Sequence record: PZ386977.1
Origin: a phage
Strand: one strand, 5' to 3'
DNA length: 64,000 nt
Under the pieces are notes generated by a model. It had not been told where the DNA came from and did no database searches. It saw only the letters and a program-made list of their open reading frames with translations. This document shows, one piece after another, positions 1 through 64,000 of the stretch. Position 1 is the stretch's first letter. Every line of letters starts with the position of its first letter. Made by a program: the position numbers and the translations under genes.

Positions 1-936
1 CTCGGTCTCGTTTTCAAGAGTGAAAATGGTCTCTAAAGGCTTCCACAGTTCTAACAAATTACCTTCAAACTTTTCAGAAGCATAAGCTTCAAGAACTTTC
101 AAAATGTAGTCGGTGCTACCTGTACGTCCTGAAACTTTGAATTGAGTGATACCAATATCATTATAAAGTTTCAAATCTTGAGGACGAACAAAACGAGTTC
201 TCAACCAGTTAAATGGGTCTGTATCACGAGCTTTAATACAGTGCTGCATTGGATATCCGTTTAAGGATTTAGCATCATCAGCTGTAACATCAGTACTATG
301 GAAAATATAGCAAGAGTCACGATAGCTACAATGTGTTGTATACCCTTTACCAGCATTAGAACAGAACTCATTTACAAGAACTTCAAATATTATATTGTTC
401 TTATTGCAAAACTCTGCTGCACGCTTCAGGAAAGAAACTGAACGGTTCTTATGAATTCCGCAACAGACTTTTTTGATGTTATATTGGTCGTGCAAGTATT
501 TGATTTGAGTTACAGCATCGACATGTAGAATTGTTGAAACTTCAATCTCAATGTCTTTATTGACTTCACGAACAATTTCCATAACAACAGGGTTAGCGAT
601 AGTAATACGCCATACGCCTATTGACCAAAGATACTGAACATAATCCTGAATAGCTTTCTTCTTCCACTCGACTAGTTCTCTTTTTGAACCAGGATTTATC
701 GTGTTGAGTGTATAGTTAAAGCAAATACCTAATTCGTTACAACGTTTAACGTAATCTTCTAACATCTTTTTGTCAACGTCAGGAAGCCTAAAATCAGGTC
801 TGGCTGCTACAAAAGCCATTTCTCTTGTAGAGCCATATACTTCGTTTATCAAGCTATTAGGATAGGTTTTATTGAGCTCTACGATTTTATCAAGAAGAGC
901 TAAATCAAAATTCGTTCCGATTTTAAAAGTATTCAT
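1..936 (-). CDS. hypothetical Cys-rich enzyme, 3' end beyond window edge (possibly U32-like TIM-barrel/Fe-S protein; tentative)
   Basis: Minus-strand reading frame from ATG at 936 runs off the window start; translation MNTFKIGTNFDL...; clustered Cys FCSNAGKGYTTHCSYRDSC; absent from ORF track because no stop in window. Confidence 0.35.
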   Translation of the reverse strand, partial: MNTFKIGTNFDLALLDKIVELNKTYPNSLINEVYGSTREMAFVAARPDFRLPDVDKKMLEDYVKRCNELGICFNYTLNTINPGSKRELVEWKKKAIQDYVQYLWSIGVWRITIANPVVMEIVREVNKDIEIEVSTILHVDAVTQIKYLHDQYNIKKVCCGIHKNRSVSFLKRAAEFCNKNNIIFEVLVNEFCSNAGKGYTTHCSYRDSCYIFHSTDVTADDAKSLNGYPMQHCIKARDTDPFNWLRTRFVRPQDLKLYNDIGITQFKVSGRTGSTDYILKVLEAYASEKFEGNLLELWKPLETIFTLENETE

Positions 937-993
937 TTTTTTGCATCTCGCGTTAATTGATGCGATGGTTTTTTGCAGGTCTTACTTAAATTA

Positions 994-1380
994 TTATAGA
1001 TTCGGTTTATATGATTTAAATGTTTCGAATTCGCCTTTATTCATAAGAGCTTTGAATTCGTCAGGACGCATAGCTTTGTCGTCGATAATCCAATCATATA
1101 CTGGTTTATGTGTTAGCAAATTATGGTACTTCAAGCCAATGTTTGCCAAGTTCTGAATCAGACTTGGGAGAATGTCAATTGCTATACGTCCAGGACCTAC
1201 TGACTTCATACCACGAGCAGTGTAAAGCGTTATGGTGTGCCCTGCATCATACAGGGCATTAATGGCGGACACCATTTCGACGTCTGGTTTGAAGTTCACA
1301 TAATCACGATTGTTATTCCATTCCGTGATGCAATCATCGACATCAAAACAAAGATTAAGCATGTTTTCTACACGGTGCAT
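994..1380 (-). CDS. HAD-superfamily phosphatase-like protein
   Basis: FDVDDCIT (motif I-like) and WIIDDK (motif IV-like); ATG at 1380 overlaps upstream stop (TAATG); track ORF 994..1395. Confidence 0.5.
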   Translation of the reverse strand: MHRVENMLNLCFDVDDCITEWNNNRDYVNFKPDVEMVSAINALYDAGHTITLYTARGMKSVGPGRIAIDILPSLIQNLANIGLKYHNLLTHKPVYDWIIDDKAMRPDEFKALMNKGEFETFKSYKPNL

Positions 1381-3065
1381 TAGATTCGTTCCCATTGATG
1401 AGTGATATCGCCACCGATTGGACGATAGGAAACACCAGTTTCTTTATCAGTTAGTACCCATTTACCAGGATTTTTTGTAATCAGAGTAGCCGTTACAGGT
1501 TCTGCTACGTCATAACTAATAGAGCCATCTTGAAGTACACGGCCCATGTTACGTAATTGCTTAGTCAGAAGTTCCATACCTTTATAATATGCGGCTACCG
1601 CTTTAAGTGGATTATTCTTGAAATAACCACCTAATGCAATCCAGATAATTGCTACTGCCAAATGATGATACTCGTTAAACGAACTCATCTTTCCATATTT
1701 GTAAACTAATGGATTGATGTTAATAGTCACATTACAAGTTGTTTCATCAATAATAAACTGACCCCAGGTCGGATTAGCATTGAATTCATCATAACCTGAA
1801 ACAGCATAAAGCACTTTAGCTTCATCATACAATTTTGGCCCGTAAATCTTGGTTTCACCAAAATATCCACGAGGGTCGATAAACTTGACTTCGCCGTTAT
1901 CAGTAATCATAGTATTACTGAAGTTCGGGTCACCATGAATAACAGAGTACTGTCCCTGAGAACGGTTATGATAACGAATAAGATGTTCTAAAGCTTGTTT
2001 CAACATTGGCTTCAGACGTCCAATCTTAGTGTAGTTCACGTGTGTGATTTTACCAAATGAATCAATCAATGGCTGAATGCTTTCACAACGATCAATAACT
2101 TTCGTATAGAACTCTTTAGTGAAATCACGGCGAACAGTTTCAGGACTTACAAAATAAGTGTCTGTGCTGAATTTCAGTGCATCTAAAATTGCATCAACAA
2201 TTTGTGGACGAGCAAGACTTGATTTGGATTTAATATATTCAAATGCCGGCTTACCTTTAATACGTTCCATTTCAAAGTTATTTTCATTAACAGAAACTAA
2301 CTGAGGGACTGAATCTGATTTCACTTTCAAATACCATGAAATCTCATCTTTCTGAAGAGCTCGACCCTGTTCGGTTAATGCGAATTTAGTTACAGTTTCT
2401 TCACCAATTTCAACTGCATTAAAACTACGATTAAGTTCACGAACTTCATGAGCTTTTTCAAGTTTAGGCATATCACCTAAATCAATTATATTCATAAGCT
2501 CTGATTTATTGAATGCGCCGCTGTAAAGGAATTCTACGAAATCACGTCCTTTGCAGTATTCATGAATTTCCTCATCAGTAGAACCCATATAGAATTCCCA
2601 GTCTTTGAACTGATAAATTCCTACAACATTACCACCTGTTGAACCTACGTTAGTGATATTTTCACCATCGAAATTATATCGACATTCATCACCCTTAACA
2701 TAGATTGCGTTAACATTCCAAGACCATGAACCAAAGTCAGGAATAATATCACACCAGTTAACAATTACGTTATGGCCATCTAAATCTTTGTATAATTTAG
2801 CAAGAGCATAAGCAGAACCATACGCTTCATCAACTGTACGAATAGTCACATTGAACCCTTCTTGCTCGCAATAAGCTCGAACAGTTTCAGCAAATTTTGA
2901 ATGAACTACTACAATAATTTCATCTGCGCCAAGGTCAGAATAAATTGTATACAAATTGCTCAGAATAGTGTCTTGTTTATAGTTAACAAGCACCTTAGGA
3001 ATATGGTGCGTTATTGGATACAAACGAGTTGCCAGTCCAGCACCAAGAATAACAGCTTTTTTCAT
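1380..3065 (-). CDS. bifunctional sugar-1-phosphate nucleotidyltransferase / sugar kinase
   Basis: 561 aa; N-terminal ILGAGLATRLYP nucleotidyltransferase G-loop; C-terminal HGDPNFSN and IDPRG kinase motifs (APH/anomeric-kinase type). Confidence 0.7.
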   Translation of the reverse strand: MKKAVILGAGLATRLYPITHHIPKVLVNYKQDTILSNLYTIYSDLGADEIIVVVHSKFAETVRAYCEQEGFNVTIRTVDEAYGSAYALAKLYKDLDGHNVIVNWCDIIPDFGSWSWNVNAIYVKGDECRYNFDGENITNVGSTGGNVVGIYQFKDWEFYMGSTDEEIHEYCKGRDFVEFLYSGAFNKSELMNIIDLGDMPKLEKAHEVRELNRSFNAVEIGEETVTKFALTEQGRALQKDEISWYLKVKSDSVPQLVSVNENNFEMERIKGKPAFEYIKSKSSLARPQIVDAILDALKFSTDTYFVSPETVRRDFTKEFYTKVIDRCESIQPLIDSFGKITHVNYTKIGRLKPMLKQALEHLIRYHNRSQGQYSVIHGDPNFSNTMITDNGEVKFIDPRGYFGETKIYGPKLYDEAKVLYAVSGYDEFNANPTWGQFIIDETTCNVTININPLVYKYGKMSSFNEYHHLAVAIIWIALGGYFKNNPLKAVAAYYKGMELLTKQLRNMGRVLQDGSISYDVAEPVTATLITKNPGKWVLTDKETGVSYRPIGGDITHQWERI

Positions 3066-3106
3066 GTTGTGGTCCTCATTGGTAAGTAGGTGTATTGTAC
3101 ACTATT

Positions 3107-3250
3107 CTAGTTAAAGCATTCATACTTTGCTTGTAGCCCAATCATAATCCATCCGATTATAAGAGTCGGAATCATTACTGGAGCCGTTAAGCTCCAGTAG
3201 ATAGTCATGACAAGCATCAATAGTAAAAGTCCTATTGTTATTGCTTTCAT
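3107..3250 (-). CDS. small hydrophobic membrane peptide (47 aa)
   Basis: ATG at 3250 overlaps TGA of upstream gene (ATGA); MKAITIGLLLLMLVMTIYWSLTAPVMIPTLIIGWIMIGLQAKYECFN; below ORF-track size cutoff. Confidence 0.35.
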   Translation of the reverse strand: MKAITIGLLLLMLVMTIYWSLTAPVMIPTLIIGWIMIGLQAKYECFN

Positions 3251-3882
3251 TGTTCGCCTCGTAACATGGCACCTAGTGAACCGCCTGGATGGAACTTAAG
3301 GAAGTCATTAGAGGTAAATCCACGTTCAGACGAAAGGTTGATAGCGAACGTATCGATAAGCGCTAACAACAATGTAGTGGACATGGTCGGAGCCAGAGAA
3401 TTCTCATCAACCTCTACCGCGATGCCTGTACAGAACGTATAATCAAAAAGAGCTTCGTATTCTTGCGGAATGTCAGGGTTACAATGTAACAGAATCTGTT
3501 TAACCTGAGGACGAATCATACGAAGATGTTTAGCAACACCTATCATTTCTTCAGTCTTACCAGAACGACTGATGTGAACTAATACATCATTAGGTGCAAT
3601 AAATCCTGCGTCGCCATGAGAATAATGCCCGGTGTTCAAATACATGCTAGGAATACCTAGTGAAGCAAAAGTCTCGGAAGCTTTAGTTGCGATATTAGCG
3701 TTCTTACCAACACCTGTAATAATTACTCGGCTTTCATAATTACTCAGTCCAGGGCGACGAAGAGTTTCAAGAATAGCATTATATCGGGCAGAGTTTTGAC
3801 TAATTACTTTAGCCATAGTGGCAAGAGATGAAGCTTGTTTTACGATTGCGTCAATAGCGATAGTGATTGGTGTAGTTTTCAT
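3247..3882 (-). CDS. SIS-domain sugar-phosphate isomerase (GmhA/KdsD-like)
   Basis: 211 aa; ITGVGKNANIA and HISRSGKTEE SIS-type motifs. Confidence 0.7.
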   Translation of the reverse strand: MKTTPITIAIDAIVKQASSLATMAKVISQNSARYNAILETLRRPGLSNYESRVIITGVGKNANIATKASETFASLGIPSMYLNTGHYSHGDAGFIAPNDVLVHISRSGKTEEMIGVAKHLRMIRPQVKQILLHCNPDIPQEYEALFDYTFCTGIAVEVDENSLAPTMSTTLLLALIDTFAINLSSERGFTSNDFLKFHPGGSLGAMLRGEQ

Positions 3883-3922
3883 ATTTCTCTCATTTAATTA
3901 GTTTACCGTCCATGGCATTATA

Positions 3923-6634
3923 TCAAAAATCGAACATATCGAACAGAGATGCTTTCTTCTCGTAATCGAGTTTCGCTGCTGATGTGAATCCTTCAAGTGG
4001 TTTAATAAATGTCTTCTCAAGGAGAACAGTGTAGTCCATCCAATGAAGTACGTCGTCTTTAATTAAATCTGTGATTTCAGTACCAGAAGGCCATGCGATA
4101 CATTTATCACCGAATGGGTTTCCTTCACGTAAAGGCAGAACATATACCTTTTCGCCTTCTACAACTTGTGGAGCATCAATATTACCTTTGATAGCCCGGT
4201 TATACGTCAGAATTCCACGAATATGGAACGGACATTTTGGACCAGGGAATCCACCTACATCATATTTAGCAATGTTATTCGCAGAAGATACCGACGCGAT
4301 GCTAATATAATTCAATTGACGGAATTCTTTTTCAAACTCTTTAAAATATTCTTGTAATGATTCTTCACCTTCTTGAAGCATACGACGAATACATTCTTTA
4401 AGAGCTTTCTGTACCGCTTTAGGAGTTGAAGATTTCTGTGTTTCGAGACCCATGATTTTGAGTTTAGGCTCAGCGTAACGAGTACCTTCCATATCCCACA
4501 CGTTTAATGCGTAACGTTTCTTACCAGTCCAGAATCCACCAATACCTTTAGAGCCAAGTGGAGGACCAGCGATAGCTTCTCGGTCCATGAACATTAAGTG
4601 TTGTTTATTGTTCATGTATTCACACATTTCACGGAAACCTCTATCAATAGCAGGTTCCATACGTTCACGAGCGAACTTATCTAAGAAGTCCACCCAATGG
4701 TTGGTATCACGGAATTTAGATTCACCAACCTTATCAATAATTTTATCAGCAGATACGTAAATAGAGTCTGTATCACCATATAGAACGAAAGCTTCACCTT
4801 CTGTACCACAAACTTCATTCAGATATTCATTAACTTTACGTTCAATCCACTGTAAAGCCATTTGCCCGAATGTTGTGATTGCAGTAGCATTACGCAAATC
4901 ATAATAACGGAACCAAACGTTGCCAAGTGCACCATAAAGTGAGTTGATAAGCAATTTACGGTTAATTTGTGCAGTCATACCTGCAACTTCAGTACGTTGA
5001 GCTCTAAACAACATTTCATTAAGAGATTTAGCAGACAACTTTTTAATCTTTTCTTTAATCTCATCGCTGAAGTCGAAACGATAATCAACATCTAACGGTT
5101 CGTCAACAGAAAGATTAGGATTATGCAATGCCTCTTTAATTATTTCACCATTACGTTGAGCTGCAAGCATGTAACCTTTATGTTCTTTACGTTGATTAAA
5201 GACCTTAGTGATTTCAGTTGGAACTACACCATCACGGTCTTTATAATACATCATGCCATTAGGAGAGCAGCTGTACACATCTGAAGGACGTTCAGCGATT
5301 GCGTTAATATAATCATGCAATGGAGCTACTTTAAACGTTCCTGCTATTGTTTCTGGGCTAATATTCACTTGGCGAATAATACTTGGATACAGAGATGTAA
5401 GGTCGAAACTCATTACATATTTGTATCGATTTGGAATAGGTTCCTTAACAAAAGCGCCAGGATAAGGTTGAACCGGGTGAGAACGACCTTGTGGAATCAC
5501 CTTGTTCTGCTCTTTAAGGCTATTAAAAATAATAGCATCCCATGTTTTAATTGGGCTGAACACAGATTGAATCTGTATCTTAGCATAATAACCCATGTCC
5601 AAACTCAAGTTGATGAACTGGCGCTTAGCATCAATTTGCAATACACGATACACGTCGATGATGTTATAAGAAATATATCGTTGGTGATTGCTTTCACGAA
5701 GCTTAGAAATAGGGCCGTCATATTTCAGTTTACCAACGTTCAATTCAAATTCTGAAATGTAATCCAGAGAATACGACGGTTGATTAGTAAAAGAGAATTT
5801 TTTGTAAAGGTCAATGTAATCAAGAACAGAGATACCGAACAATGTAATGATTTCACGAGAACCATACATGTTTTCGATAACTTTAACACGAGTTTTACGA
5901 TGTGGTGATAAACGTTTCGCAGTAGATTCACCAAAAATATTCTTGATTCTGTTATACACATATGGAATATCAAATGACTCAACGTTCCATCCAGTCAAAA
6001 TGACAGGAGTTTTCTGTTGCCAGAAGTTGAGATATTCCATCAACAATTCTTTTTCGTTATCGAACGGCATATAAATGATTTTATCGATAATTTCAGATGG
6101 AACTTCATCACCACCTTGTTCTTGAAGCTTAGCAGCGATTTCAATAGACCATTCTTCCACATTGCCGTATGGAGAATTCAATAGATCAAATACATAGAAC
6201 CTGTCGTCAATTGAGTCATAATGGGTGATAGCATCAATCGGATGTTTTGCTTGTGACGGCTCAGGGAACCCATCCGGAGATGTTACTTCGATGTCGAAGT
6301 TAGCCACACGAATTTTTGTATGGTCGTATTTGATTTCATAGTTATAAGTGTCAGACAAATACGCCAATTTGAAATCGTCCATGCCAAGTGCTTCAAGTCC
6401 GATATCTTCCATGCGTTTAATCCATTGGGAGGCATCACGCATATTAGCGAACAACTTACGAGTACACGGCTTACCGTAGATATCGAAATATTTCGTGGCC
6501 TGACTTTCTGGACAATGAGCAAACAATGATGGTTTATATTCTACTTCACGAGTACGTTCACGGCCATTAGAATCGATGTAACGTTCAAAAATTGAATCAC
6601 CAATCTGTTCAACCGTTAAGTAAAATTCTTTCAT
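3923..6634 (-). CDS. 43: DNA polymerase, family B (gp43)
   Basis: 903 aa; exo motif FDIEV; polymerase motifs SLYPS, KILINSLYG, YGDTDS, KKRY; N-terminus MKEFYLTVEQIGDSIFERYID matches my recollection of RB69 gp43. Confidence 0.97.
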   Translation of the reverse strand: MKEFYLTVEQIGDSIFERYIDSNGRERTREVEYKPSLFAHCPESQATKYFDIYGKPCTRKLFANMRDASQWIKRMEDIGLEALGMDDFKLAYLSDTYNYEIKYDHTKIRVANFDIEVTSPDGFPEPSQAKHPIDAITHYDSIDDRFYVFDLLNSPYGNVEEWSIEIAAKLQEQGGDEVPSEIIDKIIYMPFDNEKELLMEYLNFWQQKTPVILTGWNVESFDIPYVYNRIKNIFGESTAKRLSPHRKTRVKVIENMYGSREIITLFGISVLDYIDLYKKFSFTNQPSYSLDYISEFELNVGKLKYDGPISKLRESNHQRYISYNIIDVYRVLQIDAKRQFINLSLDMGYYAKIQIQSVFSPIKTWDAIIFNSLKEQNKVIPQGRSHPVQPYPGAFVKEPIPNRYKYVMSFDLTSLYPSIIRQVNISPETIAGTFKVAPLHDYINAIAERPSDVYSCSPNGMMYYKDRDGVVPTEITKVFNQRKEHKGYMLAAQRNGEIIKEALHNPNLSVDEPLDVDYRFDFSDEIKEKIKKLSAKSLNEMLFRAQRTEVAGMTAQINRKLLINSLYGALGNVWFRYYDLRNATAITTFGQMALQWIERKVNEYLNEVCGTEGEAFVLYGDTDSIYVSADKIIDKVGESKFRDTNHWVDFLDKFARERMEPAIDRGFREMCEYMNNKQHLMFMDREAIAGPPLGSKGIGGFWTGKKRYALNVWDMEGTRYAEPKLKIMGLETQKSSTPKAVQKALKECIRRMLQEGEESLQEYFKEFEKEFRQLNYISIASVSSANNIAKYDVGGFPGPKCPFHIRGILTYNRAIKGNIDAPQVVEGEKVYVLPLREGNPFGDKCIAWPSGTEITDLIKDDVLHWMDYTVLLEKTFIKPLEGFTSAAKLDYEKKASLFDMFDF

Positions 6635-6715
6635 TTAATTTCCTTTAGACGAGTTATTGTCTTTTGTTTGTTGATGAACTTATTATACTCCAAATGGGAC
6701 CGGAGTCCCATTGCT

Positions 6716-7084
6716 TTAATTACCAATTGTATATTTTGCTTTCAAAGTCCAGTCATCTTTCTGTTTAAAAGAGATAACACGGAAGTTATTAGTCAGGCCA
6801 AACAGATCTTCACGAGCAGAGTCTTCAATAACAATTAATCCCCAGTCTTCAAGCAACTGAGCAATCGAATCACGTCGCTGATAGTCTTCACCATCAATAT
6901 CAACCTGACGTCCGTCCATACGCAGCATTTCTTTAAAGTGGACGATGTAATATTTACCTTGCTTTTGGAGGATATGACAAGACTGGTAAAGGACTTTATC
7001 TTTGTTATTAGCGATGCCCATACGTGTTAGAGTCTCTTTGACTTTCAGAAAATCTTCAGGGTTCTTCAATTTAATTTCAATCAT
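6716..7084 (-). CDS. regA: translational repressor RegA
   Basis: MIEIKLKNPEDFLKVKETLTRMGIANNKDKVLYQSCHIL matches T4 RegA; start moved to 4th codon of track ORF. Confidence 0.85.
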   Translation of the reverse strand: MIEIKLKNPEDFLKVKETLTRMGIANNKDKVLYQSCHILQKQGKYYIVHFKEMLRMDGRQVDIDGEDYQRRDSIAQLLEDWGLIVIEDSAREDLFGLTNNFRVISFKQKDDWTLKAKYTIGN

Positions 7085-7086
7085 TT

Positions 7087-7650
7087 TTACCATTCCAATG
7101 CTAATTTTTTAAATTGTTTTTGTTCTTTTACGTTTTTAGTAACTTCTTTGAGAAATTCATCAGTGACCATGGCCTTCAGTTCTTTAAGGACTATTGGCAA
7201 CTTGTTATTTTTTTCAAGGAGCCGCTTATACTCGGTAGCATCATTCATGTTGATTGTGTAATGTTTCATCAACAGTTTGATAACTAGTAACTCTGAAGTG
7301 TCTTCGACTAGTTTAGCCCATTTAGAGAATCGACGACCACGAGGAATTGCCGCCATCATATAGTTGAAGTGCGCTTCATCACTTAATTCAGAACCGACTA
7401 AGTTCATCATGTAAACGGCTGGCATACATTCTGGGAACTGGGATAATGAGTTCTCAACCATAAATTTTGAGTAGTCGACCTGAGCAATTGACATAGATTT
7501 CTTTTCATTAATAGCATTAATGATTTTAAAGAATTCATTCTCAGGTTTTTCTTTAAACATATCAGCACATTTTTGAATCGCATCAGCGTCATTAGACTTC
7601 CATGCAATTTGGTGCTCGTTAAGCTGGACGTCATCATCGAATAAGTTCAT
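7087..7650 (-). CDS. 62: clamp-loader small subunit gp62
   Basis: 187 aa, position between regA and 44 as in T4. Confidence 0.85.
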
Positions 7651-7651
7651 A

Positions 7652-8614
7652 TTATTTCCAAGTCAGTTCACAGGTCAGTTGAAGAAGCATATACATAACA
7701 TGTAATTCAATATTACTTGCTAGTCCATGAAACTTATTATTTTCGCCTGCAATTTCGTAAAGCGAAATAATACTTTTACCAGGTGCAACTTGGTCATAAC
7801 ATTCTGAAACTAATTTATCGATGAACCACGAATAATCTGCAGCATATTTTGGAGCTAATGCACGAAGCTGTTTGATATCTTTGTTCTTCATTGCTTCGAT
7901 AACATCAGAGACTGTGCCACGGTCATTAGTTACGATAGACAGAATACCTGCATCAAGAACACCTTTAGACGAGTACTGGTCTAATTGACCAATTGTGCGA
8001 CGAAAGTCTGGGAAGTTCTTTTTAACCAGAGCTGCAACAACTTTCATATCAGCGATTTCGATATTTTCGTTCTTACAGATTTCAACCATACGATGAATCA
8101 TTTTCTTCATCATCGAGATTTTATCTTCTTCAGTCGGTCGACCGAATTCGATAACTCGACAACGGCTACGTAATGGTTCAATAATTCCATCAATATTGTT
8201 AGCAGTGATAATAATAGAGCAGTTACTAGAGAATTCTTCCATAAACGTACGAAGGTGACGTTGTGATTCGGCGAGGCCACTACGGTCAAATTCATCAATA
8301 ACAATAACTTTAGGCTTGCCTTCCATTGAGACTGAACGAGCGAATGCAGTTAACGGACCACGCACAAAATCAATCTTACAATCAGAACCGTTGACGAACA
8401 TCATTTCGGCATTGATATCATTACATAATGCTTTTGCTACGGTTGTTTTACCGGTACCAGGAGAAGGAGAGTGCAAAATAATATGAGGAAGTTTTCCTTT
8501 AGATACTAAAGACTTGAATGTTTCATGGTCATACGCAGGCAGAATACATTCGTCAATGGAAGAAGGACGATATTTCTGTTCTAGAATGTGTTCTTTGGAA
8601 TTGATAGTAATCAT
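7652..8614 (-). CDS. 44: clamp-loader ATPase gp44
   Basis: 320 aa; Walker [19 protein letters not shown] motif; T4 gp44-like N-terminus [17 protein letters not shown]. Confidence 0.95.
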
Positions 8615-8689
8615 GTAATTTTCCTCATTATCATTAATCTGGAGGATTTCTCCTCCATAATCGTACTACATTAAACGTAAAGCTTTGAC

Positions 8690-9376
8690 TTAGAAGTCGT
8701 GAGTAGAATCGGCTTCCATTGCAATAACATAACTTACTTGAGAGCTTTCAAACTTGGCTGCAACTTTATCACCAGCTCCCCACAACATTACTTTATAGTT
8801 ACCTGGCTGGATTTTCATATTAGCCATATTGATTACGAAGTTAAAGTTATTAGAACCATCATAATCGGTAAGAGTCAAAGAATACTTAGGACGAGTCAAG
8901 CCAGAATCTTCAACTTTATTGTAACCATTGATAACAATTTTACCATCTTTATTTGTAATAGCAATTGTATCAATCTGGAGACCACGTGAAACTCGAAGCA
9001 ATTGTTGAAGGTCTTCAGCTTTAATTTCAGTAATCACAGAAGCCACTGGGAATTGAATTGGCTTATTAGGAAAAACAATGGTGCTCTTGTCGGCAGCAGG
9101 CCAATAAACTGTGGAACGTGTATCTGCAATTTTAATATTGCCGTCAGTGTGCATTGAAATTTCAGCATCATCAGACACTAGACTCAAAATGCTTAAGAAG
9201 CTATTCAAATCATAAAGTGCTACGTCAAAATCAATTTCATCAGAGATATTTGCTTCCGCATAAGTGGTGCCATTAACTGCACGAGTCATAATAAATTTAC
9301 CTTGACTCAACAGAATGCCGGAGTTAATAGAGGCAAAGTTTTTCAGAATAGCGATAGTATCTTTAGACAGTTTCAT
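8690..9376 (-). CDS. 45: sliding clamp gp45
   Basis: MKLSKDTIAILKNFASINSGILL; 228 aa from internal ATG, T4 gp45-like. Confidence 0.9.
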   Translation of the reverse strand: MKLSKDTIAILKNFASINSGILLSQGKFIMTRAVNGTTYAEANISDEIDFDVALYDLNSFLSILSLVSDDAEISMHTDGNIKIADTRSTVYWPAADKSTIVFPNKPIQFPVASVITEIKAEDLQQLLRVSRGLQIDTIAITNKDGKIVINGYNKVEDSGLTRPKYSLTLTDYDGSNNFNFVINMANMKIQPGNYKVMLWGAGDKVAAKFESSQVSYVIAMEADSTHDF

Positions 9377-9417
9377 TTTATTTCCTTTCAAGACAATTCA
9401 AAGTTTAAAAAAATTTA

Positions 9418-9834
9418 TTATGCAGCAACCATCTGCTTTTTAATAGCTTCAGGCAGTGATTCAATATATTCTGGAATTTTAGAAGCAACAATTTCGCCAG
9501 CTGCAATTAGTTGTTCGTCGGCATCAACACAATAGAAATCTTCCAGGCGCTCAGAACCATCTTTATCAAGAACGATTTTTCCACCAGCTTCAATAGAATC
9601 TTTATAGTGCTTACGCATCAGATGAATCCACATATCAGATACATCGTTATCAATAAAACCATAAATCATAAAACGAGTTTCTTGTGGCAAAGATTGAAGC
9701 TTTTTAGCACTTGCGTCATCACAATGCAGGACCCATGCTTTACGAACACGATTATGGTTATGCGGGTTAGCGTCAGTACGGATAGAAGTAACTTTCAGAT
9801 CAGCAGCAGTGAAACCTTTAGCAGTAGTAAACAT
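9418..9834 (-). CDS. rpbA: RNA polymerase binding protein RpbA-like
   Basis: 138-aa ORF in rpbA position between 45 and 46. Confidence 0.55.
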   Translation of the reverse strand: MFTTAKGFTAADLKVTSIRTDANPHNHNRVRKAWVLHCDDASAKKLQSLPQETRFMIYGFIDNDVSDMWIHLMRKHYKDSIEAGGKIVLDKDGSERLEDFYCVDADEQLIAAGEIVASKIPEYIESLPEAIKKQMVAA

Positions 9835-9846
9835 ATTATTTCTCTC

Positions 9847-10038
9847 TTATTCGTAGAAGTCAGTAACTGTCCATGCGGAATTGCGATTAGACATTATTTT
9901 ATTATACTCATCTTTAAAAGCAGATTTGAGCATTTGTTCAGTAACAATATGTTCTTCACCTGAAAACGTATTGGTCAAAACATATTTTTTAATTTCAGGA
10001 ACAACGAGAAGATGTTGTCCGGTTGAATACTCCGCCAT
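9847..10038 (-). CDS. hypothetical protein (45.2-like)
   Basis: 63-aa ORF, syntenic small gene. Confidence 0.5.
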   Translation of the reverse strand: MAEYSTGQHLLVVPEIKKYVLTNTFSGEEHIVTEQMLKSAFKDEYNKIMSNRNSAWTVTDFYE

Positions 10039-10115
10039 TATAAATCTCCGTGTTTAAAGCAATATAAATAGGTTTATCAATTTATCTGTTGCTGTATCAA
10101 ATAAGGATTTAGTAA

Positions 10116-10832
10116 ATGAATTATAACTCAATATACGAAAAGCTTATCACCAATGCTAAATCAAGAAGTTTAGATGGTTATACAGAACGTCATCACATTA
10201 TACCACAATGTTTAGGTGGAAGTGATGATGCTTTAAACTTAGTAGACTTAACACCAGAAGAACATTATTTGGCACATCAACTGTTGGTAAAAATCCATCC
10301 AGATAATGCCTCTTTAATATATGCTGCTCGTATGATGACCATATCATCTCCTAAAGCAGATAGAAGCAAAAACAAATTATTTGGATGGCTTCGACGTAAG
10401 AATCAGGAAGTTCAAAAGAATAAAGAATTCACTGCTGAAACCCGTAAGAAAATGTCCGAGTCTGCAAAAAATAAACCAAAGATTACCTGTCCACATTGTG
10501 GTTTAACTGGAACTGAAGGAAACATGCGACGTTGGCATTTTGATAATTGTAAACAAGGTCCAACGCCTAAAATAGTAAAATTATCTGATGATGAAAAACA
10601 GAGGATAAGTTCTAAACTTAAAACAATAGAGTGGAAACTCCACACATGTGTACACTGTGGTCTAGAAGGAAAAGCTTGCAATATAGTTCCTCATGAGAAA
10701 AACTGTAAACTTAATCCTAATAGAATAAAACCTAATGTAACAATAGTGGAATGTCCATACTGCTCTAAAAGTGGTTCTATATCAAATATGAAAAGATGGC
10801 ATTTCGATAATTGTAAATATAAGCCTCATTAA
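10116..10832 (+). CDS. HNH homing endonuclease with triplicated zinc-finger motif
   Basis: ERHHIIPQCLGGSDDALNLVDLTPEEHYLAHQ HNH core; three CPHCG/CVHCG/CPYCS...RWHFDNCK repeats; AAGGA SD before ATG; only plus-strand gene in a minus-strand block. Confidence 0.85.
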   Translation: MNYNSIYEKLITNAKSRSLDGYTERHHIIPQCLGGSDDALNLVDLTPEEHYLAHQLLVKIHPDNASLIYAARMMTISSPKADRSKNKLFGWLRRKNQEVQKNKEFTAETRKKMSESAKNKPKITCPHCGLTGTEGNMRRWHFDNCKQGPTPKIVKLSDDEKQRISSKLKTIEWKLHTCVHCGLEGKACNIVPHEKNCKLNPNRIKPNVTIVECPYCSKSGSISNMKRWHFDNCKYKPH

Positions 10833-12517
10833 GAGGCTTTCATTACAGTAAATCGTCCAACTTTACTCATCTGAAGATGTTGTCCATACGCTTGTGGGTC
10901 ATGGTCTCTGTGACTAATTATAAACACGTTTGCATCGGTTAGAGAGTTAAGAATTGTTGAAATAGCTTTAATACCTTCAGAATCAGTCGCGGAATCCATG
11001 ACTTCGTCCATAATTAATGTATTGATTCTAACACCAGAGACCTTTTCAGCAATATCTCGCCATGTAAACAACAATGCGATATCGATACGTGCCTTTTCAC
11101 CTTGACTAAATGAAGCATAACTAAAATCTTCACGACCACGTGATTTTATAGATTCATTGAATTCTTCGTCAATAGAAAACACATAATCAGCTTCCATGAT
11201 TTTAAGGTAATGGTTAATCTGCTTGTTGAACAGAGGCACATATTTTTTAATGATAGCACCTTTAATACCAGAATCTTTTAACATATCTGTGATAATACCA
11301 CGATGGTATTTTTCAAGAACGATATCTGATTTTGTTTTAATGATTTTATCAAGTTCTTTTTGAAGCAAAGCTATCTCATCGGCATGGTCGATAAATTCAG
11401 CTGAGGCTTGTTCTATTGCAGCTTTAACTTTCTTAGCTTTATCAATAGTGGCAATCATTGCTTGTTTCTTGGTACGAATATCAGATGCAAGGTCCTGTTT
11501 AGTCTTAACATTAGCTCTATATTCGTCCACTAGGACACTCAGATTATCTCTGTGAGAGGTAAGTTGCTCGAATGAGTGATTACATTCATGAAGCTTATCG
11601 GTAATCTTAGAGACAATAGGATCACCCTGGTGCAACTGTGATGCACAAGTAGGACATGTGCCACCGTCATGATACATCTTAATAACTTTGTTATATGAGT
11701 CGATTTTAGATTTAATCAAGAATGCTTCTTGTCCGATCTTGTTGAATGCCTCAGTAGGGTCTTCGTCAAGAACGATATTAAGTAGACGCTCGTTAGCTTC
11801 TTCAATTTCTGCTTTTAATGACCGAGCTTCTTTGGCTAGGTCGTCATACATATTCTGTAGACGCGCTACATTATCACCAGATAATTTCTTTTGACGTTCG
11901 ATATTCTCATTATAAATCTTAATTTGTTGGATAACACCATCTTTCTTGGCATCGAGAACTTGTCCCTGGGAATTAAGTTCTCGAACTTGAGACTTATTGA
12001 TTTTATCCATTTCGGCAAGTGTTCCAACTTCTAATAAGTCTTCAACAAGCTTTCTGCGAGCAGGGGTGCTAAGAGCCATGAAAGGGGTATACCCTGCCGT
12101 CCCAAGCACAACGATCTGTTTAAAAGACGCGTATGACATTCCGATGCTACGTTCAAATTCTTCTTGGAAGTCGCGACTGCTGGCAGATTCATCAAGACGA
12201 ACACCGTCAACGGAGATTTCGAAAATATTGGGCTTTTGGCCACGTTTAATGAAGTATTTTTTATCATCGAATTCCATCCAAAGCTCAACTAAGAGCTCTT
12301 TCTTGTTCGTGCTATTAATGATTTGTCCTTTCTTAACATCACGAAATGGTTTACCGAAAAGTCCGAAAGTAATGGCTTCTAACATCGTAGATTTACCACC
12401 GCCATTTTTACCAGTGATTAATGTCTTTTGGACTTTATCTAATTGGATATCAATAGGATTCCCACCTACCGACATGATGTTTTGATAACGAACACGATTT
12501 AATTTAAATGATTTCAT
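10829..12517 (-). CDS. 46: recombination endonuclease subunit gp46 (Rad50/SbcC-like)
   Basis: 562 aa; Walker A GKNGGGKST, long coiled coil, C-terminal signature/D-loop LIMDEV. Confidence 0.95.
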   Translation of the reverse strand: MKSFKLNRVRYQNIMSVGGNPIDIQLDKVQKTLITGKNGGGKSTMLEAITFGLFGKPFRDVKKGQIINSTNKKELLVELWMEFDDKKYFIKRGQKPNIFEISVDGVRLDESASSRDFQEEFERSIGMSYASFKQIVVLGTAGYTPFMALSTPARRKLVEDLLEVGTLAEMDKINKSQVRELNSQGQVLDAKKDGVIQQIKIYNENIERQKKLSGDNVARLQNMYDDLAKEARSLKAEIEEANERLLNIVLDEDPTEAFNKIGQEAFLIKSKIDSYNKVIKMYHDGGTCPTCASQLHQGDPIVSKITDKLHECNHSFEQLTSHRDNLSVLVDEYRANVKTKQDLASDIRTKKQAMIATIDKAKKVKAAIEQASAEFIDHADEIALLQKELDKIIKTKSDIVLEKYHRGIITDMLKDSGIKGAIIKKYVPLFNKQINHYLKIMEADYVFSIDEEFNESIKSRGREDFSYASFSQGEKARIDIALLFTWRDIAEKVSGVRINTLIMDEVMDSATDSEGIKAISTILNSLTDANVFIISHRDHDPQAYGQHLQMSKVGRFTVMKAS

Positions 12518-12768
12518 ATGTATTCTCTTCGAATGAAGTCCTCTACATATTTTAACATGTCATCTCTATCAGCAAAATATTCATCTAGTTCTGCATACAT
12601 AACAACACCTGGTGCGTACTCACAGGTAACATACATTGTTCCAAAGAAACGAGGAGTTGATTCCTCGTAATTCTCAGTCCATTCAACGATACCAATATAA
12701 CCGTCACCAATACTAAATTCATGACGATGGATTTCATAATCAGTCTTCGTCATTATACGCATCCTCAA
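12514..12768 (-). CDS. hypothetical protein (46.1-like)
   Basis: 84-aa ORF, ATGA overlap with 46. Confidence 0.5.
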   Translation of the reverse strand: MRMRIMTKTDYEIHRHEFSIGDGYIGIVEWTENYEESTPRFFGTMYVTCEYAPGVVMYAELDEYFADRDDMLKYVEDFIRREYI

Positions 12769-12997
12769 TACACGCTTCGGCCATTTTAAGAATAGAGCCA
12801 GGAGTATCGTTGTCCATTATATTAAAGCTAAATTCAATAGCCCAGTCGGTACAGACATGAACGGCTTTAACTTCATTGCCTTCAACGCGTAATGGCTCAA
12901 TCCAATACTTGATAGTGTTCTCGAATCCATCATCATCTTTAACGTCCATTTCAACTTCAAGCCTGAGTCCAGCATTGTTAAATTCATCTAAAGTCAT
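12740..12997 (-). CDS. hypothetical protein (46.2-like)
   Basis: 85-aa acidic ORF. Confidence 0.5.
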   Translation of the reverse strand: MTLDEFNNAGLRLEVEMDVKDDDGFENTIKYWIEPLRVEGNEVKAVHVCTDWAIEFSFNIMDNDTPGSILKMAEACIEDAYNDED

Positions 12998-14013
12998 TGT
13001 GTTGCCTCAATATAAAGTTCGTTGGAATATTTGACCAGCGCTTCTCTGTCTTCGTCTGAGATATCTGGAATCGCGTCAATATATTCTTTAATGATATCTT
13101 GAAGTGATTTAATCTCGATTTCCTGGTCGTCATCAGATTCAACACTGTTATCAACTTTAGAAACCATACGAAGAGAGTGAACTACTTTTTCAAGTTCAGA
13201 TTCAAACTTAGTCAACTCTGAATCAATTTCTGATACTATAACACGTACGGCTAGATTAGTATAATCAGAATAATTGATTTTGCCTTTAAACGGATAAGTG
13301 ATTCGTCGATGCCATGTTGTTTCATTAGGAATAAATTCCATACGTTCAACATCGGTGTCAAATACCCAGAATCCTCGAGGGTCGTTTTCATCACCTGCAG
13401 TAAGGGTCCATGGTGTCCCAATATATTTGACATTAGCAGCTTCAGAGATTGTGTGGAAGTGGCCAGACCAGACTTGTTTATAGGTCTTTAAAAAATCAGG
13501 TTCAAGCCCATGAGACTTCATTCCTTTATAGAAATAAAAACCATTCAGTTCCCAGTGCCCAACACAAAAAGAAGCAGATGAAGTTTTGATATGTTCAAGA
13601 ATTTCACCAGTATTTTCTTCGCACATCCAAGGAATTAAATCAATCAAACATCCGTCAAAATCTACTGTAGTAGGCTTATCATATACTTTAACATTAGGAT
13701 ATTTAGCTAAAAGCTCAGTAGAAGCGTTTGGAGTTAAAGTATTTTTAAAGTGCATATCATGGTTTCCTACAACAGTATGTAGGGTAATACCAGCATCATC
13801 AAGCATTTGAACTATTTCACGTGCGAACTCCATAGTTTTATGCGTGATTGCTTTTCGCACATCAAAAATATCGCCGTATTGAATCCATGTAGTAATTCCA
13901 TTTTTCTTAGAATATTCTATCGCCTGCTTAATTCCATCCAACTGAATGGATTGAACCCACTCATCATCGGCTTTAACACCTAAATGCCAATCACCTAAAT
14001 TTAAAATTTTCAT
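12994..14013 (-). CDS. 47: recombination nuclease subunit gp47 (Mre11/SbcD-like)
   Basis: 339 aa; phosphoesterase motifs LGDWH, GDIFD, GNHD, GHFH. Confidence 0.95.
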   Translation of the reverse strand: MKILNLGDWHLGVKADDEWVQSIQLDGIKQAIEYSKKNGITTWIQYGDIFDVRKAITHKTMEFAREIVQMLDDAGITLHTVVGNHDMHFKNTLTPNASTELLAKYPNVKVYDKPTTVDFDGCLIDLIPWMCEENTGEILEHIKTSSASFCVGHWELNGFYFYKGMKSHGLEPDFLKTYKQVWSGHFHTISEAANVKYIGTPWTLTAGDENDPRGFWVFDTDVERMEFIPNETTWHRRITYPFKGKINYSDYTNLAVRVIVSEIDSELTKFESELEKVVHSLRMVSKVDNSVESDDDQEIEIKSLQDIIKEYIDAIPDISDEDREALVKYSNELYIEATQ

Positions 14014-14059
14014 ATTATTTCCTCATTAGTTAATTCATTCTATCATCCGTTTATAAAGC

Positions 14060-14083
14060 AAAAAAGGAACTCCGAAGAGTTCC
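14060..14083 (-). terminator. intrinsic terminator hairpin (UUCG loop) plus U-tract
   Basis: minus-strand GGAACUC-UUCG-GAGUUCC followed by UUUUUU. Confidence 0.6.
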
Positions 14084-14256
14084 TATCCACATAGTACACC
14101 GTACAGAGGCTCATTTGAACTTTTAAATCGAATGGGCTTGTATGTAATAGTTCCTTCGGCTTTAGCTTTATCATAAGACTCTTTAAAACGTCTCATTCTT
14201 TCTGCTTTGCCTTTACGGATTTTATCGAAATTTTCAGAAGTCGGGATGTTCGTCAT
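14083..14256 (-). CDS. small basic hypothetical protein (57 aa)
   Basis: GAGGTG SD then ATG at 14256; MTNIPTSENFDKIRKGKAERMRRFKESYDKAKAEG...; not in ORF track. Confidence 0.3.
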   Translation of the reverse strand: MTNIPTSENFDKIRKGKAERMRRFKESYDKAKAEGTITYKPIRFKSSNEPLYGVLCG

Positions 14257-14295
14257 GCATAAGCACCTCTCAGAAAATGCCTAAATCGATTTCTC

Positions 14296-14517
14296 TCATC
14301 GTTTCCACCATTTCTTAACTTGAAATGAATCAACCCACACGAGTTGTTTTGGGTCTGCCTTTACAATAGGCGGACAAATTTCTGTAATAGAACCGTCGTG
14401 ATATTCCTTTTCAGAGATTTTAACGCAAAGAGGACCTCCCAATTTAAGGGTGAACCCTGCGTTCAGCTTCAGACGTTTAAACTTTGTTTGAACTAGCGCC
14501 ATTAATGATGTCCTCAA
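14296..14517 (-). CDS. hypothetical protein
   Basis: 73-aa ORF in minus-strand array. Confidence 0.45.
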   Translation of the reverse strand: MRTSLMALVQTKFKRLKLNAGFTLKLGGPLCVKISEKEYHDGSITEICPPIVKADPKQLVWVDSFQVKKWWKR

Positions 14518-14800
14518 TAGCCTGACGAGTAGTAACCCATTGGATTTTAATTAACTTGTCGTTATATGGTTGTCGTAGAATATCCCGAGATTTCTTAATA
14601 GCATATTCGTAAGCTTCGAAGTTGTTTTGAATTGCTGCTTCTTGAGCATGAGCATAAAGACGGTTTAGTTCAAAACGATTCTTTTTAAGAATCTTTTCGG
14701 ATTTTTTACGTGCTTCAGCTTCATTTTTCTTTTGGATTTCTTGTAGCATTTTAGCTACTGCATCTTCTGCTTCTTTATTTTCAATAATCTCGGTAGTCAT
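14477..14800 (-). CDS. hypothetical protein
   Basis: 107-aa ORF in minus-strand array. Confidence 0.5.
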   Translation of the reverse strand: MTTEIIENKEAEDAVAKMLQEIQKKNEAEARKKSEKILKKNRFELNRLYAHAQEAAIQNNFEAYEYAIKKSRDILRQPYNDKLIKIQWVTTRQAIEDIINGASSNKV

Positions 14801-14801
14801 A

Positions 14802-15017
14802 TTATCTCATTAAATTAAAATAAAAACGTCCATCCTCTTCAATACAGAACTCATACTCAACCGGAGTCCCATTTATCGAAAATGACACGTCATGTGGGTT
14901 CAAAGGGTCGATGTCAAAATTAATTTTAAATTCACGACCCAACAGTTTTACCAAATAAGGGATTGCTTCGTCAAAAGGTTCTTCTAAGTAGTTAGAGATG
15001 TCAATTGTCATCCTCAT
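14802..15017 (-). CDS. hypothetical protein
   Basis: track ORF 14802..15095 trimmed to internal ATG because the 5' part overlaps gene 55. Confidence 0.4.
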
Positions 15018-15558
15018 ATAAAAAATCCAAACTAGGCGAATCGCTAACAACTTCCTTCTTTTCAGCCCCAGGAGCTTTATAAGCGGATTCTTCATAATGC
15101 GTCATTTTATCGTAGATGTCTTGAATAAACGTTTCATCTACCAACGCTACCATATCATCGTCATGACTGTCGTAGACGTTATGAACGAAGTAACTATATT
15201 TCTTTGCAACTTCCTTACGTTCTTTTTTGATACGTTGGACAAAAGCATTAAAACAAGCTCGAGTTATGTATGCATGTGGGTTATTGTACTTAGTTTCGTC
15301 GAAATTATGAAGTCCCTTAATAGAGGCTTCAATCCCATCTGCAATCATCTCCTGCTTCCAAGACTGGGTATATCCTGAAAAGTTGAAACGTTTGGACAGG
15401 CCTTCGGCGATAAGCATAATTGCTAAACCGATGGTATCATTCTGACGAATAATTTTGTTTGGGTCTTTATTATTTAAGAGCTCCTTTTTCCACTCGATTA
15501 TAGCGGCGAGAAGCTCTTTATTATTCACATAGTTATTTTTAGGTTTTTGTTCAGTCAT
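15001..15558 (-). CDS. 55: late-transcription sigma factor gp55
   Basis: 185 aa; [26 protein letters not shown]4 gp55-like. Confidence 0.9.
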
Positions 15559-15630
15559 AAGTACCTCTTAGCTCAATTCATAGGTCTATTATATCATAAT
15601 ATTTAGAGACCTATCTTAAAGCACGAGATA

Positions 15631-15900
15631 CTATCGGAGCAAACAATAAGCCTGAAACACTTTTTCCATTAAACGTTTGAACTCATGGATATCGATATAA
15701 AGCTCAGTAAGACCGGCATTATAAAGAAAATCTAAAAAGTTCTCATGTGTTTCGTTATAGTCGCCTTCGTTTAATTGAGATACATGAGTTTCCCAAAAAC
15801 CAACACCTTTAACGAATGGAAAATACGTGACTTTCATGTATTCGTCAACATAAAATTCGCCCAGCTTTTCTTCAGTTATACTGATTCGAGTTAATTTCAT
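15631..15900 (-). CDS. hypothetical protein
   Basis: 89-aa ORF. Confidence 0.45.
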   Translation of the reverse strand: MKLTRISITEEKLGEFYVDEYMKVTYFPFVKGVGFWETHVSQLNEGDYNETHENFLDFLYNAGLTELYIDIHEFKRLMEKVFQAYCLLR

Positions 15901-16124
15901 TCTAGTTCCTTTGCTGCTTCAAGAGCATCATCCAACGAATCAAATTGGTCAACGAAATCGATATTCAACGCATCGTCAGCCGTAGCATATAGCCACCATT
16001 GTTTGAATTCATATTCTAGGATAAATCCAAGCCCTTCAATCTGAGAAAGACCTAGGCTATTTGTACCAACTTCGTAACCAGCTAGACGCAGGTCATTAAT
16101 CAAAGATTCTGTTAATACACTCAT
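15897..16124 (-). CDS. hypothetical protein
   Basis: 75-aa acidic ORF, ATGA overlap. Confidence 0.45.
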   Translation of the reverse strand: MSVLTESLINDLRLAGYEVGTNSLGLSQIEGLGFILEYEFKQWWLYATADDALNIDFVDQFDSLDDALEAAKELE

Positions 16125-16453
16125 TTTACCGCCTTAACAATTTTCAGGTCAACGAATTTTTTCTTACGTTGATTTTTCATACGACGGATAGTCTTTTCAG
16201 AGATTTCATGTTTCTGATAAGCTTTAGATTCAACACCAAATGCAGCAACGTCAAATTCAGAAAGAATATATTGTACTAGAATTTCACGAATAGAATTACG
16301 TCCAATTTTCTGGTCGTGTTTTTGCATGATTTCATAAAGACGGAATTCCCACGCGTCAAGGACTTGAGGAGTAACAATATTGCCGGATTCCAGAAGAGCA
16401 ACAACTTTATCGAAAGCGAAAGAATTAACTACATTTTTGATTTTAGTAGACAT
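16121..16453 (-). CDS. hypothetical protein
   Basis: track ORF 16121..16492 trimmed to ATG with GAGGAAAA SD; upstream part lies inside a promoter repeat. Confidence 0.45.
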   Translation of the reverse strand: MSTKIKNVVNSFAFDKVVALLESGNIVTPQVLDAWEFRLYEIMQKHDQKIGRNSIREILVQYILSEFDVAAFGVESKAYQKHEISEKTIRRMKNQRKKKFVDLKIVKAVK

Positions 16454-16519
16454 ATTATTTTCCTCTGTTATTTTATTATCCAATGAGAGCATTATACTCT
16501 GCTCTCAAGAGTTTGTGCA

Positions 16520-16759
16520 TTATTCCGTGATAAGATAATGTAAATAGTTTGCTTGACGAACACTGATATCAACACCCATATCAAAGATACCTTTATAGAA
16601 CGGGTATTTGTTTTCAGTAGAATCTAGACTAAAAGCCTTTCCACCACAACTAACGGTAATAGCATCAGTTAAAGTGTCATATACAAACTTAATAGTTGAG
16701 CCATTCACTACGACTTCAAGACGTTTTTTCGATGTAATAACGTCTAATTCTTGTTCCAT
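16520..16759 (-). CDS. hypothetical protein
   Basis: 79-aa ORF. Confidence 0.45.
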   Translation of the reverse strand: MEQELDVITSKKRLEVVVNGSTIKFVYDTLTDAITVSCGGKAFSLDSTENKYPFYKGIFDMGVDISVRQANYLHYLITE

Positions 16760-16822
16760 GATATTTTCCTCATTTTAAGACGATAGGAAGATAATAACAC
16801 GTCTTCCTATCGTTGTACATTA

Positions 16823-17035
16823 TTAACCGAACTTTTTAGCGCCTTTCCAGCCTTCATACATAGCTGCACAAGTCAGTAGTACAGCGTGCTGGCATTCTTT
16901 GTATTTGTAAATCCAGAACCAACGTAAAAAGTCTTCGTCCTCAACGCCGTTGAGTTTCATATTGGCAAAGAATTCGGCACGTTCTTCACGAAGTTGCCAT
17001 GACACAATATTTTCAGGATTCATTTTGTGTTCCAC
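16823..17035 (-). CDS. hypothetical protein
   Basis: 70-aa ORF. Confidence 0.45.
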   Translation of the reverse strand: MEHKMNPENIVSWQLREERAEFFANMKLNGVEDEDFLRWFWIYKYKECQHAVLLTCAAMYEGWKGAKKFG

Positions 17036-17247
17036 GTCCCATTTTCATCGATGAACTTAATCCAGTCATTTACAGACCATTTAGTTGTATCACCCTTTGG
17101 ATTAACATTTAAAGTATATAATCCCTGCTTAAAAAGCATTCGTTTGATATTCATAATTTCCTCAACTGTAACGATAACATTCATTAGCTTTACGTTTGGC
17201 TTCAGTATGAGAAGTATTATAATCATAATCTTCTTTACTGTAAACAT
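17020..17247 (-). CDS. hypothetical protein (start uncertain)
   Basis: 75-aa ORF; 5' part overlaps neighbour in another frame, true start probably an internal ATG. Confidence 0.35.
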   Translation of the reverse strand: MFTVKKIMIIILLILKPNVKLMNVIVTVEEIMNIKRMLFKQGLYTLNVNPKGDTTKWSVNDWIKFIDENGTWNTK

Positions 17248-17482
17248 CTTTTTTCAACTTACGAACTTCTTTGCGGAGTTGTCGATTCATTTCGTTCTTG
17301 ACTTCAGAATCAACGCCTTTCATACGTTTCCATTTATCTGAGCGGAAAATGTTTTCAACCATGTCTTTGTGGCTAACACCGTCAGGAGCTTTACGTTTAC
17401 CAAAATAGTCGTAATCACGAACTTTCAAATCTTTACGACGATACGTTTTACCCATAAGTACCTCAGAGGTTGATTGATACAA
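17162..17482 (-). CDS. hypothetical basic protein
   Basis: 106-aa Lys/Arg-rich ORF. Confidence 0.45.
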   Translation of the reverse strand: MYQSTSEVLMGKTYRRKDLKVRDYDYFGKRKAPDGVSHKDMVENIFRSDKWKRMKGVDSEVKNEMNRQLRKEVRKLKKDVYSKEDYDYNTSHTEAKRKANECYRYS

Positions 17483-17711
17483 TGCGTTTGATAAAATTCA
17501 CTTCACTTACTGAAAGGTCTTTAAGACCAATTGATTCTAAACGCTGAGTAAGCGTCAACATTGGGATATAGTCCCAATGTGTTTTAGACGTTTGATAAGT
17601 ATGGACGCCATTAGCAATTTCAACGTTCAAATCAGAAATGGTAACGAATACTGGACGCTCATCATTAACTTTAAGGGTTAGAACAACTTTCTTTGAATCT
17701 AAACTAATCAT
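17463..17711 (-). CDS. hypothetical protein
   Basis: 82-aa ORF. Confidence 0.45.
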   Translation of the reverse strand: MISLDSKKVVLTLKVNDERPVFVTISDLNVEIANGVHTYQTSKTHWDYIPMLTLTQRLESIGLKDLSVSEVNFIKRIVSINL

Positions 17712-17983
17712 GGCTTAATTTCCTTCGCAATTGAACAGAAGATACCACGGTCACAAATCATTTCACCAATTTCTGGATATTTGATCGAACGGTACCAAAC
17801 ATCCAGGCTTGAAACTCTGGTTATCTGTACTGCATTACCATTGACAGAATAGTACTGGTCAACCTTAATTTCTTTATCTTCAATTGTCATTTTATTTTCC
17901 TCTATAGCAGTTTGTTTAATCTTAACACATCTATCGAGGATGTAAACTGTTTTATGAAAATATTTTTGATTTGAGAGGGGCAC
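17708..17983 (-). CDS. hypothetical protein
   Basis: 91-aa ORF. Confidence 0.45.
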   Translation of the reverse strand: MPLSNQKYFHKTVYILDRCVKIKQTAIEENKMTIEDKEIKVDQYYSVNGNAVQITRVSSLDVWYRSIKYPEIGEMICDRGIFCSIAKEIKP

Positions 17984-18055
17984 AAGGAGATAGTGAAGTG
18001 AAGATTCTAATGGATTATATTAGAAATAGGATAAAGAAGACCAGGCGGCACCTGG

Positions 18056-18379
18056 TCAATCTTCTATGATATCAGAGTCGTATCCTAATGAAATCAAGGA
18101 CTTTTTAAACTCTGCAATATTCTTTTGTTTCTTATCATTTAAAAATATGACAGGATAACGAATATTAAGTGAAGTGAATCCTGCACGTTTAGCAAGAGAT
18201 ACGATTAAAGGACGATCATATTCAATCTTACCATTATTAGTGAGGACTTTATAAAATGTATAAGGAGCATTGAGCTCCTTTAAAAGTTTTGTAACAGTAT
18301 AACATCCTGGACAACGTCCAACTTCTTCAGGGATGCCATAAATTTCAATCTTGTTCTTTAAGTTCGAGTTTTGTTCCAC
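18056..18379 (-). CDS. thioredoxin/glutaredoxin-fold protein (CPGC), possible NrdH-like redoxin
   Basis: GRCPGCYTVTKLL CxxC motif; proposed GTG start with AAGGA SD; track ORF 18056..18508 has a 5' extension overlapping the upstream gene. Confidence 0.45.
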   Translation of the reverse strand: MEQNSNLKNKIEIYGIPEEVGRCPGCYTVTKLLKELNAPYTFYKVLTNNGKIEYDRPLIVSLAKRAGFTSLNIRYPVIFLNDKKQKNIAEFKKSLISLGYDSDIIED

Positions 18380-18662
18380 GAGAAATAATTCCTTGGTAAG
18401 CCCAATAAGGAGGATTAACAGAATCCTCACCAGAGTTTTCTTCAGGAAAATAAACCTGGATAACAAATCCAGATGCATCAAATGTAAAATAAACTGTAGG
18501 CAGTTCACCTAACAATTCGGCACGAGCATTAATTTCTTCGAGATCTCGTTCACGTCCAGCCCAAAAACTAGGATTTAGACTACATTCATAGAAATAATAG
18601 TCATTACCGAACATATCAAACCCCTTCCAACTCTCTACCACGTACTGCTCAAAACTAATCAT
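18345..18662 (-). CDS. hypothetical protein
   Basis: 105-aa ORF. Confidence 0.5.
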   Translation of the reverse strand: MISFEQYVVESWKGFDMFGNDYYFYECSLNPSFWAGRERDLEEINARAELLGELPTVYFTFDASGFVIQVYFPEENSGEDSVNPPYWAYQGIISRGTKLELKEQD

Positions 18663-18664
18663 AA

Positions 18665-18880
18665 TTAAGCCTTTTTATCAAGAACAGAATTCAGTTTGTT
18701 AGTAATTTTATCCAGACGCTCATTGAACTCACTAGAAGATAAGCCCTTTTCTGGAGAAATTAAACTAATCACGAAAAATACACCAGTAAAAGGAATAAGA
18801 AAAATAGCTCCAACTGCCATAAACAAAAAGAACGTTACAGTTGTAAGAAAATCAGCTAAACCTTTACGAAATTTATACAT
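18665..18880 (-). CDS. small membrane protein
   Basis: 71 aa, hydrophobic stretch FLTTVTFFLFMAVGAIFLIPFTGVFFVISLI. Confidence 0.45.
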   Translation of the reverse strand: MYKFRKGLADFLTTVTFFLFMAVGAIFLIPFTGVFFVISLISPEKGLSSSEFNERLDKITNKLNSVLDKKA

Positions 18881-18991
18881 ATTTACCCTTAATTAATTAA
18901 CCAAGCGTTGATAAGCAAACAATATTGCGAATAAAATTCTGGACCAAAATGAAAAATCATATCATTTATAGTATCCATAATGTAGTTCAAT

Positions 18992-19462
18992 TTAATCATG
19001 TTTCCACACCCCATCGGTATTTGACCAAAGTCGCTGATTATCTGATCCTCGCCACAGCTTTTTGGTCGGAAGACTTTTCTCATACTTCCCATCAATAATA
19101 ACATCAACATATTTAAGCATTTCTAGTTGTTTAATATCTTCAAACTTATATCCTGTCCACAACCAAATGCTTTTATTGGGATAAAGATTTTTTACTGTTT
19201 GAACAATGCAATGAACAACATCTCGGTTATCAGGATAGAGAGGGTCTCCTCCGGTTATAGTAAATCCTTCTATATAATCATTATTCAAACATTCAATTAA
19301 TTGTTCTAGTGTCTCTCCAGTGAATGGAGCACCATTTCTAGCGTTCCATGTTGATTTATTATAACACCCTTCACATTTATGCAAACAACCTGTAACGAAA
19401 AGAACGACCCTACAACCAGGGCCATTCACAAAATCGCAAGGATAAAATCTATCATAATTCAT
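18992..19462 (-). CDS. nrdG: anaerobic ribonucleotide reductase activating protein NrdG (radical SAM)
   Basis: 156 aa; GCLHKCEGCYN cysteine motif. Confidence 0.9.
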   Translation of the reverse strand: MNYDRFYPCDFVNGPGCRVVLFVTGCLHKCEGCYNKSTWNARNGAPFTGETLEQLIECLNNDYIEGFTITGGDPLYPDNRDVVHCIVQTVKNLYPNKSIWLWTGYKFEDIKQLEMLKYVDVIIDGKYEKSLPTKKLWRGSDNQRLWSNTDGVWKHD

Positions 19463-21276
19463 TGGTGTTTAACCCTATGCATGATTTCTTTATTTTTACC
19501 GAGATTAAATCCGCGCTCGTTCGGATTTCCAAGATAACCGCATGTTCTTCTTATGGTGTTCATCTTTTTAGGATCAGTTTCTCCGCAAACTGAACAAACA
19601 AATCCATTTTCGGTAGGAGTCATTTCATGGGTACTTCCACATGTAAAACATTTATCTACTGGCATATTAACACCAAAATAATCTAAATGTTGTGCAGCAT
19701 AATCCCAGACAGCCTCAAGACCTTTTAGGTTATTTTTCATATCAGGAAGTTCAACATAAGAAATGTGACCACCTGTCGCAATGAAATGATATGGCGCTTC
19801 ACGAGAAATCTTTTCAAACGGAGTAATATTTTCTTCTACTGAAACGTGGAAACTGTTAGTGTACCAGCCTTTATCGGTAACATCCTTTACACTTCCATAT
19901 TTTTCTGTATCGAGTTTACAGAAGCGATAACAAAGGTTTTCAGCAGGAGTCGAATATAAACTAAAAGCAAATCCAGTTCTTTCGGTCCACTGTTTAAGAT
20001 GAGCATTCATTTTAGTTAAAATTTCCTGTCCAATATCACGACCGACAAGAATATTCAATTCATGAATACCAATGTATCCTAAAGACACTGAACTTCTACC
20101 GTTTTTAAATAACTCAATTATATCATCATCAGGTTTAAGACGAACCCCGAATGCACCTTCTTGGTAAAGAATAGGAGCAACAGTCGCTTTAACACCCTTT
20201 AAAGAACTAATTCTACACATCAAGGCTTCAAAACACAGATCCATTCGTTCATTAAACAACTCGATAAATTTCTGTTCATTGAACTGTGTTCCAATATAAG
20301 AATCTAATGCGATGCGAGGAAGATTCAGCGTTACAACACCGAGATTATTACGTCCATCAAGAATTTCATTACCAGTCGAATCTTTCCATACGCTCAAGAA
20401 ACTACGGCAACCCATTGGAGAAACTGGAACTGAAGAACCGGTAATAGCTTTATTATTCTTAACCGAAATAATGTCAGGATACATTCTTTTGCTTGCGCAT
20501 TCTAACGCAAGTTGTTTAATATCATAGTTCGGATCATCTTTATAAAGATTAACACCTTCTTCAACAAACATAACAAGTTTAGGAAAAATAGGAGTTATTC
20601 CATCACGACCAAGACCTTTAATGCGGTTTTTAAGAATTGCCTTCTGAATAATTCGTTCAGTCCAGTCAATTCCCGTACCAAATGTAATTGTTACAAAAGG
20701 CGTTTGTCCGTTTGAACTAAAGAGAGTATTTACTTCGTATTCATAAGCTTGGAATGCGTCATAGACATCTTTTTCTGTTTTAGATTGAGCATAATTCAAC
20801 GCATCAGCGATTTGCCATTTTTCTGCATCTTCAACATGTTTAGCGTATGTGCGTTTAACATAAGGAGAAAGTACTTTATCTACATTAGCAAAAGTCGTTC
20901 CGCCATACTGGTGTGAAGCAACTTGTGCGGTAATTTGTGCCATAATTGCAGTAGCAACTCCAATTGATTTAGGAGTTTCAATTTGAGCATTACCTAGCTT
21001 AAATCCGTTCTCAAGCATTCCTTTTAAATCTACTAAACAACAATTAGTAAATGGAAGAGCAGGAGAATAATCAATATCATGAAAATGAATAATTCCGCTT
21101 TCATGCGCTTTCATAATAAAAGACGGGACCATATTTTTGGCAATGTGTTTAGACACAATACCAGCCATAAGGTCCCGTTGAGTTGGAAAAACACGAGAAT
21201 CTTTATTAGCATTCTCGTTTAAAAGGTCTTTATTAGTTTTATGAATCAATCCTTCAATTTCTTTTTCAATTGTCAT
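19459..21276 (-). CDS. nrdD: anaerobic ribonucleoside-triphosphate reductase NrdD
   Basis: 605 aa; C-terminal Zn-ribbon CFTCGSTHEM...CSVCG and glycyl-radical region RRTCGYLG. Confidence 0.95.
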   Translation of the reverse strand: MTIEKEIEGLIHKTNKDLLNENANKDSRVFPTQRDLMAGIVSKHIAKNMVPSFIMKAHESGIIHFHDIDYSPALPFTNCCLVDLKGMLENGFKLGNAQIETPKSIGVATAIMAQITAQVASHQYGGTTFANVDKVLSPYVKRTYAKHVEDAEKWQIADALNYAQSKTEKDVYDAFQAYEYEVNTLFSSNGQTPFVTITFGTGIDWTERIIQKAILKNRIKGLGRDGITPIFPKLVMFVEEGVNLYKDDPNYDIKQLALECASKRMYPDIISVKNNKAITGSSVPVSPMGCRSFLSVWKDSTGNEILDGRNNLGVVTLNLPRIALDSYIGTQFNEQKFIELFNERMDLCFEALMCRISSLKGVKATVAPILYQEGAFGVRLKPDDDIIELFKNGRSSVSLGYIGIHELNILVGRDIGQEILTKMNAHLKQWTERTGFAFSLYSTPAENLCYRFCKLDTEKYGSVKDVTDKGWYTNSFHVSVEENITPFEKISREAPYHFIATGGHISYVELPDMKNNLKGLEAVWDYAAQHLDYFGVNMPVDKCFTCGSTHEMTPTENGFVCSVCGETDPKKMNTIRRTCGYLGNPNERGFNLGKNKEIMHRVKHQ

Positions 21277-21746
21277 TTTAAACTCTTTCTAAGCTGCTTT
21301 TTGAATGAAGCTATTAATTGCGTTTTAGTATCAGATTCATTATATTCAAATCCTCTTTGAAGCATCTCAGCCATCATTTCCTCTTTACCTAGTCTTGAGA
21401 ACTCTTTAGTTTTGTCTGGAACAAAATTAGGATGGATATTATTATCAGAATAATCTTGTTTCAAATAAGCAAGAAGAGATTCAAGCCATTCGAGGTAATC
21501 AACGTTTTGACCTTTAAGACCAGAACGGTTGAACTTATGCTTCATTTGACCTTCTGCTGCGTTGCACAGATTACAGAGTAACCCACGAACTCTACCTGCT
21601 TTTGGCCCGTTTAATTCGTGGTCGTGGTCAAGATGGTTACCTTGAACATCAGGGTCTAATTCACGGTGGCAAATAGGACACTTACCGTTCTGTGCATCAT
21701 AAAATTTTTGTTTTTCTTCTTTATATTTTGCGCCTGACAATAACAT
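21273..21746 (-). CDS. 49: endonuclease VII (gp49), Holliday-junction resolvase
   Basis: 157 aa; CPICHRELD...HLDHDHELNGPKAGRVRGLLCNLCNAAEG as in T4 gp49. Confidence 0.9.
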   Translation of the reverse strand: MLLSGAKYKEEKQKFYDAQNGKCPICHRELDPDVQGNHLDHDHELNGPKAGRVRGLLCNLCNAAEGQMKHKFNRSGLKGQNVDYLEWLESLLAYLKQDYSDNNIHPNFVPDKTKEFSRLGKEEMMAEMLQRGFEYNESDTKTQLIASFKKQLRKSLK

Positions 21747-21781
21747 GATAAACCCTTACCTTAAATAGATAAGGGTATTTA

Positions 21782-22195
21782 TTAACTTAAACGTCTTTCT
21801 AAATATTCAATGTATTCTGCGGCTGCTTGCATCAGGTTACCTTCATAGCCGTCGTTATTTTCTTGTCCGGCTAATTTAGCTAAAGCATAAGAAATACGTT
21901 CACCTTCGAATTCGCCAAGTTCACCATCACAAACTACTTGGTCAATTTCTTCGAGTTCATCTATTGAATGGGATTCCCAGAAGCACCAAAGAGAAGTATC
22001 ACGGTCATAGATGCAAAGTTTCTCACCTGTGTTCAACATCACTTCGTTAATGCCATGGTCGCCATAACCATCTTCGGTAGTAGTACCAATTACCTTGATG
22101 ATTGTGCCTTTCTTTAATTCAGGAAACTTGACTTGTAGTTCTTCATCTTCTTTAACAATCTTGAACCATTTACCGCGAGTTTCAGAAATATTCAT
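21782..22195 (-). CDS. hypothetical acidic protein
   Basis: 137-aa ORF. Confidence 0.5.
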   Translation of the reverse strand: MNISETRGKWFKIVKEDEELQVKFPELKKGTIIKVIGTTTEDGYGDHGINEVMLNTGEKLCIYDRDTSLWCFWESHSIDELEEIDQVVCDGELGEFEGERISYALAKLAGQENNDGYEGNLMQAAAEYIEYLERRLS

Positions 22196-22196
22196 A

Positions 22197-22394
22197 TCAA
22201 TATTCTCTATAAAAGTTACGATGAGAACGTTTAGCTTTGCGAAGCTGACGTTTAGTAGGACGAACCGTAAAAGGTTTACCGGAGAAAAAATTCGGTTCAG
22301 TTTTAATTAACAAATACCATCCTTTTTTGCCACTTTTGAATGAACGATACCTCAATTCAACTTGCATAATAATCTCTTCCCATTTCCATATCAA
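22197..22394 (-). CDS. hypothetical basic protein
   Basis: 65-aa ORF. Confidence 0.4.
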   Translation of the reverse strand: MIWKWEEIIMQVELRYRSFKSGKKGWYLLIKTEPNFFSGKPFTVRPTKRQLRKAKRSHRNFYREY

Positions 22395-22495
22395 TTAATT
22401 CATTTATTGAAGGTTCATCATAACACGTTTCTTCGTCGTTGTAAACTGTTTCGACGTCTGGCTCGACAGTTTCCCATCGAGCCGAATACCATGGC

Positions 22496-22852
22496 TTAAC
22501 CCCGGAGTTTATTGAGCTCTTCATAATCAATCCAGGATTCTAGCCCTGACGGCAGATCACATTCAATGTTCCACAGAAGCTCTTCAATGGCTTGCAGGCG
22601 ATTATATTCTTCAACAGTAATGGTAACCATTGGTGCAACCGGTTCTGCCTTTTTAATCATCATGTCATTCATCAGGACGTAAAGGTCATCACGAACGTCA
22701 GTGTCGTTCCAACCCCATGATTTGGCTTCATAAGCTAATGATGAAGGGAGCACATTTAAAACTTCAATAATAGTTGGAGCATCAGGACCAAGTTCATTGG
22801 CACAAACTTCGTATGCATCTTGGAAATCTTTAAGATTTAATGAATATGTCAT
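22496..22852 (-). CDS. hypothetical protein
   Basis: 118-aa ORF. Confidence 0.5.
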   Translation of the reverse strand: MTYSLNLKDFQDAYEVCANELGPDAPTIIEVLNVLPSSLAYEAKSWGWNDTDVRDDLYVLMNDMMIKKAEPVAPMVTITVEEYNRLQAIEELLWNIECDLPSGLESWIDYEELNKLRG

Positions 22853-22870
22853 TTAAAATTTTCTCGCAGG

Positions 22871-23167
22871 TTATTGTTCTACCCATGAACAAGAGACTTC
22901 AAAATCAGGACCACCGTATTCCCAGTGATATTCACCAACAGGAATCCAGTCACCGTGCTCGTTTTCTTCATAGTCCTCAGGCTCAAGGCCAACGAATCGC
23001 CATTGGACACCGATGATTCGATTACCCATTAATATACGAAATTCACCCCATGGATTATCGATAGCATACTGAATATCGTTCTTGGCACGAGAGCACATTT
23101 CTTGATATAATAAAGCTTCTAATTCACCCTGGTCATAAGGGCCAGGGAAAGTTAAATCAATACTCAT
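22871..23167 (-). CDS. hypothetical protein
   Basis: 98-aa ORF. Confidence 0.5.
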   Translation of the reverse strand: MSIDLTFPGPYDQGELEALLYQEMCSRAKNDIQYAIDNPWGEFRILMGNRIIGVQWRFVGLEPEDYEENEHGDWIPVGEYHWEYGGPDFEVSCSWVEQ

Positions 23168-23427
23168 TTAAAATATTCTCGCAGTTGGTCAAATCCACCA
23201 ATATGACTTCCATCAGGAGCAAATACCTGAGGCATAGTCAATCCAACTTGTGATTCACGTCCTAGTTTATTCAGAAGCTCGTCAATTTTTTCTTCATCAA
23301 ATACACCTTTCTCTGGCATCACGTTAATGAATTCGAACGGCTGTTTCTTAACAGTCAGCAATCGTTTCGCATTATCACAATAAATGCATTTATGAATAGT
23401 AGAGTCATACCCGTACACTTTAAACAT
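23164..23427 (-). CDS. nrdC: thioredoxin NrdC
   Basis: MFKVYGYDSTIHKCIYCDNAKRLL...GLTMPQVFAPDGSHIGGFDQLREYFK matches T4 NrdC; start at internal ATG. Confidence 0.9.
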   Translation of the reverse strand: MFKVYGYDSTIHKCIYCDNAKRLLTVKKQPFEFINVMPEKGVFDEEKIDELLNKLGRESQVGLTMPQVFAPDGSHIGGFDQLREYFK

Positions 23428-23833
23428 TATTTTTCCTTTCATCAATTAAATATGCAATGCCAAATACAATACATGTAATAAAACCTGTGATACAGATAGA
23501 AACCAACAACACTGTACCAAAGAACCAAATCAAGTTATCTTTAGTAGTTTGTTTGATATCCATCTCACGAATTTCTATAGCTATCGTATCACCTTTATTC
23601 AGAAGCGTATAAAACGATGGCGATACACGCCTGTCAAAAACTCGTCCTTGCTCATCTTTATAGACTGCAATAAATTCTAAATTAGAATATTTTCCTGTAG
23701 ATTGGCCTGAGATTAATTCCACTACCTCCACAGGAATTACTTTAGTTTCCATGTAAGTATTCTGGCTGTTCCAAATGAATGGAATAACGGCAAAAACTAA
23801 AGCTGCGATAAAACAACGAAGGCTATATCTCAT
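23420..23833 (-). CDS. membrane protein
   Basis: 137 aa with N- and C-terminal hydrophobic helices. Confidence 0.5.
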   Translation of the reverse strand: MRYSLRCFIAALVFAVIPFIWNSQNTYMETKVIPVEVVELISGQSTGKYSNLEFIAVYKDEQGRVFDRRVSPSFYTLLNKGDTIAIEIREMDIKQTTKDNLIWFFGTVLLVSICITGFITCIVFGIAYLIDERKNNV

Positions 23834-24138
23834 TATAATGTTCTCTCAAATTTGTGGAAGCATTTACGACATTTCAATTTCAAGTTATCAGTGGTCCAGT
23901 TAACCAGTTGGACTTGGATAGTTCCACATTCCGGGCATGGATGTTTTGCTGCCGATTTGGCAGCATTTTCACGTCGTTCAACCATTTTCATTATTTCGTT
24001 CCATGCCGGAGGAACGAACTCTTCTTCACCGTGGATTTTATCTCGCTGAACAAATTCAATCTTTGAACTATCGTCAATAAACTTAACCAAGCCATGATTA
24101 GTGCTCATATCAATATCCTCTAAAAGACGTAGTTTCAT
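23833..24138 (-). CDS. zinc-ribbon protein
   Basis: 101 aa; CPECG...CRKC. Confidence 0.5.
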   Translation of the reverse strand: MKLRLLEDIDMSTNHGLVKFIDDSSKIEFVQRDKIHGEEEFVPPAWNEIMKMVERRENAAKSAAKHPCPECGTIQVQLVNWTTDNLKLKCRKCFHKFERTL

Positions 24139-25088
24139 TATAACACCTCAATGGCATTTCGTAAACCGTCCGCTTTCGCATTCAGAGCTTTTAACGATTT
24201 AGTTTGTTCTTTAATCTGGGCTTCGACTTCTTTCAGACGAGATTTGAGGTACTCACGTTCTTCGCTCAAGTTGTCAACTTTTTCTACTTTAGGTTCTTTA
24301 ATAGTCTTAAGTTTATACTCGTTAGGGTTCTTCAACTTAATTCGGGTACGAGAACTATATAACATTGAACCGTTATCTTCGGATTCGTCGAACGTTTCAA
24401 CAACATCCATAGTCTCTAACAATGTAATAAGTTTATAAGACAACGAACGAATAGTTTTGTTGTGCTTATTAATTTCTTCGGCTTTCATGGTACCGAGATT
24501 ACGTGAGTAGTAATAAGGAACCTGGATATCAATTGATAATGATGCGTTACCATTACCAGTTGGTTTGAATACTGCAGTAACCCAATCTTTAACATGAACT
24601 TTATTTGTACGGCCATCACCGCCAGTGAATAATTTACGAGAATGTTTAAAAAGCATATTCACTTGTTTATTGAATTCACAAGCAAATTTATCAGCAAATT
24701 TAGTTTCAGGAATGGTAGATAACCAATCAGCCAAATGAGTCTTTTTAACATCATTAACAATAGTGAATTCAACCAAATCGGTTTTAGATGTCACAGATTT
24801 AATAAAGCTCGGCTTCATAAAGTTTTTAATGTTATCGCGAGCTACAGTAGAAGATAATAAACGAGAACGTTTGAACCATTGAAGCAGGGTCCCTAATGAA
24901 TGAGAATACGCATTCTGAGTATCTTTACAGATATGATTTTCTTGGCCTGTGTATGTACCAAAATCGCGAAGAATACCACTTACTACATCTCGGTGCGGAA
25001 CATCAAATCCTAGTGCACCAGAAGCGCGCTGAGCATGAACGTTAGCGATAAGACCGGCAAAGTATTCAATGTAATGTGAACGTGTCAT
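24138..25088 (-). CDS. hypothetical protein with C-terminal coiled coil
   Basis: 316-aa ORF with own early promoter. Confidence 0.55.
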   Translation of the reverse strand: MTRSHYIEYFAGLIANVHAQRASGALGFDVPHRDVVSGILRDFGTYTGQENHICKDTQNAYSHSLGTLLQWFKRSRLLSSTVARDNIKNFMKPSFIKSVTSKTDLVEFTIVNDVKKTHLADWLSTIPETKFADKFACEFNKQVNMLFKHSRKLFTGGDGRTNKVHVKDWVTAVFKPTGNGNASLSIDIQVPYYYSRNLGTMKAEEINKHNKTIRSLSYKLITLLETMDVVETFDESEDNGSMLYSSRTRIKLKNPNEYKLKTIKEPKVEKVDNLSEEREYLKSRLKEVEAQIKEQTKSLKALNAKADGLRNAIEVL

Positions 25089-25116
25089 AATATTTTCCTC
25101 TCGTTAAGATAGATTC

Positions 25117-25146
25117 ATTATACTCCGACCATCCTTGGTTGTAAAC
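25117..25146 (-). promoter_or_regulatory. early promoter GTTTACA-N17-TATAAT
   Basis: minus-strand GTTTACAACCAAGGATGGTCGGAGTATAAT upstream of 25088 start. Confidence 0.55.
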
Positions 25147-25150
25147 TATT

Positions 25151-26110
25151 TTATGATTTTAATGCATTCATTGCGTTAAAAAGTTTAGAATACTGCAACT
25201 GGAGATTCGTTACAACACTTTGAGCATCACGAAGCTTAGCTTGTGCTTTGTCAAGTTCAACAGACAGTTGGTCCATAGTGACCTTGATTTGATTGTAATG
25301 GTAATCTTCGACCGGAAGAAGGTCATTAGAAACATTTAGTTTTACTGCAGACAGTTTGCACACATTTGGCGAACCTTTAAACATTGATTTACCCGAAGTA
25401 GAATAAGCACTTAGGACTTCGGCCTGTTCAATTGGGGTCCCAGTAAGCGATGCTTCAAACAATGCATTTTCCTTTTTAAGATTTTGATAGTATTCAGAGT
25501 CTTTGTGCCACCATGGCGCAGGAACCTTTTTACCAATAGATACACGAGCCTGGATAGCGATATGGCCCTTATTCTTGATAGGGTCGACAATATTAAGCTC
25601 ACGAGAATAAATTGCTTTAATCTGGTGGATATTATCACCTAAAACTTCCAACGCTTGGTGGAATACACGAGCAACGTTATCATTCTTAGGTTTATACGTA
25701 AGAGTGAACTCATTCTCACTGATAACCATGATTTCCAACTTATCGTAAGTATATTTCAAATGTTTCATGTTAATTGCTTGAGGACGAATACGAGAAGCAA
25801 TGGCCATCAGATTGTTAAGGTTATTCCGGAACTGCTTAGCGAAATATTGTCCTTCACCGCCAATACAAAAATTACGAAGTTTCTGTTTGGCTAGTAAACG
25901 GCTGAACTCACCATTTTTAATGAACTCTTTAACGGGTGTGTTAGTAACGCATTCAAATTGAGTAAACGTACGAGAATTAATCCCATAATACGAACAGATT
26001 TCCTCAATCTCTTCAGGAGTCTTTACAGGCATACGGATAGGATTAGGTTCTGGGGTATATGCGTTCGAGGTAAATTCTTTGATAAGTTCTCTACGTGTAA
26101 TAAAAGCCAT
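25151..26110 (-). CDS. hypothetical protein with C-terminal coiled coil
   Basis: 319-aa ORF. Confidence 0.55.
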   Translation of the reverse strand: MAFITRRELIKEFTSNAYTPEPNPIRMPVKTPEEIEEICSYYGINSRTFTQFECVTNTPVKEFIKNGEFSRLLAKQKLRNFCIGGEGQYFAKQFRNNLNNLMAIASRIRPQAINMKHLKYTYDKLEIMVISENEFTLTYKPKNDNVARVFHQALEVLGDNIHQIKAIYSRELNIVDPIKNKGHIAIQARVSIGKKVPAPWWHKDSEYYQNLKKENALFEASLTGTPIEQAEVLSAYSTSGKSMFKGSPNVCKLSAVKLNVSNDLLPVEDYHYNQIKVTMDQLSVELDKAQAKLRDAQSVVTNLQLQYSKLFNAMNALKS

Positions 26111-26136
26111 TTTATATTCCTCATGTTGAAAAATTT

Positions 26137-26165
26137 ATTATACTCCAACCATCCTTGGTTGTACA
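26137..26165 (-). promoter_or_regulatory. early promoter TGTACA-N17-TATAAT (duplicate of the 25117 cassette)
   Basis: spacer ACCAAGGATGGTTGGAG differs by 1 nt from the 25117-25146 copy. Confidence 0.5.
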
Positions 26166-27161
26166 TCATTCCTTAAGAAGTTTTACTACCTGAATAAGAT
26201 TAGCTCGTTCTGTTTTATTTTTACCGTTTAAGCCTGCTAATCGTGAGATTTCATCGTCAGTTTGTTGAATAGTTACATTAAGTTCATTAATCAAAGCTTC
26301 AAAGTATTTGATTTGCTCAGCATGTTTTGATTCAAATTTCTGAACCGGAATAACGTCTTGGTTTAGTTCGTCAATAAGGTCTTTAAGAGCATCTTCTTGG
26401 TTGATATCATATTCAACTTCTTTTATTTCTTCAACGAGCTCGTCTTTATATCTAACGTCTTTTAGTCCTGGTGCTGGTCCTGAAATCTCTTCTTTAAGAG
26501 TACAAACATACCCAATACGGTATCCAGTGCCGTCTCGCTTGATATCAACTTCGTCGATAAATCCACAATGTTTAAGTCCAGAGCCGATTATGTCAAAATA
26601 TCCTTGACGTCGTCCTTCAAACGTTACACGAACTACTAAGATAGTTTTGCCACCAACCTTTTGAAGCTCACATTTATAAAAGTTTGTTGAACCTGAATAA
26701 CGTGGATGAGTTTTAAAGTTCATCTGACGATCTAGGCCCATTTGTAAACGCGCTGTTACAGCCATAAAACGTGTTTGGTTCTCGTTAAGATGAGCAACGA
26801 TCCATTTCAAAGGCATTTTACACTGTTCACGACCGAACAAATCAGTACGTCCTAGATTACGCAGGATGTTGTTAGAGTTAATCATCGACAGAACGTTAAG
26901 TTTATTCAGCGCGCTGAAGATTCCATCAGCCATTGATTTTCCATAACCTTTACACGCTTTAATAAGTGCTCGTGGCAGATTAGTATAGATTTCAGACGGC
27001 ATATGAAAATCAAATTTACTAGTCAGTAATTGATGAACTTGGATAGCAATTTGCTCATAATTAAGTGCTCTGCGATCGTTATGGTCTTTAAACCACACTT
27101 TAATCTGTGAAGCACATAAACCGTTAATTTCATGTTTTACCGCATCAGATGTAATGCTCAT
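26166..27161 (-). CDS. hypothetical protein with C-terminal coiled coil
   Basis: 331-aa ORF. Confidence 0.55.
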   Translation of the reverse strand: MSITSDAVKHEINGLCASQIKVWFKDHNDRRALNYEQIAIQVHQLLTSKFDFHMPSEIYTNLPRALIKACKGYGKSMADGIFSALNKLNVLSMINSNNILRNLGRTDLFGREQCKMPLKWIVAHLNENQTRFMAVTARLQMGLDRQMNFKTHPRYSGSTNFYKCELQKVGGKTILVVRVTFEGRRQGYFDIIGSGLKHCGFIDEVDIKRDGTGYRIGYVCTLKEEISGPAPGLKDVRYKDELVEEIKEVEYDINQEDALKDLIDELNQDVIPVQKFESKHAEQIKYFEALINELNVTIQQTDDEISRLAGLNGKNKTERANLIQVVKLLKE

Positions 27162-27223
27162 AACTATTTCCTCAGATTGAATTGGAACTCAAAACCATTA
27201 TAACCCGTCCTTGGGTAAAGCGT

Positions 27224-27751
27224 TTATGCGTGAACCGTCTTTAAACGTTCTTCAAATTTCCGAAGAGTACTAATACGTTCTGCTTTCTGTTTTGTATAGT
27301 TTGCAATACGTTCTGAAGTGAGAGCGTATCGTTCGTTTACTGTTTCTTTCATGAAGTCAGGGATTTCACGAGAAGCTTTAATTTCATCAAACTTATCGAG
27401 TACTGCCTGGTCTTCAGCGATTAAATTTTCGTACATCTCGATATCTTTCTTGATAAACTCGATATCTTCCTGGGTTACTTTGGATAAACGAGATGCTTTA
27501 TCCTTTTTGTACTGCTCGTTAGTTTCACGAGACCAGAATAATGTACGTTTTTTGTTAGTGTTTTTGTAGACTTCCACAATTCCAACTGAATCGATGATAA
27601 CAATCCAATTCCAGTGAGATTTGAAAATCTGACCTCCGTCCACGGTAATCTCGTTACCATAAGCAACATCGTTAAAGAACTTGCTTTGTGCTTCAGATTT
27701 AAATTTACCGTCGTTATAATTTACCAGGTTGAAAATATCTTTAGCGTTCAT
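27224..27751 (-). CDS. hypothetical protein
   Basis: 175-aa ORF. Confidence 0.5.
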   Translation of the reverse strand: MNAKDIFNLVNYNDGKFKSEAQSKFFNDVAYGNEITVDGGQIFKSHWNWIVIIDSVGIVEVYKNTNKKRTLFWSRETNEQYKKDKASRLSKVTQEDIEFIKKDIEMYENLIAEDQAVLDKFDEIKASREIPDFMKETVNERYALTSERIANYTKQKAERISTLRKFEERLKTVHA

Positions 27752-27809
27752 GTTTTACCTCCAGTAGTTGATAGGTCTATAATAACATAACCATAGACCT
27801 TGTAAACAA

Positions 27810-28097
27810 CTAAAAGAAACTTTTTTCGGTATTTTTTCCACTGAACCAAACAGACTTCGGGGTTTTTTGTAATTTTTCAGATTTAAGTTTCTCTTCCTGT
27901 TCTTTCTTATATACACTCTTGTCGTACTGGAGCATCTCTATGGCATTCTTTTGCAAATGATCTAAGGTAATTAAGGCTTTAGTTTTTCCTTTCAAGGAAG
28001 AGTCCTGGCGAACTTCCTCGCTATATTGCATCGTAGAACTAACCATACGATGTGCATACAGTTCGAATGCGGCTTTGATTTTTTGCATAAAATCCAT
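27810..28097 (-). CDS. hypothetical protein
   Basis: 95-aa ORF. Confidence 0.45.
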   Translation of the reverse strand: MDFMQKIKAAFELYAHRMVSSTMQYSEEVRQDSSLKGKTKALITLDHLQKNAIEMLQYDKSVYKKEQEEKLKSEKLQKTPKSVWFSGKNTEKSFF

Positions 28098-28235
28098 AAC
28101 ATATCCTCTTTGATTTGTACATCATTATTTTTAAATATTTCTATGCCCTCAGTAGGTTCCTGGTGTCCTTCTTTGAGGTAAGCCATATGATTATTCATCT
28201 TTATGGCTTTTGTTACCTCAGGACTTCCTGTAAGC

Positions 28236-29237
28236 TTATTTCAGTAAAGTTACTTCAGAGATTTCCTCCCAACCATCTTTATCAGTTGAAATAAAATCTG
28301 CTACATAAAGAGCCGTACGTAATGATACATTGCGAAGACGAGATACGTTAGCCTTCATCCAGGACAATGCTTTGTACGTTTCAGCATCAGTCAAGCCACG
28401 TTTCTGCATCATGTCAGTAGATAATATTACATCTTCAACTCGAACCATAATCTCTTCATTAGAGTGTACTCCAAGATCGAGATATACTGAACGAGATACT
28501 AAAGCTTGAAGGTGAGGAGCAAGTTTCGAACCACGTTCTAACTCTTTATCGATATCAACGTTTGTAATGAAAACGATAGTACCTTCAAACTCAAATTCTT
28601 TATCGATACCCTTATCATCAAGATAAGATGATGCAGTGCTCCAGCAAACTTTGCGTTTATCACCGGTATCTAATGCGGCTTTAAGAAGGTTCAGGATGTC
28701 CATATCCGAGAATACGTCAACGTCGTCGATTAAGAGAACGCTGTCTGCATCACGGTTGAGCCAAAGTTGTTCGTAAAGGCCAATACCAGAGATTTTACCA
28801 TTAATGCTTTTGTATTTGATGAAACCATTATCATTAGCACTATTAAGTGCTTTATCCAGAGAATACGTCTTACCAATACCGGCTGCACCTGAAATAATGA
28901 GTGAACGAATTTTGCCATCGATAATGCCATTCGTCATCATGTTCATTACTTTAAAGCGTTTGTTGATACGAGTTTTCATATCTTCAGTGCTTTCAACAAC
29001 TGCAACTGGTGTTGTCTCAACTCCTTCCATTACGATGTCTGATTTGAAGACCCATACTCCACGTTCAGAACCATCAATCATAACGAAAATTTTACCATCA
29101 CCTAAGTGGGAACATTCAGGATTAAGCTTTGCTGGGAACCAGGTCTTTGTGGCAACATAAGATCCAGAGATTTCGTTATTACGATAGATACCTTTTTTGA
29201 TTTGAACGTTGAACATTTTATTCTCCAATTTACTCAT
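28236..29237 (-). CDS. P-loop NTPase
   Basis: 333 aa; Walker A SGAAGIGKTYS, Walker B VLLIDDVD. Confidence 0.6.
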   Translation of the reverse strand: MSKLENKMFNVQIKKGIYRNNEISGSYVATKTWFPAKLNPECSHLGDGKIFVMIDGSERGVWVFKSDIVMEGVETTPVAVVESTEDMKTRINKRFKVMNMMTNGIIDGKIRSLIISGAAGIGKTYSLDKALNSANDNGFIKYKSINGKISGIGLYEQLWLNRDADSVLLIDDVDVFSDMDILNLLKAALDTGDKRKVCWSTASSYLDDKGIDKEFEFEGTIVFITNVDIDKELERGSKLAPHLQALVSRSVYLDLGVHSNEEIMVRVEDVILSTDMMQKRGLTDAETYKALSWMKANVSRLRNVSLRTALYVADFISTDKDGWEEISEVTLLK

Positions 29238-29305
29238 TTCGTTTCGATAGGTCTATAATAACATATCCTAAAAGCATGTACACTACTTTTTTTAAAATAT
29301 TTTAA

Positions 29306-29332
29306 CCCCCTAAAGGGACCCGAAGGTCCCCA
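29306..29332 (-). terminator. stem-loop module (GGGACC-UUCG-GGUCCC) after stop codon
   Basis: 27-mer identical to 47507..47533; no clean U-tract, so may be a processing/stability hairpin rather than a terminator. Confidence 0.4.
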
Positions 29333-29335
29333 CAT

Positions 29336-29602
29336 TTACTTATCGCACTTAGCAACATAATTAGGCATATCACAGAATACAGAGTGAGTAACTACTCTGC
29401 CCTTTGACCATGCTTCAGTTGCTTGTCCAGCCGTGCTATTAATATAGCTTGATTTGATATTCTCAATACCCTGAGAATGTGAAGCATTTACCGAACCATT
29501 GGAAGGCCCAGAAGACTGGTTACCACCAGCTCCTGCACCCGTGGTAGCACCAACAGAGAACGCCATCATTACTGCGAATAAACCAATTACTAATTTTTTC
29601 AT
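29336..29602 (-). CDS. small secreted protein
   Basis: 88 aa; signal peptide MKKLVIGLFAVMMAFSVGA; minus-strand TATAAATA late-promoter motif about 25 nt upstream of the ATG. Confidence 0.5.
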   Translation of the reverse strand: MKKLVIGLFAVMMAFSVGATTGAGAGGNQSSGPSNGSVNASHSQGIENIKSSYINSTAGQATEAWSKGRVVTHSVFCDMPNYVAKCDK

Positions 29603-29633
29603 ATTTACCTCAAGTGAATGGTTATTTATCTAT

Positions 29634-30623
29634 TTATTTATAGTAAGAATTATGATTTTCGAGATAGACTTGCTCAAGGAAATCATCCCAGAAACTCATA
29701 TCTACTTTTTGTTGCATACCGTTCTTAGCGGCTTGTTCTGATGCTTGTTCAACTTGGTCAACGATATCTTCTAGGAATTCTTGTACAGTTTTAAACGTAT
29801 GTTTACCAAGCTTAACATCGAGAATAAATGGAGCATCCTGAAGCGGGTAAACCAGGTCGCCGGTTTTGTAAATTTCCAATAATTGAAGTCCACCACGACA
29901 TGCATGACTCAATGCTTTCCAGTCAATACCTTCGTTAGCTTCCGCCTTACGAGCACGTTCACCATAGTTCTCTTCCAGTTTAACCAGGATGGCATTGAAC
30001 TCTTTATTGGTTAACGTGTCTTGGAATTTACGGTCTAACAGATTATAGAATGTTTGCTTACCTGTTTTCTCGTTTTCGGTTTCAACCCATGAAGCAAATT
30101 CACCTACAGGCAGAACATTCTTCATATGTGATAAACGAATTACTGCACCATTATCAAAGTATTGTCCCCATTCATTAGAACGTTTAAGGGCTTGACGAAG
30201 AACAGCCAGTCGAGAACCCTTGACACCGTATTTAGAAGCTTGCTTACGGACATACCCTAAATAAGATTTCATGTTAGTGGTATAGAAACGAGACCTGTTA
30301 TCTTGAATATACTTCCATACATCAGGCAAATCAGATTTAACTACTAGACTTGGTGGAGTGTGAAGCATATCTAATGCAACAGTTTCACCATCCGCAGCTA
30401 GTTTAAAGAAATATTTGAGACTATACAACTCATGGTCCACGTCGTCTTTTGTGTTCTTAGAAGATGTGTTATTCGTGTTCTTGCTCATATGTTCTTTAAC
30501 GTTACCTGTCAAGATATCACGAGCATGAGGGACATAAATTTCTTTAAAATCAACGTCAGATTCAGGAGTAGATGTTCCATAAAGGTGGCTACCAAAGTAG
30601 CTTTTCATAATTGTTTTCATCAT
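29634..30623 (-). CDS. Pol-beta-superfamily nucleotidyltransferase
   Basis: 329 aa; YFGSHLYGTSTPESDVDF = G[S]x10DxD motif, downstream LDML acidic motif. Confidence 0.55.
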   Translation of the reverse strand: MMKTIMKSYFGSHLYGTSTPESDVDFKEIYVPHARDILTGNVKEHMSKNTNNTSSKNTKDDVDHELYSLKYFFKLAADGETVALDMLHTPPSLVVKSDLPDVWKYIQDNRSRFYTTNMKSYLGYVRKQASKYGVKGSRLAVLRQALKRSNEWGQYFDNGAVIRLSHMKNVLPVGEFASWVETENEKTGKQTFYNLLDRKFQDTLTNKEFNAILVKLEENYGERARKAEANEGIDWKALSHACRGGLQLLEIYKTGDLVYPLQDAPFILDVKLGKHTFKTVQEFLEDIVDQVEQASEQAAKNGMQQKVDMSFWDDFLEQVYLENHNSYYK

Positions 30624-31093
30624 TTAGCCTTATATTCAAGAGTAGGACAGACTTTTTCTTTACGAGCTTTAAGGTATTCACTTATTAATGATTTCTTACG
30701 TTCAATAGGCTCAAGTCCATTTTTAATTCGTTCTTGGTTTTGCGCAATGAGCTCAATTTCTTTATAATATTTTCTGTCGTTATATTTGTCTAACAACCAA
30801 GACGGACCAATTACCAACCCGGTAGCAATAAAAGCCATGACTGCTACAATTAAAATGCCTACACCAATTGAGGCTGGAACTAATGTCCATAGACTGCTAA
30901 AAACAAAGAATTTAGTTAAAATTTCGTGGCCAAAGATTGTGACTGCTGCTAAAATCGCAAATCCAATAATTGAAACAGCCAATACCGGGATTAACGTTTT
31001 CCAAAAATAAGCACACAACGTTTTCGGACGATTCCATGTACTATTGAACGCGGCATAAATTTTAAAGTGCCAAGAGTTTTCATTGATAATCAT
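30620..31093 (-). CDS. membrane protein
   Basis: 157 aa with three hydrophobic helices. Confidence 0.5.
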   Translation of the reverse strand: MIINENSWHFKIYAAFNSTWNRPKTLCAYFWKTLIPVLAVSIIGFAILAAVTIFGHEILTKFFVFSSLWTLVPASIGVGILIVAVMAFIATGLVIGPSWLLDKYNDRKYYKEIELIAQNQERIKNGLEPIERKKSLISEYLKARKEKVCPTLEYKAK

Positions 31094-31102
31094 AATAATT
31101 CC

Positions 31103-31645
31103 TTATTTCAAAGTTGGGATAATAGAATCGAGATAAGCTTTAAGAGCAACTGCTTCATCTTTGTCTAATGTAACGATATGTTGACGAAGGTCATCAATTT
31201 GACGAATAACTACAACATCGCCATCTTCATAAGAAGGATTAACGCCTAGGACTGTTGTATAGTCAGGGCGGTCCTGATTTGTAATAAAAGCATTACGGCA
31301 TTTAGCCCATTGAAGTTTGGCCTTTTTGGCTATTTCAGATTCCATTAATTCTTTCACCTTAGTGACGAATGTTTTCCAATTATTGATAGAAAGGCATTCA
31401 TCTTCTGTTTCGATATTAACCCCACTATAAAGACCGTGATAAAAACGAACTTGAAGGTCTTCATCGATGTTAATTACAGATGCATGGCCTGGCGGATTGA
31501 GTTTCAAAATCTTGTCCAGTTCCATAGGAAGAATAGTAACAGAATCATCTTCTTGTGTCAGAACATACACATAACCACGTTTTTCGATACATAAATCACC
31601 AAACAACTCGGTTGTTTCAATTACAATTTTCATATTATTCACCAA
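31103..31645 (-). CDS. hypothetical protein
   Basis: 180-aa ORF. Confidence 0.5.
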   Translation of the reverse strand: MVNNMKIVIETTELFGDLCIEKRGYVYVLTQEDDSVTILPMELDKILKLNPPGHASVINIDEDLQVRFYHGLYSGVNIETEDECLSINNWKTFVTKVKELMESEIAKKAKLQWAKCRNAFITNQDRPDYTTVLGVNPSYEDGDVVVIRQIDDLRQHIVTLDKDEAVALKAYLDSIIPTLK

Positions 31646-31978
31646 TTAAAGTTTCAACAAAATTCACCAAATCATTCAGACAAGCATCAACCTGTTTTTC
31701 ATAAAAGTCTTCGTTATCATTTACTGCATGATAAGCTACATCATTCAAATCTGAATCGGCTTCACGTAAGTTACGGATAAGTTCCATCAATTTATTAGCT
31801 TGTTCACGGGTCATTTTACCATACTCGTTTCAATAAGATTCACTATGCCGTTTACCATGTTATAAGTAAACATCGGATAATTGTATTGTACTACAACATA
31901 AGCGATAAGCAAAAGTTTCATTTTGTTCTCCATTCGTTTTGGTAGGACTACTATAACATAATCCTACCAAGATGTAAA

Positions 31979-32212
31979 CTACCGATTGTGTTTTAAATGT
32001 TGATAAAGTTCTTCAACTTGTTTTGGGTCCAAAACAATTAGGTCATTTTCTTGACGAAGATAAATCCATCCCTTATCCCCAGGACCATTTTTACAAAACA
32101 TTGCCACCATATCATCATCTTCAGCGCTTTCAGGTAAAAGTTCAACCACACCGTCTTCAGATTTTCCAGTATAATCGTAAAGCATAATATCCTCACATAA
32201 TCTCGTTAACAT
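31979..32212 (-). CDS. hypothetical protein
   Basis: 77-aa acidic ORF. Confidence 0.45.
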   Translation of the reverse strand: MLTRLCEDIMLYDYTGKSEDGVVELLPESAEDDDMVAMFCKNGPGDKGWIYLRQENDLIVLDPKQVEELYQHLKHNR

Positions 32213-32372
32213 ACATTTGCAATTCGGTGTGAGCGTCGGCCATCTTTTTCATAGCTCTGTTAATGTCGATGTCTCCATCTTCGCAACCATGAGCATTTTC
32301 CCAATCAGATACCGCATTAGCGTACTCTTCAATCAAAAACATCAACTTAGAAATCTTTTCTTTACGTGTCAT
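32193..32372 (-). CDS. hypothetical protein (59 aa)
   Basis: track ORF starts at TTG inside the promoter; trimmed to ATG preceded by GAGGAG SD. Confidence 0.4.
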   Translation of the reverse strand: MTRKEKISKLMFLIEEYANAVSDWENAHGCEDGDIDINRAMKKMADAHTELQMYVNEIM

Positions 32373-32399
32373 AACGTTCTCCTCTAGTAAGTAAGAACT

Positions 32400-32428
32400 A
32401 CTATAACACAACCTGAGGAGAAGTAAAC
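32400..32428 (-). promoter_or_regulatory. early promoter GTTTAC-N17-TATAGT
   Basis: minus-strand GTTTACTTCTCCTCAGGTTGTGTTATAGT. Confidence 0.5.
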
Positions 32429-32439
32429 TGATAGATGCC

Positions 32440-32466
32440 AAAAAGCCCCAACCATAAGGAAGGGGC
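32440..32466 (-). terminator. intrinsic terminator after rI
   Basis: minus-strand AGCCCCUUCCUUAUGGUUGGGGCU followed by UUUUU; near-copy of the 48203..48230 terminator. Confidence 0.55.
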
Positions 32467-32473
32467 TATTAAA

Positions 32474-32776
32474 TTAGATAGATGTAGGCTCTAATTTTAT
32501 TTTCATGAACTCAGCAAATTGTCTGGCGGTTTTTATGCCTTGTTCATGACATTCAAATGCATCATCACAGGGACTATTTTTGTAATGCTTTGCCATATAC
32601 TTATAGAATTTTTCAGAATTCTCGACATTTTGAATTTCAAACAAAGTATATACGTTTTTAATCCCTGATTCCATAAAGTTATCAAAATATGGGTCGATAT
32701 GTGCAGTACCAACGATAGGAGTTGTTGCTGCAAAAAACCCCAGCATCGCTATGACAGCTATCGCTCTTAAGGCCAT
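32474..32776 (-). CDS. rI: lysis-inhibition regulator rI
   Basis: MALRAIAVIAMLGFFA...HIDPYFDNFMESGIKNVYTLFE...PCDDAFECHEQG matches T4 RI. Confidence 0.8.
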   Translation of the reverse strand: MALRAIAVIAMLGFFAATTPIVGTAHIDPYFDNFMESGIKNVYTLFEIQNVENSEKFYKYMAKHYKNSPCDDAFECHEQGIKTARQFAEFMKIKLEPTSI

Positions 32777-32788
32777 ATAGGCCTCCTG

Positions 32789-33001
32789 TTAATTTTGGCC
32801 AGTATTTATTTTTCGCCTTTGGACGGCCTTAACATCTGTGAGGTATTTTTCCAGCTTGCGCTTGCGTGTATAATCAGCTTTAGAACCAGTTTGACGGATA
32901 TCCTCATTTAAATGAGAAATAGAATGTCCTAATTCTCTTCGGATTTCGTCTAATTGGGTTACAGTAAGATTACGAAGTTGTCTTTCGTTTAATTGCTGCA
33001 T
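32789..33001 (-). CDS. hypothetical basic protein
   Basis: 70-aa ORF. Confidence 0.45.
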
Positions 33002-33028
33002 ATATACCTCTTGGTTAGATATTAGTAT

Positions 33029-33610
33029 TTATAACAACCCTGTCAAATCATTCCAATGCTTCCGGCATAATGACACGTATCTATCTGTATCGCCAATTTC
33101 AATTTGACTGCCATCTGTAATTGGAAGTCCGTCTTCCGTGACTCTAGCTACCATTGTGGCCTTTTTACCGCAATGACAGACACCTTTAAGTTCAACAAGC
33201 TTATCGGCAATAGCCATTAATGCTTGAGAACCTTCAAATAGATTACCTTTAAAATCTGTTCGTAGTCCATATGCCATTACTGGCACATTGTATACGTCAA
33301 CAATACGACTAAGTTGATACACCTTTTCAGTAGTTAAGAACTGAGCTTCGTCAACAAATACACAGTGAATATCCTTTTGTGCTGCAGCCCATTTATAAAA
33401 TTCAAAGATATCCATGTCTTTTGTAATTATATTGGCATCCTGACGAATACCAATACGAGAGACTATTTCACCTTTTGAATCGCGAGTATCAATAGCCGGT
33501 TTAAGAACTAATACACCCATGCCACGTTCTTTATAGTTATGTGCGGCAGTAAGTAATGAAGCAGACTTACCAGCGTTCATAGCGGCATAGGTAAAAATTA
33601 AACTAGCCAT
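33029..33610 (-). CDS. tk: thymidine kinase
   Basis: 193 aa; Walker A AAMNAGKSA; C-terminal Zn motif CHCGKKA...CRKH. Confidence 0.92.
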   Translation of the reverse strand: MASLIFTYAAMNAGKSASLLTAAHNYKERGMGVLVLKPAIDTRDSKGEIVSRIGIRQDANIITKDMDIFEFYKWAAAQKDIHCVFVDEAQFLTTEKVYQLSRIVDVYNVPVMAYGLRTDFKGNLFEGSQALMAIADKLVELKGVCHCGKKATMVARVTEDGLPITDGSQIEIGDTDRYVSLCRKHWNDLTGLL

Positions 33611-33619
33611 AAGAGTCCC

Positions 33620-33802
33620 TTATAGTGAATTCACGTAGTCAATGAGTTCTTGTTCTTTCCTGTCAAATGATTCCATCAATGCTTGATATTCTTCGTCTGT
33701 TAAAGGAGCATATTCATCGTACGCATTGGTGGCTGCTTGTTCATCCAATAGGTCATGGATAAGTTCGAACAGTTTAGCTTTCTCTTCTTTAGTTAATTTC
33801 AT
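33620..33802 (-). CDS. hypothetical protein
   Basis: 60-aa acidic ORF. Confidence 0.4.
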   Translation of the reverse strand: MKLTKEEKAKLFELIHDLLDEQAATNAYDEYAPLTDEEYQALMESFDRKEQELIDYVNSL

Positions 33803-34011
33803 TTAGGTTCACCTTCTTTAACGAAATCTGGGTAAGGGTAAAATCCTGAGTAAAATCCTTCACCTTTATGATTGCTACAACCTTTGTTCGAACAGTAACA
33901 CCAATAATCAAAATCACAAGCCATTTCGTCATTGCATAAAGCAAAAACTACAGGCCATTCGCATTTTTCGCATTTAGCACCTGTAAGAATTTTTGTTTGG
34001 CTCATAACCAT
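33799..34011 (-). CDS. Cys-rich small protein
   Basis: 70 aa with 9 Cys (CEKCEW, CNDEMACDFDYWCYCSNKGC). Confidence 0.45.
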   Translation of the reverse strand: MVMSQTKILTGAKCEKCEWPVVFALCNDEMACDFDYWCYCSNKGCSNHKGEGFYSGFYPYPDFVKEGEPK

Positions 34012-34229
34012 GTCACCTTTAAACAGTATTCTTCTACATGCTGTTTACGACCTTTCTTATCAATAAAGGTATATTCAACGAATGTTCCAATGTAGTCTTT
34101 ATCTACATCATGTGGACTATTAATTGGACATTTAGTACGACAAATGAGTTCCCATTGACGAATAATTACTGCCTTATTCTTTGGGTCGTATGGATGTGGA
34201 TAATGTATATTCATAATAATGGTTCCCAA
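34002..34229 (-). CDS. hypothetical protein
   Basis: 75-aa ORF. Confidence 0.4.
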   Translation of the reverse strand: MGTIIMNIHYPHPYDPKNKAVIIRQWELICRTKCPINSPHDVDKDYIGTFVEYTFIDKKGRKQHVEEYCLKVTWL

Positions 34230-34678
34230 TCAACAATCACAATTTCTAGTTTAGTGGAATATGTATCAAGAATTTCTTCAATGATATCCCAGTTTCCACC
34301 ACCTATACCTGCACCAATTCTTGGCATATAAATTACAGGCTTTGTTATCTTATTTTTTCCGAATTCATTTAATTCTATTATACAATTCATTAAAGCATAG
34401 TACTCAAAATTAGGTCCCGGCTCAAACTGTGTATAAAGATTAAAGCAATAAGCTTTATGGGTCTTAAAATATTTTTCATAAACCGAATAAGTCCCGAGTT
34501 TAGACTCGTCTCCTAATTCGGTTTGAAGTTTATCGGCTTCTAAAATTTTTGGATAAGCCTTTGCCAATTGACCTGCTACACCGGCGCCCATTGTATGAAA
34601 ACAATTGCACCCATGAGCAATATTATTACCTTTAGAAAACAGGGCGACAATATCGCCCTTGATATAGTTTTTAATCAC
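34211..34678 (-). CDS. macro-domain (ADP-ribose-binding/processing) protein
   Basis: 155 aa; NIAHGCNCFHTMGAGVAGQL and PRIGAGIGGGNW glycine-rich loops typical of macro domains. Confidence 0.55.
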   Translation of the reverse strand: MIKNYIKGDIVALFSKGNNIAHGCNCFHTMGAGVAGQLAKAYPKILEADKLQTELGDESKLGTYSVYEKYFKTHKAYCFNLYTQFEPGPNFEYYALMNCIIELNEFGKNKITKPVIYMPRIGAGIGGGNWDIIEEILDTYSTKLEIVIVDWEPLL

Positions 34679-35018
34679 TTGCTACAAGTCCTCTAGTATA
34701 AGAGTCAACTAGACGGTCCACCATAGAATTGCATGCTGCCTTATCTTTAGGTTCCGCCACCGAGCATTCTAATATTTGCCATTTTTTATAGTATCTTTTA
34801 ATTAAGGTAGACGCCTTGAACCTACTAGACGCCCCATCTTTTTCTCCGTCTTTATACGCATATAACAATTTTTGTGAAAAATCTACTTTACACTCTTGAC
34901 TTTTACCACAATAATCAGACGCCGTTCTGTTTGTATACTCCGTTACATCAGTATATGTAGTATTAGCAAGAGCGTTAAATGAAACCAAGCCAACTATTAA
35001 AGCCAACATTTTGGTCAT
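34671..35018 (-). CDS. secreted protein
   Basis: 115 aa; signal peptide MTKMLALIVGLVSFNALA. Confidence 0.5.
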   Translation of the reverse strand: MTKMLALIVGLVSFNALANTTYTDVTEYTNRTASDYCGKSQECKVDFSQKLLYAYKDGEKDGASSRFKASTLIKRYYKKWQILECSVAEPKDKAACNSMVDRLVDSYTRGLVASD

Positions 35019-35557
35019 TCTTTTATTTCCAGTAGTTTATTTGATTTAAGGTAATTAGCCTTTTCTAGGACTTCAGAAGCATATTTACTTCCAGCACTTG
35101 TCTTCCATCCCGCATTGTATGAGGATATAGCTTTTCTTATATCCCCATTATGTATATTTAACCAATAAGAAAATTCGATATAAGCCCATCTGGTTGAATT
35201 AGACCGCTTAGATAGCATTTTCTTAATTTGGGCATCAGTCATATTATAACCAAGCTGGTTAATTCTTGCCCTCATTGTTGGTAGATAATTTTGGAACATT
35301 CCATACGCATGGTGACCTTTCTTATCTTTAAGATTAATACCAGCAGATGATTCCTGCCATAGTATTGCGGCCATTATGTATCCAAGTCCTTTCTTATGCA
35401 TATTTTCATGCGTTTTAAATTTTCCATCCTTAGAAAACTGTTCCCCAAACTGATAAGCATAATTCAAGTTATCGAGTTGGACATTACTAAAAGTATGCTC
35501 GGAGCTATGTGCTGATAATGAAAGAGCAAATAGACCAGCGAGTAGTGCTTTTCTCAT
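35015..35557 (-). CDS. secreted lytic transglycosylase-like protein (SLT domain)
   Basis: signal peptide MRKALLAGLFALSLSAHS; WQESS catalytic-Glu motif, GMFQ, YNAG. Confidence 0.55.
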   Translation of the reverse strand: MRKALLAGLFALSLSAHSSEHTFSNVQLDNLNYAYQFGEQFSKDGKFKTHENMHKKGLGYIMAAILWQESSAGINLKDKKGHHAYGMFQNYLPTMRARINQLGYNMTDAQIKKMLSKRSNSTRWAYIEFSYWLNIHNGDIRKAISSYNAGWKTSAGSKYASEVLEKANYLKSNKLLEIKE

Positions 35558-35565
35558 GTTTACCT

Positions 35566-36024
35566 CTAGATTTTAATCACTGCTTTAGAAGCTTTTCCTG
35601 GTAGTCGTTTACTGTTAATAATAGCCATTCTGCATTGAAGAGTCTTCATTTTGAATGCCGGATTTTCGCGACAAACTGTAAGTCCTAACCAAAGATTTCC
35701 ATCAGTTATTTCTAAACGGCCTGGACGATACTCGACACCTTCGTCAAAATCTTCATCAACATCTGGACGTGCCGGCATTGATAAAAATTCTGCAACTTCT
35801 TTAACATGATTTTTTACTTTATGAAATAATTCAAAAACGTAATTCTCATCTATTTCTCTCTGGATGGCACGATCTAAGAGATGTTGAGAATACTTGATAT
35901 GAAAGCCTGGTAGTCCAAGAGACTTTGCAGCATCTTTTATACCGGCATTTATTTTGCGGAACTCCGTTTCAAAGATTCGACGGAGTTTATTACGGCGGAT
36001 AAAAACGTCTGAATTGATAGTCAT
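35566..36024 (-). CDS. regB: endoribonuclease RegB
   Basis: MTINSDVFIRRNKLRRIFETEFRKINAGIKD...LDRAIQREIDENYVFELFHKVK matches T4 RegB. Confidence 0.85.
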   Translation of the reverse strand: MTINSDVFIRRNKLRRIFETEFRKINAGIKDAAKSLGLPGFHIKYSQHLLDRAIQREIDENYVFELFHKVKNHVKEVAEFLSMPARPDVDEDFDEGVEYRPGRLEITDGNLWLGLTVCRENPAFKMKTLQCRMAIINSKRLPGKASKAVIKI

Positions 36025-36086
36025 TTTTGATTTCTCCTCTAGTTGACAGGTCTATAGTAACACAACTAGAGGAGAAGTAAACTACT

Positions 36087-36302
36087 TTATTGATAAAATG
36101 GAGTTAAAGCCCAAGATTCTTTAGATACTATATTGGCGAAATGCCTCATCTCTTCGATTTGGCGGCGGCGCTGGTCGGCATAATCTTCTTCGCCTTCTTC
36201 CTTACAATCTTCAAGGTCTTCTTCAAGATACTTTAAGTATTCACTACAAATTTTGTTGACCTTTTCTTGAAAGTCCAATAACCCAGTAATAGTAGAAGCC
36301 AT
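36087..36302 (-). CDS. hypothetical acidic protein
   Basis: 71-aa ORF. Confidence 0.45.
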   Translation of the reverse strand: MASTITGLLDFQEKVNKICSEYLKYLEEDLEDCKEEGEEDYADQRRRQIEEMRHFANIVSKESWALTPFYQ

Positions 36303-36568
36303 TAGTATTTTTCCTCAGGTCGAAATACTGCACGACACGCCCACATGCTGGCTTCTTTTAGATGTTGCTTAGCATACTTAAGAGCCTGCACTGCATCCAT
36401 ATCTTCTTTGGTTTGTTGCTCTGTTTCATTTTCTTTCAAGATATATGCTTCTTCAATCAGAGCATCAAACATCAATCCAAGACGGACTTCTGCATCTTTA
36501 ATAGCGTTAACTTTGCTGATTTTGTCATCGGTGTGCGGTTTGTAACCTTTAATATCTTCAATCGACAT
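36302..36568 (-). CDS. hypothetical helical protein (88 aa)
   Basis: track ORF 36302..36736 trimmed to internal ATG; 5' extension overlaps next ORF. Confidence 0.4.
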   Translation of the reverse strand: MSIEDIKGYKPHTDDKISKVNAIKDAEVRLGLMFDALIEEAYILKENETEQQTKEDMDAVQALKYAKQHLKEASMWACRAVFRPEEKY

Positions 36569-36782
36569 AAGGAATTTCCTCATCGGTAGCAAGGTCGTAT
36601 TCGACCAATTGGATAGGCTCATTAATACCATATCCACGTACAGTGATATCAGTTGTCGGATAGTTTCCAGTAATATCACCCATTCTAAATGCTTCAGTGA
36701 ATGATTGCTCGCCTGAGCAACTAAACCAGGCGGCAAAGCATTTTAAAACATCTTCAGACCCTTCTATAATCAATTTAGCCAT
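36558..36782 (-). CDS. hypothetical protein
   Basis: 74-aa ORF. Confidence 0.45.
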   Translation of the reverse strand: MAKLIIEGSEDVLKCFAAWFSCSGEQSFTEAFRMGDITGNYPTTDITVRGYGINEPIQLVEYDLATDEEIPYVD

Positions 36783-37144
36783 TATAGACTCTCAGTAAAG
36801 GTACGAGCGATAACGTCGCGTTGCTGTTCTGGAGTCAGAGAGTTAAAGCGAACTGCATAACCGGATACACGGATGGTCAGCTGCGGATATTTTTCCGGAT
36901 GCTTAACTGCATCTTCCAGAGTTTCACGACGCAGAACATTAACGTTCAGGTGTTGACCACCTTCAATTTTAACTTTAGGTTGATGTTCAATTTCAATTTC
37001 ACGGGCATTCAAACCGTAGAAAATTTCCGGGTCTACAATAGCGTCTTCTTTAAAAGACTTAGAGACAATAATCCGGGCCTGAGTACCGTCTTCAAAATAA
37101 ATAGTGCCTTTATGTGCACCTTCAAGAATTTGATATGCTTTCAT
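36782..37144 (-). CDS. autonomous glycyl-radical cofactor (GrcA/YfiD-like)
   Basis: 120 aa; C-terminal RVSGYAV glycyl-radical motif. Confidence 0.8.
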
Positions 37145-37150
37145 ATAACC

Positions 37151-37459
37151 TCAATTAGAAAATAAATTTATCCAAGATTTTTCTTTAATCAAAAATGGGT
37201 CGGAATTAAACGCCATTAAACTTTGAGTGATTAATCCCTTAAATGGCCCGTCAATAAATTCCATTTTGAAATGCGGAATACTAGTCATCAACCGTGCATT
37301 AGGAGCAGTACAAAGAACCTGCTGCCCTGCAAACGGCCCTTTAGTCAAACGGTATCGTTTAGGTTTAAAATGGTAAATCTCGTAATTTTCTACAAGAGCC
37401 CTTTTATTGCATACTGGGCTGTTATAACAATACTCGAAAACTTCAATAGTGGTCATCAT
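37151..37459 (-). CDS. hypothetical protein
   Basis: 102-aa ORF. Confidence 0.5.
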   Translation of the reverse strand: MMTTIEVFEYCYNSPVCNKRALVENYEIYHFKPKRYRLTKGPFAGQQVLCTAPNARLMTSIPHFKMEFIDGPFKGLITQSLMAFNSDPFLIKEKSWINLFSN

Positions 37460-37995
37460 TGCATTCCAATCACAAAAAATTGAGGACGAGCATTACCGCC
37501 GATGCAATATTTGCTTTTGCAGCAGTGCTGTACTGTTTTAATGTGGACATTGTAAATCTTATCCATATCAGGAGCTTTAATAGGCTCGTCAATTATATAC
37601 AGAATACGAGAAAGCGTTAATCCACGGAATTTAGAACCTTCATTGCCAATAAAACTACGAACAGAATCAGTAAATAAACGGAATCGAATATCGTCGCTAG
37701 AATAACGAGAAAATTCTTTTTCAATGTTGCCAGCAGAAATTTTAGCATAAGCTGAAGTATTAGAAAGAACAATAACTGTTCCGCCATCATACAGCCAATT
37801 AGCAGCAAAGTTAGTCACAGCAATTGATTTACCTGATTGTCGGCCGCCGTCTAAACGAAGTGTACAGTACTGCTTGAGTACGTCTTCAAATGGTGGGACA
37901 TAACCGTTCTTACAAATTTCTTCTACTCTAGCATCAGAATGGTGTGTAAAAGCATTCATCAGGGATAGATAAGGTCCGGTTAAAAATGTTCTCAT
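37456..37995 (-). CDS. hypothetical protein (possible P-loop GGRQSGKS)
   Basis: 179-aa ORF. Confidence 0.5.
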   Translation of the reverse strand: MRTFLTGPYLSLMNAFTHHSDARVEEICKNGYVPPFEDVLKQYCTLRLDGGRQSGKSIAVTNFAANWLYDGGTVIVLSNTSAYAKISAGNIEKEFSRYSSDDIRFRLFTDSVRSFIGNEGSKFRGLTLSRILYIIDEPIKAPDMDKIYNVHIKTVQHCCKSKYCIGGNARPQFFVIGMQ

Positions 37996-38173
37996 TTAGT
38001 TTCTCTTAAGGTTGGGGCCATTCCGTGGCACATGAATTGTCCATTTCTGTATTTACCCATTACCGCACTTGGGCTCGACCTTATTACAGGTTGGCGGGAA
38101 TCCCTCATAGAATCATGAGGTCCAGGTTGTTCCCATGTTATTTAAATGTAAATATGCCTAAGTATAGGCCTTA

Positions 38174-38752
38174 TTAATTACCACGGGCTGCATTAGCAAC
38201 GGCGTAAGCGTACTGAACATTAGCGTCTTTAAATGTACCTTTAGAGGTATCTATTTCTGCCTTAAAGCCGCCTTTAGCCATAACATCGGCAAATTCTTTA
38301 CGGAAAGCCATTGCATCAAGACCTTTCCATGATGATTTATGCTTGGCAAATTCAAGACCAGCGAAATTGACCGCTTTAGCCAGTTTATTATCAATAACCC
38401 ATTTACCGGCTTTAGGCACAAACTTCGGGCCTTTTTGTTTAGAGAATAGTTTTAAATTCCATCGACGAAGGTCACTGTCTGCTTTAACAAAAGCTGCGTC
38501 TAAGTTACTAGCAACAACATCTTCAATATGGGCAAATTTAAGTCCGTCAACTTCAATATTTAGATCGTTACGCCAGCGAAGTCCTTCCCAAGCGAAGGCT
38601 TTAAAGTCGGAAGCCTTTGTAGCTAAGTACCGTTCAATAGGAGCTGTTTTAGGGTCAAAGCCGTTTCCGCCACGATAAGTCCACTCGTCCTTATTAATGC
38701 CTTGAGCTTTTCCTGCAAAGGCTTCGGCGATAAATTCTTTATACGTTTTCAT
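38174..38752 (-). CDS. internal head protein (IPIII-like) with capsid-targeting leader
   Basis: 192 aa; starts MKTYKEFIAE| (prohead-protease LxE-type site). Confidence 0.75.
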   Translation of the reverse strand: MKTYKEFIAEAFAGKAQGINKDEWTYRGGNGFDPKTAPIERYLATKASDFKAFAWEGLRWRNDLNIEVDGLKFAHIEDVVASNLDAAFVKADSDLRRWNLKLFSKQKGPKFVPKAGKWVIDNKLAKAVNFAGLEFAKHKSSWKGLDAMAFRKEFADVMAKGGFKAEIDTSKGTFKDANVQYAYAVANAARGN

Positions 38753-38777
38753 TTTGTTCCTATTTATTTAATTTATG

Positions 38778-39092
38778 TTATTCTTTAGGGAAGTTTTTAG
38801 AGTATGCGTCATAAAGTTTATTACCAATACGACGGAAGACTTTAGCTGCAAAACGGTTTTCAGGGTTTTTAATCATGATTTGCATCATGTAAGTTCCTGC
38901 ATCCGAAAGAGCTTCTTCGTAGTACCCATTAATTTCTTTAAGAGTCCTACGTTTACCGCCAGGACCATCAACGGTAATTTTCCATTTACCTGTAGAAGTG
39001 CGGCTCGGTGGCTCAACTTGTTCAATCCAAATATAACCACCTTCAACGCGTTGGTTGGCGGATTCTGCAATAAATTCTTTATACGTTTTCAT
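38778..39092 (-). CDS. internal head protein (IPII-like) with capsid-targeting leader
   Basis: 104 aa; starts MKTYKEFIAE. Confidence 0.75.
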   Translation of the reverse strand: MKTYKEFIAESANQRVEGGYIWIEQVEPPSRTSTGKWKITVDGPGGKRRTLKEINGYYEEALSDAGTYMMQIMIKNPENRFAAKVFRRIGNKLYDAYSKNFPKE

Positions 39093-39257
39093 TTTTGTTT
39101 CCTTGTTTGTTTTGATAGAGTAATTATACCATATTAATACTTAAGCGTAAACAATTTAAGCTTTACCGCCAGAAATAATTCCAAAGTTGTTAAAATCGTA
39201 TCCAATATCGTCAACATCCACTTTAGGGATAAATTCTTGATACATTTTCATTTTTCC

Positions 39258-39671
39258 TTAGTAAATTGATTTACCATAGTATTTGTACCAAGTCGGACGT
39301 TGAGCAATTTTTTCATCTAAGCGTGCTTGACTTATCGCAATGGACGCTTCGGACGGGACATAATTATTACGAAATTCGGCAGGGATGTCGGAAATATCCT
39401 GGACAGTCGTGTCCTTGATTTTGAAACCACGTTTCAAGCATTCAGCGATTAACTCGATTTGTCGTAAACGTAAAAATTCAAGTTTGTCGTAAAAGAATGT
39501 TACGTGACCTGTGCCTAAGATAAATGTTGGAGAGATTTTAAAATCCTTTACACGTTTACCGTTTTGAACATGTTTACGGACCGCACCAAATACGCGTGGT
39601 AATTCACGATACTCAGCCATAAGATGTTGGTCGGTCAGTTCAGAAACAAGTGTTAAATTGATACGGGTCAT
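39258..39671 (-). CDS. denV: endonuclease V (pyrimidine-dimer DNA glycosylase) DenV
   Basis: [34 protein letters not shown] matches T4 DenV; ATG after GGAGG SD (track ORF starts at upstream TTG). Confidence 0.92.
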
Positions 39672-39729
39672 AATTTCCTCCAAGTAGTTGATGAATGTAT
39701 AGTATCAAAACCCTTGGAGGAAGTAAACA

Positions 39730-40026
39730 CTATTTTTCTGAAGCGCCTGAAATATATTTTTCAAGACGTTGTTTCATCAGAGAGCCGTTCTTAGCGATTT
39801 CTTCCGGCTTATCGCACATACGTAACAAGGCTTCAAGCTTAGCGATATCACTGGTGCGCTCAAATTTGCGAGTATCTATCTTACTAGCAAGTTCAGAAAT
39901 ACGTGCTAATAGACTTTCGGCTTCAACCAAAGCTGCACCTAGCTTAGTTGCAAATGTGTCAGTAGCTTCGTTAAGAATAGATTCTGATAAAAATTCATTA
40001 TATGTTTTCATATATACGCTTTCCAA
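39730..40026 (-). CDS. internal-protein-like protein with capsid-targeting leader
   Basis: 98 aa; starts [10 protein letters not shown]. Confidence 0.7.
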
Positions 40027-40496
40027 GTTCCTGTTTTAAATGTTGAGATTACGCGTTTCGCGCGATTAGGTGTCTGACGATACCATTTAGATTGGGCTAG
40101 ATTTACTGCCGCTTCATCCCAACGTTTCTGCTGAAGCATACGAAGAGAATTAGTAAAACCGGCGACGCCTGCTACACCCATTTGGAAGACCATATTGACC
40201 AATGCACACCGACGAACTGCATCTAAAGAATCATATACCGGTTTAAGTTTAGCATTACCCAAGATTCCGCGAACGGCTTTATCAACGTCTTCATTAAATA
40301 GCTTTTCAGCCTCATCAAGGGTAATTGTACCGTTGCATTTACGACCGATCATTCTGTCAAGTTCAGCTTTAGCTACGGCTAAAGACGGGTTCTTTGTTAC
40401 TAAATGGCCTATGCCAATCGTCCAAAAGCCTTCAGTGTCTTTGTATAAAGTCAGTCTAAGACCTTCGTCATTACGAAGCATTTCAAATATATTCAT
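40008..40496 (-). CDS. e: lysozyme (endolysin) e
   Basis: [32 protein letters not shown], 162 aa from internal ATG, T4 lysozyme-like. Confidence 0.95.
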
Positions 40497-40530
40497 AATA
40501 CCTCCCACGTTTATAGGAGGTATTTATTAC
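40497..40530 (-). promoter_or_regulatory. SD-sequestering hairpin plus late-promoter-like AATAAATA upstream of e
   Basis: mRNA ACCUCC-N10-GGAGGU places the GGAGG SD in the 3' arm; AATAAATA lies just 5' of the hairpin. Confidence 0.55.
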
Positions 40531-40989
40531 TTATAGGAGTGTAGTGAGCACCTTATATAATGATTTGCCCATTACATATTCCCATTGAGAAGGTTTAATT
40601 AAAGCGAATGCATCAAATTCAGGAATCTGTCGTCCGTCTGGGAATGTATGATATGAATTACAAACACTGTTTCTGAATTGCTCGTGCTCTACAGGGATGG
40701 TATATAGGAACAGATGAATATTCTTATTGTCTGAGTAATGATGTTCACCTAGGTCTTTCAGGAAGGCAGGGTCATATTGTGTAAACCCGGTTTCTTCTTC
40801 GCATTCGCGAATAGCGGCTTCAATAGGAGATTCGCCAGGCTCGACACGTCCTTTAGGAATATCCCACCGATGAGCTAAAGAACCTTTAGGACGAGAACCA
40901 GTTACACGCCCCATGAATAATTCTTTATCTTCGGTAAGGAAAATAATACCGGCTGATAGTTCTTTCACTTTATTTTTCTTACTCATCAT
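40531..40989 (-). CDS. nudE: Nudix hydrolase NudE
   Basis: 152 aa; Nudix box GRVEPGESPIEAAIRECEEETG. Confidence 0.85.
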   Translation of the reverse strand: MMSKKNKVKELSAGIIFLTEDKELFMGRVTGSRPKGSLAHRWDIPKGRVEPGESPIEAAIRECEEETGFTQYDPAFLKDLGEHHYSDNKNIHLFLYTIPVEHEQFRNSVCNSYHTFPDGRQIPEFDAFALIKPSQWEYVMGKSLYKVLTTLL

Positions 40990-41230
40990 CTCGGTCCCAT
41001 GATTTGGCCATTAATTCGGACATAAATTCTTCAATGCGCGTTTCTTTAGATGGGCTTTCACTATTAGAGACCGCAAGTTTGTAATCTGCAATAGGACAGA
41101 ACATATCAAAGTCCATATTAAGGTCGTCTTTGATTTTTTCTTCTGACACATCTTTATCGTATGTGTACAGATAACTATCACATGATTCTGATTTAATGTA
41201 AATTGCTATACTCATCTCAAATTCCTGCAT
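40979..41230 (-). CDS. hypothetical acidic protein
   Basis: 83-aa ORF. Confidence 0.45.
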   Translation of the reverse strand: MQEFEMSIAIYIKSESCDSYLYTYDKDVSEEKIKDDLNMDFDMFCPIADYKLAVSNSESPSKETRIEEFMSELMAKSWDRDDE

Positions 41231-41703
41231 TCGGTAATAAAACGTTCAACTTCATTATTCTTGGCTTTTATCTTGTCTTTACGTTCCTGTAAACTACTTT
41301 TAACAAGATTAATAATGATACCTATAGTACCTCCACCAATTATACCACCAATTATACTTACGATAGTAGATGCCAATAAGATAGCGATAATATCTGGTAT
41401 GGCAAAGGCACTTACTTTAGTACTAAAAAACCATACCGACGGTACAAATATAATCCATCCTGTTATCCATTGGCACTTATTGAAAAACTTTTCAAGCTCA
41501 GCTTGAGTTGTTCGTATTACTTCATCGATAGGTTGATATCCATTAATGTATCTGTTCACGATAATACCTGCTGGCTGGTCGATTTTAAATTCTTGGCAAA
41601 TACGTTTCACTAAGTAGGATGGACATCCTGTCCAATCCACTGAATAGTATGAAATACCTTCATTACCGTCGTCAATATTAGACCAATATGTTTTGTTAAT
41701 CAT
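41212..41703 (-). CDS. membrane protein
   Basis: 163 aa; hydrophobic WITGWIIFVPSVWFF and AILLASTIVSIIGGIIGGGTIGIIINL. Confidence 0.5.
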   Translation of the reverse strand: MINKTYWSNIDDGNEGISYYSVDWTGCPSYLVKRICQEFKIDQPAGIIVNRYINGYQPIDEVIRTTQAELEKFFNKCQWITGWIIFVPSVWFFSTKVSAFAIPDIIAILLASTIVSIIGGIIGGGTIGIIINLVKSSLQERKDKIKAKNNEVERFITECRNLR

Positions 41704-42389
41704 TACCAGCCTTCCATAGGGAATTCTAGATAAACTTGAGCGTTGACACGAATTTCATTGGTAATCTTTTTAACTCGGTCTGTATTACGAGATACACGTC
41801 CGAACCAACGCCATCCATTACTAATTGCACGAGAACCAGTGTGCCATGTTTGCCAATCAAACTGAAGAAGAGTACGGTCCGGAGCTTCCCATTTCTCTAG
41901 TTCGCCTTTTTCGATTTTTTCGAGGACTTCTTTGTGCCACTGGCGATAGATAAGTTCGCCATCAGGAATCTGACTGAACTCTGCAGTTCCTGTTGCAAAA
42001 TGAGTAGGACACACGTCAGCGTTAACAAGACCAAGAATATGTTCAGAATGGTAACGAGGGTTATCATAGTCAGGTTGTCCTGCAGTAATAAAGTGTTGGC
42101 CGACTGGAATATCAGGGCGAGGAACATCGTCATGGTGGTATCCAGGAATAGCAGGATACCAACCAGGCATAAGCATATGAACACGTGAATCGAATACTAC
42201 TTCATTAGTGTTCCAGTCATCAGGCAGATTCATGATGAAAGAACGAGTGATAGGACCGCCGTTATCAAAAGCAAACTTCAGGTCGCAGTTGAAGAACATA
42301 GGCTCATTTTTAATTTTATCATTACTGATACGGCCAGCGAAACCACCTACTGCACGAGCTTGACTATTAAACACTTTAGAACTATTCAT
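41703..42389 (-). CDS. hypothetical protein (His/Asp-rich, possible metal-dependent enzyme)
   Basis: 228 aa; GYHHDD...HSEH. Confidence 0.5.
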   Translation of the reverse strand: MNSSKVFNSQARAVGGFAGRISNDKIKNEPMFFNCDLKFAFDNGGPITRSFIMNLPDDWNTNEVVFDSRVHMLMPGWYPAIPGYHHDDVPRPDIPVGQHFITAGQPDYDNPRYHSEHILGLVNADVCPTHFATGTAEFSQIPDGELIYRQWHKEVLEKIEKGELEKWEAPDRTLLQFDWQTWHTGSRAISNGWRWFGRVSRNTDRVKKITNEIRVNAQVYLEFPMEGW

Positions 42390-42390
42390 A

Positions 42391-42696
42391 TTATTTTCCT
42401 CGACATTCTTTAATGAAATTTTCTAGATGGGTAGATTCAATAGCTTTTTTACGAGCTTCTGCGTGTTCTTCTTCAGACAATTTACATTTATAATTAACCC
42501 AGACATTATGGTCGAAACTAGTCGTGGCGTATAATAGCAGTGCTCCAACGAATAACAAAAATGGTGATAAAAATATACAACCAGGAACACCATCCATATC
42601 GTAAGCCTTTTGTAATACTGCAACAGAAAGAGCTGCGTAAAAAGGTGATGCAAATATTGTTAAAAGACCAATTCGGTTGGTTTCGCCTAATTTCAT
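42391..42696 (-). CDS. membrane protein
   Basis: 101 aa, two hydrophobic helices. Confidence 0.5.
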   Translation of the reverse strand: MKLGETNRIGLLTIFASPFYAALSVAVLQKAYDMDGVPGCIFLSPFLLFVGALLLYATTSFDHNVWVNYKCKLSEEEHAEARKKAIESTHLENFIKECRGK

Positions 42697-42724
42697 AATA
42701 TTCTCCTCATGTTTTAATAGGACT

Positions 42725-42754
42725 ACTATAACATAGTCCTATAATTGTGTAAAC
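42725..42754 (-). promoter_or_regulatory. early promoter GTTTACA-N17-TATAGT embedded in ATAGGACT/AGTCCTAT palindrome
   Basis: minus-strand GTTTACACAATTATAGGACTATGTTATAGT. Confidence 0.55.
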
Positions 42755-42766
42755 AGTTTTGTGAAG

Positions 42767-43723
42767 TTATTTGAAAGGTTTTACCATATGGAAATTTTGT
42801 TTGAAACGTTTGACGTAATCGTCGTGTCCTAAGCTTTGATACATACTTACTACTTTACCATAGTTCTCCCAGGCATACTCACGGAACCATCCTGACGTGA
42901 TTGATGTACAGACCTTTTCAAGGGCCATCATAAAACTATCACGTGGATGGATTTTAAAGTCATTAGGAATCTGAGAACGTTCAAGAGCTAGTACACATGC
43001 TTCTTCGTATACACCGGCCAATTTGACCATTTCAGGTAATGATTCGAACTTCTCACGAGACGTCATGACTTCAGAACCATCTTTCATGTAAAATGTATAA
43101 GCCGGACGGTCTGTTAGTGCAATGGCTTCATGAATAGTATCATGGTCATATGTATAAATGTCATCTTTAAAGAACGCACTTTTAGAAGTGTCAAGAACTG
43201 GGTGAGCATAGTTCAAGGTTTCTTTCTGGCGTTTCAGCATAATTTCAGTAAGTTCATCGTTCAGTGTAACACCTTTACCACGAAGATACTGAATATGGTT
43301 CATAGTCTTTAAAAAGAATGGATTATTTTTCTTGAAACGATGAGACATCTTAATTGCAAGGCATACATCAGGAGTTGCCCAGTAAAATCCATTTAAACGG
43401 TCTTTAGACAAATTTTTCTCGGCATATTTTAAAAGGTCATAAGAAGACGTGAAATCTTCAGGAGTGAGTTCACCGACTAATTCACGGACATTAGTGATTG
43501 CCGGAACAATATATGCTTCAAAATGAGTTTCGCGTCCGTTATGGAAGCATTTGAAAACTTGGACACCAGGGTTATCTTGGTGAACATATACACCCATCAT
43601 TTGATTTTTGAATGCATTCCAAGAACATTGGTCCGCAATAAAGTCCCAATCGCTATTTTTGATAGCGCTAGAATCAATAAGACCGTGATAGTGAAGTGCA
43701 CGAGAACCAATAACTAACATCAT
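42767..43723 (-). CDS. hypothetical protein
   Basis: 318-aa ORF. Confidence 0.55.
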   Translation of the reverse strand: MMLVIGSRALHYHGLIDSSAIKNSDWDFIADQCSWNAFKNQMMGVYVHQDNPGVQVFKCFHNGRETHFEAYIVPAITNVRELVGELTPEDFTSSYDLLKYAEKNLSKDRLNGFYWATPDVCLAIKMSHRFKKNNPFFLKTMNHIQYLRGKGVTLNDELTEIMLKRQKETLNYAHPVLDTSKSAFFKDDIYTYDHDTIHEAIALTDRPAYTFYMKDGSEVMTSREKFESLPEMVKLAGVYEEACVLALERSQIPNDFKIHPRDSFMMALEKVCTSITSGWFREYAWENYGKVVSMYQSLGHDDYVKRFKQNFHMVKPFK

Positions 43724-43748
43724 AATAATTTCCTCAAATTTAGATTAC

Positions 43749-44000
43749 TTAAATTTCGCGACATGCGATATTATATTCATCCCAGAGGTCATCATGTGAA
43801 GCCTCTACCAATGGAACTATTGTACCGTTTATGTCTTCATTATAAGGGCAAATTGTACAGTGCGCATCTTCGAATCGGATGCCTTTGTGTTCAGATTTTT
43901 TATAACGCATATCGAATATCTTTGCAAACTTTTCACGACTAATAGTTTTAGCAACTACTTCAGTTCCGATACTTTCGTAATAAATCATTGTGGACTCCAT
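43749..44000 (-). CDS. hypothetical protein
   Basis: 83-aa ORF. Confidence 0.45.
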   Translation of the reverse strand: MESTMIYYESIGTEVVAKTISREKFAKIFDMRYKKSEHKGIRFEDAHCTICPYNEDINGTIVPLVEASHDDLWDEYNIACREI

Positions 44001-44016
44001 TTGTTTTGATAGGACT

Positions 44017-44046
44017 ACTATAACATAGCCCTATCTTGTTGTAAAC
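44017..44046 (-). promoter_or_regulatory. early promoter GTTTACA-N17-TATAGT in palindrome (near-copy of 42725 and 50722 cassettes)
   Basis: GATAGGACTACTATAACATAGCCCTATC element. Confidence 0.55.
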
Positions 44047-44050
44047 TGTT

Positions 44051-44248
44051 TTAGCAAGAATAACTAGATGATACCCAGCCTTGAACAGTAATACTATTAT
44101 TTGATAACGAGATTGCGTCCTGGAGATTAAGACCTGCGTTATCTTCAATCCACAATGTAACTTCTTCACGCTCTTCGGTTGCAATCTGGAACAGGTTTTC
44201 TAGGGCAGCTACTGCTGTACGTACAGCACAATCTAATTCACGAGACAT
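44051..44248 (-). CDS. small protein, WVSSS-x2-C C-terminus family
   Basis: 65 aa ending QGWVSSSYSC. Confidence 0.45.
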   Translation of the reverse strand: MSRELDCAVRTAVAALENLFQIATEEREEVTLWIEDNAGLNLQDAISLSNNSITVQGWVSSSYSC

Positions 44249-44257
44249 ATGATTTCC

Positions 44258-44530
44258 TTAACAAGTGTGAGAAGATGCAACCCAACCGCCATCTTCAAGG
44301 CTCAAGTTGTAGTCGTATTGGTAAACGTCAGCCCATTCAGCATAGCCGTTTTTTATACAACGTTCAAGATCGGCTTTAAGATGTCCTGGTGAATGATAGG
44401 TTCCACCCATGCCATAAGCTGGATACAAGTCGAATGTTGTGTTTTGTTTATTAGCAATTTCTTTGGCAGCCTCAATAGCTGCATAGATTTTTGCTACGGC
44501 TTCAGCCAGTTCGGTTTGTTCTTTAGACAT
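44258..44530 (-). CDS. small protein, WVSSS-x2-C C-terminus family
   Basis: 90 aa ending GGWVASSHTC. Confidence 0.45.
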   Translation of the reverse strand: MSKEQTELAEAVAKIYAAIEAAKEIANKQNTTFDLYPAYGMGGTYHSPGHLKADLERCIKNGYAEWADVYQYDYNLSLEDGGWVASSHTC

Positions 44531-44539
44531 AATGATTCC

Positions 44540-44845
44540 TTAGCACAACGCAGAAGACGAAACCCAAGCACCTTCAGTAATAACGTAACCATTACCTTCA
44601 CGCTTAACGTCGCCACCATTATTTTCAATTTCATTTTTCATCCACTGGGATACGATTTCACCCTTAGGATAATAAGTACGACCGCTACCATAATCACCTA
44701 CAGAAAACGATACAGCGTATTGGTCTGCGATCTTTGTTGCTTCTTCTTCGATACGTTCAGCTTGATTCAGAAGTTTATAAATTGCATCTGAAGCGGATTT
44801 GGCATCATTAAACTCTGGTACTTTAATTTCAATAATCTTACTCAT
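44540..44845 (-). CDS. small protein, WVSSS-x2-C C-terminus family
   Basis: 101 aa ending GAWVSSSALC. Confidence 0.45.
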   Translation of the reverse strand: MSKIIEIKVPEFNDAKSASDAIYKLLNQAERIEEEATKIADQYAVSFSVGDYGSGRTYYPKGEIVSQWMKNEIENNGGDVKREGNGYVITEGAWVSSSALC

Positions 44846-44943
44846 TTTCTACATTCCTTAATAAAGTTTTCGATTGTTTCATTTTCACGTTTAGCTAGGA
44901 GTTCATTATAACTAATCATTTGAGAAGCGTAAACAGCATAAAT

Positions 44944-45315
44944 TCAGTTAAGGCTTTTGCATCTTATTTCCTTAACGAATTCCATAGCTTCTTCATATTC
45001 ATACTTTTTAACAGCTTCATCATACTGAGCTTGGGCTTTTGCGCACTGAACTTTCCATTCTCTTAATCGGGCTCTGTGATGACGTCCTTGGTACCAATAT
45101 CCCATCCAGTTAATAGGCATTAATAAAAACGGTACAATAAGTGGTGCGACGAACATTAATGAAAATGCTGCATCAGACGATATAACTTCACTAGAATCTA
45201 AAACAGCTCCTATAATCATAAAGATTAAAAATGCTAAAGCTAAAATAGGGCCAAATAGTACTTCATTTGGGATTAATTTACGCTTATATTCGTATGCCCA
45301 GGGCTTAATTGGCAT
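44944..45315 (-). CDS. membrane protein (start uncertain)
   Basis: track ORF 44944..45366; trimmed to internal ATG to limit overlap with upstream gene. Confidence 0.4.
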   Translation of the reverse strand: MPIKPWAYEYKRKLIPNEVLFGPILALAFLIFMIIGAVLDSSEVISSDAAFSLMFVAPLIVPFLLMPINWMGYWYQGRHHRARLREWKVQCAKAQAQYDEAVKKYEYEEAMEFVKEIRCKSLN

Positions 45316-45922
45316 GTACAGGGTTGGCTTTGACATATTCTCTACATTCCATAATAAATTGCTCAAGGATTAAATTGTTAGTGAAATTAGGACTAGCAAC
45401 CATAGTTTCATAAAGCGCATCAATAGCACTTAAAGCATCAACTCTTTTAAGCAAAGGCTTGCCTTCATACATAGTTTCAGAATCGACGATTAACGTAAAG
45501 TAGTATTTTTTATTATCGACTAGAACTTCTGTATCGATATAAAACATATTAGACCTCAGAAGTTTATCTCTAAAACCATAATAATCTTCAGAGCGTTCGC
45601 TGATATATTCCAATTCAGTGTTTAAACAACAAACAGACCACGTAGGAGCAACGAAATCAGTGAATCTAATATCATGGTCTGCAACTAGTTTAGCAATAGC
45701 TCCGATATCATGAATCATAATACCCGGGGCTAATAAAGATTTTCGGTTATTTGCATATTCAGTTGTCTCATAAGAAGCTGACCAGTACCATTTACGTCCG
45801 GTTGCAACATATCGTAATGAATCAACTAAAGACGTAGGTGGATTTACCTTATCTCGGAACTCTTCGAACATTGAGTCAATATCATTATTTTGGTTTCGCA
45901 TGTTAACTCCTTTATTATCCAA
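45305..45922 (-). CDS. hypothetical protein
   Basis: 205-aa ORF. Confidence 0.5.
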   Translation of the reverse strand: MDNKGVNMRNQNNDIDSMFEEFRDKVNPPTSLVDSLRYVATGRKWYWSASYETTEYANNRKSLLAPGIMIHDIGAIAKLVADHDIRFTDFVAPTWSVCCLNTELEYISERSEDYYGFRDKLLRSNMFYIDTEVLVDNKKYYFTLIVDSETMYEGKPLLKRVDALSAIDALYETMVASPNFTNNLILEQFIMECREYVKANPVHAN

Positions 45923-45950
45923 AAGGAGGACCGGAGTCCTCCGTATTATT

Positions 45951-46559
45951 TTATTTCAAAGAGTTAATATATTCTTGTACATCAGCAGAAGTGGTTTCGA
46001 CACCGGCTGGAGTGCCATTGAACGTTTCAACACGAGTCAGAGTGTCTTCGATATCAACCTTAGTCAGTGCAGCGATTTCAATTACATCATCAGCCGTAGA
46101 GATACCAAGGGCATTAGCTGCTCGAGTTTCACGAATGTATTCGAGTTTGATTGCCAGATTCTGACGAGCATCGTCAAGTTCAACCACCTTACGAGCAATT
46201 TCAATTCGCATAGCGGCATAACCGTCAGCTTTTGTATTAAGTTGTTCGGCAGTTCGACGATACAGAAGACCAAGCTTAGCATGCATGGTAACATCTTGTC
46301 CTTCAGCCAGGAGCTTACGAATTTCACGTTCCTTAGAAGCGGCTTGCTTGTTCTTTTCATTAACAAGTTCGCGAATACGTTTTTCTTCATTAATGGATTT
46401 AACAGAAGCCGTTTTTAGTTCTTTGATTTGGGTAATCAACTTATCTGCAGCTGCGTTATACTGTTCTTCGACAGTCAGATTTTTAGCCATAGCAGTACCC
46501 AGTTTAGTGCGGATGAATTCAACAAGTTTCTTCAGTGTGTTCATATTATTACCTTTCAA
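45951..46559 (-). CDS. coiled-coil protein (PspA/IM30-like?; tentative)
   Basis: 202 aa, heptad-rich helical sequence. Confidence 0.45.
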
Positions 46560-46614
46560 TTGGTTGTTTATTATCCAACGAGAGCATTATACTCTGCTCT
46601 CAAGAGTTTGTAAA

Positions 46615-46842
46615 TTATTTTTTAATCAAATTGACATAAAACTTGGCGTCTTCTGGGTGCATGCCTTCGCAGTATTCTTCAACCATGAACTTCTTAACAG
46701 CTTCATAAGGACCACTCAGATTAAGCTCAGTTGTCCAGAACTTGGAATCTTGGACTGAATCGATACGAACCTCAGGGTGTCGGTTGCGAATAACTTCTTC
46801 GGTGTATTCATAATCAACTACATCAATACTAACTTTAGCCAT
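46615..46842 (-). CDS. hypothetical protein
   Basis: 75-aa ORF. Confidence 0.45.
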   Translation of the reverse strand: MAKVSIDVVDYEYTEEVIRNRHPEVRIDSVQDSKFWTTELNLSGPYEAVKKFMVEEYCEGMHPEDAKFYVNLIKK

Positions 46843-47121
46843 TTTGTTTTCCTCTTGATTTGATGTGATTACTATAACATAAACTTACTTAGATGTAAAT
46901 TATTTCTACGTCACCTTTAGCTGCTTTATAACCTTCAGCCCAAGATACAACAGAGTTTTTATCTGAGGATTCAAATTCAGGCATTGGACTTTCACCAATA
47001 TTCACACAGTATGTTTCTTCATTTTCATCGAACCAAATAATTAAAGTAGTCATTTTGTTTACTCCTCTGTAGTTGATAAGTCTATAGTATCACCATCCTT
47101 GGTGTTTGTACATCATTATTT

Positions 47122-47427
47122 TTAATTTTTCCAACTTAACAACTTGTAGTATCCTTCATTCATACGTGGTTTATCCCAAGAAATACTAATATATGATTCG
47201 CCATCAATAGAAGTCGCCGGGTTTTTCTCTACCGTAAGACCTTCACTTTCCAACCATTCAATAGTATTTGCGCATAAATCTGAAGAACACCTCATCGGAA
47301 ACTGGCAAGATTTTTCACCTTTAGATGCAGTGTTATACATCTTTTCTAAAATACGCTTTTGCACGTTTTTAAAAATAGTTTCAGCAGATTCTTCAGATTT
47401 TTTATTCAGTTCAGTGTAAAGACTCAT
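47122..47427 (-). CDS. hypothetical protein
   Basis: 101-aa ORF. Confidence 0.5.
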   Translation of the reverse strand: MSLYTELNKKSEESAETIFKNVQKRILEKMYNTASKGEKSCQFPMRCSSDLCANTIEWLESEGLTVEKNPATSIDGESYISISWDKPRMNEGYYKLLSWKN

Positions 47428-47506
47428 AATATTCTCCTCATGTTTTTATAGGTCTATAATAACACATCTAGGGAAGAAGTAAACAACTTTTTCAGTAAGT
47501 TATAGA

Positions 47507-47533
47507 CCCCCTAAAGGGACCCGAAGGTCCCCA
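47507..47533 (-). terminator. stem-loop module (GGGACC-UUCG-GGUCCC) after stop codon
   Basis: identical 27-mer to 29306..29332. Confidence 0.4.
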
Positions 47534-47537
47534 TTCT

Positions 47538-48158
47538 TTACTTACGAGTTTTTGCATACTGAGCAGCGTCAGCAGCCAAACGACCTGCCTGACGAAGTTT
47601 TTCTTTAATCGCATCGTGAAGTGGTTGAGTATACTTCAAACCTTCGATAGTCAAATAAAGACGATAAAGGTCTGGGGTATCAAGGTTGTTGATATGTTGG
47701 CCATTACGAAGACTGTTGAATTCACGAACGAGTGAAGATGTATCGGATTCAATATCACGAACAAGCGAAGATAGTTGTTTATATTTTTTTTCCAGGCTAG
47801 AAGTATCAAACTTAAGAGCAGGAGCTTTAGGAGTTGCTTTTACTTCCGGCTTAGGCTCAGGTTTTGCTTTAGGGGCCGCAGGTTTAGGAACGGTAGGAGC
47901 AGGTTTTACTTTAGGCGAACCCGATTTAGCAGAAACACCACCACTAACAATATCTTTGAATGCTTTAGAAGCTCTGTAATATTCTTTTTGGGTGGAAGTG
48001 TCGATACCGTACATGGCTTGAACGTTTTTGAAAAACTCTGTACTAGTTTTTGTACCAGAAATAGCATCGTAAGCAGCTTGCCATTTCTCTTTTGTCATAC
48101 GTACACCGGCTTCGGTGATTACTTCCGTTTCGGCTAAAAATTCATTAAAAGTATACAT
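47538..48158 (-). CDS. internal-protein-like protein with capsid-targeting leader and Pro/Ala/Lys-rich segment
   Basis: 206 aa; starts MYTFNEFLAE; KVKPAPTVPKPAAPKAKPEPKPEVKATPKAPALK low-complexity block. Confidence 0.65.
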   Translation of the reverse strand: MYTFNEFLAETEVITEAGVRMTKEKWQAAYDAISGTKTSTEFFKNVQAMYGIDTSTQKEYYRASKAFKDIVSGGVSAKSGSPKVKPAPTVPKPAAPKAKPEPKPEVKATPKAPALKFDTSSLEKKYKQLSSLVRDIESDTSSLVREFNSLRNGQHINNLDTPDLYRLYLTIEGLKYTQPLHDAIKEKLRQAGRLAADAAQYAKTRK

Positions 48159-48193
48159 TGATGGTCCTTAGAAAGTGGGTTTATTGTTTACTA

Positions 48194-48201
48194 TATTTAT
48201 A
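48194..48201 (-). promoter_or_regulatory. late promoter TATAAATA
   Basis: minus-strand TATAAATA between tRNA-cluster terminator and the 48158 start. Confidence 0.5.
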
Positions 48202-48202
48202 C

Positions 48203-48230
48203 AAAAAAGCCCCAACCTTTCGGAAGGGGC
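48203..48230 (-). terminator. intrinsic terminator ending the tRNA operon
   Basis: minus-strand GCCCCUUCCGAAAGGUUGGGGC followed by UUUUUU. Confidence 0.6.
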
Positions 48231-48239
48231 TATATACCT

Positions 48240-48420
48240 TGTCGGGGTTTCCACCTACTAAGGCAAGTGTTTGTACGAAACGCCGGGATTCGAACCCGGT
48301 TATTAAGCAGTTGACGCTACTCAATATTTTTAAAAGGCCATATCTCGACCATATCCGAACGTTCCGTCAAAAACGCTACTCGGCCTACGGCAAAGATATT
48401 TCCTCGAATCGATAATTATG
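48240..48420 (-). ncRNA. possible small stable RNA with tRNA-like 3' end (cf. T4 species 1/2 RNAs)
   Basis: canonical T-arm CCGGGUUCGAAUCCCGG at 48283..48299 followed by acceptor-like CGUUUCG, but no cloverleaf could be drawn by hand. Confidence 0.3.
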
Positions 48421-48534
48421 TGCGCCGTTTCTGCTGTGATGTAAGGGGATATTAACGAATCATAAAGATTTATTAAGACCAGTCCTTACTCAGGGAACAT
48501 CAGTCCGACGACTTGCCGGTAGCGACCCGGCTTC

Positions 48535-48879
48535 TTATTTTGACATATCATCAATTTGTTCTCTACGTCTACGCCATAGATTAATTACTTCATCAACACA
48601 TTCGGCGTTTGATATATGACGGCAATAATATAATGATTCGCGTTTCTGGAATCGATGTTGCAATGGGATTTCGTTTAAAAGGTCTTTACGGTCAAAGTAT
48701 TCAAAACTAGTTAACCCAGAACGGTTTTTAAGGAACTTCCAATGACCAAATTCATTTTGAACATAGACGTAATCGGCATGCTGATACAGCGAATTAATTA
48801 ACCTATCGGAAATAACTGTTTCACGTTCGTTAAAATAAAACGTTAAATCATGAACTACCAGATAAACATTGCCTTTCAT
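48535..48879 (-). CDS. hypothetical protein inside tRNA cluster
   Basis: 114 aa from ATG with GAGGAAA SD; track ORF 48535..48927 starts at TTG overlapping tRNA-Arg. Confidence 0.5.
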   Translation of the reverse strand: MKGNVYLVVHDLTFYFNERETVISDRLINSLYQHADYVYVQNEFGHWKFLKNRSGLTSFEYFDRKDLLNEIPLQHRFQKRESLYYCRHISNAECVDEVINLWRRRREQIDDMSK

Positions 48880-48897
48880 ATTTTCCTCACTTAAAGT

Positions 48898-48974
<77 letters not shown>

Positions 48975-48978
48975 TATT

Positions 48979-49053
48979 TGGCGGACGTGATAGGATTCGA
49001 ACCTATAACCAATCGCTTAACAGGCGATCGCTCTGCCATTGAGCTACACATCC
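48979..49053 (-). tRNA. tRNA-Asn (anticodon GUU), CCA encoded
   Basis: anticodon loop CUGUUAA; T-arm AUAGG-UUCGAAU-CCUAU. Confidence 0.8.
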
Positions 49054-49057
49054 AAAT

Positions 49058-49144
49058 TGGTGGGGAGTGATGGAGTCGAACCACCCGAGTCGCAATGACA
49101 ATGGATTTACAGTCCACACCGCTACCTCTACGGGATAACTCCCC
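49058..49144 (-). tRNA. tRNA-Tyr (anticodon GUA), long variable arm, CCA encoded
   Basis: anticodon loop CUGUAAA; 87 nt; T-arm GGUGG-UUCGACU-CCAUC. Confidence 0.7.
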
Positions 49145-49156
49145 TAATTCATAATT

Positions 49157-49231
49157 TGGTGGCCCTGGGTGGAATTGAACCACCATCTGGCGATTATGAG
49201 TCGCTTGCTTGAACCTTCCAGCTACAGGGCC
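49157..49231 (-). tRNA. tRNA-Ile (anticodon CAU, lysidine-type) or elongator tRNA-Met, CCA encoded
   Basis: anticodon loop CUCAUAA; sits at the T4 tRNA-Ile position. Confidence 0.7.
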
Positions 49232-49232
49232 T

Positions 49233-49308
49233 TGGTGCTGATTGACGGAATCGAACCGCCGACCTTCTCATTACAAGTGAGTTGCTCTACCTACTGAGCT
49301 AAATCAGC
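49233..49308 (-). tRNA. tRNA-Thr (anticodon UGU), CCA encoded
   Basis: anticodon loop CUUGUAA; acceptor GCUGAUU/AAUCAGC. Confidence 0.8.
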
Positions 49309-49313
49309 AAAAC

Positions 49314-49403
49314 TGGCGGAGGCGATAGGATTTGAACCTATGAGTCGCCGGAGCGACTGCCGGTTTTCAAGACCGGTGCATTAAACCACTCTGCCACGCC
49401 TCC
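49314..49403 (-). tRNA. tRNA-Ser (anticodon UGA), long variable arm, CCA encoded
   Basis: anticodon loop CUUGAAA; 90 nt. Confidence 0.8.
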
Positions 49404-49405
49404 AG

Positions 49406-49479
49406 TCTCCATACAAGGATTTGAACCTTGGGCCTCCTGATCCCAAATCAGGCGCTCTACCAAACTGAGCTACACGGAG
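49406..49479 (-). tRNA. tRNA-Pro (anticodon UGG)
   Basis: anticodon loop UUUGGGA; T-arm CAAGG-UUCAAAU-CCUUG; no encoded CCA. Confidence 0.75.
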
Positions 49480-49489
49480 TAAATTAAAT

Positions 49490-49563
<74 letters not shown>

Positions 49564-49568
49564 AAATT

Positions 49569-49655
49569 TGGTGCGAGAAGTGGGACTCGAACCCACAAGG
49601 AAATCATTCCGCAGCATTTTAAGTGCTGTGCCTTTACCAATTTGGCCATTCTCGC
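49569..49655 (-). tRNA. tRNA-Leu (anticodon UAA), long variable arm, CCA encoded
   Basis: anticodon loop CUUAAAA; 87 nt. Confidence 0.8.
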
Positions 49656-49656
49656 G

Positions 49657-49729
49657 CTGGGAATAAAGGACTCGAACCTTTGCATCCTGGAATCAAAATC
49701 CAGTGCCTTACCAACTTGGCTAATTCCCA
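49657..49729 (-). tRNA. tRNA-Gln (anticodon UUG)
   Basis: anticodon loop UUUUGAU; acceptor UGGGAAU/AUUCCCA; abuts tRNA-Leu (dimeric precursor as in T4). Confidence 0.8.
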
Positions 49730-49826
49730 ATTATTAACAAAGGCTCTCTAACAAGAACCCTTGATGATAGAGGGTGTTAATCAGTGCGATATGAGTTAAT
49801 AATAACAAATAATTCTTAAAGCATAT

Positions 49827-50120
49827 TTACCATTTATGATAATACATATTTACGATGCAGTCAAGACCCAAAGGATTCTTGAAAATATCATATTCAAGAG
49901 GACCTTTTTCCGTTTCAATAAAGAAATCAAAATTTACTGTATTAAATTTACGGTCTTCCTTCACTAATTTAACTTGAGAAGATGAACGGTCAATGTAAAC
50001 CTTTTCAACTTCAAAACATGTTAAAATGCCATAATCATCAATCAAGGCTTTAGCCGCGTCTTGATCATATTTATATCCATTTTCAATAGACGATACTTTA
50101 GCATAAAGAATCATTATCAA
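49827..50120 (-). CDS. hypothetical protein
   Basis: 97-aa ORF. Confidence 0.5.
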   Translation of the reverse strand: MIMILYAKVSSIENGYKYDQDAAKALIDDYGILTCFEVEKVYIDRSSSQVKLVKEDRKFNTVNFDFFIETEKGPLEYDIFKNPLGLDCIVNMYYHKW

Positions 50121-50530
50121 CCTTCATCAACAATAGTATGAGTATGGGCATTTACAATTTGCCACCAATCAAAGCGATTAGAACCATACATCAGGTTGTT
50201 CTCATTTTCTTTGATAATGTCACGGAGTTCATCTTCAGTAGCGGCTTTCGCGATTAAATCAGCATATCCACCGCGAGGATAATAATTATCACCTGCAAAA
50301 AGTAAAAAGTTCGGTTTAATATTATTGAACTCTTCAAGAGTAATAACTTTTCCTGTCGGTTGAACAATCTCTACATATTTATATCCTAATTTTTGAGCAG
50401 CATCTACTGCTTCAAGCAAAGTATCATGAGCCCATCCAATTTGACAACCTGGCTTTTCAGATGGATTAGCCTGATAATCCGCGTACACTTTATACATTCT
50501 ATTCACCTTTTGCAATTTTATCCATAACAA
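50117..50530 (-). CDS. hypothetical protein
   Basis: 137-aa ORF (possible internal start at 50497). Confidence 0.5.
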   Translation of the reverse strand: MLWIKLQKVNRMYKVYADYQANPSEKPGCQIGWAHDTLLEAVDAAQKLGYKYVEIVQPTGKVITLEEFNNIKPNFLLFAGDNYYPRGGYADLIAKAATEDELRDIIKENENNLMYGSNRFDWWQIVNAHTHTIVDEG

Positions 50531-50705
50531 TAGCGATTAAGCCGATTAGAAATGCTACTACCAATGAGATAGAATTTTCGGTTGTTGTCAGTAGTCCGCA
50601 AATGAATCCTACAAACATCGAAAAACTAAAAGCCATTGAAGCAATTACTACAGCAACATTACGAATCAGTTCAGCGCGTTTCATTTTATTTCTCCATTTA
50701 CTCAT
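50499..50705 (-). CDS. small membrane protein
   Basis: 68 aa with two hydrophobic helices. Confidence 0.45.
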   Translation of the reverse strand: MSKWRNKMKRAELIRNVAVVIASMAFSFSMFVGFICGLLTTTENSISLVVAFLIGLIAIVMDKIAKGE

Positions 50706-50721
50706 TTGTTTTGATAGGACT

Positions 50722-50751
50722 ACTATAACATAGTCCTATCGGCATGTAAAC
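50722..50751 (-). promoter_or_regulatory. early promoter GTTTACA-N17-TATAGT embedded in perfect 10-bp-arm palindrome
   Basis: GATAGGACTACTATAACATAGTCCTATC at 50713..50740; the -35 overlaps the upstream stop codon. Confidence 0.55.
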
Positions 50752-51062
50752 TATTTTATGCCTTTAGATGAAATAGTATTCTGGCGTTTGACCCCTGTTT
50801 GTGAAAAATCGTGGTTATCGATTTGGTCGACTCGCATAACACCAAATGCAGATTTAATTTTAGCCTTTGAACCTTTTTTGATACTAATTACCATATAAGT
50901 ATCATTTTTCTTATATTCGAAATTTGTTACTTCAACGCCTTGATTAGAAATTGACTTAATAATAGCATTAGCGTATTCATCATCTAACGGGCCGTTAGTG
51001 TTAATAACAAAATTTTTATCCGCTTTAGTAGCTTCCGCGATAAACTCTTGATACGTTTTCAT
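50751..51062 (-). CDS. internal protein I-like protein with capsid-targeting leader
   Basis: 103 aa; starts MKTYQEFIAE; position next to 57B as T4 ipI. Confidence 0.7.
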   Translation of the reverse strand: MKTYQEFIAEATKADKNFVINTNGPLDDEYANAIIKSISNQGVEVTNFEYKKNDTYMVISIKKGSKAKIKSAFGVMRVDQIDNHDFSQTGVKRQNTISSKGIK

Positions 51063-51096
51063 TTTATTTCCTTGAGGTTGTTTATTTGATAGGATG

Positions 51097-51126
51097 ATAG
51101 TATCACACCATCATCCTTATGTAAAC
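51097..51126 (-). promoter_or_regulatory. early promoter GTTTACA-N17-TACTAT
   Basis: minus-strand GTTTACATAAGGATGATGGTGTGATACTAT upstream of 51062 start. Confidence 0.5.
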
Positions 51127-51139
51127 TGTTTTGTGAAAA

Positions 51140-51825
<686 letters not shown>

Positions 51826-51829
51826 TTTA

Positions 51830-52564
51830 TTACCTTAAGATTGTTTCAATTTTAGAATAAAGCTCTTCTAAAGAGCCGTCGTTTGTAATAACTAAATCGC
51901 CTTCTTCAATAGGCAACCCAGCTTCTGTAATATGTTTATCGGTGGATTCCGTACCAGAGCGAACCACATGAATAACTGTAGCACCCATCGCTCTAGCAGT
52001 TTCCATTTCATGGACTTGGCGTGTATCTGTTACAACATAGTAATCGAAATCACTTCCAATATAATCCATATAGTTTAATGCAAAAAGTTTAACCCAATAC
52101 ATACGGTCAAATAAATTAACGACAACATCCGTACCGAGGGCTTGCATAAGACGGCGGATTGACCATGTGTCGTTGATATTATTTATAGCTTCACGCAGGG
52201 CTTCATATGGTTTAATATCTAGATACGAATATCCACCTTCTAACGATGATAATACTTTAACATTATTAATTGGTAAATATTGACTTTGTAAATAAATTAG
52301 CGCTTCTTCCAATAATTCAATAACATCTAACTTATTGAGATTTAATGGTGTTTCACGGTCGTATCCAATGCCTTCAAAGTATTCGTATTTCAACTCTGTG
52401 AATACATCAGGATTTTCAGCATGCCTACGTCCCCAGGCTATTGCTAGAGCGTCTTTAATTGGATATGCCAATTGATATTTTACGGATTTAAAGTTTGAAT
52501 TGATGTAATCAGCGGTGGTGTCTTTACCACTACGTTTGATGCCGCTTAAAAAGATTAGCTCCAT
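51830..52564 (-). CDS. 1: deoxynucleoside monophosphate kinase gp1
   Basis: 244 aa; MELIFLSGIKRSGKDTTADYI P-loop; T4 gp1-like throughout. Confidence 0.95.
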   Translation of the reverse strand: MELIFLSGIKRSGKDTTADYINSNFKSVKYQLAYPIKDALAIAWGRRHAENPDVFTELKYEYFEGIGYDRETPLNLNKLDVIELLEEALIYLQSQYLPINNVKVLSSLEGGYSYLDIKPYEALREAINNINDTWSIRRLMQALGTDVVVNLFDRMYWVKLFALNYMDYIGSDFDYYVVTDTRQVHEMETARAMGATVIHVVRSGTESTDKHITEAGLPIEEGDLVITNDGSLEELYSKIETILR

Positions 52565-52617
52565 AAGTTTTCCTCATATAATTTATGAGTGATTATAACA
52601 TACGGAGCTAGAAGCGA

Positions 52618-53208
52618 TTAACGCAAGGAAGGGTGTCTAGAAATGGATTTAGATTCGACGGCTTGGCGTGGTTGTTGAGATACAATGACTTCGCCATCTT
52701 TTTCTATCGTCATATACGCGTAGTGAATAGTTGCTACGCACGTAACGGCAGGGTCAGAGTCTTCAGTGTAACTAAATTCAATTTCACTCAAATCAGAAAT
52801 CCATGGTTTATAGAAATTTGCTGTCAAAACTACTTCTGTCTTATTGTTGTTTAAAATGTGCAAAGTAACAAACTCAGGACCATCAGAGTGGGCCGTATTA
52901 TGTCCGGTTATATAGTTATTAGTGCTGAGCATCCATTTATACATGTTCATCCAGGACGTCATGTCTTCATCAACTATAAATCGTACAATAAAAGGGTCAT
53001 ATTCAAATGTGGTGCCTGCACGCATTGCACGACCTAGCCCCATTGTGCCTGTCACAGTTTCAACAACAGGAATTCTCACACCTGGCAGTGGAGCCGTTTG
53101 GGCATTGAGCACAAAACCTGAAGTTCGTGTACTATCCGGGATATCCACAACAAAGTTTGTTATATTTGTTTGGTTAAAAATCTGTCTCGCTGGACGAGTC
53201 ATAAGCAC
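52618..53208 (-). CDS. 3: tail completion / sheath stabiliser gp3
   Basis: 196-aa ORF, ITNFVVDIPDS...FVLNAQTAPLPG; synteny. Confidence 0.8.
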   Translation of the reverse strand: MLMTRPARQIFNQTNITNFVVDIPDSTRTSGFVLNAQTAPLPGVRIPVVETVTGTMGLGRAMRAGTTFEYDPFIVRFIVDEDMTSWMNMYKWMLSTNNYITGHNTAHSDGPEFVTLHILNNNKTEVVLTANFYKPWISDLSEIEFSYTEDSDPAVTCVATIHYAYMTIEKDGEVIVSQQPRQAVESKSISRHPSLR

Positions 53209-53304
53209 CTCAAAAACGCTTTAATAAAAATGCAGTATAATGGTTTTAGGTCTCTTCCATTAATCCGGTTCAACAGAATATCAGAAGAACGGAAGAGAAT
53301 AGAA

Positions 53305-54126
53305 TTAAGATTTCCAAACGGTATTCGCAGAGAAACGTTTTCCTTTTGACATAAACTGCTGAGTAGGTAACATGATTATGTTAGCCCAGTCTTTAGGAGC
53401 GATTTCTGTTATTGTTCCTCTAATGTGGCCTGGCAGGTATGCTTTAATCATTTTGTCTGCACCTTGAAATCCTTTCACCTTGCTCCAGTCTATTTTCAAC
53501 TTTGTGTTATTAGTAATAGTAGTTGTGCTAGCATATTGCTTCAGCAATTCTTCAAGAAACTGTTGGCGTGCTTTAGGTGGGATATAGTGCAAGTTTAACC
53601 CATACATCAAATTATGTTTACCTAATCCTAAATAAATAATCAAAGGATATCTGTCCCAATACGGCAGAGTATCTTTATGTTTGGCATCATACACGTAAGT
53701 ATAAATTTTGCCTGGCGTAGGCTTGACTACTTTATGACCTTTTACACTTTTCTTAATTGTTTCAACAAACCACTTAGATGATTTGTTGTTTACTGCTGCG
53801 CCTTCATTTCTAATCTTTTCTCGTATTGAACTGCGAAACGAGTTTATCATCAGAAGTTGACGTTCTTGCTTATTGAGTTTATTTTTAGGTTTAGATTCAA
53901 GCGTTTCAATTTTCTGTGCAGTCTTAATAGATGATGCATATCTAGACATTGCAGATGTAAACGACGAGTATTTTATTCCTTTTGATTCTGCAAATGCTTT
54001 TGCAGTGATTCCTTTCTCTTTAGCTTTCTTGTATTCTAATCCTATCTCAATCCATTTTCTTTCATTCATAGACTGAGCAATCTTAGGGGCTTGTACGCCT
54101 TCAGATATAATTTGGAATATGCTCAT
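53305..54126 (-). CDS. 2: DNA-end protector gp2
   Basis: 273-aa ORF; synteny between 3 and 4. Confidence 0.8.
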
Positions 54127-54128
54127 AA

Positions 54129-54578
54129 TTACCCCTTGTATCCGAGTTTTCTAAGTCCGTCTTCGGTTAGAACTCGAAATTTTATATTTCTCTTTTCAGC
54201 AACAGCTGAGGCAGCTTTCCATTTGTCACAGTTCACAGACCACGTGTAGATTTCATTCATATAACGTTTCTTAGCCGCAGTTGTAAGATTCACCGGTTTA
54301 ATAGGTGGCTGAGTTTCTTTCTTTGGTTTTATTTCTACAAAGAACTCTTGACCTGATGCATCTTTCATCCATATATCCATATAGTATCGACGTTTCTTAC
54401 CTTCAGCATTACAAAAATATGGAATTACTGCCGTTTCGCTGCCCCATGCAATAATTTCTGGATTTTTATCCAACCATTCGAAAAAGAATTTTTCCCAGTT
54501 TGAACGATACATTATTTTGGTATGGTCTCCACGGTATTTTTTTAAATTTTTCGGGACCCATTTACCAGAGTAGGCCAT
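54129..54578 (-). CDS. 4: head completion protein gp4
   Basis: [35 protein letters not shown] matches T4 gp4; AAGGAGG SD before internal ATG. Confidence 0.9.
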
Positions 54579-54589
54579 GTTGTCCTCCT

Positions 54590-54597
54590 TATAAATA
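54590..54597 (+). promoter_or_regulatory. late promoter TATAAATA for gene 53
   Basis: exact TATAAATA 43 nt upstream of gene 53 start. Confidence 0.55.
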
Positions 54598-54604
54598 GTA
54601 TTAT

Positions 54605-54612
54605 TATTTATA
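54605..54612 (-). promoter_or_regulatory. late promoter TATAAATA for gene 4 (divergent)
   Basis: exact TATAAATA on minus strand 27 nt upstream of gene 4 ATG. Confidence 0.55.
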
Positions 54613-54639
54613 CCAATTTCATATTGGAAGGAGACTATT

Positions 54640-55215
54640 TTGTTATTTACATTCTTCGACCCAATAGGATATAGTGCTAAAACAGTTGATAAGAATGCAC
54701 CTACTATTCCTATGACAGACATATTTCGTAACTATAAAGAGTACTTTAAACGTGTTGCTGCCAATTATAGATTACGTTCTTATTACATTAAAGGCTCTCC
54801 ACGTCCTGAAGAACTAGCAAACATAATTTATGGCAACCCTCAATTATACTGGGTCCTTTTGATGTGTAATGATAACTACGACCCGTATTATGGTTGGATT
54901 ACATCTCAGGAAGCAGCGTATCAAGCGTCTATTCAGAAATATGCAAATGCTGGCGGAGACCAAATTCTTTACCATATTAACGAGAACCGTGAGAAATTTT
55001 ACAATTTAGTTTCATATCCAGACGAGCCTTTAGTGTGGTATGATAAAGGTGACGAAGCTCGTAAGTATCCGCAATATAAAGGGCCTTTAGCCGCTGTAGA
55101 TACTTATGAAGCGGCAGTATTAGATAATGAAAAACTTCGTAAAATAAAAATTGTTGCAAAAGAAGATATAAACTCGTTTATCACAGATTTGATTCGAGAG
55201 ATGGAGATTGCATAA
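54640..55215 (+). CDS. 53: baseplate wedge protein gp53
   Basis: (M)LFTFFDPIGYSAKTVDKNAPTIPMTDIF matches T4 gp53; initiates at TTG with AAGGAG SD. Confidence 0.9.
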   Translation: MLFTFFDPIGYSAKTVDKNAPTIPMTDIFRNYKEYFKRVAANYRLRSYYIKGSPRPEELANIIYGNPQLYWVLLMCNDNYDPYYGWITSQEAAYQASIQKYANAGGDQILYHINENREKFYNLVSYPDEPLVWYDKGDEARKYPQYKGPLAAVDTYEAAVLDNEKLRKIKIVAKEDINSFITDLIREMEIA

Positions 55216-56948
55216 TGGAAATGATTAGCAGTAGCCTTAATTGGTTCGTGGGTGTTGTCGAGGACAGAATGGACCCATTAAAACAAGGGCGAGTTCGAGT
55301 TCGAGTCGTTGGTCTTCATCCGGCACAGAGGGCACAAGGTGATGTACAAGGTATTCCTACAGAAAAACTTCCGTGGATGACTGTTATTCAACCTATTACG
55401 TCTGCATCAATGTCAGGTATTGGTGGTTCTGTTACAGGTCCTGTTGAAGGAACTCGAGTATATGGTCATTTCTTAGACAAATGGAAAACAAACGGGATTG
55501 TACTTGGTACATACGGCGGAATAGTACGTGAAAAGCCTAATAGACTTGAAGGTTTTTCAGACCCGACAGGCCAGTATCCGCGACGTTTAGGTAATGATAC
55601 GAACGTATTAAACCAAGGTGGTGAAGCTGGTTATTATTCAAACTCTAACGTAATTCAAGATAACAACTTGGATTATGGTATAAACCCAGATGATACAGAT
55701 TTAGCAAATATTCCAGAAGATGATGACCCTAATTTTACAATAACAGAAATGTTACGTCGTGACGAAGGTCTTCGTGATAAAGTGTATTGGGACCATCTCG
55801 GATATCCTACCGTAGGTATTGGACACCTTATCGTAATGGAAAAGACCCGAGATATGTCTCGAATTAATAAATTGTTATCCGATCAAGTAGGGCGTGAAGT
55901 AACAGGAAATCCCGGGACTATTACATTAGAAGAAGCAACAGCGTTATTTGAGAAAGACCTTGCTAAGATGCAGAAAGACATTCGTTCTAATTCTAAAGTA
56001 GGTCCTGTTTATGCTAAAATGAACAGGTCTCGTCAAATGGCATTAGAAAACATGTGTTTCCAAATGGGCGTTGGTGGTGTAGCAAAATTCAATACTATGC
56101 TTAAAGCAATGGCCACAGGTGATTGGAAAACCGCATACAAATCTGGGCGCGATTCATTATGGTTCCAACAGACTAAAGGACGCGCTTCACGTGTAACAAC
56201 AATTATTTTAACCGGTAACATGGAATCATACGGCGTTCCTGTTAAAACGCCGCCTTCACCAGGAGTTGGTGCCGATTTAGTTACTAGAAATACCGATCCG
56301 GAAGACCCGGCTGGTCCTCCTGTTCCATTAGATTCACGTATACTTTTTAAAGAACCGGAATCAAGTTATCGTGGTGAGTATCCATACGTTCATGCTATGG
56401 AAACAGAAAGTGGTCATATCCAAGAATTTGACGATACTCCAGGTAATGAACGTTATCGATTAGTTCATCCAACAGGGTCATATGAGGAAGTTTCTCCGGC
56501 AGGCCGTCGTACTCGTAAAACCGTAGAAGACCTTTTTGACATCACTAATGGCGATGGGAACTTCTTGATTTCTGGCGATAAGCTTGTTAACGTTGGTGCT
56601 AATGAAATATATTATAACATGGCAGACCGCCTCCATCAAATAGACGGCAATGACACAATCTTTATTCGTGGTAACCAATCTAAAACTGTTGAAGGCGATG
56701 GAACTCTTTATGTTAAGGGTAATATCAAAATAGTTGTTGACGGAAATGCAGATATTCTTGTTAAAGGTGATGCTAAAACTCAGGTCGAAGGGAATCATGA
56801 TTACACCGTCAACGGAAACGTTAAATGGACTGTTAATGGTAATGTTGATATGACTGTTGCCGGGGATTGGGCAGAAACAATGTCTACAATGAGCTCAGTA
56901 GCTTCAGGACAATACACTGTTGACGGATCTCGTATTGATATTGGGTAA
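55215..56948 (+). CDS. 5: baseplate hub / tail lysozyme gp5
   Basis: 577 aa; OB-fold N-terminus, lysozyme domain ITEMLRRDEGLRDKVYWDHLGYPTVGIGHL, C-terminal VxGxxxxx beta-helix repeats. Confidence 0.95.
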   Translation: MEMISSSLNWFVGVVEDRMDPLKQGRVRVRVVGLHPAQRAQGDVQGIPTEKLPWMTVIQPITSASMSGIGGSVTGPVEGTRVYGHFLDKWKTNGIVLGTYGGIVREKPNRLEGFSDPTGQYPRRLGNDTNVLNQGGEAGYYSNSNVIQDNNLDYGINPDDTDLANIPEDDDPNFTITEMLRRDEGLRDKVYWDHLGYPTVGIGHLIVMEKTRDMSRINKLLSDQVGREVTGNPGTITLEEATALFEKDLAKMQKDIRSNSKVGPVYAKMNRSRQMALENMCFQMGVGGVAKFNTMLKAMATGDWKTAYKSGRDSLWFQQTKGRASRVTTIILTGNMESYGVPVKTPPSPGVGADLVTRNTDPEDPAGPPVPLDSRILFKEPESSYRGEYPYVHAMETESGHIQEFDDTPGNERYRLVHPTGSYEEVSPAGRRTRKTVEDLFDITNGDGNFLISGDKLVNVGANEIYYNMADRLHQIDGNDTIFIRGNQSKTVEGDGTLYVKGNIKIVVDGNADILVKGDAKTQVEGNHDYTVNGNVKWTVNGNVDMTVAGDWAETMSTMSSVASGQYTVDGSRIDIG

Positions 56949-56951
56949 TAT

Positions 56952-57467
56952 ATGGCACAAATACTTCCTTTAAATACCGACTTAGGAGAAGACATGGAAG
57001 GGGCGTCTATTGACGTCCTTTTTACTCCACAGTTAGAAACAACCGAAACTTTAGTGTCAATAAATATAACAGATTATGAACCGACACAAGGCATTACGGT
57101 AGATGGTAATCGTTTATATGGAACATATGAAAGTGTGTTTAGCTTTTCTTCGGACGCATTGAAATACCGATTAAATGATGATTTTGAAACCGCATCTTCA
57201 TGGGATGATTTACCAAAAGATGAGTCCACACAGTTATATTTGTGGAGAGCTCCTCAGAATCTTCGTAAAGTGTTTAGTTATACGGTTGAAATGATTTATA
57301 ACTACCAAGAAGAAAGTTCATCAGGCGGTTCTAGAAGTGACTCTGGCACAGAACCTCCACCAGCTCCAGTACAAAAAACTCTTACTAAGGTTTATACAAA
57401 AACTATAGTAGGAAATTGGAGCAAATGGGCTCATCAATTACGAAACTATGTTTATGTGAGGCCGTGA
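56952..57467 (+). CDS. 5.1: gp5.1-like protein
   Basis: 171-aa ORF between 5 and 5.4. Confidence 0.6.
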
Positions 57468-57469
57468 AA

Positions 57470-57763
57470 ATGTCTGGCTTAAGTTACGACAAGTGCGTTA
57501 CAGCAGGTCATGAAGCATGGCCTCCTACTGTAATAAATGCTTCCCAATCTAAAGTGTTCACCGGTGGTATTCCTGTTCTTGTGGCAGGAGATCAAATAAC
57601 ACCTCATACAGAAATTAAAAAACCATACGAGACACATGGAGGTGTTACTGAACCTCGTACATCTAAAGTATACGTCACCGGTAAAAAAGCCGTTCAAATG
57701 GCTGACCCAATTTCATGCGGGGATACTGTTTCTCAGGCCTCGTCAAAAGTCTTTATCAAATAG
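57470..57763 (+). CDS. 5.4: PAAR-repeat spike-tip protein gp5.4
   Basis: 97 aa from ATG after GAGG SD; [14 protein letters not shown]... Confidence 0.8.
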
Positions 57764-57771
57764 GAATTAAA

Positions 57772-59745
57772 ATGGCAAACACTCCTGTAAATTATCAATT
57801 AACCCGAACAGCGAATGCTATTCCCGAGATTTTTATCGGGGGCACATTTGCCGAAATCAAACAGAACATTATCGAATGGCTCCATGGACAGAATGAATTT
57901 CTTGATTATGATTTTGAAGGTTCACGCTTAAACGTATTGTGTGACCTTTTAGCATATAACACTCTTTACATCCAACAGTTCAGTAATAGTGCAGTGTATG
58001 AAAGTTTTATGCGTACTGCAAACTTGCGTAGTTCTGTTGTACAAGCGGCTCAAGATAACGGATATCTGCCTTCATCTAAATCAGCAGCACAAACAGAAAT
58101 TATGCTCACATGTACGGATGCATTAAATAGAAACTATATCACCATTCCGCGTGGCACTCGTTTCTTAGCATACGCTAAAGATACTTCTGTTAACCCGTAT
58201 AACTTTGTTTCTACTGAAGATGTCATTGTAGTTAAAGACAAAAATAACCAATATTTCCCACGTCTTCGATTAGCTCAGGGACGTATTGTTCGTACTGAAT
58301 TAACATTTGATAAATTAAAACCTATCATTATTCGTGATAAGAACATTGACCGTAATTTAGTTAAGTTGTACGTTGATGGAGCAGAATGGATTAACTGGAC
58401 ACGTAAGTCGATGGTTCACGCTGGTTCTACGTCAACGATCTATTATATGCGTGAAACAGTTGATGGGAACACCGAATTTTATTTTGGTGAAGGCGAAATC
58501 TCTATTAACACGTCAGAAGGTGCGTTAACGTCTAACTATATTGGTGGCCTTAAACCTGTTCAGGGTTCTAAAATCGTAATTGAGTATATTTCTACTAATG
58601 GCGCAGATGCTAACGGTGCTGTAGGATTTTCTTATGCTGATACATTAGCTAATATCACGGTAATCGATATTAACGAGAACCCTAGCAATAACCCAGACTT
58701 TGTTGGGGCCGACGGCGGTGGTGACCCTGAAGATATTGAACGTATCCGCGAATTAGGCACAATTAAACGCGAAACTCAACAACGTTGTGTAACCGCTTCC
58801 GACTATGACACATTCGTCTCTGAGCGGTTTGGTTCTATTATTCAAGCAGTTCAAACATTCACAGATTCGTCTAAACCTGGGTATGCATACATTGCTGCTA
58901 AGCCTAAATCTGGATTGTATTTGACTTCTGTCCAACGTGATGATATCAAAAACTATTTGAATGATTATAACTTAGGGACTATTACACCTGTTGTTATTTC
59001 GCCTGATTATTTGTTTATCAAAATGAATATCAAAGTTACATACGCGTTGAATAAACTCCAAGAATCAGAACAATATCTTGAAGGGCAGATTATTAATAAA
59101 ATTGACCGTTATTATATTGAAGATGTAGAAATTTTTAACTCATCGTTTGCAAAATCTAAAATGCTAACTTATGTCGATGATGCAGATATTTCTATTATTG
59201 GTTCTTCAGCTACTATTCAAATGGTTCGCGAAGTACAAAACTTCTATAAAACGCCTGAGGCCGGTATTAAATACAATAATCAGATTAAAGATAGATCGAT
59301 GGAATCTAATATATTCTCGTTTGATTCGCACAGACCTAATCCAGAAAATGCAAACGAAACTATTAAATATGGTGTTCGCATAGTATCTTCTGACCGTAAT
59401 GACCGTGGCATAGGTCAAGTTATTATTGGTCCATTTGCAGATGGCGATGTTGTTGAAAACGAAAATATACAACCTTATACAGGTAATGATTTTAATAAAC
59501 TTACTGTTACTGACGGACGAAACAAATACTATTCAATTGGTGAAGTGAATTATCCTGCCGATTCGATTTATTGGAACATTGCTAAAATTGACCTCACTTC
59601 AGACCGTTTTGAAGTTCAAACAATTGAACTTTATTCCGACCCTGCAGATGATATTATTTTTACAAAGGACGGTTCTTTAATCGTATTTGAAAATGACTTA
59701 CGTCCTCAGTACTTAACTATAGATTTGGAGCCTATTTCACAATGA
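57772..59745 (+). CDS. 6: baseplate wedge protein gp6
   Basis: 657 aa from internal ATG MANTPVNYQLTRTANAIPEIF. Confidence 0.9.
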   Translation: MANTPVNYQLTRTANAIPEIFIGGTFAEIKQNIIEWLHGQNEFLDYDFEGSRLNVLCDLLAYNTLYIQQFSNSAVYESFMRTANLRSSVVQAAQDNGYLPSSKSAAQTEIMLTCTDALNRNYITIPRGTRFLAYAKDTSVNPYNFVSTEDVIVVKDKNNQYFPRLRLAQGRIVRTELTFDKLKPIIIRDKNIDRNLVKLYVDGAEWINWTRKSMVHAGSTSTIYYMRETVDGNTEFYFGEGEISINTSEGALTSNYIGGLKPVQGSKIVIEYISTNGADANGAVGFSYADTLANITVIDINENPSNNPDFVGADGGGDPEDIERIRELGTIKRETQQRCVTASDYDTFVSERFGSIIQAVQTFTDSSKPGYAYIAAKPKSGLYLTSVQRDDIKNYLNDYNLGTITPVVISPDYLFIKMNIKVTYALNKLQESEQYLEGQIINKIDRYYIEDVEIFNSSFAKSKMLTYVDDADISIIGSSATIQMVREVQNFYKTPEAGIKYNNQIKDRSMESNIFSFDSHRPNPENANETIKYGVRIVSSDRNDRGIGQVIIGPFADGDVVENENIQPYTGNDFNKLTVTDGRNKYYSIGEVNYPADSIYWNIAKIDLTSDRFEVQTIELYSDPADDIIFTKDGSLIVFENDLRPQYLTIDLEPISQ

Positions 59746-62700
59746 CAGTAAAAGCGCCAGCAGTCACAAGTCTCAGAATATCCAAGTTGTCCGCTAACCA
59801 AGTTCAAATACGCTGGGATGACGTTGGTGCTAATTTCTACTATTTCGTAGAAATCGCTGAGACTAAAACGGCGGATGGGGAAATAATTCCACCTGCCAGC
59901 TACAGATGGATAAATTTAGGATATACTCCTAATAGCAACTGGTTCGAAAGTAGCTTAGACCCATTAACTTCTTATATTATTCGTGTATCAACTGCCGCTG
60001 AAGGCTTCGAGAGATCTGATTGGGTATATACCGAAATATTTGAATCATTTCAGACTAACGCATATACATTTCAACATATGATTGAAATGCAATTGGCTAA
60101 CACTTTTATTAGAGAAAAATTTACAAATAACAACATGGCTTATGTCGATTTTAATAAAGACACTATAATGGCAGCTCTAATGAATGAATCATTCCAATTT
60201 AGCCCTGCTTATGCGGATATTTCATCTATTAAAAATTTCATTATTGGTGAAAATGAGTATCATGAAATTCAAGGTTCGATTCAACAGGTGTGTCATGATA
60301 TAAACCGTGTTTATTTGATGGAATCTGAAGGAATTCTTTATTTGTTTGAACGGTATCAGCCTGTGGTTAAAGTCTCTAATGATAAGGGACAAACCTGGAA
60401 ATCGGTTAAATTGTTTAATGACCGTGTAGGGTACCCTGTATCAAGAACAGTGTATTACCAGACAGATTACACCACGTATGTTCTTGGGTATGATAAATTA
60501 TTTTACGGCCGTAAATCAACTGACGTTCGTTGGTCTGCTAATGATGTGAGATTTAGTTCTCAAGATATAACATTTGCTAAAATTGGGGACCAGTTAAATT
60601 TAGGATTTGATGTAGAAATATTTGGTAACTACGCATCATTACCTGCTAACGTATCACGTATTGCAGAAGCTATTGTTTGCAATGACGATTATGTATACGT
60701 TGCTGCTCGAGATAAAGTTCGTTTTATTAAAACTAGTAATGCCCCTATTGATTCAGACCCGTTATCTCCGACATATTCCGAACGTTTGTTTGAACAAGAA
60801 ACATTTAACATCACAGGTAACCCTAAGGCAGTTTGCTATAAAATGGATTCTGTCGGTGGTAAAATATTTGCACTGATTATCGGTGAAGTTGTTAATCTTA
60901 ATGACGACCCGAGGACCACTCCTATTGTTGATTCTGCTGATAAGGGTGTTTACGTTCTAGACCATGATGCTGGCACATTTAAACGTGTGTTTGGTAATAC
61001 TGAAGAAGAACGCCGTCGTATTGAACCAGGGTACACCAGTATGTCTACTGATGGTGTTGAGTTATCTATTTCATCTAGTAATTTTAAATTTCTAGAATCG
61101 GATATTGTTGGTGACCCAAAAACACAAGTCAAGTATGGTTTAATCGGTGCTGTTAAATATGAGTATCCTCGTGAATGGCTGGCTGATAAACATTATCATA
61201 TGATGGCATTTATTTCAACTGAAGACTCTCAATGGGAATCGTTCACTCCCCAACCAATGGAATACTATGCTGAGCCATTCTTTAGTTATTCTAGAAAGTC
61301 TGGTACTCGTTGTTGGATTAATAACTCAGACAAGGCCGTTGTAATTTATTCTGATTTGCTTTACACTAAAGTTATTGAGAATCGTCCGCTTAGTTCTTCA
61401 GATCGAGAAGTTCATGAATATTGGAAGGATGGCGACTGTACAATAGTGATGCCTAACGTAGATTTCACCGGATTTAAAAAATATGCATCCGGCATGATTT
61501 TCTATAAAGCATCAGGTGAGATTATTTCTTATTATGATTTTAGTTATCGTGTTAGAGATAATGTTTCTATAATTTGGAAGCCTACTAATATATTCTTAAC
61601 AGCATCGTTACAAAACCAAGAAAAAGATACCACATGGACTCCTGTAGAAGAGAACGGTATTGCAGACCCAGATTTACGACCATTGCTCACTACAATGATG
61701 CCAGAGTCTTATCTTTTAGATAATACAAACTTCGAAGCATTTTGCGAGGCTTATATTCAGTATCTTTCTGACGGTTATGGGACCCATTATAACAACCTTT
61801 TGAATCTTATTAAAAATCAATATCCGCGAGAAGAACATGCGTGGGAATATTTATGGTCCGAGATTTATAAACGAAACATTTACTTAAACGCCGAAAAACG
61901 CGATTTAGTGTCTCGTTTCTTTGAATCAAGAAGTTATGACTTCTATTCAACTAAAGGAACTGAAGCATCATATAAATTCTTGTTTAAAGTGCTTTATAAC
62001 GAAGATGTTGAAATTGAAATTGAATCTAGTTCCGGGACTGAATATGATATCATCATTGAATCTGATTCGTTGACAGAAGATTTGGTCGGACAGACCATAT
62101 ACACCGCGACAGGACGTTGTAATGTGACGTATATCGAGAGAAGTTACTCTAAAGGTAAATTACAATGGACCGTAACAATTCACAACCTATTAGGTCGTTT
62201 AATCCAAGGACAGGAAGTTAAAGCTGAAAGACTCCCTGGTTTTGAAGGTGAAATTGTTCGTGGTATTAAAGGTAAAGAGCTTTCTCAGAACAACATCGAT
62301 TACATAAATCGTGGTAGAGCATACTACGTAATGAAGATTAAATCTAAACTTCCATCATCTCGTTGGAAATCAGACGTATTACGTTTTGTTCATCCGGTTG
62401 GATTTGGATTTATCGCAATTACCCTTCTCACAATGTTTATTAACACCGGATTAACACTTAAACATGTTGAAACCATTATTAATAAATACAAAAACTATAA
62501 GTGGGATTCTGGATTACCGACTAAATATGCAGACCGAGTGGCTAAATTAGACCCACAAGGAAATGTTGAGTTTGACCCTATTACAGGTAAAGCGATATAT
62601 GAAATAGGCCCTATGGCTGGACAAGATTATCCATTGCCTGAAGATTATAACGCTGAAAACAATAACTCTATATTTCAAGGTCAACTTCCATCGGAACGAC

Positions 62701-62840
62701 GTAAACTGATGAGCCCATTATTTGATGCGTCCGGAACAACATTCTCTAGATTTAGAGATTTGGTTGAACAACGGTTAATCGATAATGTAGGAAATCCAAG
62801 AGACCCCGTGAATCCACCACAGGTTAAATTAGATGAATGA
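59742..62840 (+). CDS. 7: baseplate wedge protein gp7
   Basis: 1032 aa, same length as T4 gp7; ATGA overlap with 6. Confidence 0.9.
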   Translation: MTVKAPAVTSLRISKLSANQVQIRWDDVGANFYYFVEIAETKTADGEIIPPASYRWINLGYTPNSNWFESSLDPLTSYIIRVSTAAEGFERSDWVYTEIFESFQTNAYTFQHMIEMQLANTFIREKFTNNNMAYVDFNKDTIMAALMNESFQFSPAYADISSIKNFIIGENEYHEIQGSIQQVCHDINRVYLMESEGILYLFERYQPVVKVSNDKGQTWKSVKLFNDRVGYPVSRTVYYQTDYTTYVLGYDKLFYGRKSTDVRWSANDVRFSSQDITFAKIGDQLNLGFDVEIFGNYASLPANVSRIAEAIVCNDDYVYVAARDKVRFIKTSNAPIDSDPLSPTYSERLFEQETFNITGNPKAVCYKMDSVGGKIFALIIGEVVNLNDDPRTTPIVDSADKGVYVLDHDAGTFKRVFGNTEEERRRIEPGYTSMSTDGVELSISSSNFKFLESDIVGDPKTQVKYGLIGAVKYEYPREWLADKHYHMMAFISTEDSQWESFTPQPMEYYAEPFFSYSRKSGTRCWINNSDKAVVIYSDLLYTKVIENRPLSSSDREVHEYWKDGDCTIVMPNVDFTGFKKYASGMIFYKASGEIISYYDFSYRVRDNVSIIWKPTNIFLTASLQNQEKDTTWTPVEENGIADPDLRPLLTTMMPESYLLDNTNFEAFCEAYIQYLSDGYGTHYNNLLNLIKNQYPREEHAWEYLWSEIYKRNIYLNAEKRDLVSRFFESRSYDFYSTKGTEASYKFLFKVLYNEDVEIEIESSSGTEYDIIIESDSLTEDLVGQTIYTATGRCNVTYIERSYSKGKLQWTVTIHNLLGRLIQGQEVKAERLPGFEGEIVRGIKGKELSQNNIDYINRGRAYYVMKIKSKLPSSRWKSDVLRFVHPVGFGFIAITLLTMFINTGLTLKHVETIINKYKNYKWDSGLPTKYADRVAKLDPQGNVEFDPITGKAIYEIGPMAGQDYPLPEDYNAENNNSIFQGQLPSERRKLMSPLFDASGTTFSRFRDLVEQRLIDNVGNPRDPVNPPQVKLDE

Positions 62841-63837
62841 TTCAAGTGTTATCTATCGTGCAATAGTTACATCAAAATTTAGAACAGAGAAAATGCTGAA
62901 TTTTTATAATTCAGTTGGGGATGGAGATGATAAGAACTCCATTTATATTACGTTTGGACGTTCAGAGCCTTGGGCGTCAAATGAAAATGAGGTGGGCTTC
63001 GCCCCACCTTATCCTACAGATTCTGTTCTTGGTGTTACCGATATGTGGACCCATATGATGGGTACCGTTAAAGTTTTACCTTCAATGTTAGATTCTGTTA
63101 TTCCTAGGCGTGATTGGGGAGATGTGCGATATCCAGACCCTTACACGTTTAGAATTAACGATATAGTCGCATGTAATACTGCTCCGTACAACGCGACAGA
63201 AGTTGGGGCCGGTTGGTTAATTTACCGTTGTTTAGACGTCCCTGACGTAGGGCTCTGTTCAATAGAATCTTTAGATAATAAAGATGAATGTCTTAAATTA
63301 GGTGGTAAATGGACCCCGTCTGTTCGTTCTATGTCTCCTCCTGAAGGCAGAGGCGATGCTAATGGGGTTATCGAAACCGGTGATGGATATATTTGGGAAT
63401 ATCTTTATGAGATTCCTGCCGATGTGTCAATTAACCGTTGCACTAACGAATATCTTGTAGTTCCATGGCCGGAAGAAATTAAAGAAGACCCCACCCGTTG
63501 GGGATATGAAAATAACTTAACTTGGCAACAAGATGACTACGGTTTGATTTACCGTGTTAAAGCCAATACGATGCGGTTTAAAGCATATTTTGATTCTGTT
63601 TATTTCCCTGAGGCAGCTTTGCCCGGTAACAAGGGGTTTAGACAGATATCAATTATCGCAAACCCGTTAGAAGCTAAGAAAAATCCAAATGACCCTAATG
63701 TTAAAGCAGAAAAGGATTATTACGACCCTAGAGACCTGCAACGTCATTCTGGTGAAATGATTTATATGGAAAACCGACCACCTGTTATTATGGCAATGGA
63801 CCAAACAGAAGAAATTAACATTTTGTTTATGTTTTAA
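62833..63837 (+). CDS. 8: baseplate wedge protein gp8
   Basis: 334 aa, same length as T4 gp8. Confidence 0.9.
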   Translation: MNDSSVIYRAIVTSKFRTEKMLNFYNSVGDGDDKNSIYITFGRSEPWASNENEVGFAPPYPTDSVLGVTDMWTHMMGTVKVLPSMLDSVIPRRDWGDVRYPDPYTFRINDIVACNTAPYNATEVGAGWLIYRCLDVPDVGLCSIESLDNKDECLKLGGKWTPSVRSMSPPEGRGDANGVIETGDGYIWEYLYEIPADVSINRCTNEYLVVPWPEEIKEDPTRWGYENNLTWQQDDYGLIYRVKANTMRFKAYFDSVYFPEAALPGNKGFRQISIIANPLEAKKNPNDPNVKAEKDYYDPRDLQRHSGEMIYMENRPPVIMAMDQTEEINILFMF

Positions 63838-63840
63838 TTA

Positions 63841-63865
63841 GGGAGCCTTCGGGCTCCCATTTTTG
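63841..63865 (+). terminator. intrinsic terminator after gene 8
   Basis: GGGAGCC-TTCG-GGCTCCC followed by ATTTTTG. Confidence 0.7.
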
Positions 63866-63869
63866 TATC

Positions 63870-63877
63870 TATAAATA
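63870..63877 (+). promoter_or_regulatory. late promoter TATAAATA for gene 9
   Basis: exact TATAAATA 33 nt upstream of the gene 9 ATG. Confidence 0.6.
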
Positions 63878-63909
63878 GAATATAATATCGGACAACAAAA
63901 GGCAGAATT

Positions 63910-64000
63910 ATGGCATTTTTTAAGCAAACTCCTAAACAATTAATCGATACCGGCGAAATTGGTAATGCCTCAACAGGTGATATCTTATTCGACGGTGGTA
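63910..64000 (+). CDS. 9: baseplate wedge / tail-fibre socket gp9 (5' part, runs off window)
   Basis: MAFFKQTPKQLIDTGEIGNASTGDILFDGG T4 gp9-like N-terminus. Confidence 0.8.
   Translation, partial: MAFFKQTPKQLIDTGEIGNASTGDILFDGG

Follow-up and report, generated by a model that had tools for sequence, protein, structure and literature searches.

A probable orthologue of the T4 species 1 RNA (rnaC) in a Mosigvirus-like phage, with a covariation-supported, tRNA-like fold

Species 1 RNA (rnaC) of bacteriophage T4 is a stable RNA of approximately 140 nt that has been known since the 1970s and whose likeness to a tRNA is confined to the acceptor and T arms. In the T4 record (NC_000866) it is annotated as a misc_RNA at 70908..71046, together with species 2 RNA (rnaD) at 71053..71171, and both lie just downstream of the gene for tRNA-Arg. 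The primary transcript is described as spanning the whole tRNA cluster and ending after species I RNA (PMC2330249), and T4 RNAC has been validated by northern blot in a 2022 transcriptome study (PMC9697503). A 2010 review gave the function of the species 1 and 2 RNAs as unknown (PMC3014915), and papers from 2022 and 2025 say the same of rnaC and rnaD (PMC9697503, PMC12685909). In the experimental evolution reported in 2025, the same rnaD mutation arose in all lines adapted to one host (PMC12685909). We found neither a reported function for rnaC nor a published comparative structure in the literature searched, which omitted the primary papers of the 1970s and 80s, and there is no Rfam family for this RNA.

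We have analyzed a candidate small stable RNA in the window, by which we mean the whole stretch of 64,000 nucleotides from phage sequence record PZ386977.1. A preliminary description had noted a perfect T-arm and an acceptor-like strand for which no cloverleaf could be drawn, and had proposed either a homologue of the T4 species 1 and 2 RNAs or a degenerate or unusual tRNA. With a probability of roughly 0.9, we consider the element to be this phage's orthologue of T4 rnaC, an RNA that would fold as a tRNA-like four-way junction, be released by RNase P and owe its stability to a compact fold. The element itself is already known and not new, and within the window it is ordinary: a long-established stable RNA of T4 recurs in a relative, and the reference records either lack it or give it a wrong label. 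The present analysis accounts for the acceptor strand's absent partner, proposes a fold that is backed by covariation and includes kissing loops, and traces how widely the RNA is distributed among phages. The locus is organized as follows, in order of transcription.

48898..49729, minus strand: cluster of ten tRNA genes, in the same orientation as rnaD and rnaC (ARAGORN and Rfam)
~48419..48538, minus strand: rnaD (T4 species 2 RNA) orthologue, immediately upstream of rnaC (alignment with T4 71053..71171)
48274..48412, minus strand: rnaC (T4 species 1 RNA) orthologue, 139 nt (T4 alignment; ends from the T4 annotation)
48235..48265, minus strand: 3' trailer hairpin in the interval between rnaC and the terminator (folding and T4 alignment)
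48202..48231, minus strand: intrinsic terminator of the tRNA/stable-RNA operon, a GC-rich hairpin (48231..48208) followed by six U (direct folding)

The nearest public records of the window are Escherichia phages, namely ECCR664 (99.3% over 751 nt) and the JS09/HX01/RB69 group, and JS09 belongs to the genus Mosigvirus; judged by this sequence similarity, the window is taken to be that of a T4-like, Mosigvirus-like phage. Within the tRNA cluster, the Rfam tRNA model, whose gathering score is 29, gives the tRNA-Tyr gene at 49058..49144(-) no more than 30.2 bits, far less than the 60-74 bits of the other nine. ARAGORN designates 49157..49231(-) a tRNA-Met(CAU) where T4 has a gene annotated as tRNA-Ile; this is presumably an isoleucine tRNA with a modified CAU anticodon. 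The operon terminator was missed by a simple terminator scan because its stem contains internal mismatches. The trailer hairpin at 48235..48265(-) is kept in T4-type phages, T4 included, and may be a processing site for the rnaC 3' end. Both ORFs that neighbor the rnaC/rnaD locus fall in phage families of unknown function. One of them, at 48535..48879(-), encodes 114 aa (phrog_3355), adjoins rnaD on its upstream side and matches DUF2654 only weakly and below threshold. The first bases of rnaD overlap its TAA stop codon (48537..48535), and since this ORF separates tRNA-Arg from rnaD, rnaD would here be cut from the 3' region of an mRNA and not from behind a tRNA. Among T4-type phages, both flanks of rnaD are conserved, and the hairpin between them is exchanged for others, in three or more unrelated versions; rnaD terminates in ACA in the window versus ACCA in T4. 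RNAfold gives rnaD a z-score of -2.66.

Alignment of positions 48240..48540(-) with T4 was continuous from end to end over the rnaD-rnaC stretch, with the flagged T-arm falling inside rnaC, and the proposed homology to the T4 species 1 and 2 RNAs is thereby borne out. Over the 143 aligned positions of the rnaC portion there are three differences from T4 (97.9% identity), all of them structure-neutral: one in an internal loop, one in a bulge and one in a U-A pair that has become U.G. Flanking protein genes are 74-81% identical to those of T4 and the tRNA block is 94% identical, which makes rnaC the best-conserved segment of its neighborhood. The match to the rnaC family obtained with nhmmer has an E-value of about 2e-56. 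The placement is that of the T4 gene as well, with rnaC on the strand of the tRNA cluster and distal to it, rnaD before it and the operon terminator after it.

The features that had first drawn attention to the locus were recovered as described. The T-arm (CCGGG-UUCGAAU-CCCGG) is present at 48299..48283 on the minus strand, which is the strand of the ten tRNA genes, and the 7-nt acceptor-like strand (CGUUUCG, 48282..48276) follows directly and leads into U-ACAA. Both sit between the ORF at 48535..48879(-) and the operon terminator, and the flagged interval, 48240..48420, covers all of rnaC (48274..48412) together with the 3' trailer hairpin. Allowing up to one mismatch, the T-loop core GGTTCGAATCC occurs at nine sites in the window versus 0.91 expected by chance; eight of these lie inside called tRNAs and the ninth is the rnaC T-arm. 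D and anticodon arms could indeed not be drawn, since ARAGORN calls no tRNA at the element and the Rfam tRNA model (RF00005) has no match there even at E<=10. Across the window, Rfam searches at gathering thresholds and at E<=10 returned the true tRNAs and chance-level matches and nothing else. The best related match at rnaC is to tRNA-Sec, at 16.6 bits versus a gathering score of 47, and no tmRNA was called by ARAGORN or matched by Rfam in the window. The preliminary description had also envisaged that covariance models might score the element as random. With the models of Rfam the region does come out near random, since no Rfam family exists for rnaC, whereas a purpose-built covariance model (R1), constructed from 13 sequences that are not of the T4 type, gives a single strong match in the window at 48271..48413(-), with 137.5 bits and an E-value of 3.7e-34. 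The next R1 match in the window, at 9118..9210(-), scores 12.2 bits (E 0.24) and is taken as chance.

Homologues were gathered from a phage collection, IMG/VR and metagenomes, and the 32 distinct sequences make up an alignment referred to here as A3. The loci listed by the metagenome scan were mostly chance matches and were filtered out with nhmmer. A match to rnaC was present in 748 phage records. A3 covers Tequatrovirus, Mosigvirus, Gaprivervirus, Kagamiyamavirus, Kanagawavirus, Winklervirus, Tegunavirus, Gelderlandvirus, Mosugukvirus and Karamvirus, as well as Klebsiella Marfa-like phages, and rnaC thus extends over ten or more Tevenvirinae genera. Copies in other genera lie inside the tRNA cluster, directly flanked by tRNAs and without rnaD; a mid-cluster position between tRNAs is seen in at least five of these genera. 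Kosakonia phage 305 has rnaC with no tRNA within ~400 nt. In phage VR7 (Gaprivervirus; NC_014792 55000..77000, locus L181), the surrounding 22 kb contain a single annotated tRNA (Met), and T4-type rnaD and rnaC are kept, unannotated, in the gap at 65562..65996 between two CDSs. A search of 5,426 complete E. coli genomes and of a plasmid collection gave no match, and a host-derived origin of rnaC was ruled out on this absence from E. coli genomes and plasmids. Public records label the RNA as 'tRNA-Lys(ttt)' or overlay it with CDSs of a 'hypothetical protein', and the JS09 RefSeq record leaves it unannotated. In the Klebsiella Marfa-like phages (L051, L052, L053, L077, L177), the ~65 nt between tRNA-Met and rnaC contain a conserved hairpin, AAGGGGUGG...CCCACUCC, which holds the place that rnaD has in T4-type phages and may be another small RNA.

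Comparison across A3 led to the following assignment of structural elements to rnaC, listed from its 5' end.

48405..48411, minus strand: acceptor stem 5' strand CGAUUCG, pairing with 48282..48276 (covariation)
48402..48404, minus strand: 5' strand AGG of helix 2, which closes the long arm and pairs with CCU at 48337..48335
48338..48401, minus strand: long irregular arm of ~22 bp, at the position of a tRNA D-arm
48365..48370, minus strand: apical loop UUGACG of the long arm, the putative kissing partner, complementary to CGUCAA at 48316..48311
48335..48337, minus strand: 3' strand CCU of helix 2 (covariation test on A3)
48327..48334, minus strand: single-stranded linker UUU-AAAAA, 8 nt (alignment A3)
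48301..48326, minus strand: hairpin 2, with a 10-bp stem and the loop CGUCAA at 48316..48311 (covariation)
48283..48299, minus strand: T-arm CCGGG/UUCGAAU/CCCGG (covariation in the stem)
48271..48282, minus strand: acceptor 3' strand CGUUUCG (48282..48276), discriminator-like U48275 and tail ACAA (covariation test and alignment A3)

No cloverleaf could be drawn because the partner of the acceptor strand is the RNA's own 5' end, ~130 nt upstream (48411..48405). The alignment supports a predicted tRNA-like four-way junction composed of the acceptor stem, a long arm of ~66 nt, the 10-bp hairpin and the T-arm. The 7-bp acceptor stem would stack on the 5-bp T stem to give a 12-bp helix as in tRNA; the acceptor stem runs into helix 2 without a linker, and one unpaired A separates hairpin 2 from the T-arm. 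When 36 pairs were tested on A3 (n=32), 93.2% of cells were paired versus 84.2% in shuffled alignments, and none of 500 shuffles reached the observed value. Changes on both sides were seen at 20 of the 36 pairs, against 1-3 pairs when partners were slid by one to three columns. Support for the fold holds as well on the 13 sequences that exclude every T4-type member. For the window rnaC as a single sequence, RNAfold gives -51.3 kcal/mol (z = -4.23).

The individual helices vary in a manner consistent with this fold. The third acceptor pair, A-U in the T4 type, is G-C in 17 of the 32 sequences. The fourth and fifth are U.U in 30 of 32; the two exceptions are Yersinia phage TG1, where they become U-A and C-G, and Pectobacterium phage PM2, where both become U-A. 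Helix 2 is paired in 100% of the 32 sequences and changes from A-U to U-A in PM2. Seven of the ten pairs of hairpin 2 are changed on both sides in A3 (95% of cells paired), and in the T stem a G-C pair is replaced by U-A in 14 sequences and a C-G pair by U-A in one. In some genera the T-loop does not follow the consensus of tRNAs, as with UGCAUGC in Kanagawavirus. In the linker, the first three to six nucleotides vary and the run of five A is conserved, with 1-nt indels among close relatives (G4507, L025). The tails in A3 read U-ACA-A in the window, U-CCA-A in the Klebsiella-phage type, U-CCA-U in PM2 and U-UCA-A in TG1.

For the long arm there are two sequence types with no kinship in primary sequence and a third version in PM2, and all share one series of helices; total rnaC length stays at 142-145 nt across these types. 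In type A (n=23), 16 of 17 tabulated pairs are paired in all sequences and the 17th has one mismatch. C-G/U-A swaps occur at 16-74 and 25-65, and an extra pair, 15-75/76, is mismatched in 3 of the 23. The loops at the tips of the long arm (UUGACG) and of hairpin 2 (CGUCAA) are complementary in 99.5% of cells across the 32 sequences and covary at two positions, with UUGGCG/CGCCAA in six sequences and UUGAUG/CAUCAA in TG1. This pattern indicates that the two loops form a kissing interaction, as predicted from sequence covariation. Counted in helix lengths, a rod made up of hairpin 2 (10 bp), the loop-loop helix (6 bp) and the apical stem (5-6 bp) would roughly match the lower part of the long arm, making an intramolecular ring plausible; the covariation fits intermolecular (dimer) pairing equally well.

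From this anatomy, rnaC is most likely excised by the tRNA-processing machinery of the host (RNase P). It would be transcribed together with the tRNA operon, as its distal portion, and host RNase P, recognizing the acceptor/T-arm mimic, would cut its 5' end between U48412 and C48411. RNase P needs no more than an acceptor stem with a T stem-loop as its substrate, in which the 12-bp length acts as a ruler and the 3' RCCA makes contact with the ribozyme (PMC11143913). Features of such substrates present in rnaC are the 12-bp acceptor and T helix, the T-loop, a U at position -1 (24 of 32 sequences, the window included) and an RCCA-like tail, of which the window's ACA retains C75 and A76 only. The predicted site, 5' of C48411, lies 1 nt inside the T4-annotated 5' end, which is equivalent to U48412. 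Two U.U mismatches in the acceptor stem and off-consensus T-loops could weaken recognition as a tRNA. Trimming from the 3' side would stop at the stem, and the compact fold, locked by loop-loop pairing, would render the RNA nuclease-resistant, from which we infer its character as a 'stable RNA'.

Several other explanations of the element have been weighed against this reading. That it is a degenerate or unusual tRNA, for instance a tRNA-Lys(UUU) with a long extra arm as in some records, appears very improbable. The label derives some support from ARAGORN, which assigns 94 nt in the 3' two thirds of the G4507 homologue (L002 749..842) to a 'tRNA-Lys(ttt)', a call that GenBank carries, and the linker of rnaC contains CUUUUAA, which is also the 7-mer of the E. 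coli tRNA-Lys anticodon loop. In addition, an internal CGGAACG at 48366..48360(-) could pair with the acceptor 3' strand, the complementarity being 85.7% over the whole family. The G4507 call, however, hinges on a 1-nt deletion in the linker and on use of CGGAACG as the acceptor strand, and neither ARAGORN nor Rfam calls a tRNA at rnaC in the window. The internal pairing shows no covariation (500 of 500 shuffles reach or exceed the observed value) and breaks in TG1, where the acceptor strand has changed, whereas the terminal acceptor pairing is restored by compensatory changes; an internal cloverleaf built on this complementarity was rejected on the same grounds. The complementarity itself arises because GCGUUU is repeated in the apical stem and the acceptor strand, and it may be the relic of a duplication, or else an alternative fold that is not conserved. 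An anticodon-loop mimic in the linker (C-U-NNN-A-A) was likewise discarded. Its C and U are paired in helix 2, and the U, which would be U33, covaries with position 10 (A-U to U-A in PM2). The 'anticodon' region also carries indels of 1 to 3 nt; by genus, the triplet NNN is UUU, UAC, CUU, UCU, UUG, CAU or UAU. The parts of rnaC that are not tRNA-like are under structural selection, as seen in covariation, constant length and covarying loop-loop pairing, and the second proposal of the preliminary description, a degenerate tRNA, is not upheld on this evidence. The 'tRNA-Lys' calls on rnaC are artefacts.

The proposal that rnaC acts only in cis, as processing 'punctuation' of the operon or as a 3' structure protecting the tRNA precursor, with the released RNA a functionless by-product, is unlikely. 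It would fit the position in T4-type phages, at the distal end of the operon and adjoining the terminator, and the literature searched reports no phenotype or target. It does not fit the at least five other genera with rnaC between tRNAs in mid-cluster, nor Kosakonia phage 305, with no tRNA close by, nor VR7, with one annotated tRNA in 22 kb; and the loop-loop pairing, constant length and 98% identity to T4 exceed the constraint expected of a spacer or protective hairpin. From the mid-cluster copies without rnaD and the retention in VR7, it can be argued that the released RNA itself is selected, and not a cis role. That the region encodes a protein seems close to inconceivable, even with ORFs on both strands, including one of 85 aa at 48158..48415(+) in the window, and with CDS annotations overlying rnaC in many records, in several as a 'hypothetical protein'. 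Substitutions track base-pairing and not codon positions, the linker differs by 1-nt indels among near-identical relatives, which would shift any reading frame, and the T4 record annotates rnaC as an RNA, one that is detected as such in T4 by northern blot.

Regarding the role of the released rnaC orthologue, our best guess, chosen because it is most consistent with the anatomy, is that the RNA may mimic a tRNA and thereby occupy some protein that binds acceptor and T arms, such as a processing, modification or defence enzyme. We do not think that it is a decoder or an antisense regulator. In its more specific form, the proposal is of a dedicated mimic on a rigid two-rod body, closed by the kissing loops, that would block or divert a host tRNA-directed protein (e.g. 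a defence nuclease that cleaves tRNAs, or an enzyme of processing or modification); this we put forward tentatively, as a possibility more doubtful than probable. It is equally speculative that Tevenvirinae, even lineages with few annotated tRNA genes nearby, keep rnaC for protein binding. Retention in the nearly tRNA-less VR7 and the convergent rnaD mutation (PMC12685909) suggest that the locus affects fitness. If the mimic hypothesis is true, the 50-year-old 'species 1 RNA' would be an RNA-based factor of counter-defence or host takeover, and its comparative structure, absent from Rfam, would define a new RNA family. A covariance model of rnaC would correct the annotation of hundreds of phage genomes, and the covariation-supported fold supplies concrete mutants for testing.

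Among known systems, T4 rnaC itself is the closest, sharing with the window its length, strand and the order rnaD-rnaC-trailer-terminator at the distal end of the tRNA operon; the difference is that T4 rnaD directly follows tRNA-Arg, whereas the 114-aa ORF (phrog_3355) intervenes in the window. A canonical tRNA (RF00005) has in common with rnaC a 7-bp acceptor contiguous with a 5-bp T stem, a UUCGAAU loop, a single unpaired base after the stem, location in a tRNA operon and a four-way junction. Unlike a tRNA, rnaC is 139 nt long, has neither D-arm nor anticodon arm and lacks a linker from the acceptor to the next helix, and the window copy has two U.U mismatches in the acceptor, no encoded CCA and is missed by tRNA finders. 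No significant Rfam match links rnaC to the tRNA-like RNAs, the best being mascRNA at 14.2 bits, over the T-arm only.

The Y-RNA-like mimics of bacteria and phages (YrlA), and tRNA-like RNAs of viral or cellular origin such as mascRNA, are non-coding RNAs that copy part of a tRNA in order to engage tRNA-handling proteins, and in this they resemble rnaC as proposed here. The termini of YrlA, however, form a Ro-binding stem and not an acceptor stem. The tRNA-like domain of tmRNA, the AT1 model substrate and the P1/P7 C4 antisense RNA precursor differ from rnaC in that rnaC has no tag reading frame, no tmRNA call and no sequence or Rfam kinship with them. They are like rnaC in carrying an acceptor and T helix on a body that is not that of a tRNA, and 5' maturation by RNase P is expected of them, as it is predicted for rnaC (PMC11143913).
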